A DNA stretch of 64,000 bases from Bdellovibrionota bacterium (GCA_965207455.1 CBDBMJ010000001.1:704001-768000); one strand, 5' to 3'; counted from the first letter of the stretch, positions 1-64,000 are shown. Program-made: numbers and translations. The notes: a model not told the origin generated them from the letters alone.

Positions 1-597
1 AATTCCAGTAATTCCTGTGGATTTAAATATTTCCGGAATTTTATCTAAATTTAATTTTTCAATATTTAGTCTTGTTTCAAAATCATTGGTATTTAGATAC
101 CCTTGGATATTGGAGTCCAGCATTTCCATGGAAAAACTGCCGGATGGTGCAGGAGTTTTTATCCAGGGTATGGGGATTAAGCTCCATATACTTGGGCGAA
201 TGACGAGTTTTTTGATTTGTAGACCATCTTTTAATAAAGAATAAATATATTTTTTAGAGCCACGATAGTATCGAATAGATGAGGTATGGTCTAACTGCAA
301 ATTTTTAAACGTTATTTTTAGACCAAAGATTAAACTAATATCTACAGACTCTGCAGTCCAAGCAATATTTGTTTTTTTAGATATTATGTTTAATATGGAG
401 CCGGAGTATTGGTTTAAAGGAACTTTTGCAAGTAAAAAAACAAAAAAGAAAAACATTCCAAGCGAAGAGTACAGCGTGATTTTTTTAAACTTTGCCCAGC
501 CAAACGTTTTTTTTATTTGAATTTCAGTTTCTTCTTTATTACTGGGAATAGGTATTATCGATTCTTTTGTGATTTCAATGTTTTTATCCATGTTCAT
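1..597 (-). CDS. gspN: Type II secretion protein GspN, N-terminal part (runs off window start)
   Basis: Not in ORF track. Manual translation from ATG at 597 (ATGA overlap with gspM stop) is open to base 1: MNMDKNIEITKES...KITLYSSLGMFSFFVFLLAKVPLNQY..., one N-terminal TM then beta-rich periplasmic region. Position directly after gspM. Confidence 0.7.
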   Translation of the reverse strand, partial: MNMDKNIEITKESIIPIPSNKEETEIQIKKTFGWAKFKKITLYSSLGMFFFFVFLLAKVPLNQYSGSILNIISKKTNIAWTAESVDISLIFGLKITFKNLQLDHTSSIRYYRGSKKYIYSLLKDGLQIKKLVIRPSIWSLIPIPWIKTPAPSGSFSMEMLDSNIQGYLNTNDFETRLNIEKLNLDKIPEIFKSTGITGI

Positions 598-1163
598 TTA
601 TTTTTTTTTATTTTTATAGTAGACCATAAATAGCCGGCTTTGTTGTTTTGAGAGTCTATTTCCAAAGAATGTATCGAGATATTTTTAGGTGAATTTTCTA
701 AGAAATGCATCATTCCAACAATTTGCTTAATGGATATTCGTGTTAAATTTACAACAAGGTTATTGGCGTCTTCTTTTATTTTATAATCTTTAGATTCCAT
801 TTTATTCTGTTGCAGGCCTCTTTTTATCACGTCTGTTAATGGGGTATCTGTATTGATTGCATTCGAGCTTGTATTGGTTTTAAATCTATTGGATGTTTTG
901 ATTTTATTATTAGCATCGTTTAAATAATCTATGGAAACTTTCATATTTTCTAACGATGTTTTCTTAGAATAAATATTAGTTACAAAATATAAGAGCATAA
1001 AGAAAAGAGTGAATGCAAAAATTCCGAGTGCTGAGAAATTAACAATTCTTCGAGTTTTTGCATCTGCATTTGTATATTGATTTTTTAATTCAGTATATAA
1101 ATGGCTATCCTCTATGGAGTGCTTTATATTTAAGATGATATTATTGAGAAATTCTATTTTCAT
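594..1163 (-). CDS. gspM: Type II secretion protein GspM
   Basis: 189 aa, single TM then coiled coil and small C-terminal domain; position after gspL. Confidence 0.7.
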   Translation of the reverse strand: MKIEFLNNIILNIKHSIEDSHLYTELKNQYTNADAKTRRIVNFSALGIFAFTLFFMLLYFVTNIYSKKTSLENMKVSIDYLNDANNKIKTSNRFKTNTSSNAINTDTPLTDVIKRGLQQNKMESKDYKIKEDANNLVVNLTRISIKQIVGMMHFLENSPKNISIHSLEIDSQNNKAGYLWSTIKIKKNK

Positions 1164-2797
1164 ATTGATTTTCTTTCAATTTCTATATATGCAGTTTTAT
1201 ATTTACTGCCAGCATTTTGCATTATTGGTTTAGATACGGTTTTCACAAAAGAATTTTTCTTGATATAGTCAATAATTTTACCAATATTTTTATTACTAGA
1301 AGACTCAAATGTGATTTTCATACTCTCTGGAAGTATGGTTATTTTCTTTATTTCCATTACAATATTACTAGGTATGGATTGACTAATTTCCTTTATTACT
1401 TTCAGAAAAGTGTTTTTATTCTCTTTTTTAGTTTCTATTTTAACACCTTCTAATCCCGCTATTTTTTCATCTACAAGTCTTTTTAATCGAGAAGGATTGT
1501 TTTTCAGCGTGTACAATAGGCTAGGTTTAGGTCGACCAAATATCTTTCGGATAACTGCATCTCGCTTGACAGTGTATTTTGCTATTTCTTTTTTTAATAA
1601 AAAACCCTCAATGCCAAATACTAGAATTGCGAATACATATACTATGGAGAAGACTCGTATATAGTTTGCTAGTCCTTCCATTTTAAAGTTAAAGACGGTT
1701 TTATTGGATCGAAACATATGCGCTCGGAAGTTCAAGGCTTTTTTGTGACGTCTCTCTACTTGGGTTAGTCCAAGGATAATCGACTCAGTCAAAGGTAGGC
1801 AAGATTTCTCTGATAGTCTAATGGAAAGATTGGGAAGTTGAGAAAAGATATTAAAGGGAGTTACAGGGATTTTCCATTGATCAGATAAATATGTGCTTAT
1901 ACCAGGGAAAAGAGAAGTGCCACCAATTAGGTATATTTGAGAGACTCTTTTGTGGTATTTAGAAAAATAAGCCATTGTACATTGATAAAAATCTTTTAAA
2001 ACAGGTTCTAGAGTATCGGCAATTATTTTCGATAAATTTTCTTGCTCTTTTGAGAGCTCTGCTTCAGTTGAACCGAGAAAACCATTATTTTGCTTTGCCA
2101 TTTCTGCTTCTTCCATAGAAATATTATAATGGTTAGAAATAGTGGTAGTAATGTGTTTGCCCCCTATTGTTGTGGTTCGGTACATTTCTAACATGCAGTT
2201 ATCAAATATATGGATAGAACTTTGTTCATGTCCAAAATCTATAAAAGCAATGCCCTTGTTCTCATATAAGCTCTTTTGATTATATAAAAAGTTTATAAAG
2301 GAGGATTTTGTTGAAGTGAGAACATCAATATCAATACCTAGAGCACCTTGAACTTCTTTTATAAAGTCCTCTAAACCCAATTTTGGTGCAACGCAACAAA
2401 TACTTCTAGCTGTTTTATCTTTTGATGGAAATATTTGATTTACTAATAATGATTTATCTAAATGAAAAGGGACTTCATCTTCAATTTGAAACTTAGTATT
2501 GGCTAAGATTTTTTTAGGGCTTTTAAAGGGGAAGGAGAGAGTTCGGCTCGTATATAGGGAATCGGGGATATTCACTACAATGCGATAGGTGTGGTGAGAG
2601 TAATGCTGTTGTAGTTGGTATAAGGCTTGTTTTTGACCTTGGCTGAGATGGGAAGGGGATTTGCTATCGTCTTTTGCTTCTAGAAAATCCGGGACTTCAA
2701 TAGTGTGGTGGGAAATGATATCATAGTGCTTAAACCTACTGTCTAAGGCAATAGCTTTAATGTGAGAGCTACCAATGTCGATGGCTAGGATTTTCAT
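1160..2797 (-). CDS. gspL: Type II secretion protein GspL with PilM/actin-like cytoplasmic domain
   Basis: N-terminal ILAIDIGSSHIK, IDFGHEQS and IYLIGGTS actin-fold motifs, then one TM and a PilN-like tail; position after gspK. Confidence 0.8.
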   Translation of the reverse strand: MKILAIDIGSSHIKAIALDSRFKHYDIISHHTIEVPDFLEAKDDSKSPSHLSQGQKQALYQLQQHYSHHTYRIVVNIPDSLYTSRTLSFPFKSPKKILANTKFQIEDEVPFHLDKSLLVNQIFPSKDKTARSICCVAPKLGLEDFIKEVQGALGIDIDVLTSTKSSFINFLYNQKSLYENKGIAFIDFGHEQSSIHIFDNCMLEMYRTTTIGGKHITTTISNHYNISMEEAEMAKQNNGFLGSTEAELSKEQENLSKIIADTLEPVLKDFYQCTMAYFSKYHKRVSQIYLIGGTSLFPGISTYLSDQWKIPVTPFNIFSQLPNLSIRLSEKSCLPLTESIILGLTQVERRHKKALNFRAHMFRSNKTVFNFKMEGLANYIRVFSIVYVFAILVFGIEGFLLKKEIAKYTVKRDAVIRKIFGRPKPSLLYTLKNNPSRLKRLVDEKIAGLEGVKIETKKENKNTFLKVIKEISQSIPSNIVMEIKKITILPESMKITFESSSNKNIGKIIDYIKKNSFVKTVSKPIMQNAGSKYKTAYIEIERKSI

Positions 2798-2798
2798 A

Positions 2799-4073
2799 CT
2801 AATCTGTCCTTAAGTATACAATATTTGGAAGTTTTTGACTAGCGGCATTTGAGCTCTTATTGTTTGCATCCAAACTAGGTGGTGCCCCACCCACATAAGC
2901 GATCCAGCTCTTCTGAGCACTACCGCTGGTGACATCTAGAAATACACGAAAAGCAGTTTCTTTGGTAACAATCTGGATTCCAGCATCTGTTATATTTTTC
3001 TTGTTCTCATCGGTAAACTCCATCTCGCTTTTCATATAAGCCCAAAAGTCAGATACATTTTCAAAACCTTCTGTGATACGCTCTTGAAATTTTTCCAATA
3101 AATTTGGATTTTCAGCAATACTTGGAAAAATGACTTTAATTAAATCAAGTTCAACGGCATTAATATTTATGCCTTCTGTAATTGTAGCAGTAAAATTATC
3201 AGAGAAAATTTTCACCAGTTCATCATCAAATCCTTTCACCATAATTAGTTCTGAAATAGAGTATAGCGGGGCATTTTTCACACTATATGGTTCTGGTAGT
3301 CCTGAATAATATATATCTTTTTGTATTTCATCTCCATCTAACGTGGTTTCTATATCGATCCAGGAAAGTATATTTTTAATAAGGATTCTTCCAGTAATAT
3401 TTTCATATTTTAATTTAAATTCTTCATCATCGATTTTTTTATCTTCTATGATTTTATCTGCAATATCCATAATTTTTTCACGTATATTGTTTAAATACTC
3501 CTCATTTGTTAGGGGGGGAGTAGGAGGAATAGGAGGAGCAGGGGATGGGGTAGGAGGAGGAGGAGGAGTTTTTGGATTCTTCACTTGATCCCTACTTCTA
3601 GAGATGGTCCATATCATTCGATTTAAATTTATTTTTCCTGAAGAACCCTCTATTTGAATAGACATGGAGCTATTTAATCCTAATTCACTGATAAAATTTT
3701 TATGCGCTTCTTTTGCAATAAGAGATGAATTAGGTAACAAGGGAGGGGGGAGGATGAATGGTGCGCTCCATATTGCATCAACCTCTGATTGACTCACAGG
3801 AGAATTTTTTCCAAAAGATTTAATTTTATCATTGGCTCTTTTTGCTGCCACAATTCGTAACAGTGCAATTTTTAGTGAAGATTTTACAATATGTTTTGCT
3901 CTTAATTGGTCTATATCATTATAGACAATTCTATTATATAGTTCTACTTCATATACAAGATCTGCGGCTAAGATTGCAATGATGGCTGTACTAGATAAGG
4001 CTAGCAAAAGAGCTACGCCAGATTTATTTTGTAATTTTTTAAGTACTTTTCTCATCATAAAATCAATTCTCAC
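2799..4073 (-). CDS. gspK: Minor pseudopilin GspK
   Basis: KSGVALLLAL prepilin site, GKINLN and KNAPLYSISELIMVKGF motifs. Real start may be a downstream Met (MMRKV). Confidence 0.88.
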   Translation of the reverse strand: MRIDFMMRKVLKKLQNKSGVALLLALSSTAIIAILAADLVYEVELYNRIVYNDIDQLRAKHIVKSSLKIALLRIVAAKRANDKIKSFGKNSPVSQSEVDAIWSAPFILPPPLLPNSSLIAKEAHKNFISELGLNSSMSIQIEGSSGKINLNRMIWTISRSRDQVKNPKTPPPPPTPSPAPPIPPTPPLTNEEYLNNIREKIMDIADKIIEDKKIDDEEFKLKYENITGRILIKNILSWIDIETTLDGDEIQKDIYYSGLPEPYSVKNAPLYSISELIMVKGFDDELVKIFSDNFTATITEGININAVELDLIKVIFPSIAENPNLLEKFQERITEGFENVSDFWAYMKSEMEFTDENKKNITDAGIQIVTKETAFRVFLDVTSGSAQKSWIAYVGGAPPSLDANNKSSNAASQKLPNIVYLRTD

Positions 4074-4078
4074 TTCTA

Positions 4079-4813
4079 TTATTCTGTATTTAGCTTTAAA
4101 ACAGGAAGAAACTCTGACCGAAATTTCAGAGAATTATCTGGATTTATTGGGTTTTCAATTTTAAATTCAATGGCAACCATGGATGGAAATCGAGATTTAC
4201 TTTTTGTATAATTATCCTCTGAATTCCAAGTTTTTTCCCAAGATTCTTCATCTAATTTATAAAATGAGAATGAAGCATCATTTAGTTTATCCAGCAGAGT
4301 ATATGTTTTTAAAGAATTATTTTCTATTTCATCTTGATCATAATTAAAAAGATCATTGCTGTATGTTGTTCTTTTTAGAGAATAGGTTCCATTATCTTCT
4401 CGAACAATTTCTAGTATTATTTTTTGTAAGTTTGTTTCTGGTGCGTCTCTTTGAATCCTTCGATTGGATAGAGAAAAGAATGTTATTTTATTTTCTTCTC
4501 CACTAAATCGAGTCCTTCTTAAATTATCTTTTCGTTGAGGAGCACTCCAGAATAAATCTGGAGTATTATCAGATATTAGGGATGTTTTCCCTATAATAGG
4601 GGAATACAGATAAGAAATATCTTTATCTAATATTTTCATGGCTGTACTTATGGATAAAAACCTATCAAATTCTGTTGATAGTTGAGTATTGATTGAATAG
4701 CTATTTGTTATGGCACTGTATATGGCTATACTGCTGAATGCCATTATAACTATGGCTATTATCACTTCCAGTAGAGTGAACCCTTTAATTTCCCGTTCTA
4801 ATTTTAGCATCAT
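4079..4813 (-). CDS. gspJ: Minor pseudopilin GspJ
   Basis: KGFTLLEVIIAIVI class III signal; C-terminal W..W...P..V motif; operon order. Confidence 0.8.
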   Translation of the reverse strand: MMLKLEREIKGFTLLEVIIAIVIMAFSSIAIYSAITNSYSINTQLSTEFDRFLSISTAMKILDKDISYLYSPIIGKTSLISDNTPDLFWSAPQRKDNLRRTRFSGEENKITFFSLSNRRIQRDAPETNLQKIILEIVREDNGTYSLKRTTYSNDLFNYDQDEIENNSLKTYTLLDKLNDASFSFYKLDEESWEKTWNSEDNYTKSKSRFPSMVAIEFKIENPINPDNSLKFRSEFLPVLKLNTE

Positions 4814-5312
4814 ATTTCACCAAAAATGTATTGAACTTTAATTTTATATCGTTATCATTTTCTTTCCATTGAATTGTAATAATCACTTTTCGAATACTGT
4901 CTTTAAAAAAATTTTGAGAAACTTTTAATATAATGTCATTTACACTTTCTTTTTTTGAATCATCCTCAGGCTCATCATCAATAAAATCAGCATCTGCGGA
5001 ATTCAATGCAATAAGTTCAGTTAAATAAGAGAAATCAATCTCTTTAACTTCTCTTGTCCATTTGAACTTGTCAAATGGTTTTGGGAATTCTCCGGTTTCA
5101 CTTTCACTTAATGAAGTAAAACTTTCTTTTTCCAACTCTAATTCACTCTTTGCGATAAAGGTTCTAGCTAGATTAGTTGCAATGGATAGATTCTTAGTCT
5201 TACTGCTATTAAATAAACTGTAGCTTTGAGTGGTATAAGCAGATAATACAACAACGGTAATAATGGAAAAAGCAATAATCACTTCCAGCAATGTGAATCC
5301 TTTTTTATTCAT
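4785..5312 (-). CDS. gspI: Minor pseudopilin GspI
   Basis: KKGFTLLEVIIA N-methylation motif; operon order. Confidence 0.78.
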   Translation of the reverse strand: MNKKGFTLLEVIIAFSIITVVVLSAYTTQSYSLFNSSKTKNLSIATNLARTFIAKSELELEKESFTSLSESETGEFPKPFDKFKWTREVKEIDFSYLTELIALNSADADFIDDEPEDDSKKESVNDIILKVSQNFFKDSIRKVIITIQWKENDNDIKLKFNTFLVKYDAKIRTGN

Positions 5313-5938
5313 CTATCTTCCGTTTTTTCTAAGTAATAACCGCTCTTTATAGCAGATTTCCCTGTAATGGGGTGTATGGTTAGGTGTTTTTTTTCTTCGT
5401 CAATATTTTGTAAATTTATACTAGCAGTTTCAGCAATACCATCTGGGAAAAAGTAAATATCCACAATGCCGGAGGTAATTTCTTGAGAGTGCCTCGGCGA
5501 TACTATGGAGAAGATGATAATACTGCTTGGAACTTTTTGTTGTTTTTTTAAAATAGATTCCACGGGAGTAAAGCTAGTTTCTTCTTCTTCTTTTTCTTCA
5601 TCAGTTTGAGTCTCTTTTTTTTCAAAATCCCTGTCTTCACGCTTAGCAATTTCTTTTTTTGAGGGTAAGAGGAAATCACTTGGGGCTGATTCTACCCAAT
5701 ATTCTTGTTCATCTAAATTGAAACGGAACCGGACCACTTGATTTGTTAAAATAGCATGATCTCTTGTTATCCTAAATAAGCTAGCTAGTTTGTTTGCGTA
5801 GCTATCTAGGCTAACTTGAAATAAAACAAGTGTGCCAGGAATTGCAATAGCAGATATTATTGCAATTAAAGCTATAGTTACAAGAATTTCAATTAATGAA
5901 AAAGCTTGTTTATTTTTCATTTTCCCTTCCTTGGACAT
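5309..5938 (-). CDS. gspH: Minor pseudopilin GspH
   Basis: QAFSLIEILVTI prepilin motif; IYFFPDG and IHPITG GspH-like motifs. Confidence 0.8.
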   Translation of the reverse strand: MSKEGKMKNKQAFSLIEILVTIALIAIISAIAIPGTLVLFQVSLDSYANKLASLFRITRDHAILTNQVVRFRFNLDEQEYWVESAPSDFLLPSKKEIAKREDRDFEKKETQTDEEKEEEETSFTPVESILKKQQKVPSSIIIFSIVSPRHSQEITSGIVDIYFFPDGIAETASINLQNIDEEKKHLTIHPITGKSAIKSGYYLEKTEDR

Positions 5939-5948
5939 TGCTTTTTAT

Positions 5949-6371
5949 CTATAAGTCTGCGCTATTGATATCCTTATCATTATCTTCTCCACCTTCTGCT
6001 TTATCTGCACCTAGACTAATAATTTCAAAAGTCTTTCCATCAGATTCATAAAAATAGGGTGTATCCCATGGGTCAGGTGGAATATTTTTTCTCTCAATAA
6101 AACCACCTTTAGGGTAGTTTGGACAACCAGAGGATGGTGCCTCTAATAAAACTTCTAAGCCTTCACTTGTTGTGGGATATAGATGACAAACTCTACGGTA
6201 ATTTGTTAGTTGCTGCTTAAATAAGTTAATTTGAATCGTAGCAGCTTTTACCTTTCCTTCGCCTAATTGACCGATTACATTCACAGCAACAAACGCAGTG
6301 CCAAGAGAAATCAAGACAAGAACTACCATTATTTCAACTATTGTAAATCCATTTTGTTTTTTTTGTTTCAT
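5949..6371 (-). CDS. gspG: Major pseudopilin GspG
   Basis: NGFTIVEIMVV; YPTTSEGLEVL; PPDPWDTPYFY; SLGADKAEGGE. Confidence 0.95.
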   Translation of the reverse strand: MKQKKQNGFTIVEIMVVLVLISLGTAFVAVNVIGQLGEGKVKAATIQINLFKQQLTNYRRVCHLYPTTSEGLEVLLEAPSSGCPNYPKGGFIERKNIPPDPWDTPYFYESDGKTFEIISLGADKAEGGEDNDKDINSADL

Positions 6372-6389
6372 ATTTATTTTCCTTTATTT

Positions 6390-7607
6390 TTAGGTTACTT
6401 GTTGTAATTGTAATAGGGGTGCAAATACAGCCATAACAATTATACCAACCACAACACCCATCACTATAATCATTAATGGCTCTAAAAGCGTGGTCAATTT
6501 AGTTACTTGTATATCGACTATTTCTTCATAAGTATTGGATACACTTTGAAGCATCTCAGGTAACTCGCCCGTGCGCTCTCCAATAGTTATCATATGAATT
6601 ACTAATTTGGGAAATTCTCCACTTTTCTTTAAGGGTCCTGCTAAAGATTGTCCTTCCGATATATTACCAATAGCCATATCAATGGCTTCAGCTAATACCA
6701 CGTTATTTACAACTGCTTTTGTGATATTTAGGGCTGAAATAATAGACACCCCACCATTTAGTAGAGTAGCCATGGTATTGGAGAATCTATTTACAGCAAT
6801 AACTCTTATTAAATCTCCTAATACGGGTAATTTTAACATCACTTTATCCTTACGTTTTTTCCCTTTAGGGGAAGCAATATAGGTTCTAAAAAACCACATA
6901 AACACAAAAAATCCTATAATAAGTATCCACCAATAGGCAAGGGTGAATTCACTTATTTTGAGAATCACATTTGTATACCATGGCATGCTTTTATTCATTG
7001 AGTCAAATATTTTCGCTATCTTTGGAATCACAAATGTGAAAATTCCAAGCATGAGAACGCCACCAATGAAAAGCATTAGTATGGGATATGCCATGGCTGC
7101 CATAATTTTACTACGAAGACGGGATTGAGACTCTAAAAATTCCGCCAGTCGAATAAGAACGATGGAAAGGGTGCCTGAGGCCTCTCCAGCACCCACCATA
7201 TTGATAAAAATAGGGCTAAAGATATTATCATGCTTGGCGATTGCGGCCTGTAGGGAAGAACCTTCATTTACTTGCTGTCGAATGTCGGCCAATATTACTT
7301 TAAAACGTTCATTTTCTATTTGATCGATAACAGCTGCAAGAGCCTCCACGAGAGGAATATTCGCTTTAATGAGTGAAGCCAATTGCCTAGTCATAAGAGT
7401 AACTTCAGCAAAAGAGACCGATTCTTTACCAAGAAATTTTAAAAAGATAGCGGAAGAGTTCTTTTTTAAAGATTGTTCCTGAATGGATAACAATACTATA
7501 TTATTTCTCTTTAGCTTCTGACGTGCGATTTTTGAAGAGTCTGCTTCCACAATTCCACGAAGATTATTCCCATTCAAATCAGTTCCTGTATATTGAAAAA
7601 TAGCCAT
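6390..7607 (-). CDS. gspF: T2SS inner membrane platform protein GspF
   Basis: TRQLASLIKANIPLVEAL, AGEASGTL, IGERTGELPEML, LLEPLMI. Confidence 0.95.
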   Translation of the reverse strand: MAIFQYTGTDLNGNNLRGIVEADSSKIARQKLKRNNIVLLSIQEQSLKKNSSAIFLKFLGKESVSFAEVTLMTRQLASLIKANIPLVEALAAVIDQIENERFKVILADIRQQVNEGSSLQAAIAKHDNIFSPIFINMVGAGEASGTLSIVLIRLAEFLESQSRLRSKIMAAMAYPILMLFIGGVLMLGIFTFVIPKIAKIFDSMNKSMPWYTNVILKISEFTLAYWWILIIGFFVFMWFFRTYIASPKGKKRKDKVMLKLPVLGDLIRVIAVNRFSNTMATLLNGGVSIISALNITKAVVNNVVLAEAIDMAIGNISEGQSLAGPLKKSGEFPKLVIHMITIGERTGELPEMLQSVSNTYEEIVDIQVTKLTTLLEPLMIIVMGVVVGIIVMAVFAPLLQLQQVT

Positions 7608-7608
7608 A

Positions 7609-9321
7609 TCAATCTCTCAAATGAAGAATCCTTGTAAGCTCCTGCACCGTAGTTATTCCTGCTAATATTTTCCGTATACCATCATCTCGAATTGTGAGCA
7701 TTCCATTCTTTATGGCTGCATCACGGATTTTGGCAGCATCTGCATGTTGCATGATTAAAGATCGTATTTCATCTTCTACCAACATGATTTCATGTATATT
7801 TACTCGACCAGAATATCCCGTATTATTGCAGCTAGCGCATCCCACTGCTTTATATAATGTGATGGGCCCCTTTATGGCATCCACATCGAGTTCTTTTAGC
7901 TCATCATCAGAGGGTTCATATGTTACCCGACACTTCTCACAAACACGGCGTATGAGTCTCTGGGCAATGACCCCTTGAACGGAGCTAGAAACAAGGAATG
8001 GCTCAATGCCCATATCGATGAGTCGAGGAAAAGAACCCGAAGCCTCATTTGTATGCATACTGGAAAATACTAAGTGGCCTGTTAGTGCTGCCGTGGTTGC
8101 AAGATCTGCGGTTTCTTCATCACGAATCTCACCCACCATGATGACATCGGGGTCTTGTCGCAAAAAATGACGCAATGCACGTGAGAAGTTTAGATCGATT
8201 TTAGGATTCACCTGCACCTGACCCACTCCACTGATTTGGTACTCAATGGGGTCCTCCACGGTTAAAATATTTATTTCTGGAGAGTTTATTTTTTCCAAAC
8301 AAGCAGCCATGGTTGTGGATTTTCCAGAACCCGTGGGTCCTGTGATTAAAATAATACCATTTTCTTTTTTAATTAATTTCTCTATTGAATCTAAGGATTT
8401 TCCTTCAAAACCGAGAGATTGCAGAGACATTAATTTCCCACCCTTTTCCAGCAATCGCATTACAATACGTTCTCCATATTGAGTGGGAATAGTAGAAAGG
8501 CGGATATCTATTTCTTTTCCTGCAACTTTTCTAAAAATTCTTCCATCTTGAGGTAAGCGTTTTTCTGCAATATCCAAATTCGACATAATTTTAATGCGAG
8601 AGGTAAGAGCAGAGTGAACTCGCTTGGGTTGGTGGAGAATATCATGAAGGACACCATCAATTCTGAAACGAATAATTACTTCTTTTTCAAAAGTTTCTAT
8701 ATGAATATCACTGGATTTTTCTTTTATAGCCCTATGAATTATTGAGTTTACAAATCGAATAATAGGAGCTTCATCCTCTTTTGCATCTAGAATGTCTATA
8801 GAGCTTTCGAAGTCATATTCATTTTCATCATCTTCTTCCTCTATATCCTTAATCATGTTTCCAGCTCCTTTTTCATACACACGATTGATAGCATCTTGTA
8901 TACGAATAGGACTACTTACAATGATATGAACGTCAATTCCATTAAATAAGACGCGCATATCTTCAATTACTTCTAAATTAAAAGGATCTCCAAGAGCAAT
9001 AATCAAAGTATTATCTGTTTTCTGGAGTGGAATCATATTCTTCGTTTTGGCATAATTTATGGGGATATCAATAATCAGATCGGGATCAATTTCATCTGGT
9101 TTTAAATTTTCTTCATATTCTAAATCCATTTGGACGCATAGTGCTCGAATGATTTCATGAGGCAAGACAAATTTTTTTTCTAATAAAATATTGCCAAGCC
9201 GTTTTCCGCTAGTTTCCTTTATTGAGATGGCTTCGGCTAGCTGCTCTTTAGTGAGCTTTGTATGTTTTAATAGAATTTCCCCGATTTTAAGTGGAGATTC
9301 ATTATTTTCTAAACTATTCAT
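7609..9321 (-). CDS. gspE: T2SS ATPase GspE
   Basis: SDIHIE, EKRLPQDGR, Walker A GPTGSGKST, EDPIEY, LRQDPDVIMVGEIRD, CxxC...CxxC. Start moved to ATG 9321 (MNSLEN), overlapping the gspD stop. Confidence 0.96.
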   Translation of the reverse strand: MNSLENNESPLKIGEILLKHTKLTKEQLAEAISIKETSGKRLGNILLEKKFVLPHEIIRALCVQMDLEYEENLKPDEIDPDLIIDIPINYAKTKNMIPLQKTDNTLIIALGDPFNLEVIEDMRVLFNGIDVHIIVSSPIRIQDAINRVYEKGAGNMIKDIEEEDDENEYDFESSIDILDAKEDEAPIIRFVNSIIHRAIKEKSSDIHIETFEKEVIIRFRIDGVLHDILHQPKRVHSALTSRIKIMSNLDIAEKRLPQDGRIFRKVAGKEIDIRLSTIPTQYGERIVMRLLEKGGKLMSLQSLGFEGKSLDSIEKLIKKENGIILITGPTGSGKSTTMAACLEKINSPEINILTVEDPIEYQISGVGQVQVNPKIDLNFSRALRHFLRQDPDVIMVGEIRDEETADLATTAALTGHLVFSSMHTNEASGSFPRLIDMGIEPFLVSSSVQGVIAQRLIRRVCEKCRVTYEPSDDELKELDVDAIKGPITLYKAVGCASCNNTGYSGRVNIHEIMLVEDEIRSLIMQHADAAKIRDAAIKNGMLTIRDDGIRKILAGITTVQELTRILHLRD

Positions 9322-11776
9322 CAAAAAAATCTCTTTCTGTGTCATTATCATCGTCTATTTGATTGAATTTATCCTCATCAGAGTTTTCTTTTATTTTATT
9401 TAAATCTGGAAGATTATCTTTAATGGCTTGTATTTCTCTTGAGGATGGGTCTTTACCGCCTAAGTTATTATAAATAAATTCTTCTCTTCTTTTAATTCGC
9501 TCAGTTAGTAGGCTTCGAGTTCTACTATGTTTGGTGATAATATGGGGAGTTATGAATATTATTAAGTCCACTTTTGATGTACTAATAGAAGAGTTTTTAA
9601 ATAACCAACCAAGCACAGGAATATCTCCTAAAATAGGTACTTTATTGATAGTTCTTTCTGATTTTTCTCTAATAAGTCCACTGATTACAGCAGTATCGTT
9701 ATTTTTTATTATTACAGTTGTTTTCGTGCTTCTGGAGCTTCTACCTACTGCACTATCAGTTAAAGCTGAAGGAACATTGGATTTGGTAAATTCTTGTAAT
9801 GTTTGTTCTATCTTTAATTTTACAGAGTCAGATTCTCTGTTGATTTGCGGAGTAACTTTTAATTTTAAACTTGCTTTTTGTAAATCAAATGATGTAGTAA
9901 CATTGCCACCAGTAGCTCCTACAACTGTTTTTCGAAAAGGTACTTCATCACTAATTTCCACTATTGATTCTTCATTATCCATGGCTACAATTTGAGGGGC
10001 AGCAACCACATTTCCACTTCCAGAGGATTGTAATAATTCCACTAGCCCTTGCAAATCATAAACCTTTAAATCACTATTAGGTAAGTTTTTTAAGCCTCCT
10101 CTTTTGAAACCTAGAGATAATCCTGGCGAAGGAGAACCTGCAATGAAATTTTGCAAATTGACACTAGGAAAAGAAATTCCATTTTTTGGATTGATAAAAG
10201 AAAATCCATATCCATCAGTTTTATTAATTGCCAGTTCCATAATAATAGCTTCTACAAAAACTTGATTTCTAGGAATATCTAATTTTTTAATGACTCCCGT
10301 TAATGTAATAAAATCTTGAGGTGAAGCTGTAATCACAAGAGATTGAGTTGCTTTGTCTGGACTAATTAGTATTTGATCTTGAAAAATACTAGCTGTATTA
10401 TTATCTAGACCAGATCTACTATATCGATTATATGTGGAGCTACCTCTTTTGGGTCTCTGCTTTTTTGAATTTGAAGTTATGGCACCAAGAGATTTTGATA
10501 TTTGTTCCGCATCGGAATGTTTTAAACGATATACATGAATTCGACTGTTCTTTTGAGAAGAATCTAATTCAGTATCTAATTTGCGTACTAATTTTTTAAT
10601 TTCTATTATGCCAGATTTATTTGCTTTTACAATCAAGCTATTTGTTCGCTCATCAGCGATGATCTGACTTATGGAAATATTTCCTTGGCTAGTGTCACTC
10701 ATTTTATTATTAAATCTACGCCTGCTGGAAACTCTACTTCTACTACTTCTTCTTGAACTACTGCTGTCTGAACTTATTATTTTTTCAATCAAATTAGCTA
10801 TATCTTTAGCGGCAGCATATAAAATTGGAATCACTTCTAAAGATTCTTGAAATCCCTTAACGTCAAGTATTTCAATTAGTTCTAGGATTCGTCTTATATG
10901 TGCAGCAGTATCTGTGATAATTAATGTATTGGTTTGTTTATAAGCAGCAATTCGACCAGTTCGAGGTATCCATTGACTAAATGTCTTTCGTACTTCTTCT
11001 GCATTGATATATTTTAAAGAAATGATTCTTGTTATATATTGATCCGTATTTGGTGTATTTTTTCCTGTATAAATAGGAATTTGTTTTGTTTTTGCATTAC
11101 TCGACTGTTCAATTCGTAAGTACTCTCCAGAAGGTATAATAGTATATCCTTTTAAATCCAATGCAGTTAAAAATGCCTTCCATGCATCCCCTACAGTTAT
11201 GGAGGATTCAGAAACAATGGATATTTTACCTTTAATTTGTTGTGCATTATAAATGAAATTTTTTCCAGTCAATTTAGCTATAGCTTTTACTATGGTTAAT
11301 ATTTCTGTATCAGGATAATGAAAGTTTTGCACTATTTCTTTAGAATTTGCAAAGTTTGTATTCCTTTTACTTTTTGTAGATATTATTAAATCTTTTCCTG
11401 AGCTTTTAGTATTGGTACTATTACTAGTACTGTTTCTACTACTGTCTCTAGTACTGCTGTTGTCACTACTTCTACCATAATCAGACCGTTCTCTTCCTTT
11501 ATTTCTTTCTATTATTTTTAGACCTTTTTTCAACAAATCCTCTTCTTCTTCCTCCTCCTCTTGCTTTTTTATATCGATTTCTCTTCCTTCCATTCCTTCT
11601 CTTTCTCTATCATTATCAAAAAATATTTTTTTATCTGAGTTTGGATTTTTAGGTAAATTATTGAACGGATTTTTTATGGAGTCATCTTGTGCAAATAGTG
11701 CACCTGACATTGTCAGGATTAAGCAGAATCCGAAGATAATTAATTTAATGTATCTAGTGTTTTGTTTCATTTTCAT
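9314..11776 (-). CDS. gspD: T2SS secretin GspD
   Basis: Signal peptide, N0-N3 repeats (IAAYKQTNTLII, IADERTNSLIV), LDIPRNQVFVEAIIME, KVPILGDIPVLGWLFK. Confidence 0.95.
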   Translation of the reverse strand: MKMKQNTRYIKLIIFGFCLILTMSGALFAQDDSIKNPFNNLPKNPNSDKKIFFDNDREREGMEGREIDIKKQEEEEEEEDLLKKGLKIIERNKGRERSDYGRSSDNSSTRDSSRNSTSNSTNTKSSGKDLIISTKSKRNTNFANSKEIVQNFHYPDTEILTIVKAIAKLTGKNFIYNAQQIKGKISIVSESSITVGDAWKAFLTALDLKGYTIIPSGEYLRIEQSSNAKTKQIPIYTGKNTPNTDQYITRIISLKYINAEEVRKTFSQWIPRTGRIAAYKQTNTLIITDTAAHIRRILELIEILDVKGFQESLEVIPILYAAAKDIANLIEKIISSDSSSSRRSSRSRVSSRRRFNNKMSDTSQGNISISQIIADERTNSLIVKANKSGIIEIKKLVRKLDTELDSSQKNSRIHVYRLKHSDAEQISKSLGAITSNSKKQRPKRGSSTYNRYSRSGLDNNTASIFQDQILISPDKATQSLVITASPQDFITLTGVIKKLDIPRNQVFVEAIIMELAINKTDGYGFSFINPKNGISFPSVNLQNFIAGSPSPGLSLGFKRGGLKNLPNSDLKVYDLQGLVELLQSSGSGNVVAAPQIVAMDNEESIVEISDEVPFRKTVVGATGGNVTTSFDLQKASLKLKVTPQINRESDSVKLKIEQTLQEFTKSNVPSALTDSAVGRSSRSTKTTVIIKNNDTAVISGLIREKSERTINKVPILGDIPVLGWLFKNSSISTSKVDLIIFITPHIITKHSRTRSLLTERIKRREEFIYNNLGGKDPSSREIQAIKDNLPDLNKIKENSDEDKFNQIDDDNDTERDFFDE

Positions 11777-11781
11777 ACTCC

Positions 11782-12858
11782 TTATTCGATATTGTAAATC
11801 ATGTTAAACTTTTTTGAGCCTCTTTGAAGAGATAGTTCAATTTTATCTGCCGATTTTAATTGATAAAATAACTCAAAAGCTTTAGATGGGTCGTTTAATG
11901 ATTCGCCATTTATTTCATATATTATGTCGTTATTTTTTAGGCCCAATTTATCATATATGGAGCCTTTTTTGATTTGCATACAACGATATCCTTCTTGCTG
12001 CCCATTCACATTATTTGGAATACATCGAGCTTGTCGCATGATCTTTTTGATGTTTTTTAAAGAATTATTTACTTCTTCTCTGTCAATTTTCATGACTTTA
12101 TCTTCAATTTCTTGGGAGGAAGAGGAATTATTGAAATTTCTGTAACTTCTAGAAGAAGTTCTTATTGGAAGGCTGTTTACTTCTTCTGGAATTTCAATAT
12201 ATTCCTTTCTATTTGTTTTTTTATTAATAAAAATTAACTGATTATCTGTTATATCGTAAATGATTAAATCAGGATCCATTGGCTCATTGATTCGAACAGC
12301 TACAGTTGTATTGGCCTTTCTATCATTTACACTTGCAATACTTTTCAATCTATCTTGAAGAATAATAACTCCAAGTAAATCAAGAGGAAGTGAGGATTTT
12401 ACAGCGGTACCATCAACATCTGGTATAGCATTCCGTATATCCGGTATTAAACCGTCTTTATTAAATAAATTTCTTTTAAATATTTGACTATACTCTTGAA
12501 TACCTATAATACTTATTTTTTTAGATATAGGTTGTATGGGCTCTACATTAGGTATATAAACACCCATTATGGCTAGAACTAAATCAGCAGCCAAGTAAGC
12601 ACATAGAATAATGGCAACGCAGTTGATATATATATATCGATTCTTATAAAGAGCTATTTTTTTAGATAATCGTTTCGTATCTAGGTGGGAAGCAACCTGT
12701 GATAGTTTTCCTACTTTAGGCTTGAGGTTGATATTTTTAAATTTGGCTTTAGAAGGGAAGCTCATTTTCTTAAAAGGAAAGGGTGGGATTCCCTTTATTT
12801 TTTTCAGGATGTTTTTGAGGCTGAGCCTCTTGAAAAGTAGTAATAATTTTCTATACAC
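11782..12858 (-). CDS. gspC: T2SS protein GspC with PDZ domain
   Basis: TM, HR domain (LPLDLLGVI), C-terminal PDZ (KLGLKNNDIIYEINGESL); first gene of the operon. Confidence 0.88.
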   Translation of the reverse strand: MYRKLLLLFKRLSLKNILKKIKGIPPFPFKKMSFPSKAKFKNINLKPKVGKLSQVASHLDTKRLSKKIALYKNRYIYINCVAIILCAYLAADLVLAIMGVYIPNVEPIQPISKKISIIGIQEYSQIFKRNLFNKDGLIPDIRNAIPDVDGTAVKSSLPLDLLGVIILQDRLKSIASVNDRKANTTVAVRINEPMDPDLIIYDITDNQLIFINKKTNRKEYIEIPEEVNSLPIRTSSRSYRNFNNSSSSQEIEDKVMKIDREEVNNSLKNIKKIMRQARCIPNNVNGQQEGYRCMQIKKGSIYDKLGLKNNDIIYEINGESLNDPSKAFELFYQLKSADKIELSLQRGSKKFNMIYNIE

Positions 12859-12870
12859 TTTGAAAATTAT

Positions 12871-12886
12871 TGCAAGAATCCAGCCA
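12871..12886 (-). promoter_or_regulatory. Putative sigma54 (-24/-12) promoter of the gsp operon
   Basis: Minus strand reads TGGCTGGATTCTTGCA, i.e. GG-N10-GC. Confidence 0.6.
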
Positions 12887-12968
12887 TAATTATACCTTTT
12901 TTTTATCGTGTATTTTGCCTATAATAGGGCTATTATTGTGTTAATAGGGAAGTTTAGGGATGAGGGAA

Positions 12969-13004
12969 TGGCAAAATAGCAAAAAACCTTTGGCAAAATG
13001 GCAA
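12969..13004. promoter_or_regulatory. Direct repeat TGGCAAAAT(A/G)GCAA x2, candidate activator-binding site
   Basis: 12969-12982 and 12991-13004, 13/14 identical, 22-bp period, about 110-145 bp upstream of the predicted sigma54 start site. Confidence 0.45.
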
Positions 13005-13005
13005 T

Positions 13006-13419
13006 TTATTTTTCCATAATTTCAACTTTATCTCCTGCAATAATATTTTTATGGCGACTACTGATTGCACGAGCAAGGGGAAGGGGTTTATTTTTCAATA
13101 CACGCCCTATGGATCGATTATTTTCTACACTAATTACGGTTAGAATACCTATCGGAAATGTGAAAACTTGGCTTTCATTTTCTTTTAACTGATTTATTGC
13201 CTTGATCTTGCGGATTACTTTTAGCTTAGAACCCACTTTAATTCCTTGATCTGATCCAATATTCATATAATAATCCTTTATGCGAGGTTCTTTATCGCTC
13301 ATGGGAAAATCTATATTGGTGCCAATAACAAGAAACTCGGTATTTCCATGGGCAACACGGTTTCCTGTGAATGATAGTCCCAGTACCATTAGAGCAAAAA
13401 AAATAGCATTTTTCTTCAT
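13006..13419 (-). CDS. Secreted hypothetical protein, FlgT C-terminal-like beta domain
   Basis: Signal peptide; YYMNIGSDQGIKVGSKLKVIR resembles FlgT_C-type domains. Confidence 0.55.
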   Translation of the reverse strand: MKKNAIFFALMVLGLSFTGNRVAHGNTEFLVIGTNIDFPMSDKEPRIKDYYMNIGSDQGIKVGSKLKVIRKIKAINQLKENESQVFTFPIGILTVISVENNRSIGRVLKNKPLPLARAISSRHKNIIAGDKVEIMEK

Positions 13420-13426
13420 AGCTTTT

Positions 13427-13454
13427 CTCTCGACATTTCGAACAGAAAAGTTTA
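13427..13454 (-). promoter_or_regulatory. Putative sigma28 (FliA) promoter
   Basis: Minus strand TAAA-N16-GTCGAGAG, 7 nt before ATG 13419 (consensus TAAA-N15-GCCGATAA). Confidence 0.4.
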
Positions 13455-15269
13455 GATAATTACTCGTACTCCACCCAATTCGGCAATATTATGGGGTAAG
13501 CTGTCTCCTGGGCAGGAAATAAACATATAGTTTACGGCCACGTTTAGTCGACGGCTAAGTGCTTGTATTGTTTCCGGGCTAAAGACTCCTTTTACTGTTA
13601 ACAGGTCAAGGTGTACGTTGGGGTAGGCCTTACTTAAAAACAAAAGGTTATTTTGGAAAGTACTGGAAATCTCTATATTGTCTTTATCTAGGTAGACAAT
13701 CTGGATATGGGATGAAGATTCGTTTTCTTGAATGTATAGGAGTGCACGATTGAGGTTTTTTAAATCGTCACCTCTGGAGAAATATATTACGGGTCGTTTT
13801 CTAGTATTTTTAATGAAATTTAAAATATATTTCTGAACCTGGGAGTTGGTGACAGTGATGTGTTGAAAAATATCTCGTATAATTTTTAATAGTAAAGACA
13901 TGATTTGAGACCTCAGGAGCATGGCACTTACTAAAATCATACTTATGAAAAAATAATTAAAGAAAATAATAAAATCTTTTCCAATAAAGAAAATATTTCC
14001 TATGAGTCCCAGTATGGCAGCAAAAAAAGCTAGACCAACCTCATACCAAGTGGATTTCACTGATCTGGGTAGGCGACTTCTTTTCACCTTCAGCAACATA
14101 TTTCCAAACGCAAATAAAATCATTACAGATAGGAAAGATATGGTATATACACTGGCAAGGCTAGTGAGCTTGCCTTTTGTGGAAATATAAATAGAGCAAC
14201 ATAGAATCCAAAAGGTGGTAATAGCTATAATATCTGTTTTCCATGGAGTTCGTTTAAGAAGAAATTGAGGAAGGCAACCGTCTAAAGTCATTCTACGAAT
14301 TAAACCATTGGAGCCAACAAAAGCCGTTAGTACGGCACCAGATAGGACTAATGTGGCATCGATACTAATTAATGTTTTTAACCAAGAACCACTAATTTCT
14401 CCGCCCATATGGGCTAGCAAATCCTCTGAATGGTTAGAAATTTCATTCATGGGAACAATGCCTAAAGCCAGCAAGGCAAGTAGAGGATTAAAAATAATTA
14501 CCAGTAGCCACATATTTCTCAGTGTTTTGGGAAATACGCCTTTTTCCTGTTCTTCCACAAAATTTGCAGAGCTTTCAAAGCCACTAATACCTAAAAAGGC
14601 AGCAGAAAAACCAATAAGCAGTGCCATGGGCCATGCGTGGGGTAGGGGGGCAGCCATATTGTTGAGAAAAATTTCAGGTTGTAGAATCAATGAAAAAACA
14701 CCTAAGACAGAGAGAAACACCATAGAGAAAATATGAAAGATGAAAATACACAGGGCTACGCGAGCAGATTCCCCAATGCCTGCAATGGCCAATAAAGCAA
14801 AACCACTCAATAGAATAAGTACGGATTCCTTAATGGGAATAAAATGGAAGAGATTTTGTGCATAATGAATAGCTTCACTGGCACTAATTACGGCTGTGGC
14901 TAGGTAAGAGAGTATGGTGAGGCAAGCAGCCATAGAGGCTCGTAGCTTGGTTGTAGTATTTAAAAGAGCATTATAGGCTCCTCCATTTAAGGGAAGAGCA
15001 GATACCACTTCTGTATAGACTTTACGAAATAGGTAGAGTACGAGGCCTATGGCAAGAAGAGCTACAGGGGCAAGTTTTCCAGCCACTCCAATAGTAATAG
15101 CAGAAACATACAAACAACTGGAGCCAATATCGTTACCACAGATAGCAGTACTAAGAAGTTCATTTAATTTTTTTTTTGGAGAACTGCGAGCAACACTCCG
15201 AACTTCAAGATCTGTGATTTTTTCTATGGAGATTCTTCCAATTAATAAGTTTTGTTTTCCTTCAGTCAT
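13452..15269 (-). CDS. APC family amino acid permease with C-terminal cytoplasmic domain
   Basis: TAICGNDIGSSCLY, ALPLNGGAYNAL, GISGFESSANFVEE; about 12 TM segments. Confidence 0.9.
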   Translation of the reverse strand: MTEGKQNLLIGRISIEKITDLEVRSVARSSPKKKLNELLSTAICGNDIGSSCLYVSAITIGVAGKLAPVALLAIGLVLYLFRKVYTEVVSALPLNGGAYNALLNTTTKLRASMAACLTILSYLATAVISASEAIHYAQNLFHFIPIKESVLILLSGFALLAIAGIGESARVALCIFIFHIFSMVFLSVLGVFSLILQPEIFLNNMAAPLPHAWPMALLIGFSAAFLGISGFESSANFVEEQEKGVFPKTLRNMWLLVIIFNPLLALLALGIVPMNEISNHSEDLLAHMGGEISGSWLKTLISIDATLVLSGAVLTAFVGSNGLIRRMTLDGCLPQFLLKRTPWKTDIIAITTFWILCCSIYISTKGKLTSLASVYTISFLSVMILFAFGNMLLKVKRSRLPRSVKSTWYEVGLAFFAAILGLIGNIFFIGKDFIIFFNYFFISMILVSAMLLRSQIMSLLLKIIRDIFQHITVTNSQVQKYILNFIKNTRKRPVIYFSRGDDLKNLNRALLYIQENESSSHIQIVYLDKDNIEISSTFQNNLLFLSKAYPNVHLDLLTVKGVFSPETIQALSRRLNVAVNYMFISCPGDSLPHNIAELGGVRVII

Positions 15270-16158
15270 GAGGTATTTTTTCTCCTATTTTCTCTCCTAA
15301 CTGAATAAAACATTCTGTTTTCTGTTTTGTTTTTTTGATAATGTCAGTATCTGGCATCCATTTGTTTTCCTCACCAATAAGAATAACAGTGGAGCCTCCA
15401 AAAAGGAAGTAGCCTTTTTCGTCACCACGTTGGGATTGCTTGAAAAAATTGCTTTGTATAATGGTGCTCACAAATAGGGCGCCAACTTCAATATAAGCTA
15501 TTTTTCCAAAATTTTTTGTTTCTAAAATGCTTACTTGTCGCTCGTTAGTAAATAAGATATTTTTTTTGAATTTTAATGCTATTGGATTTACGGAATGGAA
15601 CTTTCCGTTTAAATGATAGTGTTCCAGTAGAGTGCTTTCGTCAATATAATGAAATCGATGATAATCTGTTGGGCAAAGTCGGGCCACATAGCAAGGTCCA
15701 TTACGGAATGTATCTGCCCATTTTTTTCGTCCAAGAATTTTATCTACAGGTAACCATAGGCCTTTTACTGGAATGGATTTTTTAGAACTTAGTTTCTCAT
15801 AGGCAAGATAGCGTCCTTCACAAAAAGCAGGAATTTGAGATTCTGTTTGTACAAATGAACGGGAATTTTTCTTAAATTTTCGAGTGAAAAAATGATTAAA
15901 AGAAGGGTAATTTCTTTTCTCATAGTCTGCCATATTTACGGAAAATTGTTGGATAAATGGACGGATTTTTTTTTGACTATGTCTTGTATTTTGATAGGAA
16001 CCATATAGGCTACTCACCCAAGAATTTTTTGCTATTATATTGCTAATAGCGCGACCAATGGGATTTCCATAGAGGAGCCGAATGGGGAGCTCTCCATAGA
16101 CAAACTCCACTTCCTCACATGCTTTTTTTCGATTCCAAAACTTGATTTGTTTTTTCAT
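15262..16158 (-). CDS. psd: Phosphatidylserine decarboxylase
   Basis: SFNHFFTRK, RLCPTDYHRFH, autocleavage motif FGGST. Confidence 0.92.
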   Translation of the reverse strand: MKKQIKFWNRKKACEEVEFVYGELPIRLLYGNPIGRAISNIIAKNSWVSSLYGSYQNTRHSQKKIRPFIQQFSVNMADYEKRNYPSFNHFFTRKFKKNSRSFVQTESQIPAFCEGRYLAYEKLSSKKSIPVKGLWLPVDKILGRKKWADTFRNGPCYVARLCPTDYHRFHYIDESTLLEHYHLNGKFHSVNPIALKFKKNILFTNERQVSILETKNFGKIAYIEVGALFVSTIIQSNFFKQSQRGDEKGYFLFGGSTVILIGEENKWMPDTDIIKKTKQKTECFIQLGEKIGEKIPHD

Positions 16159-17002
16159 AAAAATTTTCCCATTTATTTTTTAAATATGGAGGTACGGCAT
16201 CAGCACAGTCCGGGCAATAGCGCTCTCGTATGGAAAACTCTTTCTTGACCCTTGGATTGTGGATGGGTATCTGGCAAGCATTGCAGAAAGAGGTTGTTGT
16301 TTCCTGTAGATTCTTACCTACAGAAACACGTCCATCAAAAACAAAGCATTCTCCTTGATAGTGTTGGTTACCACATTTTTCAAAATATTTCAGAATCCCT
16401 CCATTGAGCTGGTAAACATCCTTAAAACCAAGATTCTTTAAGTAGGGGGCAGCCTTTTCACAACGAATACCTCCTGTACAATAGGTTACAATGGTCTTAT
16501 CTTTATATTTCCCGGGCAGCTGTTTGGCTGCTTTTTTAAAGTTAGTAAAGTTCTCCAGCTCTAAGTTTAGAGAATTTTTAAAAGCACCGAATTCTAGCTC
16601 GAAATCGTTTCGAATATCCATAACCACCATATCTTTTCTTTCATCATACCATTGCTTGAGTGTCTCAGGTGAAATATAAGAGGCAGGGGATTTGCCGGCA
16701 GAAAGAGGAGACTCTCGAAATGTAATAATCTCAGGTTTAATTTTTATAAACAAACGACGAAAGGGGTTTTCTGTACAAAAGTTTTGTTTATAGTCCAATG
16801 ATTCAAAGTGCTCCATAAATAATTGTAGTATGGGTTTTTTGTATAGTTTGGGGAAGGCGAGGGTAGTATTTACTCCTTCTGGGCTAAGAATTATCGTTCC
16901 CTTGCAGTTATATTGGGCAAGCTTGTGCTGGAAGGCTTCCTTTTTTTCCTCCAAGGCCTTAAGTGGCATAAATTTATAAAAGCTTAGAATAAAACTGGAC
17001 AT
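16115..17002 (-). CDS. trhO: Rhodanese-domain tRNA uridine(34) hydroxylase TrhO/YceA family
   Basis: SFYKF, KGTIILSPEGVN, DIRNDFE, YCTGGIRCEKA, QLNGGILKY, GECFVFDGR. Confidence 0.88.
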   Translation of the reverse strand: MSSFILSFYKFMPLKALEEKKEAFQHKLAQYNCKGTIILSPEGVNTTLAFPKLYKKPILQLFMEHFESLDYKQNFCTENPFRRLFIKIKPEIITFRESPLSAGKSPASYISPETLKQWYDERKDMVVMDIRNDFELEFGAFKNSLNLELENFTNFKKAAKQLPGKYKDKTIVTYCTGGIRCEKAAPYLKNLGFKDVYQLNGGILKYFEKCGNQHYQGECFVFDGRVSVGKNLQETTTSFCNACQIPIHNPRVKKEFSIRERYCPDCADAVPPYLKNKWENFYEKTNQVLESKKSM

Positions 17003-17541
17003 TATAAAGGCTTTTTAGATTTGAGAACGGATAGGTGCTCCCGATAACCTAGTCGAATTTGGATAAATTCATTGTGGGTAAAGCCAATGGCCTTAGAAAT
17101 TACGCGAATCTCTTCATTTTCCACATTGCTGATACCATCCTCTGTCGCTAACTGGAATAATGCTTCTAAGAGTTTTTTCTTTTGTTCTGGACTCCCATAT
17201 TGCTTTACCCGCTCCCAAACCTCATAGTCCTCCAGGGTGTTGCGCAGGGTGGACTCTATGGCGAGTCGAGCCACCTCTTGAGCCTGTTTTTCGGTCAACC
17301 CCAAATTACTTTTTAAAATATGATACAGGCTGTCTTTTTCTTTTTGGGATATCTCGGAATCTGCATACGCTACCTGTCCCAGGAGTAGGGCCACAGCAGC
17401 GATATAATAGGCTTGGTTTTGGGTCAATTCCTCTAAAACGAGTTCTATACGCTTTAGATCATCCTCTTCTTTTGGAGAGAGTTGGACTGATGATTCAGAT
17501 TTATTAGAATTGGAGGAAAAGAAGGAATCAAAGAAGCCCAT
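17002..17541 (-). CDS. TerB family protein
   Basis: LLGQVAYADSEISQKE and LFQLATEDGISNVENEEIRVIS paired TerB helices. Confidence 0.82.
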   Translation of the reverse strand: MGFFDSFFSSNSNKSESSVQLSPKEEDDLKRIELVLEELTQNQAYYIAAVALLLGQVAYADSEISQKEKDSLYHILKSNLGLTEKQAQEVARLAIESTLRNTLEDYEVWERVKQYGSPEQKKKLLEALFQLATEDGISNVENEEIRVISKAIGFTHNEFIQIRLGYREHLSVLKSKKPL

Positions 17542-17618
17542 AGTTCCTTTTTTATCACTGAAAAAGGTAGCTTACAAGCAATTGAGTACTTTAGGGTGTA
17601 TTTCCAGCTATGCATAAA

Positions 17619-17646
17619 AGGTCTGATAATATATATTATGTAATAA
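17619..17646 (+). other. dif: Putative dif site (XerC/XerD chromosome dimer resolution site)
   Basis: AGGTCTGATAA-TATATA-TTATGTAATAA: 11-6-11 layout with ATAA/TTATG core; intergenic; KOPS motifs converge on this interval. Confidence 0.75.
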
Positions 17647-17711
17647 ATGGATCCATGTGTCTACTGCTGAAATATAATCCTACTGGGTGCGGTCTATGAT
17701 AAGGAGTTAAT

Positions 17712-18320
17712 ATGTTTGAATCCATTACCGAACTCCTGCTCAATTTTTCTGGTCTTCAAGCCTATTTTGCTGTTTTTTTTGCGCTCTTAATTTGCGGTCT
17801 GGGATTGCCCCTGCCAGAGGACATTACTTTGTTTGGAGCTGGTCTTTTGGCTTACTATGGTTTGGTGAATGTGCACGCTATGGTAGTTCTTTCCGTGTGG
17901 GGTGTTTTATTTGGTGACTCCCTTACCTTTGCTCTTGGCTATTACTATGGTCCGAAGCTACGAAAGTACTGGCCGTTTAGGAGAATATTGTCCGACGGTC
18001 GCTTTAACGAATTAAAGCAACGCTTTCAGGAAAGGGGCAATAAGGTTATTTTTGCTGGTCGTTTTATGCCCGGCCTCAGGGCTCCCATATTTTTCACAGC
18101 AGGTACTATTCACCTTCCCTATCGTGTTTTTCTTTTTTATAACGGTTTAGCAACTTTCATTAGTGTGCCTCTTATTATTTATGCTGTCTTTTATTTTGGA
18201 GATGAGGTGGAGCGTGTATTCAAGGTTATTCGAGGTATAGAGTATGGTATTCTTGCTTTTATTCTCATTCTCATTGCTCTATTGGTTGTTCGGTATATTT
18301 ACAAAAAAAGGCATCAGTAG
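17712..18320 (+). CDS. dedA: DedA family membrane protein
   Basis: GLGLPLPEDITL, GDSLTFALG, GRFMPGLRAP; RBS AAGGAG. Confidence 0.92.
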   Translation: MFESITELLLNFSGLQAYFAVFFALLICGLGLPLPEDITLFGAGLLAYYGLVNVHAMVVLSVWGVLFGDSLTFALGYYYGPKLRKYWPFRRILSDGRFNELKQRFQERGNKVIFAGRFMPGLRAPIFFTAGTIHLPYRVFLFYNGLATFISVPLIIYAVFYFGDEVERVFKVIRGIEYGILAFILILIALLVVRYIYKKRHQ

Positions 18321-18324
18321 AGTA

Positions 18325-19782
18325 TTATTTTTTCCATACAGTGGAAATAAGTTCGTCCCTTTCGGCAGCGAGTTCTACTAAGGCAATTTTATAATTTACA
18401 ATGGATTGGCTTTTTTCAGTACGAGACATATAGAGTGCATTGTAATCCTGTATTAGCTGACTACTATCAATTTTTCCCATTTGAAAATCCTTCTCTTCAG
18501 CTTGGACCACACGGCTCCGTAGTTTAGCTTCTTCGATAGCTGCTTTGGCGCCGGCATATAAGTGTTTTATTTTTAAAAGATTAATTTCCAAAGCCTTTAT
18601 TTTCTTTTCTTCTACATCCAATAGATTGGTTTGTGCCTCCTGTACTTGAATTTCTTTAAAGGCTCGTTGGGATTTGTGCAGATTAGAAGCAAAGGGCCAG
18701 GTGAATTCCAAGCCTATGGAATGTGAGGGATTTTCATTGTCTGTGACTTCTCTATATGCTTCCTTAGCCACTGAGTGTACGCCATTTCTTTGGTATTTCG
18801 CCACTAGGTTTAAGGTTGGCAGGGTATTTTGTTGAGTAAAATCTCGCTCTAGCATTGCTTGTTCTAGCCTTAGTTTTGCGCTTTCCACCGCTTTTTTGTT
18901 TTTTGGAGTATTTTTTTTATCCAATGGAGGGAGTTCTTCTTTTACATCAAAATTTATTTTTTCTTGGGGAATATTTAAGAATAGCAATAATTCCTTGGAG
19001 TTTTTCCTGTAGGCAAAGCGAGCAATTTCTAGATTTCTATTTTGGGACTCTAGGACAGCTCTTGCTCTATACAGGTCCGCTTTGGTGGCAATACCTAGTT
19101 TTTCTTTTTTTCTTAGTGTGCGTACAAGTTGCACATATTTATTATAAGCAGATGTGGCATTTTTCAACCGTTGGTTACTCATGTAGGTTTGCCAGAATAG
19201 TCTTGTGGTAGTTAGGAGGAGCTCTTCTATGGATTCTTCTTTATTCAATTCTGCAATTTTTATGTCGTATTTTGCAGACTTTTCTTTACCGCGATCCACA
19301 TAGCCAAAAAAGTTGCGAAGCAATGGTTGCTGTAGGGAAAATTCCAGTTTATTTTCAAATTGTACGGGAGGCGTGCCTAAATTAATAAATGTGGGGTTTA
19401 ACTCGCTTTTTAGTTTTAATTTAGTAAAGGAAAGATCGAGGGCAGTACCCGTGAAAAACTTTTTACGCAAACCTAATTTCCAAGCCGTGGTTCTATCCTG
19501 TTCGTTGGAGAATTTACTAAAGGAGTCTGTACGGCTTTTTTGATAACTAGCGGAGGCAAAAAACTGGGGATCAAAGACTGCTTGAGCTTGACCAAGAGCA
19601 AGCCTTGATTTTTGTGAATTGAATCGAATGATTTGTATTTGTTTATTTTTCTCCCAAGCTAATTTTCGGGCGATCTCAGGATTAAGACTCATAGCAGCAA
19701 GTGAGGTGTGCGGTATGATGAGAAAGATTAAGCTAGTCCATAGAGTAAAAAAATAAAAAAGCATTTCGACCCTCCAATTCAT
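18325..19782 (-). CDS. TolC family outer membrane protein
   Basis: Signal peptide, LEFSLQQPLLRNF, duplicated OEP helical repeats, LPTLNL. Confidence 0.85.
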   Translation of the reverse strand: MNWRVEMLFYFFTLWTSLIFLIIPHTSLAAMSLNPEIARKLAWEKNKQIQIIRFNSQKSRLALGQAQAVFDPQFFASASYQKSRTDSFSKFSNEQDRTTAWKLGLRKKFFTGTALDLSFTKLKLKSELNPTFINLGTPPVQFENKLEFSLQQPLLRNFFGYVDRGKEKSAKYDIKIAELNKEESIEELLLTTTRLFWQTYMSNQRLKNATSAYNKYVQLVRTLRKKEKLGIATKADLYRARAVLESQNRNLEIARFAYRKNSKELLLFLNIPQEKINFDVKEELPPLDKKNTPKNKKAVESAKLRLEQAMLERDFTQQNTLPTLNLVAKYQRNGVHSVAKEAYREVTDNENPSHSIGLEFTWPFASNLHKSQRAFKEIQVQEAQTNLLDVEEKKIKALEINLLKIKHLYAGAKAAIEEAKLRSRVVQAEEKDFQMGKIDSSQLIQDYNALYMSRTEKSQSIVNYKIALVELAAERDELISTVWKK

Positions 19783-19829
19783 GACTGACTGTAATATAAT
19801 AAGATAGGAGTTTCAATAGGATTTAGTCG

Positions 19830-20492
19830 ATGACAGGTAAAATTATACCCTTTCCAGACCCGCGCTATTTTTCTGGCGTAGATGGCATTGTCTATGTTGG
19901 AGGAAGCCTCAATACCCAAACATTGGCACAAGCCTATTCATTGGGTATTTTCCCATGGCCTGTGGAGGGCTATCCCCTACTCTGGCACTGCCCTGAAGAA
20001 CGGGGTATTTTAGATTTTAGCAAACTCCATATACCCAAAAGTCTCCAGCGTTTCCAGCGTAAATCAAACTATACATTTTCTTTTAATCGAGCTTTTCCGG
20101 AAGTTATCAAAAATTGTGCAAAGAAAAAACGTTTGAAGCAGGATGGTACCTGGATTACTCCTGAAATTATTTCTGCGTATATCGATTTCCATAAGGCTGG
20201 CTATGCCCATAGTGTGGAGTGCTGGGATGGGAATAAACTTATTGCAGGCCTCTATGGTGTGTATGTTGATGGCTTGTTTAGCGGAGAAAGCATGTTTGCC
20301 CATGTTTCCAATGCTTCCAAGCTTTGTTTATTGAAGCTTATTGAGCAATTGGATTCTTGGCATCATCAATGGATGGATATACAAATGCTCACTCCTATTA
20401 CAGAAGCGCTTGGTGGAGAGTATATTTCTCGATTGGATTTTTTAAATCGTAAGGATAGGCTACTGGGGAAAAAAAGCAGCTTACAGTTTTAA
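19830..20492 (+). CDS. aat: Leucyl/phenylalanyl-tRNA--protein transferase
   Basis: AYSLGIFPW, GTWIT, AHSVECW, GLYGV, FSGESMF, ASK. Confidence 0.95.
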   Translation: MTGKIIPFPDPRYFSGVDGIVYVGGSLNTQTLAQAYSLGIFPWPVEGYPLLWHCPEERGILDFSKLHIPKSLQRFQRKSNYTFSFNRAFPEVIKNCAKKKRLKQDGTWITPEIISAYIDFHKAGYAHSVECWDGNKLIAGLYGVYVDGLFSGESMFAHVSNASKLCLLKLIEQLDSWHHQWMDIQMLTPITEALGGEYISRLDFLNRKDRLLGKKSSLQF

Positions 20493-20512
20493 GGTCTGTT
20501 GCTATCTTAGGA

Positions 20513-21703
20513 TTAGTTTTTTCGACTGATTTTGGAGAAGGCTTGTAGATGGTATTGGTATACTCGTCCATAGTGAGACACAATATAAAAATTATTTTTT
20601 GATTTAGCAATACTAGCATAAGTGCCTGAAGAATTGCCTAGGCTGGTGAAGTCTAAGAGTTTTCCATTGCTTGCATTGAAGGCATAGATGTAGTTATTGG
20701 AGCTAGCCACTATAAGTGTGTTACTTTTTTTCTTTGCCTTTTTAGAGGAAGGAATGATGGTTATTCCTGTGGGAATTCCCTGAGGTAGTAAAAACTTCCA
20801 ACGGAGTTTCCCCGTTTTTTCATGGATAGCGTATATATGTCCATCTGAGGATGGAAGAAAAACGAGTCTATTTGTAAGACGGGAAATTAAAGGACTGTGA
20901 GCTCCTCCTGCGGGAAATTTCCAAATTAAGGAGCCATTCCTTTTTATATAGCGGAGTTTTCCATCATAGGTAACAATAAAAACCCCTCTTTTCCAAGCAA
21001 CGGGTTTGGCGTTTATATTTTGGAATTTAGGATTATCTTTGTAGCGACTTTCTCGAATTATGGAACCATCATTGGGCTCTAACACCACAAGGGAGCCATC
21101 ACTAAAGCCTACCCAGATTTTTCCCCTGAGAAAGAGAGGGTTGCCTCCTCCCTTAATACTTAAATTTGGATTGTGGCGATGGAAGGCCCATAAGTGTTTC
21201 CCTGTGAAGGAATCCAGTGCGTGTATTGTGTGGTCTTCTGTGTTCACAAATATTCTTCCACCAGCTAATATGGGAGCACCCACAGTCGGAAATTTCAGAT
21301 CGGCACGCCATATCTCTGCGCCACTTTCTAACTTGAGGGCATAAAATCCATTGTCTCCACCCACAAATAAAGTTTTCTTTGTTAGTAGTACACTGGAAGA
21401 GGAACTGCCATATTTTTCTTTTTGCCAAATCACCTCTCCCGTATTTTTATTGAGAGCCATTACCCCAAATCGATCTGAGCTATAGAATAGATAATTCTTA
21501 TAAATTCGAGGACTGGAAAAATTTAAAGCAGGAATACCTGCTTTCATCTTTAACCAAACTTTTTCTGATTCCATATAGGACCAGCCTCTCTGGATAGTGC
21601 CAGGTTTTGTGCGTACTATTTTAAAAGAGGAAGGACTGCAAGCCCCGAGTAAGAACACGGAAACCAATATAAAGAAGTTGTTACGATAGAAAGTATAAGT
21701 CAT
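20513..21703 (-). CDS. bamB: BamB-like PQQ beta-propeller lipoprotein
   Basis: Lipobox LLGAC from ATG 21703; repeated ALxxxTGxxxW blades; directly after a yfgM-like gene. Confidence 0.72.
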   Translation of the reverse strand: MTYTFYRNNFFILVSVFLLGACSPSSFKIVRTKPGTIQRGWSYMESEKVWLKMKAGIPALNFSSPRIYKNYLFYSSDRFGVMALNKNTGEVIWQKEKYGSSSSSVLLTKKTLFVGGDNGFYALKLESGAEIWRADLKFPTVGAPILAGGRIFVNTEDHTIHALDSFTGKHLWAFHRHNPNLSIKGGGNPLFLRGKIWVGFSDGSLVVLEPNDGSIIRESRYKDNPKFQNINAKPVAWKRGVFIVTYDGKLRYIKRNGSLIWKFPAGGAHSPLISRLTNRLVFLPSSDGHIYAIHEKTGKLRWKFLLPQGIPTGITIIPSSKKAKKKSNTLIVASSNNYIYAFNASNGKLLDFTSLGNSSGTYASIAKSKNNFYIVSHYGRVYQYHLQAFSKISRKN

Positions 21704-21710
21704 TGATTTT

Positions 21711-22346
21711 TTAAGGAGTATTTTTAATGCTTTCATACAATACACCAGCAGCTTTTCCATAGTAGGGTTCATTTTTATAGTTTGTTTGAATTTTTTTATA
21801 CAGTTCTTTAGCTTCTTTGTACTTATTTATAGCCTCATAGCAACGTCCTTGGGCCATCCATACTTCGGGACGCAAAAACAGACCGTCCTTTATTTTCACT
21901 GTATTTTCATAGCTTTCAATAGCTTTCTTATAGTTTTTGTTCATTTCGTAAGTAGTGGCTAAAGTATAAAAGGCCAAGGATTTGGAGAAATTGTCGGGAG
22001 CTGCTTCCACTGCCATTTTATAGACTTCTATTGCTGGCGTGTATTTTTTCAGGGCATAGTAAATATCGCCTTTCGCTATCATGGACTGATAGGCTCCACG
22101 GGTTCCTTTATATTGTTCTATAATAGTATCGAGTAAAGGTATCCCTTTAGTAATCTTCTCTTCTTCCTTAATATCTTTGGTCTTTTGATAGGCGGAGAAA
22201 AAAGCGCCGATGGCTTTTTGATCCCTGGCATTTTGTTTCTCTAAAGACATAAACACCAGCACTAAAATCGCAATAACAGCCCCTACAGCCCAGGTAAGAG
22301 ACTTAATATTCTCCGTAAAGAATTTTCCCCAACTACTGTCTTCCAT
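21711..22346 (-). CDS. YfgM-like membrane-anchored TPR protein
   Basis: N-terminal TM plus TPR repeats; yfgM-bamB synteny; RBS GAGGAGG. Confidence 0.75.
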   Translation of the reverse strand: MEDSSWGKFFTENIKSLTWAVGAVIAILVLVFMSLEKQNARDQKAIGAFFSAYQKTKDIKEEEKITKGIPLLDTIIEQYKGTRGAYQSMIAKGDIYYALKKYTPAIEVYKMAVEAAPDNFSKSLAFYTLATTYEMNKNYKKAIESYENTVKIKDGLFLRPEVWMAQGRCYEAINKYKEAKELYKKIQTNYKNEPYYGKAAGVLYESIKNTP

Positions 22347-22545
22347 AACTATTTTACCTCCTCGTTATTTTGTACCTTCTTATGCTAACACTGATAAAGT
22401 GATTTTATAAAAAGGTTTTTATGAAAAGAATTACTGGGTTGCGGAGCGGCGCATGGCATTATGAAGCGCATTTTTATTCAGTAGTTTTTGCTAATAGGAG
22501 GATTTCATTTTTATTTTTAATCACGGGACGTTACACTTTTATATA

Positions 22546-23259
22546 GTGATGATGTATTTTAAACCTCTATTCTTGTGCCTGTTGTGCTTCATCCTTGGCT
22601 CTACCCCCGGGCTTGCTCAAAATGCACCTGAGGGAGAGTACCAAAATCCTTTCTCGGACTATGTTCCCTTTGAAGATGAGTATGAGGTGGACGAAGACGA
22701 GCGTTTTATGTATTTTGGTCGATTTTTTGGGGTAAGTGTGGGTACAGGTTCGCAGTTTTTTGGCGGTAATATCGGTCGTTTATATAACTTAGCTCTTCCC
22801 ACGTTTGAGGTTCGTCTACTCTATTTTTTTGACTTTAGGATGGTGGGACAAGCTTCTGTTAGTTCTGCCAACCACGCATTTCATGCTGTGCCCAATAATT
22901 TTGTAGAGGTAAATCTTTTACGTGTTAATGTGGATTTTAAATATTACCTAGAAACGAGTAATCTTAGTGCTGATCTTACCTCGACTAACCCATACCTTAT
23001 AGCTGGTGTAGGGCAAATAACTCGAACTCAGGTATTTCACGACTTAGATTTTGTGGGAAAAGACAGGGCTTTAGCTATTTCTGTGGGTGGAGGTTTGGAA
23101 ATTGCACTCCAGTCGCGAAAAACTAGCATTGGTATAGAAGCGCGTGTTCACCAAGTTTTCTTCAAGGATCGGTTTGAAGAGGAGTACTTAGCTAGCGGCA
23201 TACCCGATACCACAGGTCCATTGTTCTCTTCTTATGTGGGAATTCTATTCTTTTTCTGA
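22546..23259 (+). CDS. Outer membrane beta-barrel protein
   Basis: Signal peptide, acidic N-terminal region, alternating beta strands (PYLIAGVG, VGGGLEI), C-terminal Phe. Confidence 0.7.
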   Translation: MMMYFKPLFLCLLCFILGSTPGLAQNAPEGEYQNPFSDYVPFEDEYEVDEDERFMYFGRFFGVSVGTGSQFFGGNIGRLYNLALPTFEVRLLYFFDFRMVGQASVSSANHAFHAVPNNFVEVNLLRVNVDFKYYLETSNLSADLTSTNPYLIAGVGQITRTQVFHDLDFVGKDRALAISVGGGLEIALQSRKTSIGIEARVHQVFFKDRFEEEYLASGIPDTTGPLFSSYVGILFFF

Positions 23260-23393
23260 CGATAAGCACAAAAAACACAATGCTTGCAGTCATTTTTCTA
23301 AGAGCTAGTTTTTATTGATTTTTTACCTCTATCTTCATTGTATTTTTAAATTCATTATTTTTTATGCGTCGCATTGATTTTTTTCATGCATCA

Positions 23394-23483
23394 CATTAAA
23401 TTTATTTTATGCAATATATAAAAAATTGTATTGACAGAGTTGATGCCCCTAAGTTAAAAGTCCTAAATTAACTGATTGCACAA
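23394..23483 (+). promoter_or_regulatory. Duplicated promoter block, copy 1 (TTGACA at 23431)
   Basis: Aligns with 24337-24424, including an identical 18-mer AATTAACTGATTGCACAA. Confidence 0.8.
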
Positions 23484-23544
23484 ATAGTATTTAAGGTTAA
23501 GTACTGTAGGTGTAATTACAACAACAATAAAAAGGAGAATAAAA

Positions 23545-24075
23545 ATGAAAATAACAAAAACAATAATATGTGCAACAACATTGGCTTTAGTATCTACAGG
23601 TGCTTGGGCTAGTGATTCATCTGGTTCATTTGGTAACTGGTTTGAAGCTACATCTGGTTCTACTGGTGGTGGAGAGGCAGCTGCTGAAGACAATGAAATG
23701 AGTGACGGTGCTGTTAGCCCTGAAATGAGTAAAAAATGGGGCAGTAGCACTGAAGGATCATCTCAAGGAGTATCTGATAGTAGTGGTAACGTCGTTGAAG
23801 ATGTCGCTGATACTGGAAAAGAAGTTGTTAATACAGGTGAGAAAGCTGTTAGTTCTAGCTTAGATAATCTTGGAGGATCATCTGAAGGAGTATCTGATAG
23901 TAGTGGTAACGCCGTTGAAGATGTTGCTGATGCTGGAAAAGAAGTTGTTAATAAAGGTAAGGATGCTGCTGGTTCTAGCTCGAAGAATGTTTCAGGATCT
24001 TCAACTGGTGAAAATGCTCAACCACCAACAGTTGAGGAAGAAAAAGAACGAGGAATAAACAGACCAAATAGGTAA
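23545..24075 (+). CDS. Secreted Ser/Gly/Glu-rich low-complexity protein with a 40-aa internal repeat
   Basis: RBS AAAGGAG, signal peptide ending AWA, downstream terminator. Confidence 0.8.
   Translation: MKITKTIICATTLALVSTGAWASDSSGSFGNWFEATSGSTGGGEAAAEDNEMSDGAVSPEMSKKWGSSTEGSSQGVSDSSGNVVEDVADTGKEVVNTGEKAVSSSLDNLGGSSEGVSDSSGNAVEDVADAGKEVVNKGKDAAGSSSKNVSGSSTGENAQPPTVEEEKERGINRPNR
23751..23980 (+). repeat. Intragenic direct repeat, 2 x 110 bp with 120-bp period
   Basis: 23751-23860 vs 23871-23980, 11 mismatches in 110 bp by manual count. Confidence 0.95.
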
Positions 24076-24118
24076 TTTATCAATTACTGTTTGACATGTT
24101 ATAGATAGTATATAAAAG

Positions 24119-24147
24119 ATCCCCCGCTTTTTAGGGGGATTTTTTTT
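24119..24147 (+). terminator. Rho-independent terminator
   Basis: ATCCCCC-gcttttta-GGGGGAT followed by a T tract. Confidence 0.85.
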
Positions 24148-24336
24148 GTTCTCAAAATAGCACCTCAGTTCAACAAGCTTTCTTTAGAGTTCGTCTTGAT
24201 TTGATGCGTTATTTCATGACTATGTGCATTTTAAAATGCATGATGCGCACAGTCAGTCTCCTTAAATAACCAGTTTTATTAGCTTTCTAGGTTGATAATA
24301 TTTGTATTTTTAAATCCACCATATTTTAGCTTGATG

Positions 24337-24424
24337 CATTAAATTTATTTTGTGCGATATATAAAAATCTATTGACAGGGTTGATGCTCGTAGGCTAAAA
24401 CTTCAGAATTAACTGATTGCACAA
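24337..24424 (+). promoter_or_regulatory. Duplicated promoter block, copy 2 (TTGACA at 24372)
   Basis: Aligns with 23394-23483. Confidence 0.8.
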
Positions 24425-24490
24425 TTTTCCAATCTCTTTAGAGAGGGGACTTTTGAAACTTTAATAAAGATTTAAGAAGGAAGAAATATA

Positions 24491-24811
24491 ATGAAAAAAA
24501 CACTATCAATTTTAGCTTTGCTTTTGATTTCTTTGAATGCCCCCGCTAATCAATTTCCTCCATCAGATATAGATAATCAATGGGGGGATTTTTATATTCA
24601 AACTGAAAAGGCTTGGAATTACCCACAGAATTCAATGTTTCTTTATACAGCATTTATAAGTGTAGCTATGCTTTGCAAAAAAGACTTGGAAGAAACATAC
24701 CCATACACTCCTGGTGACAAGGTGCAGGTAGAGGATATGGCTACAATTGTAAATGAGCTTTATCACAATCGTGCTTGTCCCAAACAATTAAGAGTAAAAG
24801 AAAGTGAGTGA
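24491..24811 (+). CDS. Small secreted hypothetical protein (2 Cys)
   Basis: Signal peptide MKKTLSILALLLISLNAPA; RBS AGAAGGA; overlaps the next gene. Confidence 0.7.
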   Translation: MKKTLSILALLLISLNAPANQFPPSDIDNQWGDFYIQTEKAWNYPQNSMFLYTAFISVAMLCKKDLEETYPYTPGDKVQVEDMATIVNELYHNRACPKQLRVKESE

Positions 24812-27188
24812 CTCAATCATGAAAAATAATAGTATTAAAAATATAAGAAACATAATCTCCATCACCTTTATAGGGTTGTTTTTTTCTGGAGTAACGCCAT
24901 CCTTTGCTTTAGAGGGGCGAGAACAATATTCTTTTTTAACAGCAAATATTCTTTCTGGCATGGATAAAGATATAGTAAGTGCTTTTTTAGAAAAAATTGA
25001 AAAAACAGTTCCTGATAATTTAAAAGCTTACTTTAAAGCTAAAAATAAGAGTTTTGTTGTTGATTTCTCTAAAACTAAAGAAGTGAAAAGCTTCATTCGT
25101 AGTTTAAGCAACTGTAGCAAAACTGGTTCTTCCTCTGACAGTAGAAAGGAACCTGAAACTTTATTGAGCAAACAGACTGTTTATTCTCCATTTGATAATA
25201 AAAACAACAAAAATGTATCAATTTATTTAGATTATAATTTCTTTATTAATCACAATGATTTCGTTAGTAATACCTCAAAAGTTGGTTGTTCCGATTTTTC
25301 TCAGTATGTTTGGCGTGAAATTCTAGTCCTTCAGAGAATATTTCATGCTTATGATTATATGGAGTATGTTTCTTTACAATACCCATTAAGAGCGAACCTT
25401 GGTTGGGCTTATTTAAATAACTCTTATAAAGCAATCAAAAATGAGATAAGAAAAAGAAAAGGCTTGCCATCAAATCCAGACCCACTTTCCCAGGAAAAGG
25501 AAAACAAGTGGGAATTAGATCTTAGAGAAATATCTAGAGAGAGCTTAATTCATGGGGAGCAATATAGGGACTCTGGGAGAGCTTTTTTATTAAATATAAC
25601 TTATTTCTTCAAAGATCCTGAGTTTTTCTGTCGAAGACCCGCAGCCTATATGCAGTTATCTAAGGAATTTTCTGTTTCCCCTAACAAGGGTGCTTGTAAG
25701 CCCAAAAATTGGGTTTTTGTTGAAAAAGGCAGCCATGTGGGAGCTTCTTGGAGAGAACCAAGCAGATTCAGTCACTCGGTCAAAGAGATAGATCCCAATC
25801 GTATTTACGAGGTTCATTATCTTTTAGCAGATAAGGCTAGTGATAATTTTATTGGCTCATTCGGTCACTCCATGTTTCGTTTCATCGTTTGTGCTCCATC
25901 ACGAAAAGTAGTTGGTCCAGATTGTTTAAAAGATGAAACTCATCATGTAATTTTAAGTTTTCGAATGGACTTGGATTTGGAAGGCATGCATCTTTTGAAG
26001 GCTATGAATGGTAAGCACGTTGGAAGAGCTTTGACGTATTCTTTTGTAGACATAAAAAAAGAATACCTTATTGATGAAAATAGACATCTTTATAGTATAC
26101 CGTTTGACTTTGATGAGTTTCAAAAAAATCAATTTATTTATGCTGCCCTTGAAAGCTATTGGGTTTACTTTGGTGGATATAAATTTCTTAGCTTAAACTG
26201 TGCTACAGAGAGCCTATACTTACTTCGAGTTGTGGATGGATTGGACCCCAAATTTTATGCTCTAAATGATTCTGTTGTTACGCCATTTAATATGTTTGAG
26301 ACTTTAGAAAAATACAATTTTTTCGTTCCGGGTCCTCTTAATGAAGTGAAGAAACATATGGAACAAGTAAAGAAAGAGGGAAATCAAAACAATTCTATGA
26401 GTTTTGAAAGTAAAAAGAATATTGAAGTAAGAGGGATGATTATGTCGATCCCAAATAGTGAAAGTAATATAATGGAAAATCTAATGGAAGATCTTTTAAT
26501 TAATCCTTCTCCGGATATCGCAGATTCTTTCTACTTATTTCGTAGTAAAAACTTAAATTTTGATAGCTTAGTTTATAATAAAGAAGCACGATGGATGATA
26601 GCATGGATTCAGAACTCTGGTTATCCCTTGAACCTAGATGAGAAAAAAGAATTTTTCTCTGAACTCAAAACAAGCGCAGAGGCTCGAAAGGATTTATTCC
26701 AATGGGTTCTCAATAGTAAACTGAACGAAAAAGAAAGAGCACTAACATTTTTAGCAGTAACAGAAAGAACTTATTTAAATAATCTGAAAAAAGGTATCGC
26801 TGAATATTTTGAAATGTTTGTTTCTGCTAGCTATAAAAATATCAAAGAAAATAATGAAATGACAAGTCTTTCCAACTGTCTGGCTCCTTTTGGAAAAGAT
26901 CTAAATAATATTGTCAATTTAAAAAGGCCGTGGAATAATATTTATCCCTTTGCAAGATATGGAACGCCTATGTTTGTTTCACCTAAGAATCTTGAGTTTA
27001 ATGGAAAGAAGATGATTAAATATTATAATGATATGCATTCCTTAGTGAAAAAAATGAAAAAATGTTTTGCAGATTCAGATGAACACGCTGGACGAGTGAT
27101 TAAAAACTCAAGAGTGAAAATGAAAATGTCTAAACGAAACTTAAAGTTTTTCTACAATACTTTAGGTTGGACTTATTTAAATATTTAG
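24804..27188 (+). CDS. Secreted DUF4105 (Lnb N-terminal-like) domain protein
   Basis: VHYLLA, GSFGHSMFRFIVC, YKFLSLNCATE (His/Cys), YFFKDPEFFCRRP; signal peptide if started at MKNNS. Confidence 0.8.
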   Translation: MSDSIMKNNSIKNIRNIISITFIGLFFSGVTPSFALEGREQYSFLTANILSGMDKDIVSAFLEKIEKTVPDNLKAYFKAKNKSFVVDFSKTKEVKSFIRSLSNCSKTGSSSDSRKEPETLLSKQTVYSPFDNKNNKNVSIYLDYNFFINHNDFVSNTSKVGCSDFSQYVWREILVLQRIFHAYDYMEYVSLQYPLRANLGWAYLNNSYKAIKNEIRKRKGLPSNPDPLSQEKENKWELDLREISRESLIHGEQYRDSGRAFLLNITYFFKDPEFFCRRPAAYMQLSKEFSVSPNKGACKPKNWVFVEKGSHVGASWREPSRFSHSVKEIDPNRIYEVHYLLADKASDNFIGSFGHSMFRFIVCAPSRKVVGPDCLKDETHHVILSFRMDLDLEGMHLLKAMNGKHVGRALTYSFVDIKKEYLIDENRHLYSIPFDFDEFQKNQFIYAALESYWVYFGGYKFLSLNCATESLYLLRVVDGLDPKFYALNDSVVTPFNMFETLEKYNFFVPGPLNEVKKHMEQVKKEGNQNNSMSFESKKNIEVRGMIMSIPNSESNIMENLMEDLLINPSPDIADSFYLFRSKNLNFDSLVYNKEARWMIAWIQNSGYPLNLDEKKEFFSELKTSAEARKDLFQWVLNSKLNEKERALTFLAVTERTYLNNLKKGIAEYFEMFVSASYKNIKENNEMTSLSNCLAPFGKDLNNIVNLKRPWNNIYPFARYGTPMFVSPKNLEFNGKKMIKYYNDMHSLVKKMKKCFADSDEHAGRVIKNSRVKMKMSKRNLKFFYNTLGWTYLNI

Positions 27189-27219
27189 TGCCTTTTATTA
27201 TGCCCTTTATGATAGCATT

Positions 27220-27750
27220 ATGGGTATGATTGATGGAAAAATCCATATTCTATTTGTTTGCTTGGGAAATATCTGTCGTTCTCCTATGGCAGAGGCTTTG
27301 TTTAAGCACCATATAAAAGAACAAAGTCTTGTTCAATTCTTCTCCATTGATTCTGCTGGTACAGGATCCTACCATGAGGGAAAGAATTACCATAGCAGCA
27401 CAATTCGTGTGGTTCAAGAAAATGGAATAGAAATTGATGGTCATAGTCGCCCTGTGCAGGCAAAAGATTTTACAAATTTTGATTATATTTTAGCTATGGA
27501 TGAATCGAACTACGATAATCTAGAAACTATGGCAGCAGAAAATCCACAGGTTAAGGCAAAGATAAATCATATCCTAGCCTACTCTACGGAAAGCCATCGT
27601 CATGGGCTTAGTGTTCCCGATCCTTATTTTAGTGGCTATAACGGTTTTCAATCCGTATTTGATTTACTCAACGATGCTTGTCTGGGGTTTCTCCAAGCAC
27701 TGATACAGGAGCATAAATTACTTGATGGATTGGACAGACCTTCAAAATAA
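27220..27750 (+). CDS. Low molecular weight protein-tyrosine phosphatase
   Basis: FVCLGNICRSPMAE, DSAGT, VPDPY. Confidence 0.95.
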   Translation: MGMIDGKIHILFVCLGNICRSPMAEALFKHHIKEQSLVQFFSIDSAGTGSYHEGKNYHSSTIRVVQENGIEIDGHSRPVQAKDFTNFDYILAMDESNYDNLETMAAENPQVKAKINHILAYSTESHRHGLSVPDPYFSGYNGFQSVFDLLNDACLGFLQALIQEHKLLDGLDRPSK

Positions 27751-28618
27751 GCTTCAAGAGACAATAGTAAAGAATGAGCCCATTACTAGTGAAGGGATAC
27801 ATAGGGCCTGGAAGGTAGTATTGGATTCAGGTAGAAGTATTTTTGTCAAAGGGGGCAAGGGTATGCCTTCTACCATGTTTTCATCTGAGAGTTTGGGTTT
27901 AGAGGAATTACGAAATATTGGTGTTTTCCGAATTCCAGTTGTATATGCTCACTCCAGATCTTACCTTGCTTTAGAATGGATTGAGGATCAAGTGGAGAAA
28001 AAAAAAGATAATTTGTATGCAAAGATGGGTATGTTGTTGGCAAAACAGCACAAGCACCACACAGAAAATTCATACGGTTGGAGAGAGGATAATTTTATTG
28101 GTAAAATTCCTCAACAAAATACATGGAATAGTTCTTGGTCCGTATTTTGGAAAACTATGCGTATAGAGCCTTTGGTTCAGCGAGCAAAAAAAAGTCTGTC
28201 GTCTCGTGATATGGATTCTTTGGAAAAGCTCTATGGGTGCATGGAAGAAATTCTTAGTGTTAGTGAAGAAAAGCCAGCTCCTTTGCATGGCGATCTTTGG
28301 GGTGGTAACCATTTAGTAGATCAAGATGGTGAAATTGTACTCATTGATCCTGCCTTTTACTATGGCCATCGAGAGGCTGACATAGCTATGACAAAAATGT
28401 TCTCTGCTTATCCACAAGCATTCTATGATGCCTATGAATATCACTTTCCTTTTGTTGCTGGTTTTTGGGAACAACGATTTTATTTATATTTGCTCTATCA
28501 CCAACTTTCCCATTTAAACCACTTTGGTACGGCCTACCTTGTTGGAGTTCGAGACTGTATACAAAAAGCTATACAGGGTAGGAAACCACATGAACCGCTG
28601 AGTTCTTTAAATCGGTAG
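27722..28618 (+). CDS. Fructosamine kinase family protein
   Basis: YGWREDNFIG, PLHGDLWGGN, IDPAFYYGHREADIAM, YHQLSHLNHFG. Confidence 0.93.
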   Translation: MMDWTDLQNKLQETIVKNEPITSEGIHRAWKVVLDSGRSIFVKGGKGMPSTMFSSESLGLEELRNIGVFRIPVVYAHSRSYLALEWIEDQVEKKKDNLYAKMGMLLAKQHKHHTENSYGWREDNFIGKIPQQNTWNSSWSVFWKTMRIEPLVQRAKKSLSSRDMDSLEKLYGCMEEILSVSEEKPAPLHGDLWGGNHLVDQDGEIVLIDPAFYYGHREADIAMTKMFSAYPQAFYDAYEYHFPFVAGFWEQRFYLYLLYHQLSHLNHFGTAYLVGVRDCIQKAIQGRKPHEPLSSLNR

Positions 28619-29666
28619 TGCGCTTGTCGTATCGTTCAATCATTAAGGGAGAACTCCAGCCGGCCATTTGCTGTACTGATCGATGGGAAGCTCCCTGATC
28701 TAGGGCATTGGAAATACAGGTGCTTCTACAGGAATGGGGGCTTATTTTAGCTTTCACGCCAGCTTTCTTAGTATATTTTTTTACAATGTAGGCGATGGTA
28801 TTGGTATTCAAAGGACGATCTTTTTTTAAGGCACGGTTATTTTTTACAGCAGAAAATAGAAATCGGTCCATTCCAGGGGCAAGATTGAAGCGTTCTAAAT
28901 AGATAGTTAAGATTTGGAGTACGGGCTTGGGAATGGGCAAAATTCTTTCCTTATCTCCTTTGCCAGGAACTCTTAGGCTGGTAATAATACTATCCCCTAC
29001 CCTTGTTTGTCCTATGTGAGAGCATTTCAATGCCACCACTTCACCACGACGAAGGCCCATATAAAAAAGTATACGGAGGATGAGTGCGTGCATGAGTCCG
29101 CTTTTTGTGTGCTGGCTTGCCATATCTAGAGTTCTTGCCACTTGAGCATCTGAGAGCCCTTCAGTGGGTGATTCTACTTTTGCGCGAAAATTACGTACCC
29201 AAATAGCGGGGTTTTCTTTTAAATAGCCCCGGCCCATAAGCCAGCCCAGAAATGATCGTACGGTAGCAAATTTTCGATTGGCCGAGCTCCGGCTAAGGCC
29301 TGCTCCATTCCTCTCCTTTGGCCGTACAAGCCAGTCACGGTACTCAAGGAGTGCATCTAGGGATGGCGAGTAGGACTCCATACGTAACCAGCCTAAGAAT
29401 TGTTTTAGATCGTTGCCATAAGCCCTTTGTGTGTGAATAGATCGTTGGGTTTGGGTAAAACGCTGTATTTCTTGGATGATCTCACCACGCATCCAGTCCT
29501 TTCTGGGTTCTGTCGGGTGTATTGTGATGGGTATTTTTGGGGTTAGGGAGAGCGTTTTTTCTGGGTTTATATCAGGTGTTTTTTGAGATTTTTGAAAAAA
29601 GCGATTTTTTATCCAATTTTGAATTTTGTGGAAAAAGTGGTTCAAAAGAGAAAAAATCTGGAACAT
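28569..29666 (-). CDS. Tyrosine recombinase (Xer/integrase family) with intact catalytic residues
   Basis: SAM-like domain (TQRAYGNDLKQF, SANRKFATVRSF); R (GLRRGEV), K (PGKGDKER), HxxR (PHSCRST), W (AGWSS), Y (ERYDKR). Start set to ATG 29666 with RBS AGGGG; ATG 29492 is an alternative. Confidence 0.92.
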   Translation of the reverse strand: MFQIFSLLNHFFHKIQNWIKNRFFQKSQKTPDINPEKTLSLTPKIPITIHPTEPRKDWMRGEIIQEIQRFTQTQRSIHTQRAYGNDLKQFLGWLRMESYSPSLDALLEYRDWLVRPKERNGAGLSRSSANRKFATVRSFLGWLMGRGYLKENPAIWVRNFRAKVESPTEGLSDAQVARTLDMASQHTKSGLMHALILRILFYMGLRRGEVVALKCSHIGQTRVGDSIITSLRVPGKGDKERILPIPKPVLQILTIYLERFNLAPGMDRFLFSAVKNNRALKKDRPLNTNTIAYIVKKYTKKAGVKAKISPHSCRSTCISNALDQGASHRSVQQMAGWSSPLMIERYDKRTTDLKNSAVHVVSYPV

Positions 29667-29677
29667 GCATACCCCTA

Positions 29678-29707
29678 TATTAGTGATAATTAAACTTATC
29701 ACCAATA
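29678..29707. other. Palindromic 12-6-12 tyrosine-recombinase-type site
   Basis: TATTAGTGATAA-TTAAAC-TTATCACCAATA; arms 11/12 complementary; 11 nt from the recombinase ATG. Confidence 0.75.
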
Positions 29708-29806
29708 AAAGCAAGCTTTTTTCTATTTATTTCGACCCTTTTCCCTACTTTGCCTTACCTTGGCCTATCCAAACCTAGAAATTAAGAAAACTTCGACGCG
29801 TCGCAT

Positions 29807-30289
29807 TTATTTCTTCTTCTTCTTTCTCTTCCCTTTTTCTACAATCGTAAAGCGAGTACCTAGAGCTATCTTCTTCCGTTTAAACCAACCCAGGGGAACC
29901 TCCAAGGCGTATAGGCACAGACCCCTGCTTTTATATACCTTTAGCTCGGAATCCTTTTTAGAGCTTCGATCCACCTGCATTTTCTCTATATTCACTAGCT
30001 TCTTTTCCTGGTTAAAAAAACCAATACTTAGGGGTATTTTTGTTTTTTTCATCCAAAAGTAGAGCACCTGGGGACTTGGATACTGGAAAAGCATGCCATG
30101 GCCATCTTTTAAGGTAAGGCGACCCTGTAAGCCCCTAGCTAATTGTTTTTCTCCAATAGCGAACTCCACCATTAACTTTTCTTTCCCCAAAAGGAGAACC
30201 TTTTTTTTAAAAGAATATCCCCCCTGTGCCGTGTGGGAAGCAAACAGTAGAGCTATAGTCCATAGGTAGAGGAAAGTCCTCATATACAA
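29807..30289 (-). CDS. DUF192 domain protein
   Basis: RGLQGR, GMLFQY, FWMKKTKIPLSIGF, YALEVPLGWF. Confidence 0.92.
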   Translation of the reverse strand: MYMRTFLYLWTIALLFASHTAQGGYSFKKKVLLLGKEKLMVEFAIGEKQLARGLQGRLTLKDGHGMLFQYPSPQVLYFWMKKTKIPLSIGFFNQEKKLVNIEKMQVDRSSKKDSELKVYKSRGLCLYALEVPLGWFKRKKIALGTRFTIVEKGKRKKKKK

Positions 30290-31200
30290 TGCTTCCTTTG
30301 GTATTGAATAAGATCGCTATACTCTTCCTTCTTTTTCGTGGAAATGGATCTTTTCGTTTTTGAAGCTTGCTCCTTAAAAAACAGAACCTTCAGTTCATTA
30401 TTTGCACAAGCAGTTCTACGAATAGTGTTGAATTCTTTAATTAAAGCTAGGGGGTAAGGCATTCCCTCCAAAGAGGACTGGAAGAAAGGAGCTTCTTTGG
30501 ACAGGTTATGAAGATGCTCTTTTAAGAAATCTATTGTGTTGTAGTGTTTTCCTACGGAGTAGAATTTCTTTTGCGCTAATCTCTTGTGAAAACGAGCCTT
30601 ACCGTAGGTATCCTTAAACCTAAACTGACCACAAAGGGGATGATCTGGAATGGGCATTACACGTTTTATTTCCCAGCCTACAGTGCATTCCATTTCAAAT
30701 GCATCCAACTCTCCCCCTACTCCCTCAATTCCATGTTGAATAAACTTTTCTATGGAGAAATTGATCTTATAAGGGTTTAAAGGCTTTCTTAAAGTATAGT
30801 GAGTAAGTTCATGGACAAGGTCGTAAAATAAATCAATACGCTTTAAATTACGCTTCACCTGTATAGAGTTTTTCACAATAAACTCTTCTTCTGTACTGTG
30901 AAAAGCATAGATCCTAAAAAAAGTGGTCTCTGTTAAGGAATGATCTCCTAAATGAATGTCTTTTAGCACCTTAGAAGCAGGCTGAGGGAGTTGTTTCAAT
31001 AGAATAGAGCCTTGTTTGCTTTGTTCAATAATATCCAACATTTCCTTGAGTGCTTTGGATACTTGCCTTTCAGAAGTAGAGGCTGGCAACCATGGCTCCT
31101 GCCACCATTTTAGGCTCCGTTGCCGATTCTCTGCCCCTAGTAAGGGACTAGAGGAGAGCAGCAGGAGGGCCAATAACAAAAAACTTTGATTTTTTCTCAC
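30280..31200 (-). CDS. Secreted zincin-motif (HExxH) hypothetical protein
   Basis: Signal peptide; DLVHELTHY plus downstream GGELDAF glutamate. Confidence 0.65.
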   Translation of the reverse strand: MRKNQSFLLLALLLLSSSPLLGAENRQRSLKWWQEPWLPASTSERQVSKALKEMLDIIEQSKQGSILLKQLPQPASKVLKDIHLGDHSLTETTFFRIYAFHSTEEEFIVKNSIQVKRNLKRIDLFYDLVHELTHYTLRKPLNPYKINFSIEKFIQHGIEGVGGELDAFEMECTVGWEIKRVMPIPDHPLCGQFRFKDTYGKARFHKRLAQKKFYSVGKHYNTIDFLKEHLHNLSKEAPFFQSSLEGMPYPLALIKEFNTIRRTACANNELKVLFFKEQASKTKRSISTKKKEEYSDLIQYQRKHCI

Positions 31201-31206
31201 CCATCT

Positions 31207-31234
31207 CTATCGGCAATAAATTATACAATTGTTA
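31207..31234 (-). promoter_or_regulatory. Putative sigma28 (FliA) promoter
   Basis: Minus strand TAAC-N16-GCCGATAG, 6 nt before GTG 31200. Confidence 0.5.
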
Positions 31235-31314
31235 AAACTTTTTACATTAATTTCCCCATAAAAACCCTGAAAAAAGAGAGGGCAGATAGGAGGAATATAA
31301 ATAAATCCCTTTAA

Positions 31315-31327
31315 AATCAGTTGTTTA
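31315..31327 (+). promoter_or_regulatory. IHF-binding site
   Basis: AATCAG-TTGT-TTA matches WATCAR-N4-TTR; about 30 bp upstream of a sigma54 box. Confidence 0.6.
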
Positions 31328-31355
31328 TGAGTATATTTCTCATTTCCGACCGTAT

Positions 31356-31371
31356 TGGTATGGAACTTGCA
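31356..31371 (+). promoter_or_regulatory. Sigma54 promoter of the subtilase gene
   Basis: TGGTATGGAACTTGCA, GG-N10-GC, close to TGGYAYR-N4-TTGCW. Confidence 0.75.
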
Positions 31372-31409
31372 TTAGTAAGGGACATAGACAATGGAGCCAT
31401 AAAAGCCCT

Positions 31410-31450
31410 GTTGAAGTTGATGTTGATGTTGAAGAAGTTGGAGTTGAGTT
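31410..31450 (+). repeat. GTTGA(A/T) short tandem repeat in the 5' UTR
   Basis: GTTGAA GTTGAT GTTGAT GTTGAA GAA GTTGGA GTTGA GTT immediately before ATG 31451. Confidence 0.8.
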
Positions 31451-32587
31451 ATGAAGAAGATAAAGTGGAATATAATAGTTATTGCTTGTTTGAGCTTGGT
31501 TTTTGCCCATGCTGAAACCGTTACGGCAAAGCCAAAGCCAAAGATTGCTGTGGCAAAAAAGAAGAAAACGCCTGATCCCTCATCGTTTTTTTACCGAAGG
31601 GATATTTTTCTAGATCAAATCTCTGTTAAAAAAGCGTTGAAAAAGTTTAAGCCAAAAAAGGATATTGTCATTGCATTCATTGATACAGGAATTGATCCTA
31701 AACATTCGGAATTAAAAAGAAATAAATGGATTCGTCCTGGAACTGTAGATGAATACGGTTGGGATTTTGTACGCAATTCAAAAAATCCTTTAGATACTAA
31801 TGGACACGGTAGCCATGTGGCAGGAATTGCCATTAGTGTGGCTCCTAAAGTAAAGATAATGGCCATCCGCTATTTTTCTAATAAGTCCGATGGAAATGCC
31901 CACTTAAGCAACACTATAAAGGCAATCAATTATGCTATTAAAAATAAAGCAGATATTATAAATTATAGTGGTGGTGGTGCTGAGCCTAGCTCTCAAGAAC
32001 TCCAAGCTATTGAGCGTGCCAGGGCAAAGGGAATTCTATTTGTTGCAGCAGCTGGAAATAATGGACATAAACTAAGCCAAAAGGAAAATAAATACTATCC
32101 AGCCTCCTATAAACTTTCTAACATTATATCTGTAGGAGCTAATGATATTAAGAACAGTTTAATTCCTTGGTCTAACTGGGGAAAAAGTATGGTGGATGTG
32201 GCAGCCCCTGGAGATAATATCCTGTCCACACTTCCTGTAAAAAAATTAAAAAATGGGAAAACAATTTCCTATGGATACCTTACAGGAACTAGCCAATCTA
32301 CAGCTTTTGTGTCTGGCTTGGCTGCTCTTATTTGGTCTCATAATCCCAGTTTGACCTATGTTCAGATAAAAAATATCATTTTAAAAAGCGTAGATAAGCA
32401 AGCGCTATTAAAGGGTAAGGTAAAGTCTGAAGGACGAATTAATGTCTACTCAGCATTGAAAATGGCAAGCCGAGTAGTGAAAAAGAAAACAAGATTTACT
32501 AAAAATTCTTCATTTAAATTGTTAAAAAATCCCAGACAAACATCTAGAAAAACAGCAGATAACAAAAATATAGCTCATAAAAAGTAA
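31451..32587 (+). CDS. Secreted S8 subtilisin-like serine protease
   Basis: Triad motifs IDTGID, GHGSHVAG, GTSQS; oxyanion motif AAAGN; signal peptide. Confidence 0.95.
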   Translation: MKKIKWNIIVIACLSLVFAHAETVTAKPKPKIAVAKKKKTPDPSSFFYRRDIFLDQISVKKALKKFKPKKDIVIAFIDTGIDPKHSELKRNKWIRPGTVDEYGWDFVRNSKNPLDTNGHGSHVAGIAISVAPKVKIMAIRYFSNKSDGNAHLSNTIKAINYAIKNKADIINYSGGGAEPSSQELQAIERARAKGILFVAAAGNNGHKLSQKENKYYPASYKLSNIISVGANDIKNSLIPWSNWGKSMVDVAAPGDNILSTLPVKKLKNGKTISYGYLTGTSQSTAFVSGLAALIWSHNPSLTYVQIKNIILKSVDKQALLKGKVKSEGRINVYSALKMASRVVKKKTRFTKNSSFKLLKNPRQTSRKTADNKNIAHKK

Positions 32588-32755
32588 AAGAATTCCCTCT
32601 TTTAAATTCCATTGGGCTATTGTATTTAAGACTTGTTGCGCTACGACCTGTCTACACTGAATTCGGGTCCAGCGCTGTTATGATTCTATTCTGAGGTCAA
32701 AATTGATTTATTTTCCCATACCTAATAGAGGCTCAATGGGTTATATCTTAATAAT

Positions 32756-34354
32756 ATGCCTGTGTTTTTGCCATACTCCGGTTTTTTCTGGGCCATTTTT
32801 GGTTCTGTAATACACATTCTGGCCTTTCCTAAGTGGGGGCTTTTTCCTTTGGCTTTCCTTGTATTACCTGCCTATTTGATAGCCATACATAAGGGCAACT
32901 CTTGGTTTAAAATGTTTTGTTTTGGAACAGTCTCCAGCTTACTGTGCTGTCTTATAGGTTTGGATTGGGTGAGTTTCGTATTACAAGAAACCGGTGGTAT
33001 TGGGAAGCCACTGTCTGTGTTTCTCCATGTACTTTTTTCCTTTATTGCCTTTCCCAATCTATACACTTTTTTTTTCCTAGGGTTTTTAGTAAAAGCTAAG
33101 GTGGCTAAGCTCCCCCTATTTCTCCAGCCCTTGTATTGGGCCTGTCTTTGGGTAGCTATAGAGTTTCTATGGCAACACTATAAAATATTCCCCGATGTCA
33201 TAGGAGCTACTCAGTGGCCTTGGTTAAGCCTTTCTCAAGTAGCTTCCTTGGGAGGAGTAAGTGCTATAAGCTTCCTCGTTACTTTTTTTGGTGCCAGTCT
33301 TTTATTTTGTGTTCAATATAAGGGAAAAGAAAAAACCCTATATCCTTTTTGTCTAGCAATTTTATTTTTAGGAGCAGCTCATATTTGGGGGGAACAGCGA
33401 ATAAAAACAATACAAGCCCTGCCCAGTAAAGATATAAAAATAGCAGTGATTCAAGCGAATATTTCTAATGCAGATAAAGCTGTGGAGCGGTTAGGTAATA
33501 ACAATGCTATTCGTAGTGTGGTTGAACGTTATAGCGAACTTACAGCACAAGCGGCTGTTCAAAAACCAGATTTAGTGGTTTGGCCAGAGACAGCCTATCC
33601 AACTTTTTTCCCCCTCACCCGTACTTCTAGCGTCTCTTTTTTTGCTCAATTACTCACAGCTAAAATTATGGAAGAGGCAGAAAAGGGAAACTATTCCATA
33701 CTGTTTGGTGGGTATGAGCAGTTAGGTTCAAATTCATATAATTCTGCCATTCTAATAGATAGTAAACAAAAATTCCAAGGCTCTTATCGAAAGTATCATT
33801 TATTAATTTTTGGGGAATACATGCCTTTTTCTAATATATGGCCTAGCTTGAAAAAGCTTAATCCACAACTAGGAGATTTTGCCAGAGGAAAAGGACCCTA
33901 CCCCATTCGTTGGAATCGGCAAGACGGCTCTACCTTAAATCTTGGTGTTACCATTTGCTATGAAACTTTAATCCCTAGTTTTATGCGAGGTATGGCAAAT
34001 AATGGCACTGATATTTTTTTCAATTTAACCAATGACTCTTGGTTTGGTCCCACCAATGAGCCCCATCAACACCTGATATTCAGTGTCTTCCGTGCCATTG
34101 AAAATGGTCTACCCCTAGTTCGTTCCACAAATACGGGAATTAGCTTAATCTTAGATGCCACAGGAGCTTCCCTTGGAGAGACAAAACTGTTTAAGCCTGA
34201 AATAATGGTGAGAACAGTTCCCATCCCCAAGGATAGAATTTTCACCCTATACAAACAATTTGGAGAGGTATTTTCTTATTTCATGATATTTCTCTGCTTT
34301 TCCCCTTGGTTTTCCCTGCCCTTTAGGTTATGGAAAAATACAAATGCTTCTTGA
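32756..34354 (+). CDS. lnt: Apolipoprotein N-acyltransferase
   Basis: Multi-TM plus nitrilase domain: VVWPETA, YRKYHLLIFGEYMP, TICYE, TNDSWFG, RSTNTGIS. Confidence 0.96.
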   Translation: MPVFLPYSGFFWAIFGSVIHILAFPKWGLFPLAFLVLPAYLIAIHKGNSWFKMFCFGTVSSLLCCLIGLDWVSFVLQETGGIGKPLSVFLHVLFSFIAFPNLYTFFFLGFLVKAKVAKLPLFLQPLYWACLWVAIEFLWQHYKIFPDVIGATQWPWLSLSQVASLGGVSAISFLVTFFGASLLFCVQYKGKEKTLYPFCLAILFLGAAHIWGEQRIKTIQALPSKDIKIAVIQANISNADKAVERLGNNNAIRSVVERYSELTAQAAVQKPDLVVWPETAYPTFFPLTRTSSVSFFAQLLTAKIMEEAEKGNYSILFGGYEQLGSNSYNSAILIDSKQKFQGSYRKYHLLIFGEYMPFSNIWPSLKKLNPQLGDFARGKGPYPIRWNRQDGSTLNLGVTICYETLIPSFMRGMANNGTDIFFNLTNDSWFGPTNEPHQHLIFSVFRAIENGLPLVRSTNTGISLILDATGASLGETKLFKPEIMVRTVPIPKDRIFTLYKQFGEVFSYFMIFLCFSPWFSLPFRLWKNTNAS

Positions 34355-34841
34355 ATATAATATCCTTATGGATAAAAAAGAAAATAAACGTCAATGTACC
34401 GTATATCCATTACGATATAGAAAGGATTTCCGGTTTTATTATTTCCACAAAAATGCACCCATATCCCAACCCCAATCGGACGTTTTATTGCATGTGAATG
34501 GAGTTCCCATTCAAGAGTATACTAAAAAAATACAATCCATTGCAGTAGTGGATTGTGTATGGAAGAAAGTGGAACCAGCACTAAAATTAATGGAAAATCC
34601 CCTACCCCCTCTTGTGAAAATCCCGGGAGATTTTGTTACTGCTTACCCTAGGAAAAGCAAATATGAAAACCTCGATCCGGAAGGAGGGCTTGCCACTATT
34701 GAAGCTATATTTATTGCAGGAGCTTTTTTAAATAACTGGGATGAATCTCTTCTGTCGAACTACTACTTTAAAAAAGAATTTTTAAAGTGCAATGAACAGC
34801 AATGGAAGAAATATAAACTAGGACCATTTAACAATGACTGA
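34344..34841 (+). CDS. Tsr3/DTW-like (DUF367-type) putative RNA aminocarboxypropyltransferase
   Basis: ENKRQCT, AVVDCVW, FVTAYPRKS, GLATIEA, YYFKKEFL resemble Tsr3/DTW motifs. Confidence 0.6.
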   Translation: MLLEYNILMDKKENKRQCTVYPLRYRKDFRFYYFHKNAPISQPQSDVLLHVNGVPIQEYTKKIQSIAVVDCVWKKVEPALKLMENPLPPLVKIPGDFVTAYPRKSKYENLDPEGGLATIEAIFIAGAFLNNWDESLLSNYYFKKEFLKCNEQQWKKYKLGPFNND

Positions 34842-36426
34842 AGAGTTAAGTTCCATAGATAAAAAAGAAATACTATCTAGGCGTGTCTTTGCTATTATTT
34901 CCCATCCCGACGCAGGGAAAACCACATTGACAGAGAAAATACTTCTCTATGGTGGCGCTATCCATGAAGCAGGAGAGGTAAAGAGCAAAAAGAAACGTCG
35001 ACTTGCCCGTAGTGATTGGATGAAGCTGGAACAAGAAAGAGGGATTTCTGTAAACTCCAGTGTAATGCAATTTCAATATAAAAATTTAAATTTTAATTTG
35101 TTAGATACCCCAGGTCACGCCGATTTTTCTGAAGATACGTACCGAACCTTGGCAGCGGCTGATTCTGCCATCATGTTACTAGATAATGCAAAAGGAGTGG
35201 AGCTGCAAACAAAAAAACTTTTTGAAGTTTGTCGCTACCGAAAAACACCTGTATTTACTTTTATTAATAAGTTGGACAGAGAGGGACGAGCCCCTCTTGA
35301 GATTATGGAAGAAATCGAGAAAACATTAAATATTGAATGTAACCCTCTTACTTGGCCAGTCGGGTGTGGAGAACGCTTTAAAGGTGTGTATCACCGGACA
35401 GAAAAAAAGTTTTATCCGTATGAAAATAAAAATTTTTCTGCTCAAAAAATAGAGGGAAAAAATAACTCACTCTCTAGTCAAGAGCAGCAAGAATTGGAAA
35501 ACGATATTGAGCTTCTGGACAGCACCTTGGGAAATCCATCGAAAGAAGCCTTCCTGAAAGGAGAGCAAACTCCCGTTTTGTTTGGGAGCGCTCGAACTAA
35601 TTTTGGAGTGGAAAATTTTTTAAATATATTTCTCGACTTTGCACCTGGTCCTGGCGCCATGATCAGCCAAGATACAATAGTCCACCCAACAGATCCGTTT
35701 TTTTCAGGATTTGTTTTTAAAATTCAAGCCAATATGGATAAAAAACATCGAGACAGGGTAGCTTTTATTCGCATTGTTTCAGGGAAGTTTAAACGAGGTA
35801 TGTATGTAAAAAATGAAAGGTTAGGCAAGAATATTCGCCTAACCTATTCTCAGAAATTTTTTGCAGAGGAACGAAAAAGCATAGAGAGTGCTTTTGCAGG
35901 AGATATACTGGGTCTCCATGATATGGGTAATTGCTTATTAGGAGATACCCTGCATTCCAGTACCCAAAAAATACAATTCAAAGGCATCCCACAATTTTCC
36001 CCTGAACACTTTTCAAAAATCCAACTAAGTGACCCCATGAAACGAAAGTCGTTACAAAAAGGGATTCGTCAACTTTGTGAAGAGGGTACTATTCAATATT
36101 TCACCGATCCTAATGTGGGAAGTCAGGATCCTATTTTAGGAGCCATTGGTCTATTGCAGTTCGATGTCATTTTGTATCGCCTCCAAGATGAATACAATAC
36201 AAAAGTGAAGCTTCTTCCTCAGCCATTTAAAATTGCGCGATGGGTGAAGTCCAAAACCCCTTACTCAGGCGATTTCAGCGAGTTGATGGGGAGTTTTCAG
36301 TTGGTGGAAGACCTGCATCACAATCCTGTGTTTTTATTTACCAGTGAATTTAATCTTCAATGGGCGGTAGATAATAATTCACAGTTTCATTTTTATGCAA
36401 TAAGAGATGGGGAATCCATATTATAA
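34834..36426 (+). CDS. prfC: Peptide chain release factor 3
   Basis: FAIISHPDAGKTTLTEK, SDWMKLEQERGISV, DTPGHADFSEDTYR, FKIQANMDKKHRDR. Confidence 0.98.
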   Translation: MTEELSSIDKKEILSRRVFAIISHPDAGKTTLTEKILLYGGAIHEAGEVKSKKKRRLARSDWMKLEQERGISVNSSVMQFQYKNLNFNLLDTPGHADFSEDTYRTLAAADSAIMLLDNAKGVELQTKKLFEVCRYRKTPVFTFINKLDREGRAPLEIMEEIEKTLNIECNPLTWPVGCGERFKGVYHRTEKKFYPYENKNFSAQKIEGKNNSLSSQEQQELENDIELLDSTLGNPSKEAFLKGEQTPVLFGSARTNFGVENFLNIFLDFAPGPGAMISQDTIVHPTDPFFSGFVFKIQANMDKKHRDRVAFIRIVSGKFKRGMYVKNERLGKNIRLTYSQKFFAEERKSIESAFAGDILGLHDMGNCLLGDTLHSSTQKIQFKGIPQFSPEHFSKIQLSDPMKRKSLQKGIRQLCEEGTIQYFTDPNVGSQDPILGAIGLLQFDVILYRLQDEYNTKVKLLPQPFKIARWVKSKTPYSGDFSELMGSFQLVEDLHHNPVFLFTSEFNLQWAVDNNSQFHFYAIRDGESIL

Positions 36427-36537
36427 CTTAGGGCACTACTTTTTCTTATAAATTGGGCTGGATTTAATGAAGTATACTATGCTAAATTTCGACCAAACTG
36501 TCAAAACGAAACTAAACCTACAAAAGGAGAATTAATT

Positions 36538-37452
36538 ATGTATAAAGTTCAATTTTTCACATTCATGCTAGGAGTTGCGCTTCTTTCCATGAGCTCTCAA
36601 GCTAATATTAATAAAGATACAAATATGGGAAAAACAAAGAAAGTCATTCTAATGGGGTTTAACCCAGCAGAAAATGTGGATGTGGTAAAAGTAAATAGCA
36701 AGGCGTTTTCTGATTACTATAAGAAAAAAACAGGATACTCCATAAAAACTTTCATTGCTACTGACTATACAGCTCTAGTAGAGGCCCTTCGTAGTGGGAG
36801 AATTCATTTTGCATGGCTTCCTCCTTTTAGTTATATAAAAGCTGAACAAATGGCTGGAGCTGAAGTGTTGATGAAAGCTGTTCGCAAAGGGCGTGCTTCT
36901 TTTTATAGTGCTATCATTACTCGAAGCGATAGTTCCATTAAAACAGTAGCAGATCTTAAGGGAAAAAATATTGCTTGGGTAGATCCCGCTAGTACATCAG
37001 GGCATATATTTCCCAAAGCAAGTTTAATGACAAAATATAATATCGACCCTGACACTTATTTTAAACGACAAATATTTGCTGGTGGTCATGACTCTCTTGT
37101 TTTAGCTGTTCTTCGAGGAACAGTGGACGCAGGAGCAACCTTTGCTAACGATCCTAAAGGCAAGACTGGTTCTTGGCATCTTTTTCTAAAAGAAAAAGAG
37201 GACCAAGGAAAAATTCGTGTTGTCTATGTTACCGACCCCATTACAGGAGACACATTGACCACATCCAAAAAATATAGAAAAGAAAATCCAAAAGTTGTGG
37301 AAGAGATGGTATCCATTTTAGGAGAAATGGGTAATAATAAAAAAGGAAAAGAGTTGCTAAAAAGTCTTTATCGCATTGATGCTATGGTTCCTGCTAAAAG
37401 CAAGGACTATGACGCTGTAAGAAAAGCAGCCAAGATTTTAGATATATTATAG
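36538..37452 (+). CDS. phnD: Phosphonate/phosphite ABC transporter substrate-binding protein
   Basis: TDYTALVEAL, VDPASTSGHIFP, GGHD motifs; signal peptide. Confidence 0.88.
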   Translation: MYKVQFFTFMLGVALLSMSSQANINKDTNMGKTKKVILMGFNPAENVDVVKVNSKAFSDYYKKKTGYSIKTFIATDYTALVEALRSGRIHFAWLPPFSYIKAEQMAGAEVLMKAVRKGRASFYSAIITRSDSSIKTVADLKGKNIAWVDPASTSGHIFPKASLMTKYNIDPDTYFKRQIFAGGHDSLVLAVLRGTVDAGATFANDPKGKTGSWHLFLKEKEDQGKIRVVYVTDPITGDTLTTSKKYRKENPKVVEEMVSILGEMGNNKKGKELLKSLYRIDAMVPAKSKDYDAVRKAAKILDIL

Positions 37453-37460
37453 TTCAATAA

Positions 37461-38225
37461 ATGACAATTCTAGTATCTAATTATAGTAAAACTTTTGATG
37501 GTGGCAAGACCTATGCCCTAGAAAAAGTAAATACAAATATCCAACAGGGCGAGTTTGTGGCTATTATTGGACTCTCTGGAGCTGGAAAAACAACTTTTTT
37601 ACGCGCTATCAATGGAACAAATTTACCTGGAACAGGGGAATTAAAAGTTCTAGATCAAGACGTTGCAAAGTTAAGAGGAAAGCAATTACGACAACTGCGT
37701 AAAAAAATTGGATTTATTTTTCAACAATTTAATCTTGTAAAAAATATTTCTGCTATTCAAAATGTACTTTGTGGGCGAGTAGCCTCCGCTCCTCTTTGGA
37801 GAGTTTTCTTGGGAATGTATTCATTTTCAGATAAACTTCTGGCGAAAAAAGCAATGGATTCTGTGGGACTAAGTGGACGATACCACGAACGAGTATCCAA
37901 TCTCTCTGGAGGGCAACAGCAGCGAGTAGCCATTGCGCGAGCTATTGTACAAAATCCTAAAATTATCTTAGCAGATGAGCCTATGGCTTCATTGGATCCA
38001 AAACTATCTGAAGTGGTTTTAGGGATTTTGAGAGATATTAATAAACAAAAAAGTATTACAATAATTGTAAATATTCATGTTCTTGAATTAGCTAAGAAAT
38101 TTGCAGACCGAATTATCGCCTTCCGAAAGGGGACCATTGTTTTTGATGGCAAACCGGATAGTCTAACAGAAGAAAGAGTAAAAGAAATTTATGAAATAAA
38201 TTTTGAAGAGCTAGAGGCACTCTAA
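37461..38225 (+). CDS. phnC: Phosphonate ABC transporter ATPase
   Basis: GLSGAGKTT, IFQQFNLV, LSGGQQQRVAIAR, DEPMASLDP. Confidence 0.9.
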   Translation: MTILVSNYSKTFDGGKTYALEKVNTNIQQGEFVAIIGLSGAGKTTFLRAINGTNLPGTGELKVLDQDVAKLRGKQLRQLRKKIGFIFQQFNLVKNISAIQNVLCGRVASAPLWRVFLGMYSFSDKLLAKKAMDSVGLSGRYHERVSNLSGGQQQRVAIARAIVQNPKIILADEPMASLDPKLSEVVLGILRDINKQKSITIIVNIHVLELAKKFADRIIAFRKGTIVFDGKPDSLTEERVKEIYEINFEELEAL

Positions 38226-38229
38226 ATAT

Positions 38230-39060
38230 ATGGCAAATGAAAAAACATCATTGAGTAAAGAATCTTTAAGAAAGATAAAAGAGAGTATGAAAAAACCATT
38301 TAGCTGGAGCAGTCCCGTGCTATTTTGTGTATTTTTAATATTGCTTTACCTAACCTATATGGCAGTACTAAGAGTGGAGTTCAGTGCTGAACGATTATTT
38401 GAAGGCTTGCCTTTTATGGCAGATTTCTTATCTCGCATGTATCCTCCAGATTTTTCTGTTCTACCAAGAGTATTACCCGATACTTTAGAAACCATATCCC
38501 TAGCTTGGATTGCCACCCTTATTGCAGGCTTCTTTTCCCTTCCCATTGCTTTCTTTGCTGCTTCTAATATTTTTGAAAATCAATGGATACGAAAATGCAC
38601 CATATTTTTTCTCAATATGGACCGTGCCATTGATGCTCTCATCTTAGCTCTTTTCTTTGTCAGTGCCGTAGGATTGGGTCCGTTTGCAGGTACCCTTGCC
38701 CTAGGAATACACTCTGTGGGAATGTTGGGTAAGCTCTTTGCTGATGCAATCGAATCTATAGATAAGGGCCCAGTAGAAGCCCTAGAAAGCGCAGGAGCTA
38801 GCAAGTTAGCCATTATTCGCTGGGCGATTTGGCCCCAAGTAGCACCACTATTTATCACTTATTACCTGTTTCGATTTGAACTGAATATCCGTGTAGCCGT
38901 AGTGCTGGGTCTTGTGGGAGCTGGAGGTATTGGTTTCCTACTCACCCAATATATGCGTCTTTTTCAATACCAGAAAGTAGCCACACTGGTATTGGTAATC
39001 CTTATCTTAGTTATGAGTATTGATGCAGTTTCCGCAAGATTACGTCAATATGTCCGGTGA
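38230..39060 (+). CDS. phnE: Phosphonate ABC transporter permease
   Basis: VGLGPFAG, LGKLFADAIESIDKGPVEA, RFELNIR, LVGAGGIG. Confidence 0.92.
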   Translation: MANEKTSLSKESLRKIKESMKKPFSWSSPVLFCVFLILLYLTYMAVLRVEFSAERLFEGLPFMADFLSRMYPPDFSVLPRVLPDTLETISLAWIATLIAGFFSLPIAFFAASNIFENQWIRKCTIFFLNMDRAIDALILALFFVSAVGLGPFAGTLALGIHSVGMLGKLFADAIESIDKGPVEALESAGASKLAIIRWAIWPQVAPLFITYYLFRFELNIRVAVVLGLVGAGGIGFLLTQYMRLFQYQKVATLVLVILILVMSIDAVSARLRQYVR

Positions 39061-39827
39061 TGCGTTTTGTATCTTGGAATGTAAATGGGATTCGAGCTTG
39101 CCTGAAAAAAGGTTTCATTGATACTTATAAAGAACTCCAAGCAGACATATTTTGTGTTCAAGAAACTAAGGCCCATCCAGAACAAGTGGAAATAGACAGT
39201 GTCCTACCCAAGGGAACTGAGCAAGTGTGGGCTTGGGCTGAGAAAAAGGGATATAGTGGATGCGCTTTGTTTACTCCCCATCAAAATATAAAATTAGTAA
39301 ATAAATTGGAACTGCCTAAATATGATATGGAAGGAAGAGGAAATATTGCTTTTCATAAAAATTTTACTTTAGTGAATTTGTATTTTCCAAATGGCGCTGC
39401 CTCTGAGGAACGCCATTATTTTAAAATGGATTTCCTCAAAACTATTTTAAAATATCTGAAAAAGTTAGAGAAAACCCATGGACCTCTTATTATTTGTGGA
39501 GATTATAATATTGCTCATACAAAAATTGACATTCATGATCCAAAATCAAACGAAAATTCCAGTGGATTTTTACCAGAAGAACGAGCTTGGATGGATGGGT
39601 TTAGCGAAAATTTTATTGATACATTTCGCCTACTTCACCCGGAGAGAAAAGATAAATATTCATGGTGGAGCTATCGCCAGCAATCTAGAGAACGCAATAA
39701 AGGTTGGAGATTAGATTATTTTTTTATTTCTAAATCTTTAAAAGATAAGGTAAAGAAAGCAAATATCTATGAAAACATTATGGGGTCCGATCATTGCCCC
39801 ATTGAAGTGGAAATATCATTTTCGTAA
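39057..39827 (+). CDS. xth: Exodeoxyribonuclease III
   Basis: SWNVNGIRA, CVQETK, GDYNIAH, YSWWSYR, GWRLDY, GSDHCP. Confidence 0.97.
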   Translation: MMRFVSWNVNGIRACLKKGFIDTYKELQADIFCVQETKAHPEQVEIDSVLPKGTEQVWAWAEKKGYSGCALFTPHQNIKLVNKLELPKYDMEGRGNIAFHKNFTLVNLYFPNGAASEERHYFKMDFLKTILKYLKKLEKTHGPLIICGDYNIAHTKIDIHDPKSNENSSGFLPEERAWMDGFSENFIDTFRLLHPERKDKYSWWSYRQQSRERNKGWRLDYFFISKSLKDKVKKANIYENIMGSDHCPIEVEISFS

Positions 39828-40994
39828 ACCCGGCCATATTAAAGCAGTGGCTACAAATCCTGCTGCAATATAAGTAAATAAAATTGTTTTTAAATCTATA
39901 TTTTGATCTAAAAGAAAGCCTAAAATAGGAGGACTTATTGCTGTGGAAAAGGTAAGTGCAGCAGACATAAATCCTTGTATAGCGCCCATATTTTTTGTTC
40001 CATATAGATCTGGTAAAAGTGCTGTTTTAATATTTCCACCTACCCCTACTGTGAAGCCAAGTAATCCTAAGTAGCAAAAAGAGAAGATGGGGTCCATGCC
40101 ATAAATAAGAAAAGCAATGCCCAGTAGCATTGGGAATAGATAAAAATAGAGTAAGCGCCTTGCTGTAAAACGATCAATTAAAGGACCAATACCAATTGAG
40201 CCTATCGCTCGCAAAATACCAAAAGCAATAAAACCACTGGCAAGCAATTCCACGCTCCATTCTTTTTTTGCCACAAGGCTTGTTTGGTGGAAAAATAATG
40301 ATGTGATAACGAAAGGAGGAAAAATCCAAGCAGGAAGAAGTAAATAAAATTTTCTTGTTCGTACAATTTCACTCACTTTCCATTGTTTTTCTTCCAGTAG
40401 TTCTATATTTTTTGTGGCTTTCTTATATTTCTTTTCTATCTGTTTTGCTAGAAAAAATAATAAAGGCAAAGCAAGTAACCCATAGTAGGCACTTAAAAAG
40501 TTCCAGGTATTTTCTCTACCAAATCGTTGAACAGCTAGAACAACTAATATGGGATAGGTACATTCTGCCAAAGGATACCCTAGACTAGCAAAAGCCAGTG
40601 CCTTTCCTCGATTTTTGGAAAATCCAATAGAAATAATAGTGCGTCCAATTAGGCTTAGTGTTCCATGAGCTAGGGATCGCATCCCTAGATAGGCAAGAAA
40701 AATAAGCATAATGCTATCCGCTTGTCCGAAAATATAACAGGTAATACTAAGACCGATTAGTTGCAGTAATATAAAGCGAGAGAGAGAGACTTTGTCTAAG
40801 AGTCGCCCTAGGAAGGGCAGCAGAAAGGCTGCACACAGGGTTGCTAGGGCGTAAATAGAGGCAATGGTGGTTTGGCTGATTTGGGCCGATTCCTGTAAAT
40901 AGTCGTTAAAAATGGCAATAAGATAGGTTTGTCCTGGAGCTGAAAAAAAGCTACCTAAAAATCCCAGTAGTAAAAGCTCCCATTTTTTAAACAT
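39816..40994 (-). CDS. MFS transporter
   Basis: FFSAPGQT, GRLLDK and GPLIDRF motif A copies, 12 TM; start moved to ATG 40994 to avoid overlap with metG. Confidence 0.88.
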   Translation of the reverse strand: MFKKWELLLLGFLGSFFSAPGQTYLIAIFNDYLQESAQISQTTIASIYALATLCAAFLLPFLGRLLDKVSLSRFILLQLIGLSITCYIFGQADSIMLIFLAYLGMRSLAHGTLSLIGRTIISIGFSKNRGKALAFASLGYPLAECTYPILVVLAVQRFGRENTWNFLSAYYGLLALPLLFFLAKQIEKKYKKATKNIELLEEKQWKVSEIVRTRKFYLLLPAWIFPPFVITSLFFHQTSLVAKKEWSVELLASGFIAFGILRAIGSIGIGPLIDRFTARRLLYFYLFPMLLGIAFLIYGMDPIFSFCYLGLLGFTVGVGGNIKTALLPDLYGTKNMGAIQGFMSAALTFSTAISPPILGFLLDQNIDLKTILFTYIAAGFVATALIWPGLRK

Positions 40995-41046
40995 TCCGTG
41001 TCCCCTACTTCTTGCATACAATGATAGTCTATGGCAAAACTGTACT

Positions 41047-42747
41047 ATGAGTAGTTCAAAGAAGAAATACCTAATCACTTCTGCTCTGCCCTATGCTAAC
41101 GGTCCCTTACACTTTGGTCATCTTGGAGGAGTCTACATTCCTGCAGATATTTATACCCGTCACCGTAAGTTGCAGGGGCATGAGGTAAAGCACATTTCTG
41201 GTTCAGATGAGCATGGTGTAGCTATTACTCTATCCGCAGAAAAAGCAGGTGCTTCTTATGGCGACTGGATAGATAAATGGCATGAAGAGCACAAGAAGCT
41301 ATTTAAAATTTTTTCCGTTGATTTTGACTTTTTTGGACGAACATCACTGCCCTACCACGAAGATGAAGTAAAGGAATGGTTTCTTGATCTCTATAATAAA
41401 GGGTTTATTGAGCCTCGTATAGAAAAACAGCTCTATTCTCTGGATGACAAAAAATTTCTTCCTGACCGTTATATAGAAGGCATTTGTTATGTTTGTGATT
41501 ATCCAAAAGCCCGTGGTGATGAATGTCCTAAATGTGGTGAATGGATAACAGCTACGAAATTAAAAAATCCTGTAAGTGCCATAAGCGGAAGCTCTAATAT
41601 TGAAATACGAGAAACAAAAAATCATTTTATTTTACTTAAAAAATTACAAAAAGATTACGAATCTTGGTTCTCAGAAAAAAAAGGAACTTGGAGAAAATTA
41701 GTAACAGGATTTATACAAGGACTCATTGATCAAGGTTTAGTAGATCGCTGTATCACTAGAGATTTAAACTGGGGAATTGATGTGCCTTTAAAGGACTGCG
41801 AAGGGAAAAAAATCTATGTATGGTTTGATGCGCCCATTGGATATGTCTCTAACTTAAAAGAACATCTCAAATCAAGTAAAGAGGATTATAAAATAGATTG
41901 GTGGCAAAATCCTAATGTGGAGATTTCCAATTTTATTGGGAAAGACAATATTATTTTTCATGCTCTTATTTTTCCAATGATGGCATTGGGAACAAAGTTT
42001 ATTAATCTCCCTCATCAAATTCCAGCTAACGAATTTATAAATTTGGAGAATCATCAATTCTCCAAATCCTCTGGTTGGTATGTTGATATCCCACAAGCTT
42101 TGGAATATTTTGATGCCGACGCTCTGAGATTTTACCTTTGTGCTATTATTCCAGAAGCAGGAGATACAAATTTTTGTTGGGACCATTTTGAGCAGTGTTA
42201 TAAAGATTTTGGTAATAAAATTGGGAATTTCATTCATCGAAGTTTAAGTTTTTTTATGAAAAATTGGCCTCAAGGATTTTCTCAAACCACATTTATGTCC
42301 CTAAAAAATCATGAAGAATTAAATCGTATTGAAACTCAGATAAAGAAAATTACTCAGCATTTGGATAAATGCCAATTCACGAAAGCCCAAGCCGAACTCC
42401 TGCAATTTGGACAAATCGCTAATGAATATTTTCACAATCAAGAGCCTTGGGCGCAAATCAAAAAAGATAAAAAAGCTACCGAAGACACAATTGCTGTTTC
42501 CATGCTCTATATAGTAGGTATAGCCGTTGTTATGGAACCAATCCTTCCTCAGGCAACCAAAAAAATATTAAAATCCTTTCCAAAGCCTAGAGAAGACACC
42601 ATGGAAGCTATTTATAATGGAAAAGCAGATAGGATTTTGGACTTCTTTCAAGAGGGGCTGCCCTTGCCAGCAAGTCTTGAAGTGTTATTTCCTCGCTTGG
42701 ATAAAGATCAAATTAAGAGTTTTAAGGAGAGGCTCCCTGGTACTTAG
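41047..42747 (+). CDS. metG: Methionine--tRNA ligase (short form, no C-terminal dimerisation domain)
   Basis: TSALPYANGPLHFGH, GSDEHG, Zn knuckle, YVWFDAPIGY, GKDNIIFH, FSKS. Confidence 0.97.
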   Translation: MSSSKKKYLITSALPYANGPLHFGHLGGVYIPADIYTRHRKLQGHEVKHISGSDEHGVAITLSAEKAGASYGDWIDKWHEEHKKLFKIFSVDFDFFGRTSLPYHEDEVKEWFLDLYNKGFIEPRIEKQLYSLDDKKFLPDRYIEGICYVCDYPKARGDECPKCGEWITATKLKNPVSAISGSSNIEIRETKNHFILLKKLQKDYESWFSEKKGTWRKLVTGFIQGLIDQGLVDRCITRDLNWGIDVPLKDCEGKKIYVWFDAPIGYVSNLKEHLKSSKEDYKIDWWQNPNVEISNFIGKDNIIFHALIFPMMALGTKFINLPHQIPANEFINLENHQFSKSSGWYVDIPQALEYFDADALRFYLCAIIPEAGDTNFCWDHFEQCYKDFGNKIGNFIHRSLSFFMKNWPQGFSQTTFMSLKNHEELNRIETQIKKITQHLDKCQFTKAQAELLQFGQIANEYFHNQEPWAQIKKDKKATEDTIAVSMLYIVGIAVVMEPILPQATKKILKSFPKPREDTMEAIYNGKADRILDFFQEGLPLPASLEVLFPRLDKDQIKSFKERLPGT

Positions 42748-43001
42748 TTTTGGAAATATTTTTTTTTGCTATGGATCTGCGAATATAAAATACGATTAAA
42801 CTTTCAACAACTGTCTACTTTTTAATCAATCCGAGAGATTTTATATATTTCTTTTCCTGCAAAAAACCCCCCCATTCCTTTGTAAGTGCTTAAAATTAAA
42901 GAGATTTATTTAATCTCCCTGTCTTATAAAATTGTGCCATCTTCCTTGCATTAACAAATTATATACGACAGTAAACTTAAGTTTAAAAAGGAGAAATAAT
43001 T

Positions 43002-43276
43002 ATGAAAAATAGAAAAAATAAAAATATAATAACAGTGGCAGCAATGGTTCTGGCCTTTTTGGCTTTGGAGGTTTTATGCTCTATGGGCTAGGCAGTTTGT
43101 ATAATAGCCAAGAGATATCTGGAAGTTCTCGATGTTCTAATGGAAGCTCTGCTGTTCTAACAGAACGTACTTCATTGGATCAAAAAATTACTACAGATAA
43201 TGCTACAATCGGAATGAATCGAAATTCTTTATCATCCTTTGGAACAGGTGGTAATTCTAGGATAATCGGTCGATAA
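43002..43276 (+). pseudogene. Small membrane/secreted protein apparently split by a frameshift
   Basis: RBS AAAAGGAG and ATG 43002 give a 29-aa signal-like peptide ending TAG 43091; the -1 frame is open from 43022 to 43276. Confidence 0.4.
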
Positions 43277-43299
43277 TCGGCAGATTTTGAGATAATTAT

Positions 43300-44781
43300 T
43301 TAATTTTTTCTCTGCTCTGAGAACTTTTCTTCACTATAGGTATACCTAAATTTCTTATTCTCTTGCATTGTATCTAACGATACAGCCCTTCCCCATAGTG
43401 CAGAGACGTTTGCCATAGTGGCCCTTACAGTTTTTAAATCAAGGTCTCTCCCATGATGCCTATGCTCCAATAACAAGCCTCCTTGGTTTAAATAATTCCC
43501 ATCTTTTACTTGAATCACGGGCTGGCTCCCATTGGTGATGTCGGTGAGAATCTCCTCTTTTACCTCTCGCCAATCTCTTGTTTTAATCTCATATTTGCCT
43601 GTTCTTGGGTTTAATCCATAGGTATAGTATCGCTCCTGTTCAGAGAACTCTTCTGTAAAGAAGGTATCGATAAATGTTATGTCGTTATGAATGGATCGAA
43701 CAGAAAAAATCTTTTCCTTTCCTTCGTTTGTGTCTCTATGCCAATTTTTTTTCTTTGTAAGATTATCACAATCTTCATATTCTTTTCCAAATTTTCCTGT
43801 ATTCCATCGATCCTCAATATAGCGAAATAACTCAATCCCTAATTTATAAGGGTTGATTTGATTGGGTTGCACTACCATTATTCCAGAATGTCGGTCTGCA
43901 AAATCTATTAATTCAGAAGAATCCAAAGCTTTTTCTGTCATTATCTTTGAATGCCAATAACTAGCCCAACCCTCGTTCATAATCTTTGTGACTCTTTGAG
44001 GAGCAAAATAATAGGATTCTTCCCTAATTATGGAAAGAATATCTGACTCCCATGAATTTAATTGACCATAATCAATGATGAATTTTAAAATATCCCTGTC
44101 CGGGCTTACTGGAAATTTTTTAGATTTTTGAAGCTGCCGTTTTATTTTCATCTCCTGCTCTTCAACATATTCCTTTGGATTGATGAAGCTATCTAAATAA
44201 AGTCTTGGTGAATTCAACCTTGACTTAGGTTCCACCTCAGAAGATTCATCTATTGTATTTTTATTATCAATAAATGGAGCATAAGGATCGATTAAATTTT
44301 CAATGGACAGACATTTATCAATAAAGCTCTCCACCTTATCTTGACCATATTTATCTACATATCGACGAATGCGTACCCCATGATTTGCCATTTGATCTAA
44401 CATTTTTCTATTCGTCTGCTTAAAACAATAATTATTTTTAAAAAAGTCAGAATGACCATATACATGCGCCATAATTAATTTCTGATCTAAATGGGAGTTG
44501 CTATTCATTAAATAGGCGTAACAAGGATCTGTATTGATCACCAGCTCATAAATTTTTTGCATACCCCATGTATAAGCAACCGATAATTGATCATAAATCA
44601 TTCCTGTTCGCCAATGGGGATAACGCTTGGGAAATCCACCTCCAGCAGCCACTGCATTTAATTCATCATAATCAAGAAATTCAAAAATAGTATCAAAAAA
44701 ATCTAATCCATAATCACGGGCATGATTCTCTATTTCTTTCTGTACTTTTGTTAAAGCTATGGGTAAACTAGAATCAATCAA
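43300..44781 (-). CDS. spoVR: SpoVR family protein
   Basis: RYPHWR, KIYELVINTDPCYAYL, AHVYGHSDFFKNN, TKIMNEGWASYWH, NPYKLG. Confidence 0.95.
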   Translation of the reverse strand: MIDSSLPIALTKVQKEIENHARDYGLDFFDTIFEFLDYDELNAVAAGGGFPKRYPHWRTGMIYDQLSVAYTWGMQKIYELVINTDPCYAYLMNSNSHLDQKLIMAHVYGHSDFFKNNYCFKQTNRKMLDQMANHGVRIRRYVDKYGQDKVESFIDKCLSIENLIDPYAPFIDNKNTIDESSEVEPKSRLNSPRLYLDSFINPKEYVEEQEMKIKRQLQKSKKFPVSPDRDILKFIIDYGQLNSWESDILSIIREESYYFAPQRVTKIMNEGWASYWHSKIMTEKALDSSELIDFADRHSGIMVVQPNQINPYKLGIELFRYIEDRWNTGKFGKEYEDCDNLTKKKNWHRDTNEGKEKIFSVRSIHNDITFIDTFFTEEFSEQERYYTYGLNPRTGKYEIKTRDWREVKEEILTDITNGSQPVIQVKDGNYLNQGGLLLEHRHHGRDLDLKTVRATMANVSALWGRAVSLDTMQENKKFRYTYSEEKFSEQRKN

Positions 44782-44783
44782 AA

Positions 44784-45899
44784 TTACTTCCCTTTACCAA
44801 GAAAATCCTTAATAGAGTCCATGATGCCTTCTTTATTTTGAATCTTTGATGTGACAATTTTTTCTTCATTCCCTTTAAATTGCTTCTCTAAATCTTTTAA
44901 AAACTGCCCACTGCCATAACGACTTTCCACTTGACCATAACAAAGCATATTAATATTAGGTAAAAGATATTTTTCCATGATATCAAAGCAAATTTTGGTG
45001 TCCTCTCCACTCCAATTATCCCCATCACTAAAATGGAATACATATATATTCCATTGATCCACAGGATAATGTACTTCCAATATTTTTTGAGCTGCTCGAT
45101 ACGCACTAGAGATTAAAGTACCTCCACTTTCACGGGTGGAATAAAAAACTTTTTCATCTACTTCTTGGGCTGTCGTATCATGAATAATATAACGACTCTC
45201 TAAGCCCTTATATTGAGATCGAATCCATGTATCAATCCAAAAACTCTCTGTGCGAACAATTTCTTTTTGCTCGTCACCCATTGATCCCGAAACGTCCATT
45301 ATATATATAATAACTGCATTTGCCTCATGCTCCTCAGATTGCTTACGACTCCGGTATCGAAAGTCTCGCTTAATGGGTATAATAATCGGGTTTTCAGGAT
45401 CGTAGGTATCGGAAGCTATTTGACGCTTCAAAGCCTCTTTATAGCTTTGTTTAAAGTTAATTAAGGAGTTTGGACCCTGAACAGCTAACCCCTTATACTT
45501 ATCTTTTTTTCTTTTTAAGGTTTTTTGTCCCTTAGGCTCTATTCGAGGTAATTCCAACTCTTTTCCAAGAATATCTGCCAACTCTTTCAATTCAAATTCT
45601 ATCTCTAGAGAATGGTCTCCTGCCGTATTACCCGCTTTATCCAGTCCTCCCTCATCTCCATCTTTTGAACCTTGAGCAACTTGATCTCCAGCATTTCCTT
45701 CTCCCTGCCCCACGCCTTTCTTAGAATCACCAAATTGAAAGTGAGGAATCTCTATCTGAGGCATGGGTATAGCTACTTTATCTTTCCCCCTACGAACGAT
45801 CATATCCCCGTTAGTTATGTATTTCTTTAAATCCTGTTTTATTTTGCCCTTTATAATATTTTTAAAACGGGCGTGGTCTTGTCTAACATCAAAGAGCAT
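44784..45899 (-). CDS. yeaH: YeaH/YhbH (DUF444) vWA protein
   Basis: MDVSGSM MIDAS motif, [15 protein letters not shown]. Confidence 0.93.
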
Positions 45900-46347
45900 C
45901 GGGTATTTCCTTTACTACTGCATCAATCATAGCAATCTGGCTAACTAAATTTTTATCAGCATATTGCCTTAAAGCATTGCAATTAGTTTCAGTATTCATA
46001 ACATGACCTTCAGTGGGCTCAATAATAAGCTTCATTTTATCCGATGAAACTGTATAAATGCCTCCTTTTATTTCAAAAGTAAATTCACAACCTTTACTTA
46101 ATTCTCCTTCCCTGCATTTATCATTCCCCTTAACTTCACTTAATTTGTAGATATTTTCATCTTTGCTTATAAAACGGATATGGGTGGGAACTTCAGATGA
46201 AAGACCTCCGAGAAACTCGATTCGACCTTTCTCCACTTGAAATGCTTTAAACAATAGCTGTGCCGGGCGTATCACTCCAAGACCTCGTTCTTGAGAATGA
46301 GCAGGGAAGGATAAAAGGCCTGCTAAAACCATGATTTTTGTTATCAT
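45889..46347 (-). CDS. Secreted hypothetical protein between prkA and yeaH
   Basis: Signal peptide [18 protein letters not shown]; 3-nt gap after prkA, 11-nt overlap with yeaH. Confidence 0.65.
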
Positions 46348-46350
46348 AAC

Positions 46351-48444
46351 TTAATCTTCTTTCTCTTTAGTGTCTCCTCTAGCAAAAATAGAAGCCACAT
46401 AATTAAGCACATCAGTAGCAGATATCTCATCATAACCAAAATCGTTAATTAAACGGTTTTTCACCACATCAATTTTTTCTTGTGCCGATTTATCCACCAC
46501 GTTTGAAATTAAAGTAGAGAGCTTAATAGAATCTTTTTGGTCTTCAAATAATTTAGATTCCAATGCTTTATGTAATCGCTCGTTCGTCTTGTAGTTAAAC
46601 TTTTTGCCCTCTACAGCCAATGCTCCAATATAGTTCATAATTTCTCTACGGAAGTCATCTTTCCGAGATTCCAATATGTCGATCTTTTCCTCAACAGAAC
46701 GCATGAGCCTCTCATCAGGCTCCTCCACTTGTCCTGTATAGCTATTACGAATTTTTTCTTTTTGAGTATAGGCTTTTACACTATCAATATAATTTCCGCA
46801 TAGGCTGGCAATAGCATTTTCATCTGATGAAATAGCTCGCTGAACTTCATTTTTAACAATATCTTCATACTCTTGCTTTACCAAAACTAATAATTCTCGA
46901 TACTCTCTACAAGACTCTTCATCAGAGGCTAATGTATTTCTCAAAAGACCGCTCTCCAACTCATTAAATACCATAAATGGATTAATACAACCAAGATGCC
47001 CATACTTTACCAAAGCATTAGATATTTTATCTTGAATATACCTAGGTGAAATACCATCTAAGCCCTCTCTAACGGCTTCCTTGCGTAACTCTTTTACATT
47101 TTCTTCCGTATAACCACTAAGGGTTTTTCCATCATATAACTTTAACTTTTGCATGAGAGTGAGATCGTTCTTTTTGGGTCGCTCCAGTCGGGTGAGAATG
47201 GCCCAAATGGCAGCCATTTCTATGGTATGGGGAGCAATACTAATATTATCTACTTTTCCCTTACCAAAATCTTTTTCATATATTTTTATCTCTTCATGAA
47301 GCTTTGTAATATATGGAATATCTATCTTTATGGTTCGATCCCTAAGGGCTTCCATGAATTCATTATTTTGGAGTTTTCGAAACTCTGGCTCATTGGTGTG
47401 ACCAATAATAACTTCGTCAATATAGGTTTGAGCGAATTTTTTAGGTTTTACCATATGCTCCTGAGACGCCCCTAAAAGGTCGTAAAGGAAAGCTACATCT
47501 AACTTCAAAACTTCTATAAATTCCACCAATCCACGATTAGCAACTTGGAATTCACCGTCGAAATTAAACGCTCTTGGGTCCGAATCAGAACCATACTCAG
47601 CAATCTTCCGATAATTAATATCTCCTGTAAGCTCCGTAGAATCTTGGTTTTTCTCATCTTTAGGTTGAAATGTGCCAATCCCCCGTCGATCTCTTTCTGA
47701 AAGCACAAAACGGAATACTCGAATATGCTCTGCTACTTTTCCCCAATCACCATTATAACGATCCATTAATTTAGTGTAAATATAACGACAAGGAGGGGAC
47801 AATTGACCATTAACTTTTATTTTATAAGAGTTTTTATTATTTCTATTTAATTTTTCCTCCACCTGAGGACGAAACTCTGTGGGAATAAGTAGAAGAGGCT
47901 CTTCATTCATAGGGGAATTCATTGTCTTAGAAGAAACCCCAAGGAGTTCCTCGCTTCCCTCACTCTCATCTTCCCAGCGGAAAGTATAAATACTGCCTTC
48001 GTCTGTATGGGAATAGCGCTCTAATCCTTGTTTTAAAAGACGGGTAATCGTGGATTTTGCGGATCCTACAGGACCATGGAGCAGGAGCACTCGTTTTTCT
48101 GTGCCATAACCAAGGGCTGCACTCTGTATAAAATTCACCAATTTCATTAAGGAAATATCTAAGCCATAGATAGCGTCTTTTCCATCATTAACAGGGTCGT
48201 CAAAGAATTTATAATGGGTTACTTTCTTTTTGTAATCCGTATGGGTACTAGTTCCATAACTTAAAATCATATCGTACATGCGCTGAAATGCATTTCTGGC
48301 TGGATTTGGCGATTTTTCCAACATTGCCACATATTCGGATAAGCTTCCTTCCCAATGCAAATTCTGGTAGTCTTTGGGCTTCTGTAGCTTTTTAATCGTA
48401 TCAATAATTTCTGATCTTGATTCCTGCATAAATTCCTCCTTCAT
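46351..48444 (-). CDS. prkA: PrkA/YeaG AAA+ serine protein kinase
   Basis: [57 protein letters not shown]. Confidence 0.96.
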
Positions 48445-48577
48445 TTAAATATAGTATAGCACCCGTCCTTATTTTAGGATCAAAAAATCAGCCCAATAAC
48501 ACGGTTTCCGCACTTAAATATCTTTTAGTCTACTATACAAGAATACTTGAACTTGTTAAAATTAAAACAAGAAAACA

Positions 48578-49333
48578 ATGAAATTTATTTCCTCCAGTAA
48601 AACAGATATTGGCCGCAAGCGAAAAACAAATCAAGATAGCTTTGGTACGGACCCTAGTAACCAATTACATGTACTGGCTGATGGAATGGGAGGACACGCT
48701 GGAGGAGAATATGCCAGCAAAGTTTGTGTGGAACAAATCATTCAGTCCATTCAAGAGAAGAATCCAAAATCAACGGATCCCAAAGAATGGATTTCAAAAG
48801 CCATCGTCCATGCCGGCAATGTAATATTTAAAAAAGGACAAGAAGAAAAAACCCTGCAAGGAATGGGCACCACAGTGGACACCTTACTCTTCCAGAAGGA
48901 TATGCTCTATATTGGTCATGTGGGTGATAGCCGTGTATACCTGATACGGAACGGGCTAATTTGGCAGTTGACCCATGATCATAGCTTAGTAAATGAGAAA
49001 TTCCGATCTGGGCTCATCAGTAGAGAGCAAATGGAAACAGACCCAAATAAAAATGTGATTACCCGATCCGTTGGCTTTGAATCCATAGTTGAGGTTGACG
49101 TGTATACAAAAAAAGTCGCCCCCGGGGATCTCTATCTTGCCTGCTCAGATGGCTTAAACTCCATGCTCAAGGATAAAGAAATCCTAGCCCTTGTGGAAAA
49201 AACAGAGGAAACAGCAACTCCCAGTGAGGAAAATCTTAGTAATATGATTGACAGGCTTATCGAATCAGCAAATAATCGGGGAGGATTGGACAATACTACA
49301 GTAGTTTTAGTAAAAGCAGAGAATTATGCATAG
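48578..49333 (+). CDS. PP2C (Stp1/PrpC-type) Ser/Thr phosphatase
   Basis: TDIGRKRKTNQD, LADGMGGH, GMGTT, HVGDSR, CSDGL, GGLDNTT. Confidence 0.95.
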   Translation: MKFISSSKTDIGRKRKTNQDSFGTDPSNQLHVLADGMGGHAGGEYASKVCVEQIIQSIQEKNPKSTDPKEWISKAIVHAGNVIFKKGQEEKTLQGMGTTVDTLLFQKDMLYIGHVGDSRVYLIRNGLIWQLTHDHSLVNEKFRSGLISREQMETDPNKNVITRSVGFESIVEVDVYTKKVAPGDLYLACSDGLNSMLKDKEILALVEKTEETATPSEENLSNMIDRLIESANNRGGLDNTTVVLVKAENYA

Positions 49334-49414
49334 CATTAATTTGATTTCTGTTCGTGACTATTGCAAAAAATTCCTTTATCTTATAATAGTATTAAAGCTC
49401 CTAGGAGGTTCCTT

Positions 49415-50581
49415 TTGAACAAGTTTTTTACCATTTTACTTATCCCTGAAAAGACAAAAAAAGTAAAAAAATTCATTCTCCCCTTGGCCCATATACGTGT
49501 AGGAGCGGCCCTTAGCCTGCTTGCCGTCTTCTTCATTGCATTTATGTTCTATGACTATGTAAGTGTTATGCAACAACTCGTGGAAAATCGAAATTTAGTA
49601 ACAGAAAACAAGCAACTTAGGAAAAAAATTCAATCCTTTCAAAATAAGCTCACTAACCTGGAATCCTCTTTAGAGCGAATCCAAATTTTTGCCACGAAAC
49701 TTCGCATTATTACAAATCAAGGAGACAAAAATGTAGAGGAATTGAAGAAAAAGACCTATAAAGACATCCCTGGTACTCCCATGGACGATCTCTCCGTTCC
49801 GCCCGGTCTTGGGGCATGGAATGATCCTGGAGATATAGATCCTCCCCAAACTTATAAACTCAAAGGTCAGGACTTTTTAAAAACCAATTCCTCTGCTCTG
49901 ACCCCCATAAACAGAACATCTGACGGTAAAATTTCCAACCTCCTACTCCCTCCCCCTTCTCAAGAAGAATTGAAAAAAAAAAGGCAAGCAACAAAAAACA
50001 ATAAAAGCATACAAAAGATAAGCGACCTCCTTCACCAAGACCAGGATTTTGCCAGTGACCAACGACTAGAAAAAGAGTTTTATACTCTCGACAAAAATTT
50101 TGGATCTCTCGAAGAGTTAAGCAAAAATGTGGAAGTTACAGTGCAACTCTTGGGTAGCACTCTTATTGATCAGAAAGACTATCTAATGAGAACCCCCACC
50201 TTGATGCCCACAAAAGGCTGGTATACTAGTGGTTTTGGAATGAGGAAATCACCATTTACTAACCAACCCAATATGCATGAAGGCTTAGACATTGCCAATC
50301 ACTATGGTAGACCTATTATAGCGCCGGCATACGGTATCGTTTCTTTTGCTGGCGTACGTCCTGGTTATGGACGGATAGTGACCATTGACCATGGATATAG
50401 AATACAAACCCAATATGGACATGTCTCCAATTATTATGTGAAAGAAGGAGATCGGGTACGGCGAGGACAAAAAATTGCATCCGTCGGCAGCACAGGACGT
50501 TCTACGGGCCCGCATTTACATTATGAGGTGCGTGTAAATGGTATACCCGTAGACCCTATTTACTATATACTTAATAATTGA
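49415..50581 (+). CDS. M23 family peptidase with TM and coiled coil
   Basis: HEGLD, YGH, GRSTGPHLHYEV; start set to TTG 49415 after RBS AGGAGG. Confidence 0.92.
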   Translation: MNKFFTILLIPEKTKKVKKFILPLAHIRVGAALSLLAVFFIAFMFYDYVSVMQQLVENRNLVTENKQLRKKIQSFQNKLTNLESSLERIQIFATKLRIITNQGDKNVEELKKKTYKDIPGTPMDDLSVPPGLGAWNDPGDIDPPQTYKLKGQDFLKTNSSALTPINRTSDGKISNLLLPPPSQEELKKKRQATKNNKSIQKISDLLHQDQDFASDQRLEKEFYTLDKNFGSLEELSKNVEVTVQLLGSTLIDQKDYLMRTPTLMPTKGWYTSGFGMRKSPFTNQPNMHEGLDIANHYGRPIIAPAYGIVSFAGVRPGYGRIVTIDHGYRIQTQYGHVSNYYVKEGDRVRRGQKIASVGSTGRSTGPHLHYEVRVNGIPVDPIYYILNN

Positions 50582-50593
50582 AGACTTTGACTA

Positions 50594-53224
50594 ATGCTAA
50601 TTAATATTGCTCGAAAAATTTTTGGTACTCAAAATGATAGAGACTTAAAAAGTCTAGTGCCTACTATAGAAAAAATAAATTCCCTAGAGCCTCAAATGCA
50701 AGCTCTTACGAATGATGAGCTCAAGGAAAAAACAAACCATTTTAAAGACAGATTTTCCAAGGGAGAAACTCTTGAACAACTACTTCCAGAGGCTTTTGCA
50801 GTGGTACGAGAAGCCTCCATACGTGTTCAGCAAATGCGTCACTATGATGTGCAGTTAGTGGGTGGCATTGCTCTTCACGAAGGAAAAATCGCAGAAATGA
50901 AAACAGGTGAGGGAAAAACCCTAGTGGCTACTCTTCCCATCTATCTCAATGCTTTAGCTGGAGAAGGTGTACATGTGGTTACGGTGAATGACTATCTGGC
51001 GGAAAGAGACTCAAAGTGGATGGGAAAAGTTTATACTTTTTTAGGAATGAGTACAGGAGTTATTCTCCACGGCTTAACAGATGAGGAACGTAAAAATAAT
51101 TACAACGCAGATATTACTTATGGAACAAATAATGAATTTGGTTTTGACTATCTAAGAGACAATATGAAATTCAATATAGAGGATTATACCCAAAGACCTT
51201 TCTATTACTGCATTGTGGACGAGGTAGACTCTATTCTCATTGACGAGGCTAGAACTCCTTTAATTATTTCTGGTCCAACCGATGACTCTACAGATAAATA
51301 CCAAACGATTAATAAAATTGCACCTAAACTACAAAAAGATATCCATTATACAATTGATGAGAAAGCAAAATCTTGTGCTTTAAATGAAGATGGGATCGCC
51401 CATGTGGAGAAAATTTTAAATATTGAAAACCTCTATGACCCTTCCAATATAGATACTTTGCATCATATTCAACAAGCCATTCGAGCCCACTCCATGTATA
51501 GAAGTAATGTGGACTATGTGGTCAAGGACAATCAAGTTCTTATTGTAGATGAATTTACAGGACGAGTAATGCCAGGACGTCGATGGGGCGATGGTCTTCA
51601 CCAAGCCATTGAAGCCAAAGAAGGGGTAACCGTTGAAAAAGAAAACCAAACTCTAGCTTCTGTGACATTTCAGAATTTCTTTCGTATGTATGAAAAACTT
51701 TCAGGCATGACAGGAACAGCAGACACAGAGGCCGCAGAATTTAAAAGTATCTATAAGTTAGATGTACTTGTCATTCCCACTAATCGTCCCCTAGATCGTA
51801 AAGATCAAAATGACTTAATTTATAAAGATATAAATGCAAAATTTGAAGCTATTGCAAAAGAGATTCAAGAGCTACATAGTAAAAAACAACCCATGCTTGT
51901 GGGAACAATCTCTATTGAGAACAGTGAACGGTTGTCAAGAGCCTTAAAGAAACGAAATATTCCTCATAACGTTCTAAATGCAAAATACCATTTAGAGGAA
52001 GCCAGTATCATAGCCCAAGCTGGAAGATCGGGTTCTGTAACCATAGCCACTAATATGGCAGGACGGGGAACGGATATCGTTCTAGGGGGTAACCCTGAGG
52101 CTTTAGCCAAGCTCGAAACTCAAGAGGGAACTCCTGAATTTAATGAAAAAGTGGAAGAGTTTAAAGAAATTTGCAGAAAAGACCGAGACGTAGTGGTTGA
52201 GGCTGGAGGTCTGATGATTTTAGGAACGGAGCGCCATGAGAGTCGTCGTATTGATAACCAATTACGGGGACGATCAGGTCGTCAGGGAGACCCCGGAGAA
52301 TCTCGATTTTTCCTTTCTTTGGAAGACGACCTATTCCGAGTATTTGGTGGAGAACGCATAAAAACTTTTATGGGAGGCAGCTTAGACGATGAAGCCATTG
52401 AGCACCCATGGTTATCCAAAGCTATTGCCAATGCCCAAAAGAAAGTAGAGGGTCATAACTTTGATATTCGTAAGCATTTACTGCAATACGATGACGTTAT
52501 GAATCTCCAACGAACCTCAATCTATAATCTTAGAAGAGATATATTAGAGGAAGAAACCCTAGAAAAAACACTGCATACCTTTATTGAATCTCTAGCTAAA
52601 GTATTCACAAATGCATTTGCCATGGCAAGAAAGCCCCTGAGGGACTGGAATATTGAGGGGCTAAACCAAGCACTCCATTCCGCTTTCTACCGGCCTATAC
52701 CCATTGAAATCAGTGATATTGATGATGCTTCAAATAATGCATTATATACTACCATCTCGGATAAATTAAAAAAAATCTACCAAGAAAAACGCTTAGAATT
52801 AGGGGAGCATACTCAGGAAGTAGAACGAATGTTTAGTCTTTCGACCATCGATCAACTGTGGAAGGAACATTTAGCGCAAATTGACCATTTAAGAGAGGGT
52901 ATCGGACTGAGAGGATATGCCCAAAAGGATCCTCTTTTGGAATACAAAAAAGAATCTTTCCACATGTTCCAAAATATGTTGCGTCAGATCAAGCAAGATA
53001 TTATAACAAAAATATTCAATGTACAACTTAGAGAAGAGGAAGTAGAGTCAGAGATTACACGCTATGAAAAAGAAAAACAAAAAAATATAGATATGGCCAT
53101 GAGACTTGGAAATCCCGGCTCATCATCGCCTCAACCCACTGTTCACGCAACAGAAAAAGTGAAGAGAAATGATCCATGCCCTTGTGGAAGTGGAAAGAAA
53201 TATAAAAAATGCCATGGTAGATAA
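50594..53224 (+). CDS. secA: Preprotein translocase ATPase SecA
   Basis: [38 protein letters not shown]-terminal [18 protein letters not shown]. Confidence 0.99.
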
Positions 53225-55622
53225 TAAAAGAAGAAAAATAGAATCTATCTTAGAGAATGCTCTAGAGCAAATGTCAGCTGGCCATAGCGCTTCCTATGTG
53301 TACCACTATACTCCCCATGTGCCCAATGATTGGAGCATGGAGTATTTTCAAAACACATTAGAACGCCTTAGTATGAAAAAAGAGCTGAAAGAAAAAAAAG
53401 AAGCAATCATCAAAGAGCTCAAAGAAAAAGATATTTTAACTGCTGAGTTAGAATTGCAAATCAAAAATGCATTCAATTTTATAGATCTAGAGGATATATA
53501 TTTACCTCATAAACATGGGAAGCAAACAGCAGCAACCCAAGCAAAGAAAAATGGACTAGAAGAATTTGCCAATTGGATATGGGAAGTGGGTCACCAAACA
53601 GAACCTTCTCCCGACACTCCAAGTTTAGAAGAAAAAGCCAAAGAGTTTATAAAGGAAGATGACCCAAGTAAAGATGAAAAATTTGTAATAAACGGCGCTC
53701 AAAGTATTATTGTTGAACGAATTGCAGAAACTACAAAATTAAGAGCTGCTGTTCGAGAAAATGTGATGCAAAAAAGTATTTTAACCACCACTAAAGGCAC
53801 AAGAACAAAAATAAAATCTAAATATACTCGATTCTATAATTATAAAGAATCCATGGCTTCTATTAAATCCACTGGAGGCAGTCAACGATACTTAACGATA
53901 CTAAAAGGCGTAGATTCTAATGAGTTAATGGTACGCGTAGAAAGTACAAATAAAAAAAATCACCTAAAACTTTTTGAAGACTTTGCTTGTAGCAAATCAG
54001 GATCACCTGTAGATGAATTTTTACTCAATGCTGCTCGACTCTCTTTAAATGGAAATGTTTATACCGCTATAGAACATGAAGCTTCCAAATACCTGAAAGA
54101 TAAAGCAGAAAGAAAAATCAAACAAACTTTACTATCAGGTCTTACATACAGATTATCACAACCCCAATTAGGAAAATATTGTGTACTAGGAATTGAGCTA
54201 AATAATAAAAACTTCTTATCCATTGCTCTCATTAGCGAGAAAGGAGAACTGCTTGCCCACAATACTTTCCCCAATAAAACAGATGAAGACTGGGAAAAAA
54301 TTCAAAAAGAATTGGGAGAAAATTTAGACAAAATAAAAATAGCTGCCATTGCTGTAAATCATGAGTCAAAAGAAAAAATAGGTATCAGACGTATAAAGAG
54401 AGTGTTAGCAGAGAAAAAAATGAGCATTCCTCTTATTACAATTTATGATCAAGCTATTACAACCTATTCCACCAGTAGTACTGCGAGGAAAGAACACCCG
54501 GATAAGGATCCTGATGTTCGTCAAGCCATATTTCTCGCAAAATATCTCCAGAGTCCACTGGAGTCTTTGCTAAAACTAGATACTAAATTTCTCCTGACCT
54601 CATCCTTTTCGCTAAAAATGAATCAAGAAAAATTAACCAAATCCATTCATCAAACCATACAAAATGCTGTGTGCGAAGCGGGAGCAAACATAAATGAAGC
54701 TTCCAGCGCATTACTCTCTTACCTTCCTGGATTGAATAGGAAGTTAAGTGATGAAATAGTTGAGCATAGAGAAAAAAATGGAAACTTTTCCACCATAGAA
54801 GAGCTGAAAAATATTTCCTTTATAACCGACTCTCTGTACCAAGACATTGCTGGATTTATAACCTCAGACGCACCAAACCCACTGGAGCAAACAAGAATTC
54901 ATCCGGATCATTTCTCATTAATAGAAGATAATAAAATACCAGAAACACCAGAGATTAAAGAAAAACTAGGAGAAAGATACCTATCTTTAATAAAAAGAGA
55001 ACTGGAAAGAATCTCAAATTCAGAGAATACATATAAATTTCCTGAACAAAAAAATGAATTCATATCACTAGATGATATCGATATGAAAGAAGAATATATT
55101 GGCACTGTCACAAATATTACAAATTTTGGTATTTTTGTAGATTTAGGACAAGAATTGGATGGATTGATACATATTTCAGAAATACTCTATACCTCCAGTG
55201 CTTATGAAATAGCAACTGTGGGAAAAAAAATAAAGGTTTGGATAAATAATATAGATAAGGAAAAGCAGCAAATATCCCTTACACTCAAAACCCCAGAAGA
55301 AAGAGAAAGACTTGCAAGTATTCGTAAGAAAAAACGCGCCTATGCCCCAAGAAATCCTCAACCAGACAACAGAAAGAAAGAATTCTTTAAACCAAAGGAT
55401 ACTAAGCCAAAAGAAACAGAAAAGCCAAAGATGGAACCAAGGAAGAAACGTCCTCCAAAACGAGATACAAAAACAGGGGCTATTTTGAAAGAAGACACTA
55501 ATATTTATACCAGTCAACGAAGAGGCGATCAGCAGAAAAAGTTTGCCACAAAAGCTAAAGCAGCCACCTTTAATCCTTTTGCCGATCTTAATGCTCTACT
55601 GAAAAATAAAAAAGAGGAATAA
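53214..55622 (+). CDS. tex: Tex-like RNA-binding protein (HhH and S1 domains), divergent
   Basis: [34 protein letters not shown]1 [16 protein letters not shown]; start set to ATG 53214. Confidence 0.85.
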
Positions 55623-55627
55623 AAAAC

Positions 55628-56017
55628 ATGCATGGAATATTTATGAAAATTATCCAAGGAGAAATTCCTTGTTTTAAACTATGGGAAGACGAACTCACCT
55701 TTGCCTTTTTAGACATACGCCCCGTCCACCTAGGCCACAGCCTTGTAATTCCTAAAAAAGAAGTAGACCATTTCCTAGACGTGGAAGAACCATACTATTC
55801 CGCTGTCTTTCAAACAGCAAAAAAAATTGCTCCAGCTATTCAAAAAGCAACCCAATGCAAACGGATAGGAACCTCCATTGTGGGCTTTGAAGTACCCCAC
55901 TTTCACTACCACCTCATACCCCTTTGGAGCCTCAAAGATATGGATTTTACAAAAGCCTGTGAAAGAGAAAAAGAATTAATGGAGGATATGCAACGTAAAA
56001 TACTCTCCCACCTCTAG
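55628..56017 (+). CDS. HIT family hydrolase
   Basis: IFMKIIQGEIP, AFLDIRP, GHSLVIPK, HFHYHLIP. Confidence 0.95.
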   Translation: MHGIFMKIIQGEIPCFKLWEDELTFAFLDIRPVHLGHSLVIPKKEVDHFLDVEEPYYSAVFQTAKKIAPAIQKATQCKRIGTSIVGFEVPHFHYHLIPLWSLKDMDFTKACEREKELMEDMQRKILSHL

Positions 56018-56023
56018 TGGAAA

Positions 56024-56305
56024 CTATTTACCCTCTTCAATAGTCAAAGCATAACCGCTTACTAATAATGCAAAAAATAACCCTGCTCCAAGACCAATGA
56101 ACTCTCCAAAATTATACCCAATAAAGCTCCATCCTAGAATTAAGGCAAATATAAAGAAATAAAGAATAAAAGACTGCCCGGATTCTGGGCTATTCTTATC
56201 TCTGTAGTTATCTCTGGTGTTACTTTTTTGCATTTGAATAGAGTTTAACATAAAAGCCCTTGTCATGAAATAATGCTCCATGTCGATTAATTTAATATTT
56301 CCCAT
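56024..56305 (-). CDS. Small two-TM membrane protein
   Basis: Two hydrophobic segments; start uncertain. Confidence 0.45.
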   Translation of the reverse strand: MGNIKLIDMEHYFMTRAFMLNSIQMQKSNTRDNYRDKNSPESGQSFILYFFIFALILGWSFIGYNFGEFIGLGAGLFFALLVSGYALTIEEGK

Positions 56306-56335
56306 CTATGGAAGAAAAGGGTAAAAAGAAGAAAA

Positions 56336-57490
56336 ATGGAATTACCCTACAAAAACATACTCGCTAGTGCCTTTCTTGATCTGCCCCCATGGTGCTCCCC
56401 TATTGATGTTCGATCTCCTAAAGAGTTTCAAAAAAGCTCCCTGCCAAATACTGTCAATATCCCTATTGTAAACGATCAAGAACGCCACCTAGTGGGTCTT
56501 TGCTACAAAGAACAGGGGGAGAAAGAGGCCATTCGACTAGGGCTTGAACTTACAGAAAAAAATAAACCTGCCATAATCCAGTCCTGGCAAACACATTTTA
56601 TAAAACAGGAAGCGCGTGTATTGCTATGCTGGCGTGGCGGCCTACGAAGCAAGATTGCCCAATCTTGGCTGGCAGAACAAAATACCCCTTGCCTGCGGGT
56701 AGAGGGTGGCTATAAGGAAGTAAGAAAACTATTACTATCTATCCTAGAGCGCCCCTTTTCTGGTCTTGTTTTAAGTGGAGCCACAGGTTCTAGAAAAACT
56801 CTTTTTTTACAGAAATTTCAAAAAGAATGCCATAAAAGTGCTTTTGTTGACTTGGAAGGTATTGCCTCCCATAAGGGAAGTGCTTTTGGCGGTATCATTA
56901 ATAAAGAACAACCTTTGGCTGCAAACTTTGAAAATACACTTGCCTGGACCCTATATAAGAATAAAAGCCTTCCCTTGCTCTTTGAAAATGAATCCAAATC
57001 CATTGGTCGCACCTACCTACCCAATACCTTTTTTCGTCACTTCTCCTTATTGCCGAAAATTGAATTAAAGGCGCCTATAGAAACTCGTATTAAAAATATC
57101 TATGAAGATTATATTCTAAAAGACGAAAAAGAGCATTCACAAGAAATAGTTCGCCAACACTATAGTAATGCTTTAGATAAATTATATAAAAGCCTAGGCA
57201 GCCAAAGATATAATGAAATAAAAGATGCCATGACTGCTGCTTTTGATAATAATGATCCCATACAACACTATCATTGGATTGAAAGAATATTGAAAGAGCA
57301 CTACGACCCTTGTTATGCATTTAGCTCCAAGAGGGCGGGAAGAAAAATACTTTTTTCGGGCGATAGAAAAGAAGTACACAATTTTCTAAAAAATAAAATT
57401 TTAAAAAATCAAATTTTAAAAAATCAAATTTTAACTGTACCCCACCCCTCCTCTGGCACTGAACAAACCTCTCCCACGATAGCACTATAG
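56336..57490 (+). CDS. selU: tRNA 2-selenouridine synthase
   Basis: IDVRSPKEF, CWRGGLRS rhodanese, GATGSRKT P-loop, DLEGIASHKGSAFG, ENESKSIG. Confidence 0.92.
   Translation: MELPYKNILASAFLDLPPWCSPIDVRSPKEFQKSSLPNTVNIPIVNDQERHLVGLCYKEQGEKEAIRLGLELTEKNKPAIIQSWQTHFIKQEARVLLCWRGGLRSKIAQSWLAEQNTPCLRVEGGYKEVRKLLLSILERPFSGLVLSGATGSRKTLFLQKFQKECHKSAFVDLEGIASHKGSAFGGIINKEQPLAANFENTLAWTLYKNKSLPLLFENESKSIGRTYLPNTFFRHFSLLPKIELKAPIETRIKNIYEDYILKDEKEHSQEIVRQHYSNALDKLYKSLGSQRYNEIKDAMTAAFDNNDPIQHYHWIERILKEHYDPCYAFSSKRAGRKILFSGDRKEVHNFLKNKILKNQILKNQILTVPHPSSGTEQTSPTIAL
57387..57434 (+). repeat. 15-bp tandem repeat x3 at the selU/selD junction
   Basis: TAAAAAAT(A/C)AAATTT at 57387, 57402 and 57417; encodes KNKIL-KNQIL-KNQIL. 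Confidence 0.9.
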
Positions 57491-59559
57491 GGGTATACCT
57501 GCTTTAACTCTTCACAACACCGTTGGGCATCTTTGGTCGCAATTCCTAATAAAATTCCTCCTGAGGTTTGGGGATCGTGGAGAATGGAAGGAGCTCCAGG
57601 CAAGGCAGGGAAATTCTTCCTTTCCATGCGACTGTAATAGCCACGGTTTCGTAAATCACTTGCTATCTCTAGCACAGGAATTTGAGACATGTCTAAAGAA
57701 GCTCCCATACGACTAGCTATTAACATATTTTTTAAATGCCTCAAAAAACCAAAACCAGACACATCCGTTGATCCACCTATTTTATATTTTTTTAAAATCT
57801 CCATTGCAAATACCTGACTTTGTCCCATTTGCTCTATTAGTTGAGCAAAGTCGATACCGGATACAGCAAAGCGCATGGCTGCTGCGAGAATAATCCCTGT
57901 TCCTAAGGGTTTAGTAAGTATAATTTTATCTCCGGGTTGAAGCGTTCCATTTCCCCATGCCTGGGATTCTTCCTGCTTTCCTAAAAGAAAAAATCCCACT
58001 TGAGATTCTTCACCTTCTATCGTATGTCCTCCCACAAGCTCAATTCCCTCTGGCTCCATTACGGACTGAGCACCTGCTAAAATAAAACGCATTTCATTTA
58101 CTGCCATCTCTTCCTTTTGCTTTTGAAGCATTATGTTTGCCAGTGCGTATTGAGGCTTCACTCCTTTGGCGTAAAGGTCCGAACAAGCATTTACAGCAGC
58201 GATTCTTCCAAAATGATAGGGATTGGCTCCAAAGTTTTTAAATTGATCCACGGTAAGACCAATGGTTTCTGCTCCCATTGTTACTACGGCAATATCATCT
58301 CCTTCTTCCACTCCTAAGCGCACCCCTTTAGAATTGCTTAATTTTAGAATATCAAGGGATTTATCCAGTACACTTGCACTCACCTTGCAGCCACATCCTC
58401 CGCAATTTGGATCTTTCATGGGGTCCAATGGCTCAAACGTATATTTCTCCATAAACCTACGATCAATCCAATCCTTTAAATTCCAATACATTGAGCCCAT
58501 ACTCTTAAAGAACTTATACTCAACAATGGCTTTTTCATCACCAAGGTTAAGTAAACGTAGGTAACTCTTCTGAGGACGGTAGTTTTTCATCCTAAGACCG
58601 CTTTCTTTTATGGTTTCCAAGAGGTTATAAAACAATATGGGTGCTTGTCGTACTGGGTATACTCCAGCTTTATGGGTGGTGGGATAATTTTCCAATTCTG
58701 CACAATCGCCCACAGCAAAAATATTTGGAAAATCAGAAGCTTGTAGAGAATCTTTCACCCGTATCCACCCCTTGCCTTCCCTATCTAACAGACTATTTTG
58801 AAACAAGACATGGGAGGCAGCCCCTCCAGCCCAAACCATACGAGTGGCTGAGACCACTCCTTGATTTGTTTGTAACTCCAAACCATCTTCTCTAACGGAA
58901 ACATTCTCCAAGGTTATATTGTGCACTTCTATTCCTCTTTTTTCTAAGGCTCTACGCTGTAGAGGGTATAGAGTACTCGTGCGTTCCCAAAGTATGAGTT
59001 TGAGTTTCTTTTCTATATATTGGTTTTTATAGCGATTTCTTAGGGCTAGAGCAATTTCAAAGCCAGTGGCTCCAGCTCCAACGCAGATAATTTTTTCTTC
59101 TGACAAATTTTGTGAAGAATGAATTTCTTTATCCCAAATTTCTATGTTTTTTAAAATCTGAGACAAGGGGCGTGTGGCAATAATGCGTGTGGATGGTTCT
59201 GTGATTTTTTTGCTGGTGGAACCTATGTCGAAAGAAACCACATCGTAGGATAGATCAGGAAGCCCTTTCAGAGAAAGCTTTCGTTTCTTTGGATCACAGG
59301 CAGTAACAGAAGTTTGGTAAAATACGGCATTAGCTTTTTTACATAAATGGTCTAAATCAATACCAATATTGGTGTACTTGCCACTTAAAAGCCCAGGCAA
59401 CATTCCAGAGTAGTATGCATTTACGTCGGGAGAAATAAGGGTCACACGAACATTAGGTAAGGATGGCCAGCGACGCAAGACCTCCACATGGGCATGCCCT
59501 CCTCCCACCAGTACTAAGTGCTTATCTTTAAGAATAGGAAATTTAAGGGGTTGTGCCAT
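57424..59559 (-). CDS. selD: Selenophosphate synthetase fused to an N-terminal FAD/NAD(P) oxidoreductase
   Basis: LVGGGHAH, YSGMLPG, FAVGDCA, KAGVYPVRQ; SelD part CGGCGCK, GDD, SDLYAKG, GGHT, LTKPLGTG, TDVSGFG, DPQTSGG. Confidence 0.93.
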   Translation of the reverse strand: MAQPLKFPILKDKHLVLVGGGHAHVEVLRRWPSLPNVRVTLISPDVNAYYSGMLPGLLSGKYTNIGIDLDHLCKKANAVFYQTSVTACDPKKRKLSLKGLPDLSYDVVSFDIGSTSKKITEPSTRIIATRPLSQILKNIEIWDKEIHSSQNLSEEKIICVGAGATGFEIALALRNRYKNQYIEKKLKLILWERTSTLYPLQRRALEKRGIEVHNITLENVSVREDGLELQTNQGVVSATRMVWAGGAASHVLFQNSLLDREGKGWIRVKDSLQASDFPNIFAVGDCAELENYPTTHKAGVYPVRQAPILFYNLLETIKESGLRMKNYRPQKSYLRLLNLGDEKAIVEYKFFKSMGSMYWNLKDWIDRRFMEKYTFEPLDPMKDPNCGGCGCKVSASVLDKSLDILKLSNSKGVRLGVEEGDDIAVVTMGAETIGLTVDQFKNFGANPYHFGRIAAVNACSDLYAKGVKPQYALANIMLQKQKEEMAVNEMRFILAGAQSVMEPEGIELVGGHTIEGEESQVGFFLLGKQEESQAWGNGTLQPGDKIILTKPLGTGIILAAAMRFAVSGIDFAQLIEQMGQSQVFAMEILKKYKIGGSTDVSGFGFLRHLKNMLIASRMGASLDMSQIPVLEIASDLRNRGYYSRMERKNFPALPGAPSILHDPQTSGGILLGIATKDAQRCCEELKQVYPYSAIVGEVCSVPEEGWGTVKI

Positions 59560-61078
59560 AAAATTGAACCATATAATAATTCTTTTCTAACGGAGCAAGG
59601 CTTTGTTTTTGCCATGCATCTCTCCAAGGAAACTCTCCACTCCACTCCTGCCACCTGTTCTCTTTATGAGTTAGAGATGGATAGTGTTGTCGAGCAAATA
59701 CTTTGAGACGATTCAAGTCCTCCTCCCCTGATACCACAATCCTATCCCCTTGCCTAATTGATTGAGCCAATTCATTCTGGGTTTGTAGGGTTCTTACGGG
59801 TATGCGAAAAAAGGTAATTTTTCCTCTCAGCGCTTTGTTTTTTTGACCTTGCTTACTTGGATCATAGTACGTCAGGGCTTGTTCTTTATCAGGGGAAAAA
59901 AATGTTTCTGTCACACGTTTTTTATCTCTCTGGCCTAAATCCATCAATAAAATGCCCACTCCTAAAAAAAGCCAAATACTCCTTTTAGCTATTGCCATGG
60001 GACGAGATAGATGGAATCTGGTCGCTTCGTTCCAAAAACCTTTTGCTGTTAGGACAACCCCTACCCAGAAAAAAGGTAGTGTCCAGTTCGACCACCAAAG
60101 AGGAAGAGGTTTAAAATGGTCTATAACTACAGTCAACCCAACAGCAAACAGTAAAAGAGCTATCGCCGTAAGGACTAAAGAACTTGTATAGTATTTAGAG
60201 AATTTTTCTGAACAGGTAGACCACAGAGCCACTATAATTAAAATCAGCCCAGCCATAAGGGGCAGACTGCCCCATAATCCCATTAAAGGAAAGATAGATA
60301 AACCCAAAACAATTAGGCGTGATTGCTGGGGAAATTGCCAGAATTTTCTTTTCTTTTCTTTTACACAAATCAAGCAATAACGAGTAAAACGAATAACACC
60401 ATCTCCATAGGCAACCAAAGCAATGAAAGTCCAAGGAAACAGGTAATATGTAAAAGCAGGTACTATGGATCCCCAATTCGCATTGGGGATAAGTGGTGCA
60501 TCTCTATTAAAATCAAAGAGGAGGGCAAGCATATAAGGAACTAATGCTGTGGATATGGCTAAAAAGAATTTTGTTTTTTTATATAGGCGCGCCCGGAGCT
60601 CGCCCATACAAAACCAAAAGAATAAAGCACATAGACCCATTGCTGGAATAAGTACGGGAGAGTATAGCGTTCCCATCACTCCCACAAAAACCCAAAATTT
60701 CCAATCTCCCTCTCCCCTATCGCTTTTATTTAAAAAATATAGGGTAATTGCCAATAGAGCTGTTAATCCAGCATGGGCAGAAAATATAAGGGAGAATATA
60801 CCTGCGTTTATAGCAAAAACTAATCCTGCCCAAAAAGACCAGTCGGATCGATCTAGGTTTGCATTGACAATAGATATAATGGATAAAGAACCCAATACAA
60901 TAAGAATAAAATGTATATCATTATATCCTAAAGAGTTTTGAAATAAGGAGGAACCCATAAAAGGGAGATATACTATTCCCACCAGAAAAATAAAAAATAA
61001 CCAAGAGAATTTTATTGTCGGTAAAACGTTGGAACTATTTTTTTGATGTATTTCTTTTTTTGCAATATTTTTCTTCAT
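59543..61078 (-). CDS. Polytopic membrane protein, possibly a divergent ArnT/GT39-like glycosyltransferase
   Basis: About 12 TM, YYLFPWTF motif, C-terminal soluble tail; similarity judged by eye only. Confidence 0.4.
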   Translation of the reverse strand: MKKNIAKKEIHQKNSSNVLPTIKFSWLFFIFLVGIVYLPFMGSSLFQNSLGYNDIHFILIVLGSLSIISIVNANLDRSDWSFWAGLVFAINAGIFSLIFSAHAGLTALLAITLYFLNKSDRGEGDWKFWVFVGVMGTLYSPVLIPAMGLCALFFWFCMGELRARLYKKTKFFLAISTALVPYMLALLFDFNRDAPLIPNANWGSIVPAFTYYLFPWTFIALVAYGDGVIRFTRYCLICVKEKKRKFWQFPQQSRLIVLGLSIFPLMGLWGSLPLMAGLILIIVALWSTCSEKFSKYYTSSLVLTAIALLLFAVGLTVVIDHFKPLPLWWSNWTLPFFWVGVVLTAKGFWNEATRFHLSRPMAIAKRSIWLFLGVGILLMDLGQRDKKRVTETFFSPDKEQALTYYDPSKQGQKNKALRGKITFFRIPVRTLQTQNELAQSIRQGDRIVVSGEEDLNRLKVFARQHYPSLTHKENRWQEWSGEFPWRDAWQKQSLAPLEKNYYMVQFYGTTP

Positions 61079-61907
61079 TTTTTAATTTTTTTAAGTATTC
61101 CCTATACTCTGCTAAAGAATACTCTTCCCGTACCCCTATTCGCCGTTGGATTTCCTTTTCAGAAACCTTCTTCTTTAACCATTGTACAATAGCAAAATGA
61201 CGCAGTGTTTTTGGCTTCATTTCAGGATATCCCAGACGACCAGCCACCCTAGAAAATAAAAGCTCCACTCCCCTTGGAGTCATTCGTAGGCTAATGAGTC
61301 CATGGCGGTTATACCCTGGAAATAAAAAATTTCCTGAATGATGGGTTCGCCACAGCTTGAGTATTCTCTGCAACGAGACAGAAGCCCTCAAATAACGTTC
61401 TCTTTTACCTGGTATTTTCAATCCAGACCCATCCCAGTGGGTCCAGCGCAAAGAACAAAGTTCAGAGATCATAATTCCCATTTCTCCCAAGATTTTCACT
61501 ACGAGTACATTTCTGCAACCTAAAGGTGTTTTTTGGGAAAAAGCTCCATAAAATCGACGGTAGTCTTTTGGCCTTGGCAACCAAGGTAGTTTTTCTATGG
61601 CTTGGGGAGGACGAATAAATTTTGCTGGAGAAATTTCGATTTTTTTTCGAGAATATGCATAACGATACAGCGATCGTGCTGTAATGAGTTTTCGCCTACG
61701 GGTATTGGTCTTCAAACCCCTATCTAATAAATAATTGTGATAGCTCTCAAAATCCCGCTTCATGACTTTTAAAAATGGGATTTTCTTCTTTTTTAAAAAC
61801 TCTTGGAAAACAAGGATATCTCCCTGATAGGAAGAGATAGTCGAACGAGCCTTCCCCGTACCCTCTAAAAACCCCAAGTAGCTTTTAAGGATTTTCTCCA
61901 TAGCCAT
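61035..61907 (-). CDS. XerC/D-like tyrosine recombinase homologue with degenerate active site
   Basis: SAM domain (TISSYQGD, TRRRKLITARSLY); GIMISEL (Arg lost), PKTLRH (His lost), IGVRE (His/Trp lost). Confidence 0.8.
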   Translation of the reverse strand: MAMEKILKSYLGFLEGTGKARSTISSYQGDILVFQEFLKKKKIPFLKVMKRDFESYHNYLLDRGLKTNTRRRKLITARSLYRYAYSRKKIEISPAKFIRPPQAIEKLPWLPRPKDYRRFYGAFSQKTPLGCRNVLVVKILGEMGIMISELCSLRWTHWDGSGLKIPGKRERYLRASVSLQRILKLWRTHHSGNFLFPGYNRHGLISLRMTPRGVELLFSRVAGRLGYPEMKPKTLRHFAIVQWLKKKVSEKEIQRRIGVREEYSLAEYREYLKKLKNEEKYCKKRNTSKK

Positions 61908-62056
61908 AAGAAAGAGTGTATCCTGTTCTCCTCGCTTTATCCATTGTTTATCACCACACCCATAGTCCGACTAAAATAATCCAGCTTAGTCCATTTTCCA
62001 TCAAATAAACAATTTATTCATTGATGCATGCTCTTCTATATAGAATAATTAAAGTT

Positions 62057-62779
62057 ATGAGACTTTTTCTACTTTTCATATTGCTATTTCCTTTGCCTGA
62101 AGCCTTTGCCCAAAAATGGGATTCTGAAAAAGTAACAACAAAGGAAGAAGATCTAAGAAAGGAGTTGGAAGATTATCAAGCAGCTAAAGAAAAAAGAGAA
62201 AATATTACTTTTATAAAAGAGCATTTATTTTACGACTATGCCAATCAGCACATTGGTATTGATTTTATTTTCAACGATCTAGACCAATTCAACCACTCCA
62301 ACCAATCCGACACTCAAAGTAATTTTAGTACCTATTCTGTGAACCTATCCTACGCCCATTTTCTATTACAAAACAAACTTATGGGACGACTAGGTCTTGG
62401 TCTACACTCGGGATTCACATTTATTAAAGACACAAGCTCAGAGGACAGTGTTATTAAGCATCGTTTTACGACAATAGGTCCATTCATCACCTATGAAGCA
62501 AAGTTTCTTATTGGCCAGTTCTTTGTTCCTTTTGTAAATATTGGTTATGACGTTGTTTTTAATGGTACCGACATTGGAAATAAAAATTTTAATACTTTTG
62601 TTTGGAGTGGAGGAGTTTTGTTAAACTTAAATCGACTGGACACAAAGACAGCATCAGATGCTCTAGCCAACACAGGAATTCGAAAATTTGACCTTTCCAT
62701 TACTCTCTCTTCACGAAATGGAGAGCAGGATACGGAGTCCAGTAAAGCGATCGGGTTGGGGCTACGCTTTGAATATTAA
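62057..62779 (+). CDS. Outer membrane beta-barrel protein
   Basis: Signal peptide from MRLFLL, beta strands, C-terminal beta-signal GLGLRFEY. Confidence 0.65.
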   Translation: MRLFLLFILLFPLPEAFAQKWDSEKVTTKEEDLRKELEDYQAAKEKRENITFIKEHLFYDYANQHIGIDFIFNDLDQFNHSNQSDTQSNFSTYSVNLSYAHFLLQNKLMGRLGLGLHSGFTFIKDTSSEDSVIKHRFTTIGPFITYEAKFLIGQFFVPFVNIGYDVVFNGTDIGNKNFNTFVWSGGVLLNLNRLDTKTASDALANTGIRKFDLSITLSSRNGEQDTESSKAIGLGLRFEY

Positions 62780-62783
62780 ACGC

Positions 62784-62812
62784 TTGCTTGCAGGGGTTAG
62801 GTTTCATATAAT
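62784..62812 (+). promoter_or_regulatory. Sigma70 promoter of tRNA-Leu
   Basis: TTGCTT-N17-TATAAT. Confidence 0.7.
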
Positions 62813-62830
62813 CATTCAAACATAGGAACT

Positions 62831-62917
62831 GCCCAGGTGCTGGAATTGGTAGACAGGATGCGTTGAGGGCGCATTGTCCGTAAGGTCGTGAAGGTTCAAA
62901 TCCTTTCCTGGGCACCA
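62831..62917 (+). tRNA. tRNA-Leu (GAG)
   Basis: Acceptor GCCCAGG/CCTGGGC, D-loop TGGTAGAC, anticodon arm ATGCG-TTGAGGG-CGCAT, long variable arm, GGTTCAAATCC, encoded CCA. Confidence 0.97.
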
Positions 62918-63027
62918 ACAAACACTATTTTTTTTATTCTCTTAAAATTCTAACTTTCACCAATAAAGACAATACATGTTTTTCATATTGGATGACAGCT
63001 TAACAAATTAGCTGAGGAGAAATTATC

Positions 63028-64000
63028 GTGTATCAATTTTTATTTAGAAAAATATTTTTTCGAGTAAAGTCCATAATGTTATTATTTTCTATTGTTATAT
63101 TTAATGGCTGTGGCAGTGACACGCTTTTAAAAAAGTCAGTAAAGATACTAAATTTATCACTTATAGCTTCAAGTCCATCAAATAGCAATACAGCGCCCAA
63201 TTTTCTTGTGTCTAATGTGGACGATGGCGCTCTAGTAAGCCTATATACTGATAATCAATGTACAGAGGTAAACAAAGTAGTATCAGGCACAGCTAGTAGC
63301 GACTCTATTGAACTGACAGTTGCTCTAAGTAATGATGGTGTCTATACCTATTATGCAAAGCAGGTGAGTGGAACTGGCACTATTTCTTCTTGCTCCAATG
63401 GTGTAAGTTATATATTAGACACAATGGTTGCTATGCCCACTTTATCGCTAGTAACATCTAGTCCCTCTAGTAATCCCACTCCAACTTTTAGTCTGGGGAG
63501 TTTAGAAGTCGAAGGTAACGTTAGATTATATTCTGACGATAGCTGCAACACTTTGGTACAGGATTCGATTGAGATAACCGAAGAAAGCATGGAGATAGAT
63601 CTATCTACAGCTTTGCTTAATTACGATACCTATACTTATTCTACAAAACAAACGGATCGAGCGGGAAATTTATCAAATTGCTCTAGTGCTATATCTTATG
63701 AATTTATCGATACTAGTTTTGAATCCGTTTGGCATGTCGGAAGTTCAAGACATGGAGATGGAAATCGAAGCGTTACCCTTCCTCTAAGAGAGAATGATGG
63801 AAACGGAAAGAACTTTGAATACGATTTTACCGTTGATTGGGGTGATGACTCTCAACCTCAAGCAATTACTGCTTATAGCGCTGATATTACTCATAACTAT
63901 GAACATGCAGGAAAGTACACAATTAAAATAACAGGTCCAAAGTTTCCGGCTTGGTATTTTAATAGTAGCGGAGATAAAAATAAAATTATTGAAGTAAAAA
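63028..64000 (+). CDS. Large surface lipoprotein, partial: two Ig-like repeats plus a PKD domain (typical of BspA/DUF285 proteins)
   Basis: Not in ORF track. RBS GAGGAG, GTG start, lipobox FNGC, two Cys-containing repeats (LYTDNQC / LYSDDSC; KQTDRAGNLSNCS), then YDFTVDWGD...THNYEHAGKYTIKITG; open to window end. Confidence 0.75.
   Translation, partial: MYQFLFRKIFFRVKSIMLLFSIVIFNGCGSDTLLKKSVKILNLSLIASSPSNSNTAPNFLVSNVDDGALVSLYTDNQCTEVNKVVSGTASSDSIELTVALSNDGVYTYYAKQVSGTGTISSCSNGVSYILDTMVAMPTLSLVTSSPSSNPTPTFSLGSLEVEGNVRLYSDDSCNTLVQDSIEITEESMEIDLSTALLNYDTYTYSTKQTDRAGNLSNCSSAISYEFIDTSFESVWHVGSSRHGDGNRSVTLPLRENDGNGKNFEYDFTVDWGDDSQPQAITAYSADITHNYEHAGKYTIKITGPKFPAWYFNSSGDKNKIIEVK

Follow-up and report, generated by a model that had tools for sequence, protein, structure and literature searches.

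Why should a bacterial chromosome that already has XerC, XerD, FtsK and dif carry, near its terminus, a further tyrosine recombinase with a symmetric site of its own? The question is raised by a 64,000-nucleotide stretch of DNA from a Bdellovibrionota bacterium (the window), which corresponds to positions 704,001-768,000 of contig C1 (1.875 Mb) in a genome of 2.38 Mb. A preliminary description of the window had proposed a second, single-recombinase module that coexists with XerCD/dif near the terminus, and this is supported by the conservation of the site, its position near dif and the distinctness of the protein. Our preferred reading, to which a probability of roughly 0.55 is given, is that the module derives from a plasmid-type resolution system, was domesticated, and has been retained at the terminus to assist XerCD/dif. 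The features concerned are listed in Table 1.

Table 1. Features of the window that bear on the recombinase and its site (positions counted from the first nucleotide of the window)
Feature	Position	Strand	Remarks
Candidate recombination site, 11-6-11, ATTGGTGATAA-GTTTAA-TTATCACTAAT	29679..29706		Minus-strand reading; single copy in the genome
Tyrosine recombinase gene	28569..29666	-	365 aa, ATG 29666; PF02899 and PF00589
Likely ribosome-binding site, AGGGG	29672..29676	-	Between site and ATG; read from the sequence
Basic Phe/Trp-rich amphipathic helix, residues 2-23	29598..29663	-	Predicted helix H2-23, ahead of the disordered linker
Canonical XerC/XerD dif, AGGTCTGATAA-TATATA-TTATGTAATAA	17619..17646	+	30.5 bits; next 13.9
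Catalytically degenerate tyrosine recombinase paralogue	61035..61907	-	Conserved, terminus-linked

The coordinates first given for the recombinase, 28569..29714, pointed to the right gene but belong to a longer, TTG-started reading frame; the 365-residue ATG form was preferred because orthologues with the same gene order start just behind the site. As had been described, the gene encodes an intact R-K-HxxR-W-Y recombinase and a palindromic site lies 11 nt before its ATG. The catalytic set (R206, K236, H311, R314, W337 and Y346) is invariant in all 86 orthologue sequences. The recombinase domains are the core-binding and catalytic ones, and an arm-binding domain is absent. The predicted structure (pLDDT 81.6) consists of an N-terminal helix, a disordered linker and these two domains, and its structural matches ranked XerA first, followed by IntI4, Cre and XerH. 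The genes flanking the recombinase encode a fructosamine kinase, a low-molecular-weight phosphatase, a DUF192 protein, a hypothetical protein, a subtilase and Lnt; all are housekeeping or hypothetical and no mobile element is among them, in agreement with the earlier statement that phage, transposon and cargo genes are missing here.

On the minus strand the site can also be read as 12-6-12, TATTGGTGATAA-GTTTAA-TTATCACTAATA (29707-29678), with 11 of 12 arm positions symmetric. It scored 31.6 bits with the site weight matrix, the next best match in the genome reaching 17.0. Palindromes of the 12-6-12 type with at most one mismatch number 27 in the 1.875-Mb contig, so that the chance of one falling within 50 nt of a particular start codon is about 1 in 1000, and a pattern drawn from the site matched in none of 100 shuffles of the window. 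A perfect 12-6-12 palindrome of unrelated sequence is present in the terminus region just beyond the window end (C1:768811-768840 in the window genome, G000).

The genome contains nine tyrosine recombinases in total and one ftsK. The xerC, xerD and ftsK genes were all found intact: xerD (C1:177.6 kb) and xerC (C1:1,058 kb) have complete catalytic motifs and score 304 and 299 bits respectively on the XerD model. As separate xerC and xerD genes exist, the window protein is a third Xer-like recombinase. Two Xer-like genes, some of them partial, were found in all 38 genomes checked; this, together with the intact XerC, XerD, FtsK and dif, counts against the preferred reading. Five further genes of G000 are integrase-like (C1:778298-779419, C1:1228423, C1:1267969, C1:1721634 and C2:4446); they form two paralogous groups, and one is on a 5.6-kb contig.

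The canonical dif is the sole high-scoring dif in the genome, lies 12.1 kb from the symmetric site and resembles deltaproteobacterial dif sequences tabulated in the accessible part of PMC2731167. The GC-skew maximum is at contig position 746,267, 12.6 kb from the symmetric site. The polarity of KOPS changes in the interval from 718,640 to 732,995; dif (721,619) is inside this interval, and the symmetric site (733,679) lies just past its end. The switch is at the canonical dif and not at the symmetric site in G000, G003, G063 and G153, which argues against a primary role for the module.

The position near dif is shared by relatives. Gene, site and a dif match were found together in 20 genomes, with site and dif on one contig in 14 and on different contigs in six; in all 14 the distance is 0.13-52 kb (median 11 kb). 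Further distances are 7.6 kb (G007), 63 kb (G003), about 73 kb (G116), 82 kb (G153) and 125 kb (G063), and in G067 the site is 118 kb from a candidate dif. The skew maximum is 3.5 kb from the site in G063 and about 10 kb from it in G129. The site remains near dif even when it is detached from the gene (G043 and G047). The ter-proximal location proposed for the window is, then, a conserved one, the site being 0.1-125 kb from dif among relatives with both on one contig. In three genomes of one genus, all without the module (G013, G023 and G025), two canonical-looking dif sites occur on different contigs; examples of doubled dif are L122:6785, L123:10348, L124:7297 and L125:7818.

The coexistence of two systems could mark a replacement in progress, in which the module is taking over from XerCD/dif. 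Sole single-recombinase systems provide precedents, and the accessible text of PMC3025954, where coexistence in L. helveticus is noted, reads that case as such an intermediate. The present coexistence, however, extends across several families whose proteins are 38-73% identical, and the losses seen affect the module, not XerCD. Strict patterns had suggested that clade C or genus g3 has no canonical dif; this was rejected, as XerC and XerD are present, and the weight matrix recovers the dif missed by those patterns in G003, G007 and G063; no clear dif was identified in G067 and G129. A replacement is consequently highly improbable.

Homologues, both the named ones and 80 GTDB loci, are labelled almost entirely as Bdellovibrionota or with obvious bin labels for that phylum. 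Among 61 class-level relatives, 41 have one orthologue each (E<1e-50), the identity being 38-73% for the other 40, and the remaining 20 have nothing better than 1e-24. In a phylum sample the family profile at E<=1e-60 matched in 100 of 251 genomes, from which 18 of family f20 and one of f33 were counted apart and not as orthologues. Some families are fixed for a profile match (28/28, 10/10 and 6/6) and others have none (0/31, 0/17 and 0/10). Counts from GTDB, from the set of relatives and from the metagenomes are not independent, since these sources have loci in common. The module is dispensable, being missing from 20 of the 61 class relatives and from whole families, and this absence too speaks against the preferred reading.

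The 15 f20/f33 proteins that were fetched fall outside the site-bearing clade; most have His in place of the catalytic Trp, with no comparable site. In the f20 sister clade (L223, L226-L230, L233-L238, L240 and L241) His replaces Trp and no symmetric site is nearby, and a viral contig, L184, nests inside it. For the context of the sister proteins no names were found, and a metagenome scan returned Bdellovibrionota clades instead.

Gene and site go together. A strict site pattern matched in 35 of 41 genomes with the gene and in none of 20 without it; the relaxed pattern, applied to all 61, matched in 39/41 and 1/20, nearly always in one copy. The lone match without the gene, in G019, is weak and poorly symmetric, and the two gene-bearing misses are fragmented assemblies (G009 and G045). 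These figures refer to a search pattern built from sites near orthologues and to related genomes that are not independent. The same association is seen within one genus (4/4 with the gene against 0/5 without) and, with the strict pattern, within one family (14/17 against 0/9). The weight matrix gave more than 20 bits in 60 of 80 loci and 16-19 bits in two more, never twice in a locus and in none of 80 shuffles. The expectation that the palindrome would be conserved alongside the gene was thus confirmed. G037 retains a C-terminal 40-codon remnant of the gene behind btpA (L121:7944-8063), 4 kb from dif, and the site is gone. In G059 and G103 two or three site-like sequences are found on different contigs and may reflect contamination, plasmids or secondary sites.

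The arms have GATAA in common with the XerC arm of the local dif, as might be expected if the site were bound in XDS-like fashion by XerC or XerD alone and the neighbouring gene were incidental. This is scarcely credible, since 19 of the 20 genomes without the gene are also without the site, though nearly all have dif or Xer genes.

Four clades carry the site in different arrangements. In clade A it is upstream of the gene, with spacers of the type GTTTAA or TTTTAG; in clade C it is upstream as ATTAGTTATAA-TTTTAG-TTATCACTAAT (25 of 28 genomes by pattern); in clade D it is upstream with the spacer GTTAAA (5/5 fetched). Clade B has ATTCGCGATAA-N6-TTATCGCGAAT, downstream of the gene or detached from it, by 12-53 kb in five genomes and on another contig in four, with near-perfect conservation kept. 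The placement directly upstream of the gene that was noted in the window therefore holds for most clades and fails for clade B. Among metagenome loci with at least 150 bp upstream, the site was found in 23/23 of clades A and C; in clade B it was within the fetched DNA in 14/43. The gene order upstream is conserved within clades and consists of housekeeping genes, among them btpA for clade B and, for clade C, genes of the flagellum. A palindromic spacer occurs in none of 39 distinct sites. Protelomerase sites are perfect palindromes without an asymmetric spacer, and a protelomerase site was rejected on this ground.

In the window the sequence TTGCTT is present at 29714-29709 and had been read as a -35 element, with the implication that binding at the site would repress the gene; a sigma-70 scan gave no promoter upstream of the gene, so that the element named is unsupported. 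Better evidence for autorepression comes from clade C, in which the left arm and first spacer base spell TATAAT in 26 of 26 loci and the right arm retains the consensus base in 24; a -10 box within the site, with the enzyme repressing its own gene, would produce this pattern. In clade C, and also in L051 and L054-L056, a conserved G(C/G)(C/T)AATAAA(C) motif stands 8-20 nt behind the site like an extra outer half-arm, and could be an accessory binding site or a promoter element. In two clade C loci (L068 and L075) a tRNA-like sequence was recognised by eye about 60-110 nt behind the recombinase stop.

The site might, on such grounds, be an operator only, regulating the gene while the recombinase acts elsewhere, and the majority of clade A, C and D members do have it 4-150 nt before the start. 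This seems quite improbable: no other target-like site was found in the window genome, and the clade B sites are conserved although they lie downstream, far away or on another contig. A site up to 53 kb from its gene in one clade must be more than an operator. It is very probable, judging from the sequences, that the protein recombines the symmetric site.

The best annotated relatives of the family are uncharacterised proteobacterial plasmid proteins of 316-333 aa with 28-32% identity, from Nitrosospira, Polaromonas, Paraburkholderia, Methylomonas and Pseudomonas. Fourteen of the top 20 were examined. Ten of these group together in one clade, with family-profile scores of 155-193 bits, as against 115 bits for XerC and 82 bits for XerD. 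In seven of the 14, GATAA-N6-TTATC occurs 39-968 nt upstream with no more than a single mismatch between the arms, and in an eighth there is a weaker version; in the site of a Pseudomonas syringae plasmid an 11-bp arm is identical to an arm of the window site. With the family profile and four single members as queries, neither P1 Cre nor F ResD was matched at E<=10. StbA of Pseudomonas plasmids was considered as a known name and rejected, as its annotation carries another resolvase signature (PMC6354349). The comparison with XerS, XerH and XerA made in the preliminary description needs correction in that the protein is closer to plasmid recombinases.

Trees (quick or FastTree) separate the family from XerC/XerD but give no supported join to the plasmid clade, and short proteins nest within the family; one or several domestications are thus possible. 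The unsupported join and the low identity to uncharacterised plasmid proteins weigh against the preferred reading.

The plasmid relatives also suggest a gatekeeper for mobile DNA, in which plasmids or phages that bear a similar site would enter or leave the chromosome at this point, integrated or removed by the enzyme. Plasmids do carry nearly the same site, with one arm identical, the genes downstream vary between relatives, and the gap between gene and site in clade B ranges from 45 bp to 53 kb. In clades A, C and D, however, nothing interrupts the gap, a second or hybrid copy of the site was found in none of 80 loci, and no joint was seen among the contigs of one sequencing run. A phage mimic of the site was rejected, as viral contigs gave no match and 22 viral relatives have no such site upstream. 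We regard the gatekeeper as rather unlikely.

The N-terminal segment of the window protein has a hydrophobic moment of 0.69, a value that only about 0.4% of 937 background N-termini exceed. In the site-bearing clades there is an N-terminal extension of 55-150 residues, the first part of which is basic and often also amphipathic: of 57 proteins, 26 have a moment of at least 0.6 and a charge of at least 3, against 6.6% of the 937 background proteins, 0/10 plasmid relatives and 0/13 site-less sister proteins, start codons being guessed and seven rows with doubtful starts left out. The helix may tether the recombinase to the membrane.

The degenerate paralogue lacks the first Arg, the His of HxxR and the second His/Trp. 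It occurs in 47 of 61 class genomes; in many it is close to dif, and its distance from the active gene is often 2-4 kb. It is a candidate non-catalytic terminus factor. Obligate pairing of the two genes was rejected, as the paralogue is present in 11 genomes without the module; it was not found in family f5, where four genomes have the module.

These features could belong to a terminus anchor or organiser that tethers the terminus to the membrane or pole via the N-terminal helix, or that blocks SMC, recombination being secondary. The enrichment of the basic amphipathic segment in site-bearing clades and the conservation of the dead paralogue in the same region favour such a role, and according to the accessible text of PMC11894783 XerD unloads SMC at the terminus of B. 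subtilis without recombining. The catalytic residues are nevertheless all invariant, the spacer is conserved within clades and 31 of the 57 proteins fall below the helix thresholds, with start codons guessed. Organisers such as XDS or matS are multi-copy; here the symmetric site occurs once, and half-site counts are flat along the contig with no enrichment at the terminus, so that a multi-copy XDS-like distribution was rejected. An anchor is unlikely.

The protein also stands apart from the named Xer types. It scored 136 and 122 bits against the XerC and XerD cut-offs of 335 and 330, 46.8 bits for XerS (cut-off 267) and 96.1 bits for XerA (NF040815, cut-off 220), and a comparison with the XerH chain gave 32.7 bits. 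The site is of the type GATAA-N6-TTATC, as against the TGAAAAC...TTTTCAAA consensus of difH/difSL (difH consensus taken from the accessible part of PMC2731167). With xerC, xerD, ftsK and dif present this is no sole Xer system, although, as in such systems, the gene is accompanied by a symmetric site that is intergenic, present once and situated in the terminus region. A phage or ICE integrase or an IMEX is not indicated, there being no arm-binding domain, attL/attR pair or mobile cargo, and the match to Cre is one of fold at the superfamily level only, without Cre/ResD-type homology. In the broad sense the locus is a plasmid-type resolvase module, a simple tyrosine recombinase with a gene-adjacent symmetric GATAA-N6-TTATC site.

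Compared by description, a close parallel is XerL/difL of the Legionellales. The accessible part of PMC9765430 describes one recombinase with plasmid-borne relatives and a near-symmetric site of about 29 bp, tens of kb from the GC-skew peak and at times far from the gene; XerL acts there on a perfectly symmetric site 35-43 kb from the peak. XerL is, by that account, the only system in its hosts, whereas the Bdellovibrionota module coexists with intact XerC, XerD, dif and FtsK. XerS/difSL and XerH/difH (accessible parts of PMC1914069, PMC5357621 and PMC2731167) are likewise single recombinases of similar length linked to a terminus site, but they replace XerCD, depend on FtsK and use a site of different sequence. 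Archaeal XerA/dif shares the 11-6-11 inverted repeat, is an FtsK-independent single enzyme in the accessible part of PMC5357621 and gives the best structural match; the host of the present module, unlike that of XerA, is a bacterium with XerCD, and the protein has an N-terminal extension.

Plasmid tyrosine recombinases have the highest profile scores among the annotated proteins tested and the same type of upstream site, but are plasmid-borne, shorter and without the basic N-terminal helix. Cre/loxP, Cre-type recombinases and F-plasmid ResD/rfsF (accessible parts of PMC10250229 and PMC9412624) resemble the module in a gene-adjacent symmetric site, in G/T-A-T-A beside the spacer and in replicon multimer resolution by one enzyme. 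They differ in arms of 13-14 bp, against 11-12 bp here, and the module is chromosomal and vertically inherited. Cre-type recombinases are proven to be active on gene-adjacent sites with this motif beside the spacer, and the supplement of PMC10250229, as far as accessible, lists sites having the core seen here.

The preferred reading, a domesticated plasmid-type module, would work as follows. A plasmid-type resolvase, comprising one recombinase and a symmetric 28-bp site, would have been domesticated early in part of the Bdellovibrionota. Each 11-bp arm would be bound by one subunit, as the symmetry, the co-occurrence and the plasmid relatives suggest, and a homotetramer would add or remove one crossover between sisters, whereby dimers could be resolved or unlinking helped. 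As there is a single site per chromosome, the only partner would be the sister copy after terminus replication. The non-palindromic 6-bp spacer would set the parallel alignment of the sites, as the asymmetric spacer does in dif and loxP. The enzyme probably needs no activation by FtsK, because KOPS converge on the canonical dif and the site may be more than 100 kb away. Where the site covers the promoter, most clearly in clade C, the enzyme would limit its own expression.

Recombination would presumably be safe only at the terminus. According to the accessible text of PMC2731167, Cre/loxP replaces dif only there; this restriction and the XerL precedent (PMC9765430, accessible part) fit an auxiliary role. 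The loss of the site in G037 together with all but a remnant of the gene also favours the preferred reading. On the other side, a recombinase under no regulation would create dimers as readily as it removes them. On balance, an auxiliary part in dimer resolution or in unlinking is somewhat favoured as the cellular job.

The module is apparently undescribed, and is set apart by its stable coexistence with XerCD/dif and its plasmid-type site. Literature searches gave no description of it, subscription papers and bioRxiv supplements being outside their coverage, and the accessible part of a tyrosine recombinase classification (bioRxiv 10.1101/542381) names no such subgroup. In the available portions of the reviews and surveys XerS, XerH, XerA and XerL are described as sole systems that replace XerCD, coexistence being a one-species oddity in L. 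helveticus. For B. bacteriovorus xerCD, dif and ftsK are listed; the accessible text of one review, which lists only these, expects dimers to be a larger problem in filament-forming predators (PMC11318664).

Many uncultured relatives of the predatory Bdellovibrio, then, keep near the terminus a second, plasmid-like enzyme with its own mirror-symmetric target, which may serve as a backup system. If many families retain such a module next to an intact XerCD/dif, this would show that a chromosome can have two means of resolving its terminus, would link single-Xer origins to plasmid resolvases and would give a handle on how filament-forming predators separate many chromosomes. The family also offers compact recombinase-site pairs with clade-specific spacers. 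A more far-reaching and doubtful version is that a membrane-tethered, FtsK-independent recombinase unlinks sister termini without a septum, in a stable two-system architecture. If true, this would serve predatory Bdellovibrionota, whose filaments contain several replicating chromosomes before any septum is formed, at a stage when XerCD cannot yet be activated by septal FtsK. The catalytically dead Xer paralogue would then possibly be a further terminus factor, and plasmid resolvases may have been domesticated repeatedly at the termini of bacteria, with this module as one instance.

Some other parts of the window were noted in passing. At 23800-27500, data from one sequencing run show short contigs and loose ends that suggest strain variation around a gene for a 794-aa Lnb-like protein and a repeat-rich 176-aa protein at 23545-24075. 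A PrkA-DUF444-SpoVR operon (43300-48444) and a rhodanese gene opposite an oxidoreductase-AIRS fusion that resembles selenium metabolism (56336-59559) both look ordinary.
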